A stretch of DNA of 64,000 bases from Callorhinchus milii (Eukaryota): NCBI RefSeq assembly GCF_018977255.1, contig NW_024704757.1, forward strand, positions 6,448,001-6,512,000, in the 5' to 3' direction. Numbering within the stretch: position 1 is the first letter of the stretch; each line of letters starts with the position of its first letter. The position numbers were made by a program, and so were the translations under genes. The notes under the pieces were generated by a model, which was not told the DNA's origin, searched no databases, and was given only the letters and a program-made list of their open reading frames with translations. Positions 1-64,000 of this stretch are shown here, piece after piece.

Positions 1-2999
1 TTTTTAAACTTAACAAAAAGGGGTAATTGACCTTGAAGTCTTTCATATAATTAGAGAATATTGCGAGATTAAATTTTATTTAAACATATTCCTTTACCTG
101 AATTTTGGAAGAGAAATAACTAACCAAACTAATCACCAATGCACCACAGGACATCGTGTACTGAAGTCAAACCTGTTACATCCGTAGTCGATGGTAAAAA
201 TATTCTCTGGAAAGCAGACATTACACCGACAAGAAGTTTGCAAGTTAAATAAATACAGTGACGGGTACAAACTACTCTTATTAAGCAACATCCAAAATGC
301 ATCCCCTCCCCTGCCTCTCTCGCAGCTTTTCACTCTTCAATTGCTTCAGTTGGAGTTTTAGCTTCTGGCAGAAGATTGCAGGCTTCTTTCCTGCACAGAT
401 TTGACTGTCAAATCAGACCCTGAGTGATGACCCGGACCAATAGAAAAGTGGGGCCGCACCTTTTCCGCGGAATCTGCTACAAACACCCACTCTGCTATAA
501 ACCTGTACACACAGTGGGCTTACTCCGGCCGCTCACGCTGTTTGCTCGATGCTGCTACTGTGGGCGGAGCAGCTCCGGTTGCGCGCATGCAGCAAGTGTC
601 CGATCGCGGAAGTGGCGCAAGTGGGAAATCAGTTTCGCTTGACACCCGTCTAAACTGAGCTCCTGTGACCAAGTCTTGGTGAGTGCTGTACTATTCAAAT
701 TAACATTTCTACTATCTTAAACATAACTACATATTCGGGAAATATACATCTATAGTTTTAATCCGGGCTGTTTCACCAAATGTGTCTCTCAATAGCACTA
801 ATCAACCCTCCACAATTTTCCGCAAAAGCTACCAAACTTCTCTGCAATTTTCCGCAAAATTTGTCAAACGCCCTGCAATTTTTGGCAAATATTTCTACAC
901 TTTTCTATTGTTCAAGTGACCACACACAATTCTTCGCAAGAAAAAAATAGTTTTTCTAAAACAGGCTGGTGTTATCACACCAAAATAAAATACAAAAGAA
1001 TAAAAGTTTTCTGGATACTCATGTAAACTGATTTATAAAGCGATTTTCCTGGTATATGTACTTCCTGCTTTTAGCACTTAATTTGAATCGCCACACATGC
1101 CAACTGACACATAATAATGCCAATCTTACTATTTAGTTCAATTCCGATTTATAAGCACTATTTTGATCTTAAATGACAAAGAAAAAAGCAAAGCCATCTG
1201 ATGGATCTCAGTCATCCCAACTTGCCAGCATGCAAAAGTATGATGACAGCACTTTAAAAGCAGTCTCAACAAACACTCTAAGCTTTTGTAGATGTCCTTC
1301 TTGATTCAATTTTAAACACCCTGCATTACAGGAGCTTGCATTTACAAAATTATACAATCTTTCATTTTTTGAAAAGTACAACAGGACATTCAGTAAATAA
1401 AACTATGTGTTTCTGGTGCATTTTATTCCAACCTTTTCACCGTTTAAATAATTACCTCACCTAACCATCCAAGTGAGGTAAAAATGTGCCAGAATAATGA
1501 TTGCATTTTCATTGTCGTTTAAATTACCAAATCACAATTGCCAATAACATCCTCCATTAACACTAGAATACACTGCCTGAAAGGGAGGTGGAAGCCGATT
1601 CGATAACAACTTTCGAAAGAGAAGTAGATAGGTATTTGGGGAGGACAAGTTTGCAGGGCTATTGGGAAAGTGCCGGAGAGTGGGATTAATTTGGGTAGCT
1701 TTTCAAAGAGCTGGCACAGACACGATGGACCGAATGACCTCATTCTGTGCTGTATATTTCTATGATTCTCTGAGATGCAGTCCGGCGTGGAGGGCGCTAT
1801 ATAAATCCAAGTTGTTGTTGTTGTTGATTCTATTTAAGCTCCTCCATTAGCAACATTTTTACCAAAGATTCAACATGGTTTACCAGTACTATCATCATAG
1901 CATGCTAACTACAGTAGAACCCAATTTTAGGGCAATAGTGGAGGTCCACAAAATTCCAACCCACCTTATAATGAAGTACGATCAAGATCTAAGTTGGGGG
2001 GGGGGGGTGATATGAATTGTAAATAGCCTCTACAGCAAAGAATATCTAATGTCAGTTTCAAAATTTTATTTTCTTACAGTCTAGGTACATCCCTGCATGA
2101 CTGAGATATGTTAAGCTAAACATTATGCAGCATGGATTTTTGAAGGTTTTGAAATGCAGCTTGTTTTAGCCAAAGAGAATGGTCTCTCAAATCATTCACC
2201 ACAGACTGAATTTTGATGGACAAAGTTAGATATACAGGAAGTGCCTGTTAAACTGTGGCAAAACTGTACAACAGATTCAGAAGAGCGTTCACGGCACATA
2301 TTCTATCAAACAGGCTTAAGCCTTATCTCCGTGGTGAGACAGGTGTTGAGTATATTAGGAGGCGATAGCTCTCAGAATTAGCCTGGCCGCCATCTGTCAG
2401 CAGCCACTACCAGCTGGCTTCCATCACCAAAGCAAATCTCCATCAACTGTCCACAAACCAACAGTTCAGCCTTACAGCCCCAGGAAAATGAATTACATAC
2501 TCCTTTAACACATGTAAAGAAAATGAGGATATCTGAAATTTCCAGCAGGGCTTTGCACTCACAGGGGGATTAAAGACAGGCCTCAAATAGGCCTTTACAG
2601 CAATTAAACCTGCATCTATACTCAAGGGACACTACCCCGGTGAACATTCTTCCAATTTGTTATACAATGTTTATCTACACAGCACAGCAGACACTAGCTC
2701 TATCTATTTTAAGTGAGTGATACAATAGGCCCGACGGTGTGCTCCATTAGGTCATAGGGACCACATTCCCTGTATGAGGCATAGGCCTTGCTTTACAATA
2801 ATAAATATTGAGAGGAGAATGGAGCGAAGGAAGTGAACATACATTTCCACCATCCAATTTATATTCTTAATCTATTGTAAACATCCCAAACCCCAGGAGA
2901 TCATATTTTCTTGGTCACATAATATAACTAGTCCATTCTTACTGTGCATGAGTGTATGTATTTGTTAAAGTCGCTATTAGTGAAATCAGTAAAGTTAAA

Positions 3000-3372
3000 T
3001 TAATAATCCTTGTATTTGATATAGCAGCTAGAACATCTCATGACTCAAAATGCTTCAAGTGTAATTGCTGTAGTGACTGAGTATTTGTAGACAACCTCAG
3101 CAAACAATTTGTGCACAGCAAGGTCCCGCAAACAGGCATGAAATGAATGATCAATTTATGTAGAGAAGTGTTGATCGGGATACTGGTAGAAACCCACTTC
3201 TCATTTCAAATAGTCTAATCGTCCCTCAGTTTAATATCTCATCATTGTAATGTTTCCCTCAGCTCTGAACTGCAGCATCAGCCTCTCCCTAGACAGTAAG
3301 TCCAGTGTGGGACTTGAAACCACAACCTTCTGACTCAGAGGTTCAAGTGATACCAACTGAGCTCAGCTGACA
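3000..3372 (-). mobile_element. Older DeuSINE (SacSINE1/AmnSINE1-like). Related copies at about 9715-9920, 28630-29020, 43640-44010, 52895-53220 and 56690-56860.
   Basis: Reverse strand ctcagttggtatcact...ctctgagtcagaaggttgtggtttcaagtcccac (tRNA head) plus gatgaga..ttaaac.gagg Deu-domain remnants. Confidence 0.7.
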
Positions 3373-3524
3373 AACTGAATGGAGTCATACAAAATGAGGG
3401 AACAAAAGCAGACATGTTGCTTGGCTTCCCTGTGAAGCACTGTTTTTTTTAAAGACTATTTCTTTACCTATCACGTTCCAATCCCATTTTATGTCTTATG
3501 CCAGGTACTTCTTGAATAGACTTG

Positions 3525-3642
3525 CATCATTGAACATCACACATGACAAAGATACATCATTCAACATCACACATGAAGATTCATCATTCAATATCACACA
3601 TGACAAGTATTTATTATTCAACATCACACATAACAACGATAC
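3525..3642. repeat. Short tandem repeat, about 4 copies of 27-30 bp (catcattcaacatcacacatgac...)
   Basis: Directly visible. Confidence 0.85.
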
Positions 3643-4309
3643 TCAAGAGCAAGTTTTTAGGCCTTGTTGAGTGGGATGAAATTCATACTCAAAGGATTAA
3701 AGTATTGATGGATAAAATACATTAGAACTCTTGCTACACCTTAGTAGCCTGTACTACCATAAGACATGGTGCACGCGTGTGCAAATGACCCTGAGGTGAG
3801 AGCTAATAACTGAGCCCAAGATGACAACTAACTTGCCAATTTCTCTCTCTCACACACATTTATATAGCCCTTCTACATCGGAAGGACGGCTCAAAGCTCT
3901 TCAACTATGCTGCAAGTCTCATCTCCTGTCTTTTTGTCAACATATACATGTTGATCTCACTCCAACTTCTTTCTGAGCTGAATCCAGCATGTAGGATCCA
4001 CCTACAATGCAATGACCTGTAGAATGTTTCAACTGTCCATGCTGTAACTATCCCTGCCGCATCCAGTTAGGGTAGCGATCCATCTTACTGCCAAGAGCAG
4101 CAGCATAAATCATCCATACCAGACAGCTTAGCTCCCCGTCCATTAATGCAAGTAACAGACAGCCTGCATTTTCAATGATTTATTCAAGCGTAACCACATC
4201 CCAGGAACCAAATCTAAAAATGTTTTCGCCATTATAAAATCTTCCTATAGGAGTTCATTCCACCATTTTATTTCTGCTCTGTGCATAATTACAGATCAAC
4301 AAGGCACAA

Positions 4310-4636
4310 TTGAGAAACTATTTCCTCTCGTGGGAGAATCCAGAACAAGGGGGCAAAATCTTAAAATTAGAGCCAGACCATTAAGGAGTGAAGTTAGAGG
4401 CAATTTTTCACTCAAAGCACAGTGGAAATCTGGAACTCTTCCCCCAAAAGGCTGCCGATGCTGAATCCATTAAATTGTTTTAAGACTAAGGTGGATAGAT
4501 ATTTGTTAGGTAAAGGTATCAAGGGATATGGGGCAAAGGCGGGTAATTGGAGTTGAGGTACAGATCAGCCATGATCTTACAGAATGGTGGAACTGGCTCG
4601 AGGGACTGAATGATCTACTCCTGTTTCTATGTTTCT
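4310..4636 (+). mobile_element. CR1-clade LINE 3' end. Further CR1 tails at about 1640-1770(+), 12545-12600(-), 35005-35195(-), 47255-47385(-), 50790-51045(-) and 62420-62530(+).
   Basis: LFPLVGESRTRG..LKIR..FFTQ..VEIWNSLP-like coding remnant, followed by a typical CR1 3' UTR (gatcagccatgatct...ctgaatg..ctactcctg, ttctatg tail). Confidence 0.8.
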
Positions 4637-5954
4637 AATTGGAAAAAAGCAATATTTCATCTGAACATATATCAATAGTATTGCTTTACTAACTTGGTAC
4701 TTTAATGGACAAACAATAAATACCATTTTTGGCAATCTTTTTGTGGGTGTTTCGCTACAACTGTGCTACATTTTAGTTGGTGATTTAGACTACCCTTTGA
4801 ATTTTAAAACATTTACAACAAGATAAAATTTTCACCGCAAAATTGTGGTGGTTTAAGATAAAACAACCTGAAATTAGATTTGTTTCTTGCTTTCAACACA
4901 CTGCCAGCTGGACACTAAGCCAGACCATCTGAGAAAACAAAATGCTGTTGTGATAACCATTTCAACTGCTTAATTGAAGCTGGATACAGTTAATATTTGC
5001 AACAACTGCAAGCAAATCTTAATGGCAATTACAATTTCTAGATTGGCAGTGCCTGACCAACTGAAATTATTCCATGCAGCTTTGTAAATGATTAGCATCT
5101 ATATTGCAGAGGGGGAAAGAGGACTGTGACTTTGCTTTAAACATGCTTTGGAAAACAAGCAAATAGACATGATGAGCTGAATGGCTTTCTTCTGTGCTGT
5201 AACTTTCTAGGTGATATTTTTCATGAGTAAAAGATGTTTATTTTGGTCGCCAGTTTGCGAGTTCTGCACAGCCACGTCGGGTGAGGTAAATAACCAACCT
5301 AATCATGCTTTTTTTTACAAATTTCTTCATTCAAACAAATGCTTGAAGTATATGCAGTTTAAAGTTTGCGATGGAACACTATGGGGCAAGGTCCTGTAAC
5401 CTATCTGAACAAGACACATGACTTGTCTTACTGTCCATAGATCAGAATAAATAGTAAGAACAGCTAAATAGGAGGAGGACTCCGTTCATTCTGAACAGAG
5501 CTTTCAAAGTTATCTCTGAAGATATGCGGGGAGGAGAGGAAGAATTGAAACATAAAAGGTAAGTGCGACGTTTCACCCACAAAATACACAAGTCTATTCA
5601 CTTTACATTATATCCTGTGAAGCGCTTTGAGGCGCCTCGAAGACGTGATAAGGCGCAATATCAAATGCAAGGATTTTTATTACATCAATCTTCTCTTCCA
5701 CACTTCCAAAGAGTACAACAGAACCCTCTTAACATGAAAAAACAGCAGCCTGTAAAATATTCTCTTCACCAATCATTCCTGTAATGTGAATAGTGTATCC
5801 ATTACAGGAATGAATCTGTGCCTGAGAAAGTCTTTTTAGAAAAAAAAACAGCAGGGATCGAATTAAGTAATACAGGGTGTAGCAAGCTGGATTCCTCCCC
5901 ACCTCAGGCGAGTCCAAGGCTCTTTCTGCACAGGAATCACATGTTTGTGGCGAT

Positions 5955-6500
5955 TGCTCTTCACTGCCTTCTCAACTCCTCCCTCCGCAGGCTGCAAATA
6001 ATCCAGAACTCTGCAGTCCGTGTCCTCTCTCGCACCAAATTCCACGACCCCATTCTTGCCCGACTCCATTGGCTCCCTGTCCTTCAGAGAATTCAGTTCA
6101 AGATCCTGGTCCTCACCTACAAAGCCCTCCATGGCCTCACCCCACCCTACCTCTGCGACCTCCTAACCCCCTACCAACCCACCCGCTCCCTTTGCTCAGC
6201 CGGCTCTGGCCTGCTCCAAGTCCTCCAACCACCCACTCCACCATCGGAGGGAGAGCTTCAGCCACTGTGCCCCCAATCTCTGGAATTCCATCCCCCAGTC
6301 ACTCCGCCTCGCCCCCTCCTTAGCCTCCTTCAAGTCCCGCCTCAAAACCCTCCTCTTCGACCAAGCCATCGGTCACCCCCCTTCCCCTCCCCTCTCCCTC
6401 CCAGCTCGGGTCTAAAATGCTGCACTCTGTCCAGCGCCTTGGGACGTCCTCCCGACGTGAAAGGCGCTATACAAATGTAATCTTGTTGTTGTTGTTGTTC
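5955..6500 (+). mobile_element. L2-clade LINE 3' fragment (C-terminus of ORF2, 3' UTR, (TTG)n tail)
   Basis: [15 protein letters not shown]...LARLHWLPVLQRIQFKILVLTYKALHG is the L2 ORF2 C-terminal signature; ends with gtgaaaggcgctatacaaat plus (TTG)n. Confidence 0.9.
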
Positions 6501-7207
6501 TGCAATAGGATCAATGCATCAGGAAGAACACAACAAAAAGATATGCAATACATTTATTTAGCAGCTTTAACATCTATAAATATTAATAATAATAATCCTT
6601 GCATTTGATATAGCGCTTTTCATGTCTTCTAGACGTCTCAAAGCGCTTCACAGAATATGCTGTAAAGTGAATTGACCGTATATTTGTGGGAACAAATATA
6701 AAAATATAAAACACCTGAAGGAAGTCTTAAAAATAAGAACTCAAATTGCATCGGTAAAAAAATATTTCTGTCCTAAATATTTCTTTCTAGAAACTAAGAG
6801 GTGGTCCAATATTTTTTCATGATAAGTATTCACTGAATAAAGTGAAAGCATGATGACCGTGTTGACATAATCTGTGCACAAATGACAACCTTTCCTCTGA
6901 GGTTTAAAAAAATGACATTATTTCTGTGAATGCAGCTCTGCCAGGAAACTAATTAAATGCCATTAACTCCTCATTATCTTCTCTGCAAGTCGCCTCTGAC
7001 AGCATCTTCACACTTCACTCACTGCCTCGAAGGCAGTTACATTTCAGGTAATATTAACCCTTATGTAGACCAGACTTATATGAAAAGGGAGTAAATATCC
7101 AGATGTTGGGATTCGAACATTTTAGATTCCCTGTATGTGAAAAAAGATCCTCAACTCCACTACTGGTTCAAACACTCAACAGAAAATAATAAAAAAAAGG
7201 ATTTTAT

Positions 7208-7716
7208 AATAATAGTAATCCTTGCATTTGATTTAGTGCTTTAACACATCTCAAAGCGCTTCACAGAATATACTGTAAAGTGAATTAATTGTATATTTGT
7301 GGGCGAACACCATGAAATTTAAATCGAAAGCAATCCAGTGGCAACATGCCAACATCCTACTGTAGGAACTGCTGTGAATGTAAAGACAATTAATTGCGGT
7401 AGTTATTCCGACAGAAAACTTACCAACTGTGAATAATGCAAAAGATATTTTATGAGCGAAACGCAGCAGCCAATTGCGCACAGCATTGTCCCACAAACAG
7501 TCATAGATTGAAGTGACCAATTTTTTTTGAAAGAATTACTACCCCCAGAAAAGCAATCCACCAATTGACTAACTTACTTACTGGGTTCCTACTTACTGTT
7601 AGGTAAACAGAGGCGTGTGGAGTAAGGAAACTTGCCCAACATTTTGCCCTGCCAAGTAACGAACCAGGGCTCTCGCTTGCGAGGCAAGTGCTCTAATCAC
7701 TGAGCTACAGGACTCC
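7208..7716 (-). mobile_element. Full-length tRNA-SINE carrying a ~135-bp internal insert
   Basis: Head at 7650-7716, tail at 7208-7300, extra segment at 7308-7442. Confidence 0.85.
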
Positions 7717-8644
7717 ACAAATCTTCTCATGCAATTTCACCCTCAAGTTTAATTGAGGGTGAAATTAAATTAGTTTTGAGACATCTAGAAGGTGTGAAAA
7801 GTGCAGTATCAAATGCAAGGATTATTTATTCTTATTTATTATAAATTCACAATAGTGCAATAAAGTGGCATCTTAATGGTATGTTGTCCCCTCTTGTTTA
7901 TTTAATTGGGGGAGGAAGCATGCTCTGATATATGAATGGGATCTTAAGCCTTATAACTTCTCCAGTCTTACTTGTACATCACTTGCTGTGACTGGCATAT
8001 TCCAAGAGGTTTATCTCCCAAACCCATTCAAGGATTAATAAGCTTAAATCCCAATGACAGAGACAAACCCCACAAACGAACGCAGGTGTTTACTTCACAG
8101 AGAAGATAGACAGGGCTGTTACAATGTCTCAGTTACTTAACAAACCAATATATTCTCTCCTCTGAATAGAGAAAATAAATAAATGAGTCCTGATCAACAG
8201 TTCAGTAAAGAAAAAGAAAGTGTTTATCTTCTCAGTCGTAGTTTTCTGAGATACTAAAAGGTCAGTAGAAAAGTTGGGGAAGAGGATAATGGGGAACAGA
8301 CACAATTACGGTTGCACAAGTCCTAAGAGTTAAAGAATCTACCTATTTCTAAAACACATTACCCATTCAAATCACAAATAAAGGTTTAAGTAAGCAATTT
8401 TTTTAAAAATGTAATTAAATTATTCATCAGAAGTAATACAAATGTATTTATTTACAAACTGGCAGAAGAGGGAACAAGCTCTAGGATACTGCCATCAAAG
8501 AGTTTTTTTCTGAAGTATTCCCAAAATAAGCCAGCGCTCTTATTAGAAGGAATCCATAAACTATTCAACACTTAAATAAAATGAATAAAATCAATTACTG
8601 TTACGATTAACAGTAAAATAAAATCCATAAACTATTCAACACTT

Positions 8645-8814
8645 AAATAAAAACAGAAGTCGCTGGGAACACTAAGCAGGTCAGGCAGACCTTTTGTCAT
8701 CAACGTGAAACGCTAAATCACTTTCCTCTCTCCATGGATGCTGTCCAACTGGCTGAGTGTTCCCAGCAACTTGTTTTTAATTCAGATTTCCAGCATCTGT
8801 AGTATTTTGCCCTG
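8645..8814. mobile_element. Palindromic short element (Penelope-type/MER6-like shark repeat) with a 14-bp target-site duplication
   Basis: aaaacagaagtcgctgggaacact...agtgttcccagcaacttgttttt inverted arms; actattcaacactt at 8631-8644 and 8815-8828. Confidence 0.7.
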
Positions 8815-11800
8815 ACTATTCAACACTTCCCTGCTAAATTAAACAAGATAGAAGACAAGTCACCTTAAACTTAAAGTTGAAAACAAAGTATGTCAAAGAT
8901 TGTCCAATGTCGAAAGCTTTGCGGTTGTTTGCTGTCAACCACCTGGCAAATAATCCACATGAATATTCAGTTTATTGCACACTGAAACAAACTTCCGCTC
9001 CTCCATGTAAACCATGCTGGATTGCTCCGTTGAGTCACCTCCTTGGAGATTCACCAGGTAATTGCCAATTAACAGTGTTTTGACACAACTCATCTAAATT
9101 GTTCAAATCAGGCCCTAAGCCAACAGCCAACATTCCAGAAGAGCACCAAAGTAATGAATGGAATCTGGCCAAAGTAGTCAAAAGGATGAGTGCACAAGTT
9201 TTGCTTTCTTGTCTGTTATACAAAGCACTATTTGATCCAGGTAGCTGACTGTGTTGGTTGACTAAGCAGACGCCAGAAACTTAGTGTGGCACATCACATC
9301 TTGACGTGGGAGTGCAAGTAGCCAAGACAAAAAAAGAGTTTTTACATATTGTGGCCACTGCACACTGTGCCCATCTAGCCCTGAGGTGTATTGGTGGATC
9401 CCTGGAAACTGCAATTTATATCTAGTTTGTAGAGTGAAGCACTTGGAAATCGGAAAGGATTACATCCACCTAGTTCACTTGGACAAAACTCTGCCAAACA
9501 TCAAAACATGTCTAAAAGCCTTGGAGGATCTGAGCAGCTGACTCAATGCCTGATATCAGCAGCTGTGCTCAGTTAGCTGAACCATTTGCCATCACAGTGT
9601 GTTATCTTTCAGCTTATTCACATTTTCCACAATGCAATTTCACCATTATCTGCAATATAATTTAAAACCTAACCACAGGGCAACCCCAGCGGTATAGCAC
9701 TATCACACTTAATAATCATTCTTGATTTGATACAGTGCCTCATTGCATCGAAATGTTTCAAAGCGCTTCACAAGAGTTTTCTGTAAAATGTAGCAGCTGC
9801 CAATTCAAACACTGCAGCTTCCCACAAACAACCATGTGAATGACCATTTTTTTTAATCTGGAGGTGTTTTGGCCAGCACACCAGTAGAAACTCCCTTATT
9901 TTTTCATAGAGTTCCAAGAGATACCCCTGCTCTCTGGAACATCATCCCTGAGTCCCTTCGCCATAACTTTCTGCCTTCAAACCTCTCTCTTTAACAGTGC
10001 TTTCAGCCACATTTAGAGCCTTCCCAGTTCCCCCTCAAGGTTCGGGGGGAGGGAGGGCTCCTAGTCAACTAACTACACTGAGTTGTGCAAAATAAATAGT
10101 TCCCTTAAGAATTTTCAAAGTAACTTAAGGCCTGTCTCGACAGATGAAAGTTACTAAAAACAAGAAATATTACAGTGAAATCACTGACTCACATAATTAA
10201 TTTATTCCTCAGGCATCGTTCCTCCAATGACTAAAAAAATCCTGTGAAAGTTGTTCCTGTTCATTAAACAGGAAAAACAGATGATCCAAATAATTACAGA
10301 CTATTCTCTCTCTGTGCATCACAGAATGAAGTACAAGAACTGAATTGAAAATATTAAATTTTTTGTGAATAATTTTTGAGTTTTTTTAAAAAAACACAGA
10401 AGAGTGGAGGAAGGCAGTCTGAATTCAGATAGCACCACATGCATTCTGAACACACAGAATTAATATAAGCTAGCTTCGACACAGTTCAAACCACAAAGTA
10501 TTACAAATGAGAAGTTAGTCTCCCTGGGATGACTCTACATCAGTTCTGTAATGACCTCCATGAAGTCATTGTCATAAACAAGCTCTGTATATTTAGTGGC
10601 TCCCTAGGGCTCTGTACATCTCCCTTCACTATTTTTCATCATCACTAACCATCTCAAATGTACTCTGTTTCAGATCCTTTTATGCATGCAGGTGACATTA
10701 TTCTACTATATTGTCAAACCAGTAACAAACAGATAATTGGGCTTTAATTAGGGACATTTACAGCTATATACAAACTACTGCTCTTTCAATAATAAAAACA
10801 TGTGTAGCTAAGTTTCCTCCCTGAACACCTGTCCTTAGATTCAATAACTTATACCCTTTTAATTGCTCTGTGCTCCTGATTATTCGTGTTATTAAATACC
10901 TGAAAATCTTCTGGACATTCCACTGACTCCCAACGATCATATAAGGTTTCAAGGGAAAGATTACAGCTTTGCTCAATTCACGCACTACAATGTATCTGCT
11001 TATATCAATTAGATCGCAGTAAAAATAGATATGAATTCATATAACCGTTAACCTGTCACAATGTTTTTCCATTCAGATACTGTTATTTTAAAAGCTTTAA
11101 AAAGTTCACTGGGAAAAATCTTAAATGAGTTTCCCTAAAGCTCAGACATCTCAACCACTTAAATTTAAAATATTTTTACTTCACTATCATCTGTCAGCTC
11201 ACTATCATCATTCTACTTCACAACATTTGCAACACCACCACAAGCAAAATAGAGTTATGGGTTTGCAGCAGAGGAACCAGGATGTCCTGGAATTGCAAGC
11301 AGTGCTACATTCAAAAACAAAAAAACTTGCATTTATATAGTGCGCTTCACAGGAGTAGTGACTCAGAGTGCATAAAAAGGAGCAAAGATGTGCCATCAAA
11401 ACTGACCTTCTTCAAATAATTGTGCCAAATTAGTACAGAGAATGAGAGGCAGAATTCTCAAAGATTCCACTTTGATGCCAATCAGGAGTATAACAATGCT
11501 GAAGTGGTTGTCAATTTGGGCTGTCGGATCAAGGCAATAATGCTTCGTAAAAGATGCTGTATAATGACATGTAGCTACCCTGTAGATAACAAGGACAAAA
11601 CAGTTGTACATTGACCATGATATGGTCCAAGCATGAGCAGAATCAGAAAATAACACACACAGACCTCCAAAGAAACCGTGAAATACATTCTACAAATCGA
11701 TTTAGCCAGCAACCATTTTGTAAAGAGATTACTAAATGCTTTGTTATTGAACAAAACAGCTCCCTGGACTGACATCTGTTCTTGGTTGTATCTAGTGCGT

Positions 11801-14049
11801 AGAACATAAAAGGGCAGGTGAAATCCAGCAGTGGATACAATTCTGCACCATTAGTTCTCAAGATCAAGTGAATTGCACGCAAATTGGAGACATAAATTTC
11901 AAGTTAACTTTATGGCTGTCCGTAAAGGCGGGGCTCTATTGTAGGCAATAAGCTCGTTAACCTATGAACAAACTTTGAAAAAAAATCAGACATTTAAAAA
12001 AATTATTGGCTGAAAAGGGATGTGAAAAGTTAATTGACTCCCATATGCCTTTCAAGTGGTTTCACTATCCAAGTGTTTTCATGAATCTAGATATCACATT
12101 CACCGGCTGAAATCCCTAGAAATGGTGGGATCAGCTGCAATATCTACCACTTTACCCTTACCTGGACTATGTGCTGTAAATTGATGCACAAAGATTGCAG
12201 TTAATTTGATATCAATGGAGAAACATTTGTTTGCAACATTTTAAGCACAGCAATCATTCTCGCTGTAAAAAGGTGTCCATGAAAGGAGAAGAAATCTTTA
12301 GTTATCCATCTGATCAAATAGGTTCTACTTCTGAAACAGATCCTTTCAGTATATGATATAAATGGATCTCTTAATACTGAATTCCAAGAACTAGGGCTTC
12401 ATTGTCCAATTGTTCACAATATCCTGGCTAAAAGTACCAACAGTAATGGGTTTTGGGTCAATCATCACCTCATTTAAGTAACTTGCAATTCACTATGATA
12501 TAATAATGCTAACTTCAATTCAAATTTCTCATGGGTTTTATTGAATCATGCAAGTTTACAGTACAGAAAATGGCCATTCTGCCCATTATGTCTATGCGGG
12601 TGTCAGCACCCCACCGGGACCTATATTCTACATCTGTATAGCGCCTTTCACGTCGGGAGAATGTCCCAAGGCGCTGGACAGAGTTAGATATTCTTTAGCC
12701 TATTATTACCCTGTTCTCATCTCATACCTTTATTTTTCCACAACTATTTATCTAATTACATTTAAATGCTATTATGGAACTGGTTTCAATAACCATGTGT
12801 GTTAAACGTGTGTATAAAAATAATTCTACCCTCATGGGTTTCTTCTGGTGATAACCCTCAACATATGCAGTCTTGTAATTGAGTCCCGATCAACAACTCT
12901 CAGGTCAGTCGCTCTTGAAATTTCTGACCAGTTCAGCTAATTCTGGGGAAGACCAGTATAACTTATGAATACACAATTGTTAGTGTGTGAAGCAGAAATT
13001 CGTAATAAATTCTTAGTTCCCTGCATTTATGATGAAATTATGCAAATCCATTGGTAATTAGGCTTAGAAATTCCATTTACAGTGAATAATCCTTTTCTTT
13101 AAAAAGGGGGCAATTTTATTTTCATACAGCTCTATGCATAGGATATTAAATCGTTTTCGCTTCTGAAGCAGGCAAGAAAGGCTGCATTTATCACAGATTA
13201 CTCAGGCTTGAGGAGGCAATTAAATTTAATTTAATTAGCAGTTCAGATTTTAATATAATGGCACCGGTCCAAATAACAGGGCAACCAGGAAAACCTGGGC
13301 ACGCCCGAGATTGTGATGGCAAATTTACCTTCACTGCTGGGTTGCGAGGTAAAGTAGCACACACATACCAAAACAAGGCCTGAATCTACAATCTTCTGTC
13401 ACCAAGTTAGGGATGTTACCAACTGAGCCAGCATGATGATGATGATGAATGACAATACTTAAATTTGTAAGAAATAAGTTACAACAGACTCAATGAATAG
13501 TTAAACTCAAATTTCCATGGTTACATCATGAGTTATACCACTGCACAGTGGAGCTAATCAAAAACTGAGCTAATTTCCATATTTTTACTCACTTTTTTAA
13601 AAACCAGAAATGCTATCTGGTAGTTTTTCTACATTTGCAAAAAATCTCTTTATTCCATATACAGTCCTTTGAGAATATTGCATTTTGATAACAAAAGTGA
13701 TGCATTCCATCCCTCAAAAATGATCCTTTTCTAACAAACCATTGGAACGGGTTGTTGATTAGCAACTTGGTAATTAACACCATTTTAAGAATGCATGAAA
13801 GATGCCTCTATTCATAACAATGCATTCACTGCATTTTATATCAGGTTTTGCTCAGTGTACAAAATTCTAATACAGTCCTCAAAGAGGCATTTCATCCCTC
13901 GTATGTTCTAGACTACATTAAACTTATTGGTAATACAGTCGTCTGCCCATTACACGATCTTCTTTCCACAAACTTTGCAGAATTTGCATCTTTATTCACT
14001 CACCCTAATTCAATCTTATAAGGAATTCAAATAAATAACCAAGATTTCC

Positions 14050-14810
14050 ACTCTCTACTGTTAGGCTCTGGCAGCATCAACCTCCATGGTTGCACACTAC
14101 AACTCACCAAGCCAGTCAGGAACCGAGGTGTCTTGTTCGACCCTCAACTGTCTTTTCTTCCACACATCCAAGCCATTACCCGCTCTGCCTTCCCTCACCT
14201 CCGTAACATCGCCCAACTCCGCCACTACCTCACCCCTCAGGTCGCTGAAACTCTTGTTCATGCCTTCAGCACCTCCATGGTCAACTATTCAAACGCCCTG
14301 CTTGTCGGCCTTCGAAATTCCTCCCTCCATCGGCTGCAGATAATCCAGAACTATGCAGCCCGTGTCCTCTCCCGCACCAAAATCCGTGACCCCATCTCCC
14401 CCATTCTCGCCCGACTCCACTGGCTCCCTATCCTTCAGAGGATCCAGTTCAAGATCTTGGTCCTCACATACAAAGCCCTCTATGGTCTCGCCCCATCCTA
14501 CCTCTGCGAACTCCTAAACCCCTACCAACCCGCCTGCTCCCTCCGCTCAGCCAGCTCCGGCCTGATCCATGTCCCCCGACCCACCCACCCCACTATTGGC
14601 GCGAGAACCTTCAGCCACTCTGCCCCCAACCTCTGGAATTCCATCCCCAAATCACTCTGCCTCACCCCCTCCTTAGCCTGCTTCAAATCCCGCCTCAAAA
14701 CCCTCCTCTTCGACCATGCCCCATCGGTCACCTCCCTTCCCCTCCGACCCCAGCTCGGGTCTGAAATGCTGTACACTGTCCAGTACCTTGGTGGTGGTGG
14801 TGTTGTTGTT
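14050..14810 (+). mobile_element. L2-clade LINE 3' fragment
   Basis: FDPQLSFLPHIQAITRSAFPHLRNIAQLR...LHWLPILQRIQFK...FKSRLKTLLF; same family as 5955-6500. Confidence 0.92.
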
Positions 14811-17800
14811 AAGCAACAAATCCCACTGTAAAACACGTGACTTTTAGGTTTGGGTTTGACAACTCTCATGGTCAAGACACATGTGAATAATGGTCACTAG
14901 TGGCAAGTACTAGTGGTGATTGGTGCTCAAGGAACAGTATCAAAGTAAATGGAAAAGGAATCAAATACGTTCTAGAAAAGATTAGGGGAGACAAAGTTGG
15001 TAAGAAGGTAAAGCAGCATATTGGTACTATATATCTCAGTCTACTAGGGTGCAGCTTTGTGACTAACATACTTGCTGGGTTAACAATCGCAGCTGCGCAA
15101 GACATGTAAATACGAATCAAAATGTTTCTCTACGGGGAATAAAAAGCAAATGAGAAACTAAAAATCAGCATTCTTCCAAATACTTGGTAAACAAACGGAG
15201 TGCCAATGAGATATGGAGGATAGCAAGTTTAATCCCTAATCCATGCTATAACAAGATCATCTAGAAAGAAGGCACAGAGGGCAAATAAAAATCCCACTCT
15301 TAGTTACTATCCAGCGATCCTTGAAGCCCAACTGTTTGGAAATCCAGTAAGAACACTGAATGCCACCCCACAGTCAAATAGCCCAATTGTTCAGACTCAT
15401 TATGTGAAAATGGCCTCTTAGGTAAGGTATCAAAGAGCTACTCCCCAGCATGAGGAGGAAACCATCAATCAAAAACTCACGAGAGCTTAATTACCAAGAA
15501 CAGCTCCTGTGTACCTCCAGAGTAATGCTGAAAGTAAGTCACCTGCCTGTTCTTAGAGTAGCTGAATGGTGTACAACACAATGGAGAAAACGTGAAAAAA
15601 ATCTGATATTTAACAGATCGTCCTCCTTGCGGCTTAGGTAAAGGCACTAACTCTTTCGGGAGAGCCATGAATATCTAAAATATATCATCCATTAGGCTCA
15701 CGTAAAAGCTATAATCCCAGCATAATACTGTTGGATATCTATAGCATATTGCTCATTAGATTCAGGTCTAGGCAAAATCTCATTGGGATATTGTTGGTCA
15801 TTTATTACACATCATCCATCAGTCTTTGCAATAGGTTACAATCTCATTGCGATTTTACTATTTATCCATTACATATCATCCATCAGACTCAAGGCTGAAT
15901 TCCTGAGGGATAATATAACGGTTGAAGTATGCTGCTGGTATGTCCATCTTTATTCCTACTCGAGAGAAAACAAGATTTTATAATTAAAAAATCTGCCTAA
16001 AAGAAACTCGTGCTAGTCTGTTTAAGGGTGGAATCTAAATTTAAGGTTCAATACGTTTTTTATAAATAATAATCCTTGCATTTGATATAGCGCTTTTCAC
16101 ATCTTCTAGACGACTCAAAGTGCTTCACAGAATATACTGTAAAGTGAATTGATTGTATATTTGTGGGTGAAATGCCATGAAATATAAATCGAAAGCAATC
16201 CAGTGGCAACATGCAAGAGTTTTGTTCTTCTGTAGGAACTGCTGTAAATGTAAAGACAATTAATTGTGGTAGTTATTCTGACAAAAAAAAATTACCAACT
16301 ATGAATGTTGCAAAATATATTTGGCTGTCTGGGGCCAATAGATATCCCACAACCGAAACTTTTACTCTACAATTTACATGCCTGTCAATTACACTATATC
16401 TACTCTTCATTATTGTAAGTCAATAAAGAGGGATGAAAATACAACCCATTACGTAGAATCCAAGAGCAAAGCTTCGTGATTACACCGGGTGGCAGGAAAC
16501 TGAGCTCTGTGTCAAGATGACAACACTGCCACCTGCTGTATCATATTCAGCAGTACAGAAACTTTAGCTAAATTTCTTATGAAATTCAGATCCGACTTCG
16601 TACAGCCAAGTGCTGGTAAACTACAAAACCATTAAGGTGGTGGGGAGCAGCTAAGCCTGATCTTATTCTTAGGTTTAGGGTCAGATCAGACAGCTCAGCA
16701 GACCCAGAATTAAACCTATACTACTCTGGTGTTTGTCGTTACTGCTGCTACACAGATGGTGCCTTTACCTAACAGGCCCTTTACTGTTCTGTTCTAGTTT
16801 AGGGCACAATAGATCAGGCAAGGACAAGACACAACATAGTTCCGTCCTACAGTAAGCTTCCCAATCACAAATCATTTTACAGCTGTAATAATTTAGTAAA
16901 CACAACATGTAACCTGAACTAAGATTTCAGCACAAAATCTGCTGAGGGAATTCTGATTTTTGACCAAGTTATGTTTTACAGGAATTGACTACACTTCCTT
17001 CTAATGCCTGGATGGGAATTCAGTCATTAGGTTTACAAGGTATGGCTCAACAATTCATTTATCTTACTCCACACGCCTGTTTACTAGCAGTAAGTAGGAA
17101 TCCGGTTCTTAGTTGATTGGTGGATTGCTTTCCAGGGGTAATAATCCCTCCCAAAAAATAATAATTTTGGATTTTTAATGCATTGTAAATACTTTTTCTC
17201 ACTTGTGAGGCGAGCAAATCAACCACTACACAATACAGATACAAGCAATCATTCATTTAACCAACTGGCAAGGATGAAGGCAAATGTTTTTATAGGAAAA
17301 ATACAGAGTGATCAAGAGTGTTCATCACTCGGCAACTAGTTAGAAATAACAAGCATTTCTATGCCTGTTTATAATAGGAAACACTATTATAATCCAGTAA
17401 CAAAAACGATTTCAAATGAACGTCCTGCCTCCAAACCCTAATATTTTCACTTCACTTTTTCCCACAAAAAAAATTTGAGGGCCTGAATCACTTATTCCTA
17501 TTCCTATGTTCCTATATAAATAAGGGAGTGCTGCCAAGTTTTCTAAGAACTGAAACTCTTTGAACTGGAAGTTTATATGATGCAGTGAGGAAAGGCTCCA
17601 GCAGTTCAAGTTTATAATTTCCACATACCAAGTGAAGAGTAAGTCAAAAGATGTCCTCCAGTGAGAAAGTACTTCAAAATCCTATCTGTGCCCCTGCATG
17701 GATAATATGTTGGTTCATAATATTCACACGCAGACTTTTCACATATCAGCCTTTAACTATATCCATCAAACAGAAACTGGTTCTCTTTCCTCCAGGTGTT

Positions 17801-18878
17801 CTGAATCTCAAGTCTACTCCAATGAATTAACGAGCCTCTTTTGACAGTTTCACCCCCCACCCGGATACATCTTAAGTTCAGACTAGCCCACTGAGTTGGA
17901 GAATTTCTCTGGCTGAATATAAAATTATTCACAAAAACGTATTTTACAAAGCATTAAAAATGCTGATCCAAAATTAACCACATGCACTCATAAAACATCC
18001 AGGTGGCTATAATCTAGAATAAACAATAATAATAATCCTTGCATTTGATATAGCGCATTTCACGTCTTTGAGACGTCTCAAAGCGCTTCACAGAATATAC
18101 TGTAAAGTGAATTGACTATATATTTGTGGGCGAAACATGGCAGCCAATTGCGCACAGCAGCGTCCCACAAACAGCCGTAGATTGAGTGACCAAATCTTTT
18201 TTGAGGAATTAATATCTCATCAGCAGCGTATCCAGGATGTTGCATAATAGATGTCCCTTCTGCTTCTCCTTCTCTTACTGCCTCTGCATGCCTTCCTGAC
18301 ATGTCTGCCAAACGCACTAACTATGCGAGTTATCTGGCTCTAAAAGCAGAATCAGAGCTTTTATTTTTCCATTTGGGAGAATGTTAATACAAATCTGTGC
18401 GTAGTTTATGATAACCGTTAAACAAAAAAATTATAATACACAGGGAATTGGTACTCCAAATTCTACTTATGTTAGAGCCTTGCAGCTTTAATGCTCAGGA
18501 GATATACCATCTTCTAAAACTGGATAGAACAAGTAGTCGCAAATGATTGTGCCGTCAAGTCTAATGTCAGAATTGATCCTTCTTGTTGCTAAGATAATGT
18601 CATAAAGTTACTTCTGTTTGATTGTTATAGCAGAGATGCAGAAAACTAGTGCAAGTCAGAATTTCTTTAAAATTTAAGTTGACTAGACATTACAGTTGTT
18701 AATCTCAGCTACTGACACATATGCACGACAGATGGAATAGAGCATTATACTGTGTAGTCCTTACAACCTCACTTAACCCTAGAGGGATGTATGGCAGTAA
18801 ACATCCATGAGGAAAGGATGAGAGAAAAATATGTAAAATGTTACTCTGTATCTCTTTTAAAATATTGCAGAATCTTAC

Positions 18879-21800
18879 CTGATATTCAGTCCTGATGTCT
18901 GTTCCACATTCTCCCAACTTCTTAATTTTGCCAGTAATTTCTAAAATAAAAAGTTATGCAACTTGAAAATCTTCTCCAGAGCAGAAAGAGGGCAATTAAG
19001 AAACAATTAAACAGATTCCAATCTTTTCAGAGCATAAACTCAGGAGGAAAGTGCAACAGAAGAGAAACTAATGTCCATAAATGACTCAGCCTTGTGCCTC
19101 AGATTACAATTATCTGAAAGGAAAGCAATCTATTTAGTGCTTCCCGATTCAGTTATTACGCCAGGAGGCACTGAATTACCCACCAACACATGAACAGGGC
19201 TTTTCATCTCAGTAGAAAAGATCAGAAGATTCAACAACAGTTTGGTATTAATATGTGAGACAGATTAGACTGATAACTTCCCAGAATCAATACACGTGCA
19301 CCATTAGCTCTTAATAGTGGCGGGGAGGGCGAAACAAAAGTAGAATGCAAGCTTGAATCACCACTTTTCTTAGCCCTTGCTTTCTTTTCGAAATACAGAT
19401 TTTCCTTACCCCTGAAGGACCAGCAAAGACCATCATGATGGGAAAACTAATTTGAGTGATCTCCACCTACAATGCCTTTCTCATTGTGCAATGTAAACAA
19501 AAAAATCTTAAGGGAGAATAAACGTTTAAAATGTAAGTGATTCACAAAAACCTCATTCTTGAGCTCCAGAGTAACTTTTTCTTCCTTTAACTTCTCAAGA
19601 CGTTCAATCTTCTTCCGAAGGCTCTCGGTTTCTTCCTTCAGCAGCAAATTATTCTCCTCCATCTCCCTGTTAATAATAACATATAATAATCCTTGTATTT
19701 GTTATAGCGCCTTATCACGTAATTGAGTCATCTCAAAGCACTTCACAGAATATACCGTAAAGTGGATTGACTGTGTATTTTGTGGGAGAAACATGGCAGC
19801 CAATTGCACACAGCAGCGTCCCACAAACAGTTGTGGATTTAGTGACCACGTTTTCTCTGTTTTTAAGTGATTATTATCCCTGGAAAGCAATTCGCCAACC
19901 TCATTCCGACTTACTGCTAGGTAAACAGACACTTGTGCTTGAAGCATTAAGACATCATCTCATCCTTCATTCCTCCTACAGAGCAGTTTCACTCTAAAAG
20001 GCTACTCAAATGTCCAGAATCCTCACCTGTAATAGGTATTCTCCTCCTTCAGCTGTCGGAGCTCTTTCTCAAACTCGGGGATTCGCGACAGATCTGATCG
20101 CATATTATTCACAATTATTGAGTCCTGCTCCTGCTGAGATATTTTACTCTCTAGTTCCTGAAGATTCATGAAAAAAAAAACAGAAATTTATAACTGAATA
20201 CAGCAGTATTTAGCACTTGGCCTCTATTTTAAGGATTGGCTGTATTACCAAAACCCTCGTTCACCTGAGTTTCAGGTTCAAAACTTAAAATGGATGAGAA
20301 TAGATGCTTCTCAATTCGAAATGGAGGAGCAAGACGTAAAGTAGAGAAAGGCAATTAAAAGGTTAAAGGGTGGTATTGGTTTGTGCTTAGGCTAAGAAAT
20401 GAATGCTCACTTCAAACAAACAATGCAAAAAAAATGCATTTTATTGTTCCTTTAACCTTGGTTCTCCAGAAGCAAGTTTATAGTTCCAAAAAAGACCAGT
20501 AATACCCCATCGTCTCACCAAAGAAACCATGATGTTGAATCTCAGCATGCCCATACAGGCTATTTTGCCCATACTGCAGACATGGGGTAAATTTCCGCAT
20601 GTATGCCGATGACACCCAACTTTACCTCTCTGCCTCCACCCTCAACTCCAGGATTACTGGCGTCCTGACCGACTGCCTGTCCGACATCAAGTCCTGGACG
20701 AGGGATCACTTTCTCCACCTCAACGTCAGCAAGACCTCCTGACTGTCTCACGCCAGAGCCTCCACACCTTGCACCTCCACGGCTGCACACTCAACCTAAC
20801 AAAGCCAGTCAAGAAACCTGGGTGTCTTGTTTAACCCTGAACTGAGCTTTCTCCTCCACATCCGCGCTATGACCGGTACTGCCTACCATCATCTTTGCAA
20901 CATTGCCAGACTCCGCCACTGCCTCACCCCTCAGACTGCCGAAACCCTCACCCATGCATTCATCCTATCAAGGCTTGATTACAGAAACTCCCTCATCGAC
21001 CTTTCCAACTCTTCCCTCCACAAGCTGCAGATCATCCAAAACTCTGCACTCGTGTACTCTTGCGCACCAGGCTCCATGACCCCATCATTCCCACCCTCGC
21101 CCATCTCCACTGGCTCCCCATCCCTCAGAGGAAGGAATTCAAGATCCTCACCCTCGCTTTCAAGGCCATCCATGGCTTTTCCCCCTCCTACCTCTCTGAC
21201 CTGCTGACTCCCTCCCAACCAGCCCGCTCCCTCCGTTCAGCAGGCTCCGGTCTGCTCCATGTCTCCCGCCCGACCTGTCCTACCATTGGTGGCCAGGCTT
21301 TCAGTCTCCCTGCCCCCACATTCTGGACCTCCATCCCACAGTCCCTTCGCCTCGCTTCCTCCCTTGCCTCCTTCAAGGCCGGTCTCAAGAACCTTCTCTT
21401 CAATCATGCCTTCGGTCGCCCTCCCACCTCTCTGCCTTCCCTAACCCCTATGCCACCCCTCCCCCATGCTCAGGTCCCGACCCCTGACTGTCCAGCACTT
21501 TGGGACATCCTCCCAACATGAAATGCGCTCTATAAATATAATTTTGTTGTTGTTGTTTGATTAGTAGATGTGCAACAATTAAGCTCATTCCTGTCATTGC
21601 TCAAAGTCCATCTAGCAATTCTAACAATTCCAATAAAAAAACACTAGATAGCAATCTGATTAAGAACCTATTTTCCTTTTCGCCTAACATGAGGCACTGA
21701 GGCCGATTTCAACATCTTGACACCCAGGTCAGATCAGCTGAATCAGCGCAAGAATGTTTTCCCCCTTAATTCCCAATAAGCATATTTAAATTTTTCACCT

Positions 21801-24800
21801 TTTTTTTGCAATGGCTAATTTCATCTACCAAGATAAATTAGATCTGTCCGTTATCCATCATAGTTAAATGAACACACAGACAGGATGTTTTAGTGAATCG
21901 TTTCAAGCCTCACTAGAGATGAATAATTATAGCAACAAAATGTTATGCTGCAGCTCAGTGTTTCCAAAATCACGGAGTATAATTACCCATTGGCCTCCTT
22001 CATAATTAGGGAATTGAAACCTTTTATACAAAGTACTAAAGGGACATAAACAGCCAGGTCGAAAAAATGTAGCTCATTTATAAACATAGCTCAATTGCCA
22101 GTTCTCCATACCTTCCTGAAATACACACACACACACACACAAATGAGACACCAGACATTGTACATTCTAGTTCTTCCGCTATTTTCATATATACCATACA
22201 TTTAAATACTGAAATGGCTGACCTTTACACATGGTGAGCAGTCATCTATTGATTTAGCCCTTCCCATTTATTTCCCTGGTTAACATCACTCTCGTTCTTC
22301 ATTCAATCAAAAAAGTTAATGTAGAGTGAACATTAGTGGACCAAGATTAATAATTGTCTTCCAAAAGCTGTAGAACTTTCAGGGTGCACATGGTGCATCT
22401 AACAGCCCAATTAAGGCTTTAGTCACAGGAAATAAGGAGAGGATAGAGTATAGGAGAGGGGAGTAAGCAGGCTCATGTGTAAAATGATATGTAATTCTAT
22501 GTAAATAACAGCAATAGCACACTAGGATTCCAACAGAGGAAGAATTGCTTTGATATAAATGAGCCTGGAGTTAAGATAAATTTTGTTGGGGCAGTATTGG
22601 CTATGTTTACTCCTTCTTGTTCTCTTTTGAAACTGGATGCAAATAATATTGTTTATTAGAATTGCTATTCATCAGTCCATCATGCACAAAAACAAATGTG
22701 AAGGAGATTTTTGCTTCCATATCAGTGAGTTTAACCAACTTATTGACAAAGTCAGTCTACCACTCATGTCGATTGTGATAGAATGATAGGGTAGTTTAAA
22801 GCAACTTTTTTTCCTTACCTTGATTCTTTGCTCATTCTCTACACTGACTGCCTGAGCTGTTTCCATGTCATGTGCCTTCTGCACAGCCTCCTGCCACTTT
22901 CTGCATAGGGGAAGAAAAATGACAGTCTTGTTAAAATAAGTATGGCAATGAGGTGGGAAAGTTAACAATCACTTATGCTACAAAAATGAATACACATGGG
23001 AGACATGATCCAAAGGAATCACAGCAGTAATAAACTTGGCAAAGAGTCACAGTTTTTTGTAAAAGTAGAAAGAGACACATTTGGCCCATCCTGCCAGGTA
23101 TAACAGAATGTGAGAAACACGAATTAAGAAAAAATTATACAAAATTTACAAATGTTCTCTCTTTATTGAATAAACTAATCCAACACGCATCTCTTTTATT
23201 TAGCTGTAATAGTATTTTAAAGATCACCTTTAAATTCTGGGACTGGTTTATGCTGAGAAAGTTGAGCTCAGCACGGCATTGGCAAGAGCACTACAATTAG
23301 AAATACTGCCAGCAAGGGCCATTACCACCAACAACAACAACTTGCATTTATATAGCACCCTTCAAACGGGGTAGCGTCCCGGAGCATTACTGTCAGAAAA
23401 AGAGAGCAGTTGGGAAGCAAAAAATAAGATGTTTTTAAATAATAATAATAATAATCCTTGCATTTGATATAGCGCTTTTCACGTCGGGGGGACCAATTTG
23501 TGCATTTTCCTCCCTCATTTCAAAATCTTTCAAATCACATCATGTACTCTTTTGAAAAGAAAAATCAAAGGAGAAGTGACGGAAATGCTGGGATGAAAGC
23601 ATAAGCTTTAGGGGTTTCAAGTCTGATGTGGCAAAAATGTCAAAGAAGAGGGCTTTTTTTTTTTGGACGTACTTGCGCTGTATTTCCACTTGCTCAAGTA
23701 GCTCCTGACGCTCTGTAGTTGAAGTTGTCAACTGCATCTCCTGACTCATTGACTTCCACTGCAGCTCAGAAACGTTGGCCTTTAGGACATCGATTGTCTG
23801 AATTATAAAACACTCCAGTTAAAAAAATATAGGCTTTACATCAATTAACATGAGTGGATACTGAAAGCAAAACCTAAAATAAAACTTCTGAACTTTATGC
23901 AAGACCATATGAACTATTATGCAATTTGTTTAGTATTTCCCTTTGAAATATTTTGTACTTCAAACCGTACTACAATGTTTTTCAATCTCAAATATTTCAA
24001 AAGCATTTGCTCCCGAAGCTCACACGTGAAAGATAGCTATTGTACTTGGATGAGATGCCGGCTCCTGCGGAATTAAAACCCCACTGGAAAGAAATAAAGG
24101 GAATCAAATATTTTCAGAGGAGAAGGGAGTGAGAAGACAACACTTTTTAAAGTCTGGGTCGGACGTTGTAATACTGGGTTGTGACCACCAGCGGTCCTCA
24201 GTGAGACATATAAACAGAAGAGATCCCTCTTGTGGTAGAAAAGAGACATGGAATTTCCTGCAGATCACAGGCCTCAATCAAACTGGTAGAATTTATTCTT
24301 TTGGCAGCTCCCAGTTGGCCCATTTATTGATGCGTGCTAACACCACGGACTTTGGCCACATAAGATCCCTTACATTTAGAAACTGCTATATTAACTGCAA
24401 ATGGAATCACACATTTGTTAACCCAAGCAAACGTGAATATTTCAATTGCTTCCAAAAAGCAAAGCTTACAACGCAGAATACTGTCTTTCCATCACTCATG
24501 CAACAATTAATCCTTCTTTTTAATAATCATCCTGCGACCAGACATCAATCAACACAATCAAAACCACTTTCCAACCACCCATATAAACATATCTGATCAG
24601 TCCAGGGGAATGGTTAGGACTGTAATTAATTATAGCATCCTAGCCCTGGGAAGCTGGGGGGTAAAGAAATCAGCCACAGCTCCTGCTCCAATCACTACTT
24701 GTTGACTTCCCCCATATGAATGCGCAGATGTAGATATCAGTTGAGAACAGGAATATGCTTGGCTAAGCTGTCCTCCATTATTCAGTAAACTGTCAAAACT

Positions 24801-27800
24801 AATTTTGCACACTTGAAGAATGGCCAAAACGGCCAAATGCCAGTGGGCTGCTGGCCTCCTTGACCTAACCCAGTAAGTCACAGATTTCAGGCGCAATGAG
24901 ACGAAAAGTGGCAAAAATAATATCCTCTGAACAATCCAAAGCACCCAGATATAGGTTTGTTGTCTGCAATTCCTGACCTCAGCTCTACTACTATGCAGAG
25001 TCAAGAGGAACAATCCATGTATTTCCCCCTCCCCAGGTAAATTGGAATACTAAAGCGATCTCTCAAACTCCCAACAGTCACAGAACAGCTGGAGTAAATG
25101 ACATAAAACTAAAAATCTCAAAATGGAGATGACGCTTAGCAATTAGTTTTCTAAAGTTTGAAATACAAGCGAGACTTGTTGCAGAAAGTTCCTCATTGCT
25201 CATTACCTGATTGGATTCAGCAAGTTTCTCTTCAGTCTCTTGAAGTTTCTTGTTCTGAAGCTCCATGTTCTTCTTCAATGTTTTATTCATCTCAACCTGT
25301 TCCTTGAGTTTTTCCTGAGTCTCTGCCTCCTTTTCCTGTATTTGCTTCACCTGAACCATTAATTCCTGGTTCCGATCTGCCTCCCGCTATTTTTAAAAAA
25401 GTGTCCAATCAGTACTTAAATGAAAGACTGTAAAACATTGATAAAAAGACGTTCAAGGCTACAATATAAAAATTCTCCTGTAAAATAACCTTGGTGATCA
25501 TTTGCTGACCATGAAAGAAAATTCCATATTTTTGTTGCAAGGCAGAAGAATGAAAAAAGTTCAACTAAGTATTAAAATAATTTAAAGAAAAGATTTCACA
25601 TCGAACTCCGGATTAATGTTTCATAAGTAACTTTAAGACAGCAGCATTGAATATTAATTGTTTCACCTCAGGCAGATCATTAAAAAAAGAGAACTCATAG
25701 AAATTCTAATCTGCTTTAATTTGACAGCAACAGTGAGGGAATCTGAAGTCTTTTACATCTTCTAAAAACACGAATAGTTCTGACACAAGGGCACATTCCT
25801 GACAGCTTCCACCAACTGTGCATTTGCATCTCCATTTATTTTCTCTGCCTAGCTGATGCACGGAGCTAAGAAGCCAAGCATATACACTGTTCCTAAGCTA
25901 CTGCCAATTTCCCCCGTAACAACCTCCGCTCATAATGAAATAAAGTTAAAAAGTTAAACCAGTGGCTTTGCGGCTCAAATTGTTGGGACGAGAAATGATA
26001 GTTCACACCCACTCATAACCACCACTACATACATGAAATAACAGTACAGCATTTCTCCAGCAGCAGAGAGTGGAATAGTTGATAGTGGTAAGTCATACAT
26101 ACATACATTTACAGCAATCAATCAAGAATAAACACCATTCGTAAGAGGCATGTGGTGTACACTCTTGCTTCATACCTCGTAGTTCCAGGAACTGGTCTGT
26201 GCTGCCTTCTCCAACTCAATCCTGGCACGTTTATGACTGAGCTCTATCTTCTGCTTCTCCCGTTCAACCTCTAGGACACGGGTTTTGGAGCGAACATCCT
26301 CTGCCTGCTCTTCTGCCTGAGAAATACACAAAATTGATTTTTTCTTTAGACAATTTAAAAGAGGCCTACTTTTCTTTTAGACAAGAGAAAAGGAAAAATT
26401 AAATAAAAAGCACGATAATAACGACTGTTAGTCCACCAAACCAAAGCACATCTAATGGCATAACACTTTCAAAGACATACTTGTATCCAAGAAAGTTTTC
26501 TGTAGGTGGATTGTAGCAACTTTATCTTATCCTAGATAATATTGTTTATATTTAGAGATTATTAGGCAACTATCTGAAATGACAATAATAATAAATAATA
26601 ATAAATGGTTTACTTGACATGTGTTCTAAACGCGTGCAGCTCATTAAAGGTAGGTAAAACCAGCACAAAATGCAATGTTTTATACTTTATTTTAAAAATA
26701 AAAATCTTTTGAAGTTGCAACTTTTACAAAAAAAGCAAAATTCAGCCAGTGAGATGAAAACCACTGGCAAAAGGAATGCATCATTGAGTTTGCAATAAAA
26801 AGGAAGAGACAGCTATTGTATTCAAATACTATTTATGTGCTACTGCCTTGTATATTTGTAGTTTCTGGAGATCATCATTAGTCATGAGGCCCTCAGGTGA
26901 TACATCAATGCACAAGAGGGCTAAGGCTTGTCCCAATAAAATCTGCAAGTCTTTGTCACTTGCCGCATGGATCTGCCAAACGTCCTCAGTTCTAGGCTGA
27001 AGTTCAGCCAGAGGCCGGGAAACGGCAACTGGAGTATGCATACAGACGCCATATTATATTTGTGCTGCACAGACAGAAGGTTGTTTTCAATCAGTGCCGC
27101 GCTCGGCAGAGGTTGGGCGTACATGCTTGGATGAACTGCAGCGGCCTCTGGTCTATTGGAGGGCCACACTTGTGACAGGATACAGCAGGAGGCCATGATA
27201 CAGCCCTCCAATAAACCAGAAAGCTCTGCAATGCTTCTGAGCATGTACACCCAACCTCTGCCGAGCGCCTATAGCAGTCATAGAATAGGCGGGAGGCCTC
27301 CGCGATGCAAGCCCCCATCTGATAGGACAAGTTATCTGATCAATTTTACTTTGTAAGCACTTACAAGAATTTTTAGAATGTGACTAGTTACGTAATAAGC
27401 AGAGTGACGAGTAAAGCGCTCCGGAACCCTACCCGGAGCGTGAAAGAGTCCTTTATTAACATTCTGTAATGGAAGGAGCCGGGATACTGACAGGATGGCA
27501 ACTTAAGTGTTAGTGACAAGTTAAGCCAGGGTCAAGTTATCAGAGTTTGCTGTATAGCGGGGTCCTATTATAGCTCTATACTAAATTCCATAAAATCCTA
27601 ACCAGAGTCTATAATGGGGCAAAAATGTGGCTTCTCCGACAATGCAACACTTCACCAGTTACTCCAATGTAATGTCAATTTAGAGAAGCAACAAGAGTGA
27701 TTTCTTCCCCAGCGGTCGAGCCTTCAGCTTCTCTGTCCCTCAGCTTTTGGAACTCCATCCCAGTCACTTGCTGTCCTTGCTGCCTCCCTTGCCTCCTTCA

Positions 27801-28221
27801 AGGTACATCTCAAGAACCCTCCTCTTCAACCACACCTTCAGCCACCCGCTTACCCCTACCCTCCCGCCCTCCTGATCTAAACTCCCTGCTCGGGTCCAAA
27901 TCCCTGACGCCCTCTCGATGTGAAAGGAGCTATACAAATGTAATTTATTATTGTTGTTCTTCCCCAGAAAAAAAAGTTTAAACCATTAGGAGGTGGGAAG
28001 GCACATACATTCCCTCTCTCTCCAGTAATATTCTTTTTTCAGGCACTAATAAGGACCACATTCTGACTGACCTGCATTTTCTGCTGGTACTGTAACTGCC
28101 ACATATTTGGGATGGAGCTGGGCTCAGTCACGTTTGACGTAGATGTTGACGCCTGCGACAAAAAGTTGTTGAATGAACGTAAAGTTGAGAAGACAGTGGT
28201 GTTATCGTCCAGGTCATCCAT
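18879..28221 (-). CDS. MAD1L1: Mitotic arrest deficient 1-like 1 (MAD1), 5' part. Coding exons: 28072-28221, 26176-26316, 25207-25386, 23673-23797, 22819-22900, 20027-20157, 19552-19666, 18879-18940. The gene continues beyond the left edge after a long intron.
   Basis: Spliced translation [23 protein letters not shown]...[15 protein letters not shown]...[21 protein letters not shown] matches vertebrate MAD1 (human MEDLGENTMVLSTLRSLNNFISQ). All junctions are GT-AG. Exon lengths 150/141/180/125/82/131/115/62 keep frame. The next expected exon (TPEDLSR...) was not found in 1-18878. Confidence 0.96.
20570..21557 (+). mobile_element. L2-clade LINE 3' fragment containing the RT YADD motif (frameshifted)
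   Basis: atgtatgccgatgacacccaactttac = MYADDTQLY near 20600; LHWLPIPQR; (TTG)n tail. Confidence 0.92.
27099..27268 (-). repeat. Long imperfect inverted repeat (66-bp arms, 38-nt loop) in a MAD1L1 intron
   Basis: Arms 27099-27164 and 27203-27268 align without gaps, 55/66 identical. Confidence 0.95.
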
Positions 28222-29126
28222 TCTTCCGTCTTCGACCCTGAAACAGTCAAAGAGGGAAAACATTTTTTAATAAGGAAATGTCACAGCTACGTGCAAAATG
28301 GTGGGTGGCCCAGTGACAATCGAAATAGGTCATTCCATGGAATGGCAGGACACAGGATTCATGCAAAACCCGTGCAACACTTTTTGACAACAAAAATCTG
28401 TCTCAAGTGTAAGACTACAGACAATTTATGTATCCTTCGCCCATAGATTATACAGTCAATTCACATATACTGTATATTATATACTGTATAATGTTTCCAT
28501 ATTACTGCACATCCGTGAAGCGCTTTGAGACGTCTCAAAGAGTGGCATGAATTCTCTTTTTGGGAACTTGCTGTACAACTCAGTGGGTTAAATGCATCCT
28601 GTGAGAGGTGTGTCTGGATCTCTCTAATAACAATCCTTGCATTCAGTACAAGTGTCCTACTATCATCCCATCATCTAAGTGTCTCAGAGCACGTCACGGG
28701 ATCCGAATGTGAAGCGTAGCGACTGTATTTTGTAGGCAAACTCGGCAGCTCACTCGCACAAAGCAATATCCCACAGACAGCCGCAAAGAGAATTACCGAT
28801 TTTGTTTCGTGGGGGGTGGGGGGGGGGGGGTGGACGGAGGCGATTATCGACCGGCACACGGGGGGAGAAACTCCCTTCTCGTTGCCAACGGCACCGCTGG
28901 ATTTTTTTTTAGGTAAACATCCACCTGAACACCACCGTACTTCGACGTCTCATCTGAAGGACGGCACCTCCAACAATGCAGCGGAGGCTCTCCCCCCCCC
29001 CCAGCACAGCATTGGTGCAAATTACAAAGCCCTGATTTTGGGGGGGGCTTGACACCCCCCACCCACCCACAGGGAGAGGGGGGCGAAGGGGGAGGAGTCC
29101 CATACCCTGTCCCTAGAGGTCCCTGC

Positions 29127-29560
29127 CCCGGGAGGGGGGGGGTTGTTGCCCCTGGGAGGGTGGGGGGGTGGTCGTTGCCCCTGGGAGGGTGGGGGGGTGG
29201 TCGTTGCCCCTGGGAGGGGGGGGGGGTGGTCGCTGCCCCTGGGAGGGGGGGTGGTCGTTGCCCCTGGGAGTGGGGGGTGGTCGCTGCCCTGGGGGGGGGG
29301 GGTGGTCGTGCCCCTGGGAGGGTGGGGGGGGGTGATCGCTGCCCCTGGGAGGGGGGGTGGTCGTTGCCCCTGGGAGTGGGGGGAGGGGCCGGGGGTGGGG
29401 GGGGGTGGTCGCTGCCCCTGGGAGGGGGGGGTGGTCGCTGCTCCTGGGAGGGGCTGGTGGGAGGGGGGGGGTGGTCGCTGCCCCTGGGAGGGGGGGGGTG
29501 GTCGCTGCCCCTGGGAGGGGGGTGGTCGCTGCCCCTGCCCCTGAGGGGGGGTGGCCGGGG
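29127..29560. repeat. G-rich minisatellite, unit about (G)nTGGTCG[C/T]TGCCCCTGGGAG, roughly 14 copies
   Basis: Directly visible tandem array in MAD1L1 intron 1. Confidence 0.95.
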
Positions 29561-29569
29561 GTGGGGGGG

Positions 29570-30060
29570 GTCGCTGACAGCCGAGCTCTCTGCGCGAGCA
29601 GCGACCGTTAACCCGCGCGCACGCGCACTGACTGACTGACACACGCTGACCGACCGACCGACCAACCGACCGACCGCCTGGAATGTTCTCGCTCCTCAAG
29701 CCGGAGAAGCAGCCCCGGAGGCCTGAGGGGATTTTATTTATATTCACCTGCAGGAGGGAGCGGAGTGGTGAGGGGAGAGAAGAGGAGGAAGGAGCGGCGG
29801 GGGAGACGTGGCTACAAGAGGGGTGAGATGAGGTGAGGGGGTCCGGGGGCTGCGCTGACGACCGCCCCGCGCGCTCACTCGCTCGCTCCGCGGCGCTTGG
29901 ATCTCCCTCCAGCCCGGCTCCAGCTCTCGCGAGATCTCCCTCCAGATCCCGGCCCCGCCCACCCTCGCGCAGCTCCGACCGCGCAGCTCGGAGAAGCTCC
30001 GCCCCCCCATTGCCTGACCCATCCACACACCGCCGTAATCCTCCTAATAGAGGCGCCGTC
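29570..30060 (-). promoter_or_regulatory. CpG-island promoter and probable non-coding first exon of MAD1L1 (donor CAG|GTGAAT after 29748); TCTCGCGAGA motif at 29925-29934
   Basis: CpG-dense stretch just upstream of the first coding exon (acceptor at 28237), a strong minus-strand donor, and a perfect TCTCGCGAGA (BANP-type) palindrome typical of housekeeping CpG promoters. Confidence 0.7.
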
Positions 30061-31171
30061 ACTTTTTTTAATCACCGTAATCCTTCCAAAGGTGGGGATT
30101 CCACCCACCTCCTCCTAATGGTGGCTTCCATCATCCACCGTTTATTTTGCCCAGCCCCCGGGGGTGTCTTGACACACGCGGAAACCCGTTACCTGTTGCC
30201 TAAGAGTCTCCAAACCAAATTGAGAATTCCACGCATTCCCACCTCCGCACGGCGATTCCAGAGAAATTTGTTGCGATGGAATCCCTGGGTGGTGGGCCGG
30301 GGGGGGGGGGGGGAACGCATCCTGTTTATCTAATTCCGGAAAGTATTGAGCGCAGGTTGGGGGAAAATAAAACAAGGCTTGGGTCCTCGGTGTGCTTCGG
30401 GGTGATCGCTGGAGTCTAACCAGTTAAAACCGCATAATTACATTTGTATAGCGCTTTTCACGTCGGAAGGACGTCCCAAAGCGCTGGACAGTCAGTGTTT
30501 CAGACCCGAACCGGGGATGGGCATTGGGGAGGGTGGGGGGTCAGGGGGGGAACAAGGGCGATTGAAGGCACAGTCGAAGAAGAGGGTCTTAAGACAGGTC
30601 TTGAAGGAGGCAACAGAGGGGGCGAGGAGGAGGGACTGTGGGATAGGAGGTAGGAGCAGAGTGGCTGAAGGCCCACCCGCCACCAGGTGTAAGGACCTCA
30701 AGCACCACGTCACTCCCAGGTGCAAGACCTTTCTGATGAGGTATAAATCATATTTCTATGTCAATCAATTATTGAGATTCTTGAAGCACAGACAGACATT
30801 GTGGTTTTATTAGTATATAAAATACATGTATGTTATATATAAATATGTGTATAGAAATGATAACCATCAGTCCAACTGAAACCAGTGGTGTTAGCACAGA
30901 TCCTCTGGGTCCATACAGTTCATTTTCACACTAGCGGGTAACTTTTCTGGCTCTGAACCAGGCCTTAACGTGTACAGAAGAGAATACAAAATGCACTGAG
31001 CTCCTGAAACCTTTCTTTCATCCATTGTACAGGTTTCCGGCAGCGGTTTTATCTTCAGTATAAACGCTCCCTCCTTCGCGCTTTTCAGAAGAGTTCATAT
31101 TATAATAATAATGATTATTTTTTGGGGGGGAGAGAGATTATTCCCACCATTGCCTGGTCTGCTCTGGATGC

Positions 31172-32590
<1,419 letters not shown>

Positions 32591-33149
32591 TTAAAGAAAG
32601 ATTTATTTTAAATAAAGGTGTTTAATATATAAATACAAATTATATAAAATATAAATAAAAGATATATGGAAATATAAATAAAAAATAAATTAAAAAATAA
32701 TAATATGGTCACTGAATCCACGACTATTTGTGGGACACTGCTGCGCGCAATTGTCTACCGCGTTTCGTCCACAAAATATACTTTACAGTATATTCTGTGA
32801 AGGGCTTTGATACGTCTTGAAGTGCAAGGATCAAATATCAAATGCGAGGATCATTACTATTAGAGAATTGACTGCAGGAGGTGCTCAACAGCGACTCTCC
32901 ATGGGTGTAAGTTCTTAACATTTCTTGGTACCACAGCATTGGCAAGGCAAAGAAAGGTTAACAGTAACTAACGTCTTATATATATATATACACACAGTTT
33001 CAATCTCTAATTAAGAGTGATCTTTGCAACCTCAGCAATCAAGCGGTGGCGGAGACACGCGGAATGAGTCGTCTCAAAAGTATCTGCCTCATAATCCACT
33101 CTTTTAAACAAAAAGATGATATGAAAGAAAAAGATTCTGGGTTTCACCC

Positions 33150-34130
33150 GCTCACCCCGAACTCTCTCCAAACGTCAACGATCACAGTTACCGGCAGCCC
33201 CGCAGCGTCAACCGGATCACAACCATCGATCCGATTAACCCGTCAATGAATCAAATGATGAATGAATGAATTCATCCATTCATCACTTGATTCATTTGAG
33301 TCCATTTCAGCCAAAGTGGGGTGTGTATGTGTGTGTGTGTGTGTATGTGTATGTGTGTTGGGGGGGGGGGGGGGGTTGTAATATCTACTGATTACAATGT
33401 CACCTCCTCAAACCTCCTGAATCATTTTCGGGGGGAAAGGATGAAGTTGAAATCCAATCTCTTCGCAAACAACAACTCCTACAACTTACAACGACACCTG
33501 TGGCTGAACTACAAATGGGATTTTCTATCCATTAAACATTATCCGACTGTTGTCTCCCCACCACCCTCCTCTCCCCCCACCCCCCCACCCTCCTCTCCCC
33601 CCCTCTCCCCCCCCTCCTCTCCCCCCCCCCCACCACCCTCCTCTCCCCCCCCCCCCACCACCCTCCTCTCCCCCCCCACCCCACCACCCTCCTCTCCCCC
33701 CCCCCCCACCCTCCTCTCCCCCCCCCCCCCCACCCCTCCTCTCCCCCCCTCCCCCCCCACCCTCCTCTCCCCCCCCCCCACCACCCTCCTCTCCCCCCCC
33801 CTCTCTCCCCCCCCCCACCCTCCTCTCCCCCCCCCCCCACCACCCTCCTCTCTCCCCCCCCACCCTGCTCTCCCCCCCCCCCCACCCTGCTCTCCCCCAC
33901 CCTCCTCTCCCCCCTTTACCCTGCGTTTTCTTCCGGGTGATGTGGGGTTGAGTGCGACTCCCCTCTTCCTGATTCGATCCGCGAGTTGGTTCGCTGATCT
34001 CCGGCGCAAAATCGGGCCCCGGGTTCGCAGTGCGGAGGAGCGAGTCTTTTGTGAATGGGAAAAGGATTTGTAGCCGAAACCCGCGGAGAGGGGTCGCGCA
34101 GCTTTCATTCACAAACCACCGCAGAGGGGA
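33150..34130. promoter_or_regulatory. Divergent MRM2/NUDT1 promoter region; candidate MRM2 non-coding exon 1 ends at 33156 (GG|GTGAGC on minus)
   Basis: CpG-rich patches at 33150-33250 and 33920-34110 between two head-to-head genes, the same arrangement as in human. Confidence 0.55.
33553..33915. repeat. Polypyrimidine minisatellite, unit about CCCTCCTCT(C)n(ACC)A
   Basis: Directly visible array between MRM2 and NUDT1. Confidence 0.95.
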
Positions 34131-34846
34131 TACACTTCTGATACAACTGATTCTGGTTTCACCATCGATTCATTGGGAGAAATAATAACCTTTCCCCCCC
34201 CCCCCCACCTCCACCCCACCCCACCCCCACCCCATCGCCATCATTTTTTCCTCTTTTACTTATAATAACAATAATAATTATTATTAATAATAATAATAGC
34301 GGGGTGGGGGGGTGCGGAGGCGACCGAAAGCACCGTCAAAAAAAGAAGGGGTTTGAGAGGGGGGGTAGGGGTGGGGGTGCGAGACGGAGGGATCGAGGGA
34401 GAGAGCTCCAACGTTTCGGGGCGCGTCAGTCCGCGAGGGTTTGCGGGACACTGCCGAGCGCAATTGGCTGCCGCTTAAGGCACTATATCAAACGCAAGGA
34501 TTATTATTATTATTATTGTTATAAGGCACCTTATCGTGTTGTTGAGACGCTTCGCAGGTTATACTTTAAAGTGAGTTTGCCTGCGTGTGTTGTGGGGGAT
34601 CCCGCCGCTCAGACTCGTTGTGGAGTAACTTCTTAAGAGAGAAAACCCTAAACGCTCCCCCCCCCCCCCCCCCCCAACCCCGAAGAGTCAAGTCAAATAC
34701 ATCGCCTTACGTCAAAACATCTCAAAAGAGCTTCAGGGGCTTCTATTGTAAAGTGTGGTGACTGTGCTTCACTACTGCAGTAGTGTGTGACCTCCCTTGT
34801 TTGGGTAGGAGTCTGGGTAAAGGGGTAAACACTGATGCCGACAGAG

Positions 34847-35897
34847 ATGTTCACCTCCAAGCTGCTGACTCTGGTGATAGTGGTTAAACCGCAGCAGGTT
34901 CTCCTGGGCTTGAAGAAACGTGGCTTTGGGGTCGGACGGTGGAACGGGTTCGGAGGCAAATTGCAGCCTGGAGAGAGCATCGAGCAAGCCGCCAAGAGGT
35001 GACCATCTGTACTCCCCACTCTTTCCCCATAGCCTTGTGACTTGTTTTATTTTCAAGCATCCATCTAATTCCCTTTTGAAAGTTATTATGGAATCTGCTT
35101 CCACCACCATTTTAGGAGGTGCATTCCAGATCGTTAACAACTCGCTGCGTAAAAAAAATCTTCTCATCTCCCCTATGGATCTTTTGCCAATCATCTCAAA
35201 TCTGTGTGCTCGCTCTATGATCTTGACTGTCTATGAACCTATGAAAACCATCTCCTTCCTTAGGGAATTATGGGAGGAGAGCAGCCTGACCGTGGACAGC
35301 CTGGAAAAAATCGGAAACATCCGGTTCGAGTTTGTCGGGGAGACCGAGATCCTGGACGTTCACATATTCCGCACGGACCATTACCACGGAGAACCGTCCG
35401 AATCCGAGGGTAAGTAACGGACACAGCCTACATTCACACATTGCAACCATAGACATTTACAGCACAGGAGGAAAAGAGCCATTCGACTTGTCGTGCCTGT
35501 GTTGGCAATCCTTTCAGTCACATTTGCTCTTCTCGTTGTCTCAGTTTCACACCAAGCCAAGGCTTTCCCAACTCAGGTCAGGGGGGGTGTGGGAAGAGGG
35601 GAGAAGAGTAAAAAACTCATTACCTTTCACCACATCATGTGTCATTTGCTCCGGTTTGCTGTGTCAAATGGGAATCGTTCATCCCTGCTCTCTCTCTCTC
35701 TCTCTCCCTCAGAGATGCGGCCACAGTGGTTTGACCTGGATGCCATCCCATTTGACCGGATGTGGCCGGACGATATCTACTGGTTCCCGCTGTTGCTCCA
35801 GAAGAAGAAATTCCAAGGTTACTTCAAATTCCAGGGACATGATACTATCCTGGACTATACACTGCAGGAGGTGGAGGAGTTACCGGTTGACAAATAA
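34847..35897 (+). CDS. NUDT1: Oxidized purine nucleoside triphosphate hydrolase (MTH1), about 160 aa; exons 34847-34998, 35264-35409, 35713-35897
   Basis: [62 protein letters not shown]...EMRPQWF...[13 protein letters not shown]. Nudix box, WNG and WPDD present. Exon sizes 152/146/185, GT-AG. An in-frame upstream ATG at 34835 is also possible. Confidence 0.97.
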
Positions 35898-37094
35898 TCA
35901 GGGACAGAGATCGGGGTGGGGGGGAAAGAGAGGTGCACTGACCCTAGAGGGTGGGAGTGAGGAGGGAGACAGTGTTACATTCGGTACCAGCCTCCTGCAA
36001 TGAAATGTAACCAAAACTACCCCCCGTACCCTCCCAAATTCAAGTAAGGTTACCAATCCTTGCATTTGATATCGCGCCTTATCACGTTTTCGGGACTTCT
36101 CAAAGAACCTCACAGGTTATACTGTGAAATGAACTGACTATATATTTTGTGGGCAAAACCCGGCAGCCAATTGCACACAAGCAGTCTCCCACAAACAGTT
36201 GTGGATTGAGTGACCAAATTATTGGGTTTTTTTTGGAAGTGATTATTACGCCTGAAAAAGCAATCCGCCATCGACTTAACACATCTTTAAAATACTAAAA
36301 TTTACTTCTTCTTCCCCCACCCCCACACCCCAAACTCATTATTTTATTATTATATAAAAAAACGAGTTAGACATGAAACTTCGCTCACAAATATACGGTC
36401 AATTCACTTTACAGCATATTCTGTGAAGCACTTTGAAACGTCTAAAAGATGTGAAAAGCGCTATATCAAATGCAAGGGTTATTATTATTATTAACTTGGA
36501 CACACCGTCCAGAGTATTGGGATATATAGTGCAGAGTCTCGGGTTGCACACAGTCTTACATTCCCAGCGTTGTCCTAAAGTGATGCAAGTTAAAGGCCAA
36601 TACTGTTCACACAGTCACTACATTTGACAGTAGTTGTCAGCCAAGTACTCCCAGACCTTCCACTGTTACAGGTCGTGTATTAAATGCAAACGTTATTCAT
36701 ACTGTTAACTTGGTCCAGTCAAGTTGAGGAGGTGTTTACTGTGGCGTGAAATATTTTTGATTAAAAAAGCATGATTTTAACTTGCGGTCAGTCAAATCCA
36801 TTGCTCCATCCAATCACATTAAAGGTATTTTAAAGGAAATGGAAGCTTTAGAGGTAAATATTTTCCTTTCAAAAAATGAGCCAATTCCTCATGTCATCTT
36901 TCCGCTTACTCCCTTGTGAAGGATGAATGCTATTCCACATCCAGCCACGAGGTGACCTGTGAGAGCAGCTCAGGATCATTCTCCATCTCAGGGTCAGTAC
37001 CTACTCTCACTGATACAGTAAAACTCACCTAAGTCTGCTCTGTATAAATCGTTTAATGTCCTGCCGTTCAAGAGATTATTATTATACATTGTAT

Positions 37095-37535
37095 AATAAT
37101 CCTCGCATTTGATATAATCCCTTATCATTTGATATAGCGCTTTTCACATCATTTGAGACGTCTCAAAAGCACGTCACAGAATAATAATACTTGCATTTGA
37201 TACAGCGCTTTCCACGTCTTCTAGACGTCTCAAAACGCTTCACAGAATATACTGTAAAGTGAATTGACTGTATATTTTGAGGGCAAAACTCAGCAGCCAA
37301 TTGAACATGGCAGTTTTCCATAAACAGTCATCGACTGAGTGGCCAAATTACTATTTTTGTTAAATTATTACCCCCGGAAAAGCGATCCGCAAATCGTCTG
37401 ACAACCAGGTTCTTACTTACTGCTACATAAGTGTGCAGAATAAGGAACTTGCCCATCGTTTCACCCTGCCAGGAACTGAACCCAGGACTTCTCGCTTGCA
37501 AGGCGAGTGCTCTAACCACTAAACTACAGGATTCC
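37095..37535 (-). mobile_element. Full-length tRNA-SINE with a duplicated tail
   Basis: Head at 37470-37535; tail repeated at 37095-37185. Confidence 0.85.
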
Positions 37536-38690
37536 TACAGTATATTTTGTGATGGTCTTTACAGCATATTTTATGAAGCACTTTGAGACGTCTCGAAGAC
37601 ATGATAAGAGTTCATATTCTCTGCACATTTGATATAACTCGTACTTTGCACAAGTCACATAAGTTGTGACTTATGTGAGGTTTACTGTGATGTAACGTAT
37701 CCACTCTCTCCCTCCAGCTTGCTGGCTGTATCACAGGCAAAATAGCAGCGATTGGTTTATGGGTTTTAAAAAGTCCGGTTAGAGAACAGAACCTGATCTT
37801 AACCAGGAAAAATGGAACAAACCAGCTTCGACAGAGCAAAAGGCAAACGCTGCCCCTTTTTTGCTTTGCTTTGGGACGCGGCCATGAAATGGACACTGCG
37901 ATCACTCTCGAGTAAGTAAATGATTTCAGGGATTTAAAGGTTTAAATGTCCCGGAGTTAGCACATCCTGACACTGACCAGCGGCTCCGCTCTGAGCATTG
38001 TGAGCTGATCACGTTTCCTCACCAAATCCTTTTCCTCTCTCCCCTTCCTTGGTGTCCCATCCCAGCCTACCGCCATACAGCAAAGCACTCCGAGACGCTA
38101 ACCTGCATGAAAGGCGCTGTGTAAATGCAAGTCATTTTACAGTATGGCTCTGGAGGTCACCAGTGTTCTTGTGCTAGGAGGAAAGCAATGGAGAACATTA
38201 CGTGGACAGAAGAACTCAAGGTGGCAGAGGGCAGCTGGTAGTTACCTACAGACCTTTACCCCACCCAGAGAAGAAAAGGGGAGAGGGGATATGCGGGAGG
38301 GGTGTGACAAGAGGAGGCGGAGTTACAAACACACAGAAGATGTAACTTTGGAATAGTTGGGAGTTGTCGTAAAGTGTCAGCGCATTTCCCAGTGTGAATT
38401 GATATCGATTTTGCTGTATCTATGGTCTCAGTTTTAAGAATAAGTCTGGCTATTTGTATTACATAATAAACTTTGGATTATTACACCACCGTATTGGTCT
38501 TCTCCATTGGAATCTCTTACCGGGGGTATAGAGAGAAAGGATAGAGGGTGAGAGAGAAACCGAGGGGAGAAAACAACGACGACATCAAATTATATTTGTA
38601 TAGGGCCTTTTATGGGAGGAAGCATGTCCCAAAGTGCTGAAAAAAAATACAGAGAGAAAAAAAGTCAACTGGTTAATTATATAGTATAAA

Positions 38691-41600
38691 TTTATTGTAG
38701 GTATTAATTCATATAAACAGTAGATATATTTTGTAATTGTAAACCAATGCATTTGCTGACTATTTCTGTATGCTATCTCGATAACGTTCCAATTATTCAG
38801 TAAAGTGCTTCAAAAACAAAAAAACCTTCGCTGCGGAACAGAGGGGAAAATGGACCCTAACTTGAGATCACTCGCCAGGCAGCAACTCCGGTTACAATTA
38901 GCTTACTGTTGGCACCCGATAATGCAAGGCAAGGTTTTATATAAGGCAGGTAAATACAGTGCTACTTTGCTGTTGGTAAGAATCACTCATAGTCTAAACA
39001 TTCTCACTGTAAACATCTTCCACACAGACAGACAGACACACATAGACGAGACAAAGAGCTACTTAGAACCAGGGCTTAAACAGCTTCTTGCATTTTCCAA
39101 CGCTGGGTAAAATGAGGAGAGCAAACATACAAGCTACATTGGCATCCAGTTATAAGGTTTCAGAGTTGAAATGAGGTGAGGAGAGAGAAGTGGGGGTAGG
39201 ATGGGGTAATGAGGAGGAACACAAAGAACAGCAAATGCTAGATTATTAATAATAATCCTTGCATAGCACCTTATCTCGTCGTTGAGACATCTCAAAGTGC
39301 TTCACAGATAATATTGTAAAGTGTGCATTTTGCGGGCAAAATGGTTCGGGATACGAAGGAAAAGCTTCACTGCAGCACCATGGATTCGGTTGCCACACTG
39401 GCAGCCACGAGGGAGCTGGTATCTTACATTCAAAGTCACCTTTTTCTAACCGTTCCTTACCCCTGGCTGCACAGTGTCAAGGGCAGGAAGTGTTGAAGGC
39501 TGTAGTGTGGCTACTTGTCGTAATCAGACAGTTTGAAGTGTATGTTCATTCTCAGAGGGAGGTATAGTGGGAGGTGAGGGAAATATATCACTATAAACAC
39601 ATCGTTCATATATAGAATGTGAACTGCAGGCTTCAGTGGCTGCCTGCGAGTGAGATTGGCAATTTAGTGCGTCCACATCCAGTGCGTGCGTGAGTGTGGG
39701 TGGGGGAAAACCAAATCAGTGTTTCTGAGACCATTGAATTCGGGAAAGAAACCTTTACAGGAAAAAAACAGAACTTCGCCCCACAAAGTGTCACTGCTGG
39801 ATCTGAACTCAGTTCCTTGAACTGAGAAAGTGTGGAAACCCTAAGCACTCTGCACAGTCCCAGGGAAGTTTGGAAACTGTGGTGCTTTTGCTGCCCTTGT
39901 TTTTGAGGAAGGAGGGAATAATAATAATTATAATAATCCTTGCATTTGGTATAGCACATTATCACGTCATTGAGACGTCTCAAAGCGCTTCACAGAACAT
40001 ACTGTAAGGGAAGTGGGGGAGGGAGGGAAAGAAAGGACAGGAAACGTAAAGGCTCCAGCCTCCATACGCAGTTATTTAACACACTGGTCTTGTCACTGAA
40101 AACCCATTCCAGGCCCCGTCTCATTTCATCCTGTCACAGGAAAAAACAAGTTTGGGGAGTTGATGTCTCTGGGAGCAGCCTGCGGACAGATCCTTCCATC
40201 TCCAGTCCACCAAGTCCTCATCTTAACACAGAGCGAGTGACATACACACACACACAAGGTCAGAACTGGAGGTCGTCACCCTCTCTCCCCACACTTGCCC
40301 ACACACACACACATACAGATTTCATAGTTTGACTTAACAAATCTTTCCTCCTCTCCTAGAGAGAGAGAGAGAGGTGGGGGGGGTTTGGTTACTTAACAAC
40401 ACAACTCCAAGCACATCAGCCAACAAGAAGTAGCCTGACGTCAGGCACCTGGCAAAGTACAAAAGGCAGTGAAAGCTTCTTCTCTCATCAGTTCCTCCCT
40501 TTAACTGGAAAACATCTCCTTTGAAGCCAGCCTTCCTGTTTAGACACAAAGTGGCTCGGGGGGGGCTGACTCCAGGACGGAAACTGCAAGAACACGGTTT
40601 GCAATGGGAACATTTTTTTGAAACCTCCTGCGTTTTATAACTGAGTCAGCATCTCAGGTCCTCAAATGGTATCAGGCTTCAAGGTTAATGTAATGGGGGA
40701 AAGGGAAGGGGGGGAGGACATTGAAGCACACAACATGAACAAACGGTACAGAGGGTGTGCTTAAGGCTATGCTATACCTTGGCTGACAAATTAATAGCTT
40801 AATGCTGGTGGTTAATGGTTAATTGCAAGTAATCGTTTAACTGTAACCAGATATCCCATCATTCGGGAGGCAAATAAACAAACCAACTCTGTTGTTCTGA
40901 GTGTGTTTCCAGCTCAGGCTCAAGTTCCTCAACTGGCGTCAATACAAGATTGGGCTCACAGAGCAACTCCCACCTCTTATTTATTGGCGTCCTCTGGCAG
41001 AACGTGTGAAAAAGCAGCTCGCTCCTGACTGCCTCCTCACCGTACATAGAGAGAGAGAACCTTACACACAGTAACACAGCAGAAATAAAGGACCCAGCTT
41101 TGGGAGGTTGGTGGGGTGGGGTGAGGGAGGGCGTAATGGAAAAACTGGGGAACCGAACCCTAAACTATCACTCTGGGGACTCTGCGGAACCATGACATCA
41201 AATGGATCAATTTAAATCGTCGGAGCCCAGCACTGCGTGGGTTAACAAGCGAATCAAACCACTCTCAAAACCGTTGCTGTTCGCGTATGATTACAACGCA
41301 ACCCACACCCCCGCCCACCCCCATCCCAAAGTGCCAACGCTCCACTTCCCGTAGGAGATGTGGAGAAACAAGGTACCTCTCACTACCCACTCAGAGGGCT
41401 CCACAGAAACCCACCCCCCACCCCTCCGTCACGCTCCCCCCAGATCCCTCACGTCCTTTAAACTATTGGACACGAAAAACAAACAACTTAACTGCAAATC
41501 TGCGAGCAAGGCCAATTCCTGATGGAGAGTTGCTGAAGCGCGCTGGAGGAAAGGCCTCAGTGCTGTGATAGGAATCCAGAGAGCTGTGGAATTTCCTGTG

Positions 41601-41712
41601 GTGCTCGCTGGGCACAGTACAACCTCTTCTGTCCAACAGACTTGGGGCCCAAAATATTCCAGTTATTCAGTGACTGGGAACTGTTAATCCTAGGGCTGAG
41701 ATTGAAGCCTCT

Positions 41713-41750
<38 letters not shown>

Positions 41751-42560
41751 TCAACTAAGCACCTACAGCACCCAACCTTTAATCCTTTCTTACCCCATCC
41801 CACCACCCACCAATCCACCCCACCAGGACCCCATGTTATTAACCCTTGCCTCCCCAACATTGGATGATATAAAACTACGGCTGGAGTGATGTGAACTGCG
41901 TGTGGTTAACACAGCAAGTGTTCGCGACCAGCACGACAGAGCTGGACACAGTTGCACACATGGGAACTGATTAGATTGTAACGCGCTTTGGCTGAGATCA
42001 TACACCCCTCTACCCTGTGGGGGGGGGGGGGGGGGGGGAGGGGGAGAAAGAGGGGAGATGAAATGTCCTGCGGCAACTAGGAAGGCTGCTGAGTGACAAC
42101 TAGCAGCAGGAAGCAGCAGTCAGCACAACAGTGTAGAAATGGGTTTTACACTGATGTGACTGTTCCTTTTTTCCTGGAGTGTCTAGTTCCCCTCCCACAC
42201 ACACGAGGCTTATATTTCAGCTCAGTTCAAGAGTTTCAAAGATTTCCTGACAGAGCACTAGCCTCACTGTGAGCTGGTCTCTAATCACAGTAACACAGGG
42301 AAAACCACACAACAGCCAGAGAAATAGCCCAACGGTCTCCCAGCCAAGGTCACAGCAGGCCGGAGAAGAGGAAACTTACTCACTACTGAGAAGCCTGAGT
42401 CTCGGGAAAACTTTCAAACCAAAGTCAGGAGAAGTAGGAATAACAACCAGAATGTTGTACAGATGAAGCGAAAGGAAAAATTAAGTCCACTCTTCGCACA
42501 ACCTCTTCTCTCCCGCCTTTGAAAATTGCCCCCCCAACAGCGCAAGAATGCTGTGGAATG
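38691..42560 (-). other. Probable long 3' UTR of SNX8, ending near AATAAA (minus) at 38691-38696
   Basis: No exons between the SNX8 stop and this point; AATAAA in an AU-rich context. A more proximal AATAAA lies near 40980. Confidence 0.45.
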
Positions 42561-45500
42561 TCACTGGGGGAAGAAGGTGCTGGGGTTGTGCCAGGCTCCA
42601 GGCCTTGGGGACACAGGGGGTGACGGGGTCCCGTTGGGCAGGAGGCAGCCCAGCTTCGGCTTCAAGTCGTTCCACACCTCGCACATCTGGAGAGAAGAAA
42701 CACATGTTACACTTATACACAAAACATCAGCCACATTAGTGCGGTTACTGAGCCAGGCGGGTTCACAGGATTCCAGGGCACTGTAGAAGGACAGCCCAGT
42801 CACTGTAGCAGGGAATCCTCCCACTCAGGTCCCGTTATGCCCGCAAGCCAAAGCCCTAATGGATAGGGTGGTCCTAGCTGGACAAGCAGCAAGAAGGCTT
42901 GCCAGACAGCACTCTCAATGGCAAGCTATACAGTTTTAACTGGTTCCAGCAGTTACTCCAATGCACAATCTGGGGTACCCAAGCCTTGGTTCTTTCCAAC
43001 ACGCACCTAATACTCTCCAAATTAGTTAAGCGGCATGGAGAGAGGGCCTGTAATCTGTTCCATATCTAGGTGGTGTACATACATGCATATCTGTCTGGTT
43101 TGGAGAATAGTGTTGGTTTCCGCACGTGTCAGACACATGCCTGACCAAAGGTGTAAAGCAATTCGTAGAACAGTGTGAGGACCTTGAAGTCAATCCATTC
43201 TGTGATGGGGAGCCAGTGGAGCCTGGTGACTTGTGCAATGTGGGTACTTATTAATTATTGCTTATAAAGAGCAGAGTTCCTGGGGGTTTAAGAGTTGAAG
43301 AGTTACCAGGACAACCCATGCCCACAGGTTGGTGGGTCCGTACCTCTCTGTGGCCTTGGATCTGGGAGTCGATGAAGGCGGTCAGCACGTGAGACGTGAT
43401 GTGCAGGTAGATGTGGATGAGCTGGGTTTCCTGGTGAAGGCAGTACATGGAGAAGTAATTGCGCAGCTCCATGTTCAGGATGGCGTTCTCTTGCTGAAAC
43501 ACGAGAGCACGGATTTAACACAAAACACTTTCCATCTTCAACACCATTTCACATTAGGTCCTGACTCCCAACCCTGGATATCTCTTTTTCACGTCCGTTC
43601 ATCCCCCTCCTTCTCCCCTCTCTCTCCCTCTGATACAGCAATTTTCACTTCGGAGGGCATCCCAAAGAGCTTCACATGATTTACTGTGAAGTGTAGTGAC
43701 TGTGTGCATTGTCGGTGAACCCGGCAGCCAGTTTGAGCACAGCAAAACATCCCACAAACAGCCATGAAGTGAGTGACCAATTTTATCTGGGGGATTGTCG
43801 GCCGGGGCATCAGAGAGAGAAATTCTCTTCTCAAGTCGTGCTGAGGGAGACCTTTAACATCCACCTGATGAGGCGCAGATGAGACCTCGGTTTATGGTCT
43901 CACTGGAAGGGACGACACCTCCAACACTGTACGATATAGTCCCCGACGTGGGGGCTTGAACCCACAACCTCTGACACAGAGGCAACAATGCTACCAAATG
44001 AGTGTATCCCATCCATCTGACTCTGTGTCTCCTGCTTTTTGACAGTATGTATCAGGGCCACCCCTCTCCCTCCCACTCGCCACCCGGTCACACCTGCACA
44101 ATGCGAGACTCCAGTTGCTCCACAGACAGCGGCTCCTTGCTCTGCACCGTCACACTCATCATCTGCCGCTTCATAGACGTGTATTTCTGTAGCGCTCGCT
44201 GGTGCTCGTGCAACACCCCCTTCTCGTGCCGCTCGCACAAATCCTGAACCGGGAAAGGAGGAGAGACGCACATACACATCACATACGCGCACAGGCACGC
44301 AAACACGCACGCACAACCCACACCACACCCACAATACATGCCCACACACCAACCATACACACACACCACGCCCACACACACAAGGAATAACTGGGGTAGA
44401 AAGGGGTGAGGGAGCAAAGTACGTTCAGTCAATTCCCTGCCCCCCAACCCCAGCGACACCTTCCCCCTCACCGCAGGTGTGGCTCTCCCTACAGCCGTGC
44501 TGTAAAACTCACTCACTTTGTAAGACTGCAGCAAATCGAGGAAGATGCTGAGTTTTTCCACCACCTCCTCTTCCTCTCGCTTTCCCTGCCACAAACAGAG
44601 ATAGACACGGATACAGTAAACAATACCACATTGCGATCAGACTGTCCATCGTCACTCTCTCCCCACACCACCGACTCCCACTCAGGAACAACTCCAGCCA
44701 CAGGCTGTGACACCTTGTCCAGCTAGAACCACCCTCCGGTCGCTCAGGGCAGGGATTCTTGCCACTTGGCGCCTGAACTAAAGCCCTAACGGATCGGGTG
44801 GTCCTAGCTGGACAAGCAGCTGGAAGCCTGGCAGGCAGTGGTCTGAACAATAATAATCCTTGCATTTGATACAGCGCCTTATCACATCTCATCATCCTCG
44901 AGACATTTCAAAGCGCTTCACAGGATACTCTGTAAAGTGTAGCGACTGTGTATTTTGTGGAGCGAAATGCAGTAGCCAGTTTGCGCACAACCGTGTCCCG
45001 CAAACAGCTGTGGAGGGAACGACATACACAGTATACAAAACAAACAAAAAGAAAAAATTGTGCTCCAATTTGGACAGAATTTTGAAAAATTTACCAATTT
45101 GGTCAAAGCATTATTTTCCAATTTGGAATGAAACTGAGGATGTATGAATATTATTCAGTTTGAGTTTGCAAGTTCCAGATAGCACTGGCTTTCTGGCAAG
45201 CTATGTGGGATCAGCTGGTTAAACTCTAGCAGTTATCTCCATTGCACACTCTAGGCTCCCACCCCCCAGAGCCTCGTCTCTCGCCAGCCTGTGCCTTAAG
45301 CACTACAGGACGCTGTCCTGAGTGAAGGAAGCAATATAAGTGCAAGTTGTTGTTATACTCACTGGAGTTGGCTAGGCAGGGAGTGCACATTCCATTCCAG
45401 ACAGAAGGAAATATCCATGTGCACAGAGGTGGACTGTCAGTCTGGTTTGGAGACAGTTTGGGGTGTGGTTGTGTATGTGTGTCTGTGTGCGTGTGTGTGC

Positions 45501-48500
45501 GCATGTCAGACACTCGGCTGAGTGTTGGGTGGACTTACCTGTTGTGCTGACTTATCAGCGAGTAAAGCGAACTCCACAGAGAGGCCCCTGAGCGCCTGCC
45601 TCAGCAAACCCCACGTGTTACTGGTCACTGAAGCCCAGGAGGGCACCGGTGTGGTGTCCGAGCCCAGAGTACTGCAACACAGGAGCAGAGCGAGAGATTT
45701 ACATCACAGCAGCTAATCTTACTTCATCACATCAGCCATTACTACAGTATTAATAATAATCCTTGTGCCTTATCATGTCTTTGAAACAGCTCAAAGAGCT
45801 TCACAGAATATACTGTAAAGTGGAGTGACTGTATTTTGTGGGTGAAACGCATCAGCCAACAGCACACAGTAGCTTCCCACAAACAGTTGTAGATTGAGTG
45901 ACCACATTTTTTTTTGGAAGGGATTATTACCCCCGGAAAGCGATCCGCCAATCGACTAACAACCGGGATCCTGCTTACGGCTAGGTAAACAGAGGCGTGT
46001 GGAGTAAGGAAACTTAACATCAGTCAACAGTGAGCACCTACAGGTGTTCACAAACTCCTGTTACCGCGTTTTTTCGCTCTCTTTATCACAATGAATTTTT
46101 ATTTTCTGTTGCAGATGAGTCGAGTGTAACAATGTCTGATACCAGTAACTTCCTTCTCACTCCATCCTTGTTACAGAAGATGTGGCACCAAACTTGGGGA
46201 CTGATCATTATCTGCCATGAAAATGATGAAGCTCACACTCACTAGCACTGGTGCATGTTCCTCTGGACATCTAAATACAGTTAAACACTTATACTGAAAA
46301 CAATTAAGTACTGTAAGTACTTCTAAGTACAATTAGCAACATTCTTCCACACGCTTCAGTTGTTGGTCAGTACACTATAGGAGGGGAAAAAAAACATGGG
46401 GGTAACAGGACTTTGTGGACACTTTGTACAATAAAGCTGGGAGGGGAAAGAAGTAATAATAATAATAATCCTTGCATTTGATGTAGCGCTTTTCACATCT
46501 TCTCGACGTCTCAAAGCGCTTCACAGAATAGACTGTAAAGTGAATTGACCATATATTTGTGGGCGAAACGCAGCAGCCAATTGCACAAGGCAATGTCCCA
46601 CAAACAGTTGTGGATTGAAAATGACCAATTAATTATTGTTTTGGAGGGATTATTATTCAGTTGTTGGTGAATTACTTACGGACGGGCTGGGCGGGGAGTT
46701 AAAACAGGACACAGGAAACAGGTCAAAGTATTGTCAAACATCTCAATGTAACCCTGGATTAGAGAACATACTGAATGTCAACCCTTACCACAAACTCCAA
46801 CCTGGAGGAGAGAGTGTGATTCAATGAGACAGATTGACAGCTCTAACGCAAGCCCCCCACCCCCGTCCTCCTCAATGCAATTTATCCTGTGCCCCGAGGC
46901 AGGACGTGCTTCCTTGTTCAAGCCCCCCATTCCCCCCCCATCTCCTGACTTGCTAAGAGCAGCTGTAAGCAACCCTCGCATTCAATGAGTTTCGCTGCCA
47001 ATTTACGCTGGCAGAAACCTGGACTAAATATTCAACACTTATAATTACATATCTCTGAGCGGAAGACCTCAGGTTGATACAAGCTACAAGCTGGTTCGTA
47101 TGGGGGTGGTGGTGGTGGGGGGTTGGGGTGGGGGAGGAACAGAAGGAGTCAAGCGCCCTCCCACTTTCTATCTCCCCACTGCCCCTCTCTTCCCCCCACC
47201 CCCCCCCACCTCTCTGAGCTGAGGGACGCTCGTCAGGGTTCCCAAGCCAATGAATTCTAGAATCTTACAGCAACAGAAGAAGGCCATTTGGCCCTTCATG
47301 CCTATGATGGCTCTTTGAAAGAGCTACCAACTAGTCCCACTGCCCCGCTCGTACCCCATAGCCCTGCACATTTTTTCCTTTTGAAATACTACGGCAGTAG
47401 GATAGAGTTCCAGAGAGAAGGAAAGACCTCAGAAGACCCCAGACCCCCGCAGCTCCTGTTGTGCCAGCGCTATACTCGCCTCAGCTCCTTCCCGAACAAC
47501 AGGAGATCGGTGGCGTTGTCAGCAGAGCGGGAGGCCATCCTCTCGGCCCGGTCCCTCAGCTTGTGGAAACTGTTGTAAATGTTCCTGATCAGCTCCCGGC
47601 TGGCCCCAAACTGAGCCTGGATGTCGGGAGGCAGCAGATCCTGGGGAAGCGGAAAACCATGGAGCATTTTATAATAAGAATATAATAATCCCTGCATCTG
47701 ATATACCACCTTGTCACGTCTTCAAGACGTCTCAAAGTGCTTCACAGAATACATTGAAAAAAATAGTGACTGTATATTTTGTGTGCGAAACGTGGCAGCC
47801 AATTGTGCACAGCAGTGTTCCACAAACAGTCGTGGATTGAGTGACCAAGTATATATATGTATTACCCCCAGAAAGCGATCTGGTAATCGACTAATAACCG
47901 GGTTCCAAGTTACTGCTAAGCAAATAGAGACGTGTGGAATAAGGAAACTTGCCTAAGGTTTCACCCTGCCTGGGAATCGAATCCGGGTCCTCTTGTTTGC
48001 GAGGTGAGTGCTCTAAACTCTACGCTATAGGACTGCACATCGCTATTCCTGACCAGTTACCTTGGCAGTAGTTGCTATTTCACACGTCATGAACTCATCA
48101 CCAACACCTCGGAACGATTCCCGGATTTTGTTCTGAACATCCTTTTAACAAGAGAGAGATTTAAGTTTTAAACATACACTGTTACCACGCACCAAGACGT
48201 GGTACGTATGCATAAAGAGATCTTAAAGTCCAATGTCTCAACAACACATTACATTTGTATAGCGTCTTTCACGACGAAAGGACGTTCCAAGCCGCTGGAC
48301 AATCAGTGTTTCGGATCCGAGCTGGGGATCGGGGAGGGTGGAGAGCAAGGTGGTTGGGGGGGTGGGGGGCGGAACGAGAGTGACCAAAGGCACAGTCGAA
48401 TAGGAAGATCCTGAAGGTGGCAAGGGAGGGGCGAGGCGGAGGGACTGCGGGATGGAGTTCCAGAGGGTGGTGGCAGAGCGGCTGAAGGTTCGGCCGCCAC

Positions 48501-51500
48501 CTGACTCTGAGGCCAGAGAGCACTACCAGCTGAGCCAAGAAAGCACCACAGATGAAAAGTTGTTGTTACGAAACAGGCTTGAAACTCGGGGGCGTTTTCA
48601 TCGGACCAGACGCGAGGAATCTAATAGTGGTCTCAGATTTCTGAGACTATTAATCGGAACCCTGCACAAAACTCTCAACTGTCTGAAAGGCGTTGTGTAA
48701 ATGGAATTTGTTGTTGAAGAGGATAAATAGATTGGTTGGCGCTGGCTGGAAATCGCTCACACACAGCTCACAGACCACTGCTCACACTTCCAGGCACAGC
48801 CCAGCCCAGCTCTGTTCAGTTACTCACGGAGCCACTGAAAGACAGGAAGACCTGGAGAAGCTCATCCTCGGAGAAAAAGGGGTGACGAGCGACCAGGTTA
48901 GCAAAGCGCTTCAGAGCACGGCGCCGAGACTCGATGAATTCCCGGTCAACTGCAGAGAGAACAAAACCAAAACATGTCTTCCACACGCAAGATACCGGGC
49001 AAGGATTCCTCCCCCACTCCCCCCCCCACATGCGCCAGCTGTCATAAAATCACACAATGCCACACATCCCAGGTTCTCCTGTACACTCAGGGGACTTACA
49101 CCGGGTGCACCATAACTGACTTAGAACAATAGCAACTTGCATGCAAATATCGCCTTTTACGTCGGGAGGATGTCCCAAGACACTGGACAATGTGGGGGTT
49201 GCACCCCAGCTGAAGGTTGGGATCAGAGAGAAGCAGAGGGCAAGGTGGGGGGGTTGGAGAGGGAAAATGACGAAGACACGGTCGAAGAGGAAGGTATTGA
49301 GATGGGCCTTGAAGGAGGCGAGGCGAAGGGGCTCCGGGAAGGAGTTCCAGATGGTGGGAACAGAAAGGCTGAAGGTCTGACCTCCGACAGTGGAGCGGGG
49401 AGGGCGGGGGACATGAAGCAGGTCCGCGTGCTGAGCGGACACGTTGGTGAAGTTTTAATAGGTCCAGAGTAAGGGAGGAGTACATTAAAAAAAGTCTCCT
49501 AACCTCTCAGTTTGCTAACTATCTAAAAACCGCTGCTCTCCAACCAATCACCGACCAGAGGAAATAAATTCTTCCTCTTGACTACATCTGTGGAGCCAGT
49601 TGCACTGCAACATGCACCATCTTGTGGGCTCAGTCTCACCTCGAAGCATTCTCTTTGGGGGCAAGGTGGGCACCATGCGATAAGGAAATCGCTGCAGAAG
49701 CACCTCGTGAAACACCACAAAATCATTGTAACGCCGGTACACAGAGGACTTGAAACGCTGCCAGAGGAGAGCGAGAGAGAGAGAGAGGGGGGGGGGGAAA
49801 AAAACACACGCATCAGACAAGGTCTCATATTCATCCTTCGCGAAAAATCACTGTACAAGAGCGAGCAAGCTATCATGACCCGCCCAAGCCTCAAGCCTTG
49901 GCTCTTGCCAACCTGCGCCTTATACTTTCCAGAATTAGATAAGCAGGAATGCATCCCTACAGGGAGAGAGAGAGAGAGAGAGTGCACATCCATGACAACA
50001 ATCTACCTCTGGGATTTCCATGCGTAGATGGGAATCATGGAATTCTCGGTTTGGTTTGGATACTCTTAAGCACGGTGATGGGCCTTTGTATGTGTCAGAC
50101 ACCCGGCTACATCAAATGTAAAGATTATTATATTATTAGAAGTCACAGGCAGTGCTGAGCCACACCAGAGCTTGGAAGGGGTGTGGGTGTGTGGGTGTGT
50201 GTGTGGGGGCAGGGTTAGTGGGATGAACGTCTCACTAGCAAAGCTGGATCCACACCACACACCTGGCTGGAAACTTCATATTCCACATGTTTGAGGAAAA
50301 GGCCCTTCTTCTCAGGAATGAGCTCCACCTCCACCGTGTCGATGGCCATGAGTTCAGGCAGGCTCCGGCACACCAGGATCGGGTTTGCCTGCGCCTGCAT
50401 CCTCACCGCCTCCAGCTCACCAGGAGCCCCCAGCTCAGGTTTCGGAAAGTCTTCGGAACAAAGAAGATTACTATAGGTCAGGGCGGCCTGTGGACCAATT
50501 TCATTTGCCCCCCCCCACACTTGTGAAGCGCTTTGACTCATTGACATGAAAAGACATGATATCAAACGCACAGTTTATTATTATCATCACCACCATGTCC
50601 TAGAAAGACAGGGCTATGTCACTGTACCTTGTGTGACGTTTTCCAGGAGCTTTGCTGAGGGCTGTTTTCCCTGTTGTGCGAAAGCGATAAGCACCAGAGC
50701 TTTGTACAGGACTGACCTGGAGATGGGCTCCTCCTTACACTCTATAATCTCAGCGATCTAGAAGCACAAGATGAAAATAGTAATATTACCCCACAAAAAA
50801 ATCTATCAACCTCAGTCTTGAAAATGTGAATGGATCTAGCATCCACAGCCTTTGGAGGAAGAGCATTCAAGATTTCCACTACCCATTAAGTGAAAAACTG
50901 CCTCCTGATTCCACTCCTGAATGGCCTAGCTCTATTTAATACTCCCCCCAGAAACCTTTTGGATTCACCCACCCACCAGAGGAAATAGTTTTGATGTATC
51001 TACCCTATCAAATCTCTTTATCAATTTAAACACCTCAATTAGATGAATTAGTTACCATTCATGTCCTCGCTGAGACGTTTCAACGATGTGATAAGGCGCC
51101 ATATCAAATACAAGGATATTATTATTATATTATTATTTACTAGCAATGAGCTGCTGAGTTACCTGGTTCTGTACAGCGGTGGGCAACTCAGTCCTGTTCA
51201 GCAACGTGTGGAACACATTCCTCTGCACTCGATCCTCGCGCTTACAGCAGATCGCTTCATATACCTCTCTGTAATACGGAGGCACAGAACCTGCCATTGA
51301 AAGAAGCTGTGAATTAGCCTGAGGTTTTCCTACAACACAGCGGAAATGCACAGCTAAAACAAGTAAGTAAATACACGTGATAATCTTACATTGTATGCAG
51401 CTCCTTTCAAGTCGGGAGGACATCTCAAAGCGCTTTGCAAAATGCACGGTAAAGTGTAGCGACCGTGTGTTTTATCGGCAATATGGCAGCCAATTTGCTC

Positions 51501-54500
51501 GCATTAACGTCTCCGCAAACAGTCCCGGAATCAGCCGTTGGCAAAGAGTAATGGACAATCCCAGCAGGTCTGACGCAAGCGGAGGTCCCTCAGCACTTCC
51601 CCGGCAAAAATCCCCAACCACATCCTCAACAGTATCATGTCACCGATATTGACGGGGACTTTCTGAGTGCTGGCCTCAGCTCTCCTTCCCAAGCCACTGT
51701 CCTCCGCCTGACAACCATGCAAGCCAAACTCCTTACAGGTAAGTGGTCCTGGCTGGACAAGCAGTGGGAAAGCTTGCCAGACTGTGCTCTCAAAGGCAAG
51801 CTATGTGGTTTTAGCTGGTTAGACTCCAACAGTTACACCAACGCACACTCTGGGGTCCCCAAGCCTTGGCTCTTGCCAACCTGCAGCTAATACTTTCCGG
51901 AATTAGGTAAGCAGAACATGACTCTTAATAATAACAATCCTTGCATTTGGTCGAATGCCTTGTCATGGCTTTGAGACGTCTCAAAACACTTCACAGAATA
52001 TACTGTAAAGGGAACTGATTGCATATTTTGTAGACTAATCGTAACAGCCAATTGCACACAGCAGTGTCCCAGTGTCTTGGATTGAGTGACCAAATTATTA
52101 TTATTTCTTTTGAGGGATTATCATCCCCGGAAAAGTGATCCACCAATCGACTGACAACCGGGTTCCTACTTACTGTTAGGTAAACAGAGGAGTGTGGAGT
52201 AAGGAAACTTGCCCAACGTTTCACCCCAACCAGGAATCAAACCGAGGTCCTTTTGCTTGCAAGGTGAGTGCTCTAACCCTAAGTTACCAGCACGATGATG
52301 GGTTTCCACATGCGTCACACACTTGGCTGACCAAAAAATAAGTATGGACACAGTCTCAAGCTCTGCATTGGACTGCTCGCTTTCATTTTGCTCACAGCCA
52401 CGCAGACACAACACAATGTGCTAAGCATTTAAATTCCAAAATCCACTTCCCTCTCACCCACATGCTGAACAAATGTTCCCTCCACACACACACAGTGAGT
52501 GAGCATCTGAAACAGAGGGTTAGGTTTGATCAACCCACTATGCTATCTCAACCGGGGTAGCAATGGGGGATGGGGGGGGTGATAAAAACAGAGATGTGAT
52601 AGAGCACTATATCAAATGCAAGGATTATTATTATTGATTACACAGCAGCCTGGGTTAGGAGGGGAAAGACTGAATTAAGAAAACAACATAGGGTCCTTGC
52701 TTCCAATTGTCATCTTTTGATGACAATACATGACTCATTGCCCCCATGAACAGAGCTTTCATCTATCTCTGGAATCTCCATGTGTAGGAATCATGGAATT
52801 CTCAGTTTGGTTTGGAGACTCTTAAGCATGTTGATGGCTTTCCACATGTGTCGGACACCCGGCTCACCTAAAAAAAAGCGCTTTTAATGAGAAGGAATTT
52901 GCATTTTTATAGCCCTTCGTCACAAGCAAGGATACCGCTTCACAGGTAACTGCTGTTAAGTGTAGTGACTGTGTATTTGTAGGTAAACGCAGCAGCGTTT
53001 GCACCAACAATGCCCCAAACACAGGCACGGGGTGAACAGCCAATTAACCTGGTGGATTGCTGGCTAGAACCCCAGGAAGGGAAGTGCCCTTCTCTTAACA
53101 ACATTACAGGAACTTTAACATCCAGCTGAAAAACAGGCGAGTGAGTCCGCGGGTGAGTCTGCAGTTTAATGTCTCACCCGACCAACTGCTAATGCAGCGT
53201 TCATCCTCAGCCTAGATAAATTGTCCTGTTGGGTAGTGTACTGGTTAGCTTTGTAAGCGAGAGGACCCTTGTAAGCGAGAGGACCTGAGTTCGATTCCCA
53301 GGCAGGGCGAAATCTTAGGCAAGTTTCCTTACTCCACACACCTCTGTTTACCTAGGAGTAAGTAGGGACCCAGTTGTTAGTTGATTTGGTTGACTGCTTT
53401 CTAGGGAAAATAATCTCTCCAAAAAAGAATTTGGTCACTCAATCTACAACCGTTTGTGGAACACTGCTGTGCACAATTGGCTGCCGCATTTTGTCCACAA
53501 AATAAAGAGTCAATTCACTTTACAATATATTCTGTTAAACTCTTTGAGAAGTCCCAACGATGTGATAAGGCGCTGTATGAAATGCAAGGATTATTATTAT
53601 ATCGCCTCAGCCATTCAGGTGCCCAGCAGCACATTCCTACCAGATTTGAAACTCGAAGCAAAGGCACGTGCCCAGCATGTGGTTTACGAGGGTGAAGTGA
53701 ACAATTCAATACAAATTTCTGCACAATAACCCGCTGCCAACTGACTAGACTAACTAACTAAAGCTCCCCCTAACCTCATTTACCTTCGGGGGGCAAATTG
53801 TTGCCCTTTCGCTGAAGACAAGCACAAGCAATTTTAAAAACACACACAAAAGAACAGAAAATAGGCTAAATGCACTTCACCCATAGCAATGCCACTTTTA
53901 AATAGAATAAGCGCAGTAAAAATAGCAGCAGTTTCAAATTTCATTCCATCCATTTCTCCACCATACCATACAAAACTAGAGCCCGGGTGAACAAATATTC
54001 TCTCTCTTTGAAGAATTTGTCCCAGACCAAAAAAAACACACATCACAGAAAAAAATAACATTTGACATTTTATATACTGCAGCTTAGAAACTTGCAAGTT
54101 GACACATTCTTGTGCAGTTACAGTGTGAATTCTAGTTACTTTCCTCCCCCCCACCCACCCACCCCCCAAAAAAAATTCCCTTTTTCTGAACCTCACAGAG
54201 TAAATCTTAATCTCGATACTTTCCAAGAACCTCAGAGCAACACTGCCACGTCTATCTTCTCGCCAAATACCCCCCAAACTCTGTAGAAACTTTTACTACC
54301 TTTTTTTTAAAGTTTTTTTTAAAAAAAATCAGTTGGGAGTTCATCTTATTTCCCCTCCTCATCTCTCTCTCTCTCTCTCTTATATCTCACAGATAATTTG
54401 ATTTTTATTCAAACTCCTACCTTTGACTTTAACTTTTAACTAAACACGAAAATCTACTTCGTTTAGTTTCGATCCATAAAGCTGGAGATTTCATTAGTGT

Positions 54501-55347
54501 CGGAATCACCCGCATTTTTGTTCAAATCGTTTTAGTTTTTTTTGGGGGGAGGGGGGATCTTATTCTTGCTGCAAATCTTTGTTTAATTGTGTGTTGGATG
54601 GGGGGGAGAAAGAGAGAGAGAGAGGGAGGGAGGGAGGTGTAAAAATCCTACCTTTTTTGAAAAAAAGTTGAACATCTCATGATTAAGTGGAAGTTTAGTT
54701 CAAAACTTTATCTTTCCTGGATGGGTGGGTGAAATCTTTTTCTAAAACTTTGGCCTTTTTTTTGTAATTGATTTAATGAATTAATTGGGGAAAGTTCAAA
54801 CCTGAGGATTTAAGGTGTTGCTATTTCTATGAAAGAAAGAAAAAAAAATCAANNNNNNNNNNNNNNNNNNNNNNNNNNNNNNNNNNNNNNNNNNNNNNNN
54901 NNNNNNNNNNNNNNNNNNNNNNNNNNNNNNNNNNNNNNNNNNNNNNNNNNNNNNNNNNNNNNNNNNNNNNNNNNNNNNNNNNNNNNNNNNNNNNNNNNNN
55001 NNNNNNNNNNNNNNNNNNNNNNNNNNNNNNNNNNNNNNNNNNNNNNNNNNNNNNNNNNNNNNNNNNNNNNNNNNNNNNNNNNNNNNNNNNNNNNNNNNNN
55101 NNNNNNNNNNNNNNNNNNNNNGAGAGGGAGGGAGACACACAGAGAGAGGGAGGGAGACAGAGAGAGGGAAGGAGGGAGACAGACAGAGAGAGGGAAGGAG
55201 GGAGACAGACAGACAGACAGAGAGAGGGAAGGAGACAGACAGACAGAGAGGAGGAGAGAGGTAGAGAGGGGGAAGAGAGAGGGAGAAGTTGCAAGCTTTG
55301 CAAGCCAACCCCACCAAGCTCTTACCTTCGTTAACTTCAGGCTCCAT
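42561..55347 (-). CDS. SNX8: Sorting nexin-8 (PX-BAR, Mvp1 family), about 525 aa. Exons: 55326-55347, 51163-51290, 50628-50757, 50263-50450, 49640-49757, 48828-48949, 48061-48141, 47480-47640, 45539-45671, 44517-44585, 44094-44243, 43344-43493, 42561-42686.
   Basis: [34 protein letters not shown]...[14 protein letters not shown] (PX); [18 protein letters not shown]...[19 protein letters not shown] (BAR). 1578 nt in one open frame using one GC-AG intron. The 22-nt first exon is the least certain part. Confidence 0.95.
47683..48035 (-). mobile_element. Full-length copy of the dominant tRNA-SINE
   Basis: Reverse-complemented head (gggaatcgaatccgggtcctc...gtgctctaa) through to the (TAA)n tail. 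Confidence 0.88.
51927..52285 (-). mobile_element. Full-length copy of the dominant tRNA-SINE
   Basis: Same head, body and tail as 47683-48035. Confidence 0.85.
53225..53601 (+). mobile_element. Near full-length tRNA-derived SINE with a Deu-like body and L2-type (TTA)n tail; the dominant repeat of the window
   Basis: tRNA-like head (gagttcgattccc B box), gtttgtggaacactgctgtgcacaattggctgcc body, ...gcgctgtatgaaatgcaaggattattatt tail. More than 20 related copies, e.g. 18026-18212, 19685-19935, 31665-31833, 36055-36280, 45748-46015, 46454-46655, 60533-60725, 61158-61325. Confidence 0.88.
54853..55121. other. Assembly gap (269 N) in SNX8 intron 1, next to GA-rich low-complexity sequence
   Basis: Run of N; (GA)/(GACA)-rich tract at 55122-55285. 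Confidence 0.99.
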
Positions 55348-55719
55348 GTCCAGGCTCCTCCAGTCATGTGAGTGTTGCCGTGTGATTATCTCAGGACCAA
55401 GAAACAACACACCTATTAAACATTAAATTGTAAATCCCACCCACACCCCCACACCCCACACACACACTCACCCCACACACACACACACACAAAAAGCCAC
55501 AAAGTATTTCAAGAGGATTTTCATTCAAAGTGTTTTTGTCTCTCTCTCTCTCCTCTCTCTGTTAAGACATCTTTATATATATATATATATATATATATAT
55601 TTTCCTCTCTCCCCTTTTTGTTGGTGGTGGTGTTGGGGGTAAAAAGTTTATAACTTTTTTTAAAAAAACTGTTCAATGAAACTTTTTGTCTGATTTCTCA
55701 GGCAGGTAGGGGTTCCAGC

Positions 55720-55860
55720 CCTGGTGCGCATGCGTGGCCCAGCCTGGTACCCGCCCCCTTCCCCTCGCCCCGCCCCCTTCCCCATCGCCCCGCCCCTTCC
55801 CCATCGCCCCGCCCCCTTCCCCATCGCCCCGCCCCTCCCAGGAGGAATCGATTGGCTTCA
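55720..55860 (-). promoter_or_regulatory. Candidate SNX8 promoter: NRF1 motif TGCGCATGCG (55725-55734), tandem GC boxes (CCCCGCCCC in a ~20-bp repeat), CCAAT (55851-55855)
   Basis: Motif cluster about 400 bp upstream of the SNX8 ATG. Confidence 0.55.
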
Positions 55861-56299
55861 GGGGCCGACTGAAACCCCCCCCCCACAACAACAACAACAA
55901 CAACAAGATTCCATTTATAGAGCGCCTTTCACGTCGGGAGGACGTCCCGAGGCGCTGGACAGTTGGGTCGGGACCCGAGGAAGGGGGAAATGGTCAGGGT
56001 GAGGGGAGGGAAGGGAGGGGGCGAGGAGGGGGGAGAGAGTCGAGAGGGGAGCTGAAGGCACGGTCAGAGAGAAAGGTCTTGAGACCGGCCTTGAAGGAGG
56101 AAAGGGAGGAAGCGGCGAAGGCACTGGGGGATGGAGTTCCCAACCCCCACCAACAGCGGAGTTTTAATAATAATCCTTGCAATTTGATGCAGCGCTTCAC
56201 CACGAAGCAAAAAACGGGAATACTCTGCAGGTCAGGGCGGCCTCTGTGGAGGGAGGAAAGCGAGTCAACGTTTCGGGTCCCCGAGCCTTGGTCGGAACG

Positions 56300-56680
56300 T
56301 GAGTTTCCGCACGCGTCAGACACACCGTCTGGGACACACGTGGAAAAAGACACACACGTGTGGAAACCCGTCGCCATGCTTAAGAGTATCCAAACCAAGT
56401 TGGGATTCCTGTGCATCCCAGTGACGGATGGAAATCCCAGAGACAGATTGTTGAAATGGAATGCGCTCTCTCTCTCTCTCTCTCCTTAGAGGGACGCATT
56501 CTGCTTAACTAATTCCGGGAAGTATTAGGTGCAGGTTGGCAAGAGCCAAGGCTTGGGGGGACCCCGAGTGTTCGTTGGGGTAACTGGTGGAGTCTAACCA
56601 GCTAAAACTGCACAGCTTGCCATTGATATCGCAGCCTGGCAAAACTTCCCACTTCTTATGAAGCTGGGACCACACTACCC
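56300..56680. mobile_element. Unclassified ~400-bp interspersed repeat with an internal (GA)n. Copies at about 30150-30435, 42825-43140, 44740-44850, 45185-45520, 49880-50110, 51720-51920, 52760-52865, 58310-58560 and 61430-61740.
   Basis: Recurring blocks ggtcctagctggacaagcag / ggcaagct.tg.ggttttagctggttagactcc / ccttggctcttgccaacctgc..ctaatactttccggaattag / ttggtttggatactcttaagca, in both orientations. Confidence 0.8.
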
Positions 56681-56861
56681 AAAGCACTTATTTGAAGTGT
56701 AGTGACTGTGTATTTTGTAGGAAATACATGAACAATTTGCCCGCAGCGACGTCCCGCAAACAGCCATGAAGTGAATGATCAATCTTTATCTGCGGAGATA
56801 TTGACCATGACACAAGATGGGCCATTGGTTTAACTGCTCAAGTGAAGAGCGGGACCTTTGT

Positions 56862-57562
56862 CACTCTCTCACACACGCACACACACACGGACTCTGACAC
56901 TCTCACACACACTCTTGACACGCTTACACACACTCTACTCTGACACTCTTACACATACACTGACACTCACACACACTGACACTCTTACACACGCACACAC
57001 ACACTGACACCCACTCTGACACTCTTACACACACACTCTGACTCTTACACACACACTGACACTCTGATACACACACACACTGACACACATACACAGACAC
57101 TCTTACACACACACACACACTGACACTCTTACACACACACTGACACTCTTACACACACACACACTGACACTCTTACACACACACACACTGACACTCTTAC
57201 ACACACACACACACTGACACTCTTACACACACACACACTGACACTCTCACACACACACACACTGACACTCTTACACACACACACACTGACACTCTTACAC
57301 ACACACACACTGACACTCTTACACACACACACACACTGACACTCTCACACACACACACTGACACTCTTACACACACACACACTGACACTCTTACACACAC
57401 ACACACACTGACACTCTTACACACACACACACACACTGACACTCTTACACACACACACACTGACACTCTTACACACACACACACACACACTGACACTCTT
57501 ACACACACACACACACTGACACTCTTACACACACACACACTGACACTCTTACGCACACACTC
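56862..57562. repeat. Compound minisatellite TGACACTCTT(AC)n, roughly 25 copies
   Basis: Directly visible array between the SNX8 and IQCE 5' ends. Confidence 0.95.
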
Positions 57563-57599
57563 GCTGTGACACATACACTGCGACACTTCCACACACAAT

Positions 57600-57970
57600 T
57601 CCGACATTCTCTCGATTGTACACGCGCACCGCACCGTTCGTTCAGCCGATCACTCCGGGAAAGCTGACAGTCGGCCCGCGGCGGCGGCGGCGGTTGTCCT
57701 TTGGCCGTTGCCATAGACTCGCCGTCAAACAGCTCCGGGCGCCGCCGACATGTCGCTGGCGGCGGTTGAGGGGACCGAGGAGGAGGAGGAGGAGGAGGAG
57801 GAGGAGCGGGTGAGGCCCCCGGTGACCAGGGCTGCAAGTCTGGAGAGAGGACCCGGGAGAGGCCTCGGGCTCTGGTCTCCCTGGAACCCCGACAATCCCC
57901 CCTCCTCCCCGGGCAGCCTCATCCCAGCCCCCCCCCCCCCCCCCACAGGGGGCCGCAGACCAGTCACTGG
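57600..57970 (+). promoter_or_regulatory. CpG island at the IQCE 5' end, with a short (GCG)n run in the 5' UTR
   Basis: CpG-dense stretch around the IQCE ATG (GACATGT). Confidence 0.6.
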
Positions 57971-60900
57971 GGACAGGGACTCCTCCCGCTCAGCTCCTGT
58001 TAGACCTGCAACAACAGCAACAACTTGTATTTACACAGCGCCCTTCACACGGGACAGCGTCCCAGAGCGCTAAACGGTGGCGGAGAGAGCCTGACGCCGA
58101 GCTGGGGAGGGGGGGGGGAGGGGGAGGTCGAAGAGGAAGGTCCTTGAGCGCGACCTGACGATGGGGGAAGACGAAGGGTTCGAGGGTTCGGGGGTTTCGG
58201 GGCGTAGCAGCTGGAAGTCCGGCTGCCGGTGGCGGAGCGCAGGGGACGAGGGCCAGAGCCAGTTGAGCAGAGGCAGCGAGTGGCGGGTTGGGAGGTGCCC
58301 GGGGGGGGGGGGAGGTGGTCCTGGCTGGACAAGCAGCAGGAAACCTTGCCAGACGGCGCTCTTAATGGCAAGCTGTGCGGTTTGAGCTGGTTAGACTCCA
58401 GCAGTTACCCCCCAATGCACACTCTGGGCCCCCCCCCAGCCTTGGCTCTTGCCAATCTACACCCAATACGCTCCGGTAGTAGGTAAGCGGGATGTGTCCC
58501 TCCGAGGAGAGAGAGAGAGAGAGTGCGCTTTCCATTCCAGACATGGAATCGTCCACGCGTTGGTGACGTATGTAATGGTGTTTCTCTTTTCCAGGGCGAG
58601 GACACACTAACCATCATTACCAACGAATCTGACACCAGCAAGGTAATGCCTTCCGTGCATCCCAACGCCTCCCCACCTCCCTCCTTTCCCTGTCTTCAGA
58701 TTGCACCAAAAGACTTTCCTCTTCAACCATGCCTATGGTCACCTCCCCTTTCTCCCCTGCTCGGTGTCAAACTCCGCCACTGTTAAGCGCCCCGAGACCT
58801 GAAAGTGCTGTGTTGCTGCTGAAGGCCCCCCCCACACACGCACAAAATTTACCCCACTTTGCCTCTGCCGGTGGGTAGGATGGGGTTGAAGTGAACTGTA
58901 AGATAATAAAAGGGAAAGTATCAAATTTGTGACATGGTTTGTTTTCCTTACCCAGAAACCCAGGAAGAGGGCAAGTGGCAAACCTCCCATATCCCCAAGT
59001 GAGTAACAACAACCCAGCTTGGGGGTCTGACCCAGGACAAAATTAGTGTCTCTCAATCCCTTGTTACAATCCACAACTTTTTCAGAACTCTCTGCACTTG
59101 AAGGCAATAATTTCAAGTCATTCTGTGTCTTTCCTGGCCGAATGGGTGGGTGGGGGGGGTGGCTTGAATATAAGATTAAAAATCCTTGCATTTGATAAGC
59201 CATTTTAAGGTAGATCTAATAGGGTGGTCGGAGCGTGGAACTCACTGTCGTAAAGTGTGGCTGAAGGAAAAAACTTCAACGTATTTGAGAGGGAGGAATA
59301 GGAGGATCGAGCACTCGTGCGGGTGGGGGGAACACTGAAACGGAAGATTGAGGCTGAATGAGCTCCCTCTGTGTAACTATGTATCCGGGGAGATGGGGTT
59401 TATTATATTTTAAAATAATAATCCTTGCGTTATTGCAACGACGTGACAAGGAGTCATTTGATATGAGACGTCTCAAATCGCTTCACAGAATGTACTGTAA
59501 AGTGGATTGATTGTGTACTTTGGGCGAAATCCCTGACTTTTGTGTATTTTATATTTTGCGGATCCCTGACTGTCCTGCGCCTTGGACGTCCTCCTAACGT
59601 GAAAGGCGCTAAACAAATATAATTTGTTGTTGTTGAAATGCGGCAGCCAATTGCACATAGCAATTGGTTTAATCAGAATGGGTTCCTTACCTTTGATAGG
59701 AATCGTGCTGTATTATTGCATTCCTGGTTACCGACTGACTCCTCCTTTCACTCAGAATCCCCATATCTCTCCAACTCGTGTCTGCAGCCAAAGAAATCTC
59801 CAGTTTGGCATTCACTAACGGGAAGGATGCAAGCGCACCATCCGTCAGCCAAGGTCCCCAGAGAGCTGTGGCTGACATCGCTCAGGCAGGATCTGGGTGA
59901 GTGAGGGACAGGGCGTTGGGAGATGCAGAGCGGGGGGGGGGGGGGGAACGCCCCCTGGTGTCACCCTGACTCGAAGACATCTGGGCTCCTCTCAGCTCAA
60001 AGTGGGTTTTAGATGTTTTTATCGGTGTCATTCGTTGTGACAAACTCTTGATGGATCCGTTTGGAAAACAGAGTGAGAGAGCAGTGACAGTCTACCCTAC
60101 CGGCAATTCAAACTGCAGAGATGTTGGGTTTTATTTCACATTTGGGGACGTCTATGACAACAACAACTTGTATTTATGTAGCGCCTTTCATGCGGTATAG
60201 TGTCTTGGAGCACTTAAAAGTGCCGGAGCCTGTCGCCAAGCTTAGGGGAGGTGACGATCTTCAGGCGAGATCTGAAAATGGGGAAGGAGGGGGCGAGGCA
60301 GAGGGATTGAGGGAGAGAATTCTTATCCAGTTCCTCTTATTGTCATCGTCGCAGGTGTGACACGGTCCCAGAACTCGGAGTACAACTCCGGAGCTAGCCG
60401 CAGTGTGAGCCGTGCCAGCACCACCCCCGAGTACCTGAAAGAAGCTTTCGGCATGAGAAAGCCAAAACATTCCCGGTTGGCTAAAAACGGTGAGTTTGCC
60501 TTTGGGAAGGGCCAGGTCCCATTTGGCACATCATAATAATAACAATAATCCTTGGATTTCAAACTGCAGCTTATCACGTCATTGAGTCGTCTCAAAGCGC
60601 TTCACAGAATATGTTGCAAAGTGGATTGACTGCATTTTGTGGTCGAAATGTGGTAGCTAATTGCGCACAGCAGTGCCCCAAATTTGTGCATTGAGTGACT
60701 TTTTTTGAGGGATTATTACCCAAAAATAGGCTTGATGGGCTGAATGGCCTCCTCTTGGTTTCTAACCCTTTGCTGCCTGAGCTGTTTCTGAGCCTGTCTG
60801 TCATGCTCTCTGCAGGCTACGTCCCCGGCACGCCCAACTACAAGGAGAGAGAAGACATGTACGATGAGATCATCAAACTGAAGAAAGTGAGTCTTCGGAG

Positions 60901-63345
60901 AGACCAGCTCCTCCCTAGCTAGCCTGGTGTTTGCAAGAAATGGGACTGAGGGTTACAGGATAAATGGGGGCACCCAGTGGTTTAAAGTGAGCTGGACCGC
61001 TCTAGAGTGAGGCCCCAATTGTGAACAAATTCTTGTTTCTCTTCTCTTCCCTCCCCACCCAAAAAAAAATCTGTTGATCCTCTGTGGCAGCCTCAGTAAT
61101 CGGCCGTTTACTGAGCCGGATGGGTCTGCAATGCTCCAAGGTGTTGCTGGTGACAGATAATAATAATAACAATAATAATCCTTGTATTTGATATAGCACC
61201 TTATCACGTCTTTGAGATGTCTCAAAGCGCTTCACCAAATATAATGTAAAGTGAATTGGCTGTATACTTTGTGGGCGAAATGCAGCAGCCAAATGCATAC
61301 AGCGGTGTCCCACAAACAGTCATGGATCAGCCAACCTTGCTGGTTGGGAGAGCTTAGAGGAGCAGAACAGTCACTGGGAGGTTGGATTCTGCCCACTCAA
61401 CTCCTGTTACCACTGCAAGAAAAGCCCCAACAAGTAGTGTGGTCCTAGCTGGTCAAGCAAGAGGAACTTATAATAATATAATAAGGAATATATCAGGCAG
61501 CGCTTGTAATTTAAAGTGATGTGGTTTTAACTGATTAAATTCCCCCATTCTGGGGTTCCCACACCATCACTCTTGCCAACTGGCGTTGAATACTTTGCGG
61601 AATTAGGTAAGATCTGAAAATGGGGAGAGTGTAGGCACCTTGTTACACACAAAAGAAATTACCATGTGAAGGTAACATACATAGGTGACCTCAAGCTGGT
61701 GTGGATACTCTATGTGTGGTGTTGGGTTTCCATGTGTGCCAGACGCCAAAAAGACAAGAACTCAACTTTACTACAATTCAATACAATGGGGAGTGTTTGT
61801 GTATGCGCCATCACACATCAATCGTGTACGTGTGTGTGCATGTGTGTCAGAGTATGAGTGTACGTGGGTGTGATGTGAACACACCATTAGACTGAACGAA
61901 TGCAACTCAATCCACTTGGGACCAACCAATACACATTACTAATTCATCTTTGTCCATGTGTTGGCATTTTCCCCCACCCCCCAACCCAAGGTGATCCAAG
62001 CTCACAAGACTGAGAATGATGTCACGAAAACTAAGCTCAGACGATCAGAGGAGGAGAACAGCAAAAAGGAGAAGCATATCGAACAGCTCTTGGACCCTTC
62101 CAAGGTACTGCACACTGGCCATTCACAAGTTGAGTGAGAGGCCTGTGGTCAAAGGGATACTTCCCAAGTCCTTGCTCACCAAGAGGCCGTGTTTAACTTT
62201 CCAGTCTTTGCTCTTAAAACAACAACGTGCATATATAATGCTATATTATATATATATATAGTGCATATATAATACAAATATATATAATGCTCTTCTCGTG
62301 GGGCAACGTCTCAGCTTAACAGTCGAGTCGGCTTTGTTCCATATGACCAGGGCCCTTCTGGATTAATGTCAAATATGGCAAAGAAAAACTTGTTCAATAG
62401 CTGGTGTCTGTGAAGATGTTGAGGCATATGGAGCAAAGGCGGGTAAATGTAGATGAGGTCCAGATCAGCTATGATCTAACAGAATGGCAGAACAGGCTGG
62501 AGGGGCTGAATGGCCTACTCCTGTTCTTATATCAGTCGATTTGCAGTGTATTACCTGGGTGTGAATTCCAGGACAGCCTCTGACCAACAAGGTCCGTGAA
62601 TTTACCGACCTCCGAAGGCTGAACCAACCCTTTTTGTGCTTTTCTTTTCTTGGTCTTTACAGAGTTCGGAATACACCAGGAGTCTGGTTGACAAGAACAA
62701 CGTCAATGGGGTGAGTGAGGCGATTTCCCATGTGTTTGTAGAAATGAGACTCATGTGAAGCAAAGCCTGCTCAAAGTAGCCGTTGTCAAACAAGCCGGCC
62801 GTTTAGGATTGAGCCGATGCTATAAACTTCTTTAACTGATGGTGTGAATTTATAAATTCTTCATGGTTTCTCCTGGGGCTAGTGTAAGTGACTTAAGCTA
62901 TCTACCTATGCCCCTGTGAAGCCAATGGATGATGTTGCCTGTCATATCCCAAACTCGCCCACCCCCCCCATCCCATATCTCCGTTTCCAGCTCCTCAGAC
63001 TCCACAGGATCTAACCTGCATCTCAATTTCCTCCGATGCCCAGCCCTCGCTGAGTTGGCTGATTTCAGCAAAGGGGGTGCCAATGGTCAATACTCACAGC
63101 CTCATTGTCCCTGAGCTAGGTAACGGGAATGTCAGCCAGAGTTCCCGTTCCTCAACTCTATTCAGTGATCCCTTGATCTGGGGAACTTTATCCCAGTGGG
63201 AGTCAGTAACTTCTGGGAAAGAGAAGTAAACAGAGGGAAAGAGGATAATTCAAATTTTGTCTGTTTTCTTCCAGATTGTACGTGGATTGAAACAGAAAAT
63301 CTTGAAGCTAGAGCAACAATGCAGAGAGAAGGAGAACTCTTTGAA
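57750..63345 (+). CDS. IQCE: IQ motif containing E, 5' part. Exons: 57750-57809, 58595-58642, 58956-58998, 59756-59896, 60355-60489, 60816-60886, 61991-62104, 62663-62710, 63275-63345. Continues beyond the window.
   Basis: KSPYLS..., GYVPGTPNYKEREDMYDEIIKLKK, TKLRRSEEENSKKEKHIEQLLDPSK and IVRGLKQKILKLEQQCREKE match IQCE (human GHVPGTPVYREKEDMYDEIIELKK). All GT-AG with consistent phases. Confidence 0.92.
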
Positions 63346-63484
63346 GTAAGTTAGCCTGACAATGGGAGGTGAGGGGGGAGCGTGATAAGGTACTATATCA
63401 AATGCAAGGATTATTATATTATACTATTTTGCACCATGTGTAGATTAGTCCCAGTGACGCAGAAGGAATTACAAGTGCTCTTAA

Positions 63485-64000
63485 TTCAACAATTTGCATT
63501 TACACAGCACCCCTCACAGAGTAGCGCCCCAGAGCGCTTGACAGTGGCAGAGCATGATGCCGAGCTGGTGGGGGGTAGCCAAAGGTTCGGTCGAAGAGAA
63601 AGGTCTTCAGATGCGACCTGAAGATGGGGAAGGAAGGGGCAAGGTGGAGGGATAGAGAAAGAGTGCTCCAGAGTTTTGGCTGAAAGCGCAGCCACCGATG
63701 ATGGACGGAAGGACATGCATGAGGCCACAGGTTGTGGGATTGGGGGTTAAGCAGGTCGGAGAGATGCCAGGGCATGAAGGATTTGAAAATAAATGTCAGG
63801 ATCTTGATATCAATCCATTTGGCGACAAGGAGCCAGTGGAGCCTGGCTAGAACTGGTATGATGCGGGTATGGAGTTTAGTACAGGGGAGAGTGCAGGCGG
63901 CAGAGTTTTGGATCAGCTGGATCTTGTAGATGGTGGAGCTGGGGAGACTAGCGAGGAGGGCATTTTAATAGTCGAGACGGGAGGTCACAAACGTATGGAC
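63485..64000 (-). mobile_element. L2-clade LINE 3' fragment. Shorter fragments of the same family lie at about 27690-27960(+), 30435-30690(-), 48240-48505(-), 49135-49470(-) and 55885-56145(-).
   Basis: Reverse strand reads SRLDY...LQLIQNSAA...LHWL...KILT...HLKTFLFD; shared 3' UTR and tail. Confidence 0.85.

What the first reader, a model, noticed from the sequence alone, without database searches (positions are those of the whole stretch)
27099..27268. Unique long hairpin in a MAD1L1 intron, with wobble bias toward the pre-mRNA strand
Seen: gcgctcggcagaggttggg...tattggagggc (27099-27164) is the reverse complement of 27203-27268, ungapped, with 11 differences in 66. On the minus (MAD1L1 sense) strand 5 of the 11 become U-G wobbles and the stem extends 5 more pairs into the loop (4 of them wobbles). 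On the plus strand only 2 become G-U. The minus-strand fold also has two A-C mismatches, a context ADAR prefers. It matches no other repeat in the window. Inference: a selected RNA structure (intronic miRNA/endo-siRNA precursor, editing substrate or splicing regulator), or a remnant of an old palindromic non-autonomous DNA transposon (MITE or Crypton-derived Eulor-type) that may have been exapted. Ordinary transition decay can also create wobbles, so the strand bias is suggestive only.
Basis: partly seen in the sequence, partly recalled or inferred. Interest (0 to 1): 0.72.

Follow-up and report, generated by a model that had tools for sequence, protein, structure and literature searches.

The report
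Edited pogo MITE hairpin in MAD1L1
The hairpin is real but not unique: it is the built-in palindrome of an old, truncated miniature DNA transposon with many dispersed copies in this genome, and its folded intron RNA is likely edited by ADAR as a by-product, with no good sign that selection has kept it.

Summary
The hairpin is real: 66-bp arms with 11 differences, z -12.2 on the MAD1L1 sense strand. It lies in the 1,755-nt intron after the first coding exon. It is not unique. The same sequence occurs at 39 other scored places, and probably in several hundred copies. It is the internal ~100-bp palindrome of a ~578-bp non-autonomous pogo-superfamily (pogoR-like) element with 18-bp TIRs starting CAGTA and TA target duplications. 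Two longer elements carrying pogo transposase sequence share its ends. The window copy (27099-27554) keeps one TIR plus TA and has lost the other end. The wobble bias is not significant (5:2, p 0.45; 9:2, p 0.065). This copy has no compensatory change outside CpG sites, and its arms have diverged as much as its unpaired tail. One low-depth contig from a probable RNA run shows four differences, all A-to-G on the sense strand and all in the stem. This hints at ADAR editing, without a DNA control. Verdict: a probably neutral MITE relic, of the kind known from Xenopus Harbinger and zebrafish ANGEL repeats.

The parts
27099..27554 (.). Truncated copy of a ~578-bp pogo-type MITE (family positions ~119-578). 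A weak alignment continues to 27059. The other terminal ~100 bp with its TIR is missing.
   Evidence: nhmmer 376.5 bits, model 77-577; no second TIR in the window; 26840-27100 is single-copy in the genome
27099..27164 (-). Hairpin arm, 3' arm in the pre-mRNA; remnant of the ancestral palindrome arm (family positions 104-203)
27203..27268 (-). Hairpin arm, 5' arm in the pre-mRNA; remnant of the ancestral palindrome arm (family positions 235-334)
27165..27202 (-). Loop with 5 extra pairs (27165-27169 with 27198-27202). These are decayed ancestral CpG-rich pairs. Two deletions (19 and 12 nt against the model) removed the rest of the inner stem; 13 of 38 aligned bases differ from consensus.
27419..27445 (.). 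27-bp insertion, against the family model, forming a small hairpin with 8-bp arms
27536..27552 (-). Surviving terminal inverted repeat, with one deletion and one substitution against the 18-bp family TIR
27553..27554 (.). TA next to the TIR: one half of the target-site duplication
   Evidence: family TA tally
27127..27137 (-). Candidate A-to-I sites at 27127, 27128 (A opposite C at 27239) and 27137
   Evidence: T>C in one 294-nt contig of run X6, depth 2.6; structural context
27235..27235 (-). Candidate A-to-I site in an internal loop; the reference base is seen in a contig of run X5
28071..28240 (-). MAD1L1 first coding exon (ends uncertain by 1-4 nt)
   Evidence: spliced contigs in 4 of 4 runs; ORF
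26176..26315 (-). MAD1L1 next coding exon
   Evidence: spliced contigs; Pfam MAD E 1e-07

Best explanation
The hairpin is the inherited internal palindrome of a dead, truncated pogo-type MITE in a MAD1L1 intron; it is predicted to fold in the pre-mRNA and is likely edited by ADAR as a probably neutral by-product. Shown: family, ends, TA duplication, dispersed copies, a near-perfect ~100-bp stem in the family consensus, shared ends with pogo-transposase elements, and decay no slower than the unpaired tail. Inferred: a pogo transposase acting in trans inserted the element at a TA. The palindrome probably arose once, by inverted duplication in the founder, since the longer relative holds only part of one arm. 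This copy then lost one end and part of the inner stem and decayed by CpG and other transitions. Every transition in a palindrome gives G-U on one strand and A-C on the other, so some strand skew is expected by chance. The intron RNA would fold on itself without needing a second repeat, be deaminated at some adenosines, and be degraded with the spliced intron. My odds for the MITE origin alone are about 0.97.
For: Copies: 39 other places among 40 scored; 475 first-look candidates for a full-length copy, 40 scored; 37 exact hits of a 20-nt arm motif, control 0. Only 1 of 30 to 5 of 67 arms match that motif exactly, so I estimate about 250-550 copies. Ends: perfect 18-bp TIRs in the consensus. 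TA lies at 11 of 21 left and 15 of 21 right ends of copies not chosen by their TIR. There are 325 exact TA+TIR sites, control 0. Parents: L143 (3.6 kb, broken DDE_1 relic) and L142 (4.1 kb, 528-aa CENP-B_N/HTH_Tnp_Tc5/DDE_1 ORF) carry both family ends. Neutral decay: arms 10/108 versus tail 28/236 non-CpG changes, p 0.58. No non-CpG compensatory change; the 4 two-sided changes are at CpG positions. Pairing over the full stem is 59/86, with 13 of 23 other copies as high. Energy per base ranks 10 of 24, and 13 of 23 other copies have as large a strand difference. A wobble share at least as skewed occurs in 4 of 26 other copies. CpG C-to-T is skewed to the sense strand in MAD1L1 intronic repeats (odds ratio 1.76, p 0.002). 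Editing hint: 4 of 4 differences are sense A-to-G (rough chance as SNPs 0.0004-0.0007; any single transition type 0.002-0.004), all 4 in the arms (p 0.024). Precedent: PMC5625713 and PMC8096273 passages.
Against: Counting wobbles on the better strand, none of 26 (66 bp) or 25 (72 bp) other copies reaches it; that stretch was chosen after the fact on this copy. Only 4 of the 9 sense wobbles lie at flagged CpG sites. The non-CpG strand bias in the gene is nil (p 0.59 and 0.77), and the copy's own tail shows no skew (9 against 10), so mutation bias explains little. The editing rests on one contig of depth 2.6 from a run whose RNA status is a guess, with no matched DNA. Two of the four changes (27128, 27137) restore the family consensus base and could be old alleles. 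The ADAR neighbour pattern is compatible but not significant (p 0.29, 0.24). No orthologue could be examined.
Confidence: 0.62

Rival explanations
1. Same MITE relic, but inert: the four T>C differences are alleles of another individual or assembly errors, and the hairpin is not appreciably edited.
For: One contig, depth 2.6, and the tool warns that such differences may be errors or alleles. Two of the four restore the consensus base, one at a CpG. A contig of X5 has the reference base at 27235.
Against: All four are the same change, in the sense A-to-G direction, and all lie in the arms. The other two changes are seen in no other copy: 27127 is T in 26 of 26, and 27235 is never C in 36. The other listed contigs from this locus show 0/237, 1/174, 0/176 and 1/146 differences (only the longest pieces are listed).
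Confidence: 0.25
2. Exapted structure: selection has kept this copy paired on the sense strand as an editing-dependent or splicing-modulating element of the first coding intron of MAD1L1.
For: Top-ranked pairing over 66-72 bp; wobble skew leans to the sense strand (9:2, one-sided p 0.033; 0.084 allowing for the CpG bias); editing hint; position about 800 nt from both splice sites.
Against: No non-CpG compensatory change. Arms decay like the tail. The outer and inner parts of the ancestral stem are lost or heavily decayed, and pairing is average over the full stem. Contigs of 4 of 4 runs show plain splicing across the intron, and no alternative splice joint near the hairpin was among the joints shown (22 joints not shown).
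Confidence: 0.09
3. Source of a small RNA (MITE-derived miRNA like mir-548 from Made1, or intronic siRNA/siteRNA) cut from the hairpin by Drosha or Dicer.
For: Long stable stem; precedents in the PMC1784062 and PMC3875865 abstracts; many family copies occur in probable RNA runs and could be targets.
Against: No Rfam match over the hairpin at E up to 5, and only tRNA hits in six loci holding sibling copies. The ~71-bp stem with a 28-nt loop is about twice a canonical pri-miRNA stem (recalled, ~35 bp).
Confidence: 0.04

Closest known systems
pogoR family of the pogo superfamily (Gao et al. 2020, PMC7386202; passages and some Table S1 rows read) and pogo-derived MITEs
   Same: TA duplication; TIR under 40 bp starting CAGTA; relatives with CENP-B_N, HTH_Tnp_Tc5 and DDE_1 domains. 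I counted DD30D spacing in the coelacanth homologues; one pogoR row seen is CAGTA/CAGTA, TA/TA, DD30D.
   Different: Gao et al. list vertebrate pogoR transposons only from Latimeria, having excluded ancient truncated elements. This family is in a probable chimaera genome, is non-autonomous, and carries an internal ~100-bp palindrome separate from its TIRs. Placement in pogoR rather than Tigger was not tested by a tree.
Self-folding edited DNA-transposon repeats: Xenopus tropicalis Harbinger (PMC5625713) and zebrafish ANGEL, hAT (PMC8096273); passages read
   Same: A single palindromic repeat forms dsRNA without a neighbouring inverted copy and is an ADAR substrate. PMC5625713 also lists about 200,000 hyper-editing sites in elephant shark brain.
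   Different: Different superfamily. Only the middle ~230 of 578 bp is palindromic. The copies are old (7-20% non-CpG divergence), and the hint here is 4 sites in one contig rather than near-complete editing.
Made1 MITE and hsa-mir-548 (PMC1784062; abstract read)
   Same: A MITE whose RNA forms a hairpin; the IS630-Tc1-mariner kinship of Made1 is recalled.
   Different: Made1 is 80 bp and its hairpin is its TIRs. Here the stem is internal and longer, and no small RNA is shown.
Crypton-derived and Eulor ancient repeats
   Same: Old repeat with hairpin potential in a vertebrate intron.
   Different: This family has TIRs, TA duplications and DDE-transposase relatives. Cryptons use a tyrosine recombinase (listing) and lack TIRs (recalled).

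Membership tests
pogo-superfamily MITE | TA target-site duplication | tested here: met
   TA at 26 of 42 ends (both ends in 8 of 21) of copies not selected by TIR; TA next to the window TIR
pogo-superfamily MITE | Short TIRs starting CAGT(A) | tested here: met
   18/18 TIR in the consensus; 325 exact TA+TIR sites, control 0
pogo-superfamily MITE | Short, no transposase, many dispersed copies of similar length | tested here: met
   578-position model, 72 distinct copies or fragments aligned; TIR-to-TIR spans 354-736 in 21 copies, most 460-630; no transposase-like ORF in the window copy
pogo-superfamily MITE | Ends shared with an element encoding a pogo transposase | tested here: met
   2 of 50 DDE_1 loci examined carry family ends; both ends confirmed in L142 and L143; domains. 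The two transposases are only 31-37% alike over short stretches, so the direct parent is not settled.
pogo-superfamily MITE | This copy retains both TIRs | tested here: not met
   Only one TIR: the family meets the test, this copy is truncated
pogoR family (versus Tigger) | Transposase clade in phylogeny | not tested
   No tree with reference transposases was built. The TIGD4-like label, CAGTA and DD30D point to pogoR, but Tigger spans DD29-36D.
Crypton/Eulor-type repeat | Tyrosine-recombinase parent, no TIR/TA ends (the latter recalled) | tested here: not met
   TIRs, TA and DDE relatives found
Crypton/Eulor-type repeat | Deep conservation at orthologous sites across vertebrates | not testable with these tools
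   No related vertebrate genome is held
ADAR substrate | Long duplex on the transcribed strand | tested here: met
   Predicted fold; intron of a spliced minus-strand gene
ADAR substrate | Clustered A-to-G differences in RNA, in the duplex | tested here: inconclusive
   4 of 4 in one contig of depth 2.6 in 1 of 4 runs
ADAR substrate | Differences absent from DNA of the same individual | not tested
   No DNA run was laid on the stretch
miRNA precursor | Match to a known family | tested here: not met
   Rfam 15: nothing over the hairpin; miRBase and MirGeneDB not available
miRNA precursor | Mature/star reads with precise ends | not testable with these tools
   Only contigs were available; no small-RNA run identified
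Selected RNA structure | Compensatory substitutions and slower change in stems | tested here: not met
   Against the family consensus only: 0 non-CpG compensatory changes; arms versus tail p 0.58

The most novel reading that the evidence does not exclude
This pogoR MITE family seeded hundreds of self-folding ADAR substrates through chimaera genes, and the MAD1L1 copy was kept paired on the sense strand to tune the first coding intron of a spindle-checkpoint gene. A catalytically dead, domesticated transposase of the same lineage, still lying between its own two ends (L142), binds the many surviving TIRs, including the one at 27536-27552, as a lineage-specific regulatory network.
Probability: 0.06. 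Interest if true: 0.62.

Novelty: new member of a known kind. Interest (0 to 1): 0.2.

Why it matters
As found, it matters little. It is one more palindromic DNA-transposon relic whose intron RNA is probably edited. Three small gains remain. It defines a pogoR-like MITE family in a probable chimaera genome, where the survey I read lists no pogoR transposon. It points to a self-folding repeat class that may account for part of the editing reported in this lineage. It gives a worked null: wobble skew and CpG 'covariation' in a palindrome arise without selection, and sibling copies measure how much. If orthologues showed selection on the stem, it would be a dated, testable case of a MITE becoming an editing-dependent regulator of a core mitotic gene.

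Tried and rejected
Rfam: three weak hits near, but not on, the hairpin (E 0.65-1.8); only tRNA-like hits in six sibling loci. Sequencing runs: no RNA holder listed on record; four runs guessed to be RNA were laid as contigs. All 24 listed runs carry one species label, and the index finds only near-identical sequence, so this says nothing on conservation. Missing end of the element: not in the window, and the upstream 260 bp is single-copy. Transcription-associated mutation bias as the full cause of the wobble skew: rejected as sufficient, since only CpG sites show it and the tail of this copy does not. Family-wide maintenance of pairing: within-copy 70.4% against between-copy 70.05%, 569 of 2000 permutations as high. 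Compensatory transversions were in slight excess (7 against 2.7; 30 of 2000), none in this copy. Autonomous parent: 50 DDE_1 loci from the 59 matches were examined; L142 and L143 share no DNA similarity in their ORFs. The bacterial promoter scan is irrelevant to a vertebrate and was ignored. Literature: searches showed no description of this family in the listings; one search returned 0 papers. Repbase, Dfam, miRBase and MirGeneDB were not available, so the family may already have a library name. Supplements of PMC7386202 were seen only as the first two places per term; other supplements were not opened. Earlier scan notes: none by sequence or words; by place, only other elements (8 of 131 shown). 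Rows dropped before counts: duplicate loci, one of a near-identical pair (L012), and copies with under 75% of stem columns present.

Full report
Observation. The two arms are as described: 27099-27164 and 27203-27268, ungapped, 11 differences in 66. On the minus strand there are 5 wobbles and 2 A-C mismatches, plus five more pairs (4 wobbles) in the loop. Both strands fold far better than shuffles: minus -119.9 kcal/mol, z -12.2; plus -110.3, z -8.4. Pfam MAD matches minus-strand exons from this window down the contig. Contigs of four runs guessed to be RNA join 28071-28240 to 26176-26315 across a 1,755-nt GT-AG intron, so the minus strand is the pre-mRNA strand and the hairpin lies mid-intron after the first coding exon. 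The genome is probably the elephant shark. This is inferred from its 0.99-Gb size and from a RefSeq accession in the same series as a C. milii entry in PMC7386202.

It is a repeat. The 191-bp stretch matches 39 other places among the 40 of 123 candidates scored. Homology runs on to about 27556. Aligning the copies shows a ~578-bp element with perfect 18-bp TIRs starting CAGTA. TA flanks 11 of 21 left ends and 15 of 21 right ends in copies not chosen by their TIR. A full-length copy gives 475 first-look candidates. A 20-nt arm motif has 37 exact hits, control 0; since 1 of 30 to 5 of 67 arms match it exactly, I estimate 250-550 copies. TA plus TIR has 325 exact hits. Only 5 of the 30 such loci examined hold the long form; many of the rest are a shorter ~135-180-bp sister element with the same ends. 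Copies differ from consensus by 7-20% outside CpG, the window copy by 15.7%, and most CpGs are gone.

The hairpin is inherited. In the consensus, positions 104-203 pair almost perfectly with 235-334. The window copy holds positions ~119-578, one TIR (27536-27552) and its TA. It lacks the other end, has two deletions in the inner stem and a 27-bp insertion.

Superfamily. Among 50 DDE_1 loci examined, two carry the family's ends. L143 is a 3.6-kb decayed element with model 280-577 at one end, 2-85 at the other, and a broken transposase between. L142 is 4.1 kb with model 383-577 and 1-81 around an intact 528-aa ORF with CENP-B_N, HTH_Tnp_Tc5 and DDE_1 domains. The short sister element breaks at the same place (13 of 24 hits end at position 81), which marks 1-81 as the natural terminal segment. 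TA, CAGTA and DD30D match pogoR rows in Gao et al. (PMC7386202; passages, supplement rows), but no tree was built. L143 has only part of one arm, so I infer that the palindrome arose in the MITE's founder by inverted duplication.

Is this copy selected? Sibling copies give the null. Against: that stretch was picked on this copy, and over the whole ancestral stem it pairs 59 of 86, with 13 of 23 siblings as high. Its energy per base ranks 10 of 24, and 13 of 23 siblings have as large a strand difference. Arms and unpaired tail have diverged alike (10/108 and 28/236, p 0.58). It has no compensatory change outside CpG; its four two-sided changes are at CpG positions, as in siblings. The wobble skew is 5:2 (p 0.45), 9:2 (p 0.065) or 14:6 (p 0.115). 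Four of 26 siblings are as skewed at 66 bp, 2 of 25 at 72 bp and 3 of 23 over the full stem, and the family total is balanced, 145 to 142. Repeats in 228 kb of MAD1L1 show more CpG C-to-T on the sense strand (odds ratio 1.76, p 0.002) but no bias at other sites. Strand-biased substitution in vertebrate introns is documented in PMC2927911 (passages; I did not see a CpG strand asymmetry there). This pushes in the observed direction, but only 4 of the 9 wobbles are at flagged CpG sites. The skew is best read as chance with a small mutational lean; weak selection is not excluded.

Editing. In run X6 one 294-nt contig (27079-27372, depth 2.6) differs at four places, all T>C on the plus strand, that is A-to-G in the pre-mRNA: 27127, 27128, 27137, 27235. 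All lie in the arms (p 0.024 given where the adenosines are), and one is an A opposite C. Four identical changes are unlikely as ordinary SNPs (about 0.0004-0.0007). None has a 5' G and three have a 3' G, which fits the ADAR preference described in PMC5625713 but is not significant. Against: one contig, low depth, RNA status guessed, no matched DNA, two of four changes restore the consensus base, and a contig of X5 that covers only 27235 has the reference base. The predicted energy barely moves (-143.1 to -144.8). I put editing at about 70%. Editing does not imply function: palindromic Harbinger repeats in Xenopus and ANGEL repeats in zebrafish fold on themselves and are heavily edited (PMC5625713, PMC8096273; passages).

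Small RNA. Rfam has nothing on the hairpin or on sibling copies. No small-RNA data could be examined. Precedents exist (PMC1784062, PMC3875865; abstracts), so the odds are low but not zero.

Verdict. It works like a self-folding, probably edited DNA-transposon relic. It is a member of the pogo-superfamily MITEs, probably pogoR, and not a Crypton/Eulor repeat. I saw no description of the family in five literature searches, but repeat libraries were not available. New member of a known kind; interest 0.2. The side finding L142 deserves its own look: an intact transposase ORF with all three catalytic acidic residues replaced, still between its own ends, and 66-77% identical to its six closest coelacanth matches, which mostly keep the triad.

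Noticed in passing
L142:2852-6983 (G000:C17:3824851-3828982); ORF L102:904-2487: Intact 528-aa pogo-type ORF (annotated TIGD4-like) whose catalytic D, D, D are replaced by G, N, E. It still lies between both ends of this MITE family, which are about 25% diverged. It looks single-copy (next best locus 39% identical) and is 66-77% identical to its six closest Latimeria matches, which mostly keep the triad. Likely a lineage-specific domestication that could still bind the family's TIRs (analogy to SETMAR is recalled).
   Followed up: partly
L143:2444-6024 (G000:C2:25215443-25219023): Decayed 3.6-kb element with both family ends and a broken pogo transposase only 31-37% identical to the L142 ORF over short stretches: two different transposases with shared ends.
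   Followed up: partly
L033, L036-L039, L043, L050, L052, L055, L056 and others: A shorter ~135-180-bp sister MITE with the same TIRs and TA, without the internal palindrome; it seems to outnumber the long form among exact TIR hits.
   Followed up: partly
window 27419-27445: 27-bp insertion in this copy with an 8-bp-arm hairpin that partly mirrors the flanking sequence, as a template-switch error would leave.
   Followed up: no
window 1-28000 and L144-L163: CpG C-to-T is about 1.3 times commoner on the sense strand in MAD1L1 intronic repeats, while A-to-G shows no strand bias, unlike the mammalian pattern described in PMC2927911.
   Followed up: partly
window 27413-27545: Many contigs of probable RNA runs come from other family copies and run out through the TIR; one 2,430-nt contig ends in it, so copies may lie at transcript ends.
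   Followed up: no
L008 and L012 (G000:C1:65.487 Mb and 65.457 Mb): Two near-identical copies with shared flanks 30 kb apart: a local duplication or an assembly duplicate.
   Followed up: no
window 31172-44636: ORF pieces that read like MRM2 (minus), NUDT1 (plus) and SNX8 (minus) follow MAD1L1, the order recalled for human 7p22.3; names recognised from translations, not tested.
   Followed up: no
family stem, 27 sibling copies: Slight excess of compensatory transversions within copies (7 against 2.7 expected; 30 of 2000 permutations), which may be rare arm-to-arm conversion at DNA level.
   Followed up: partly
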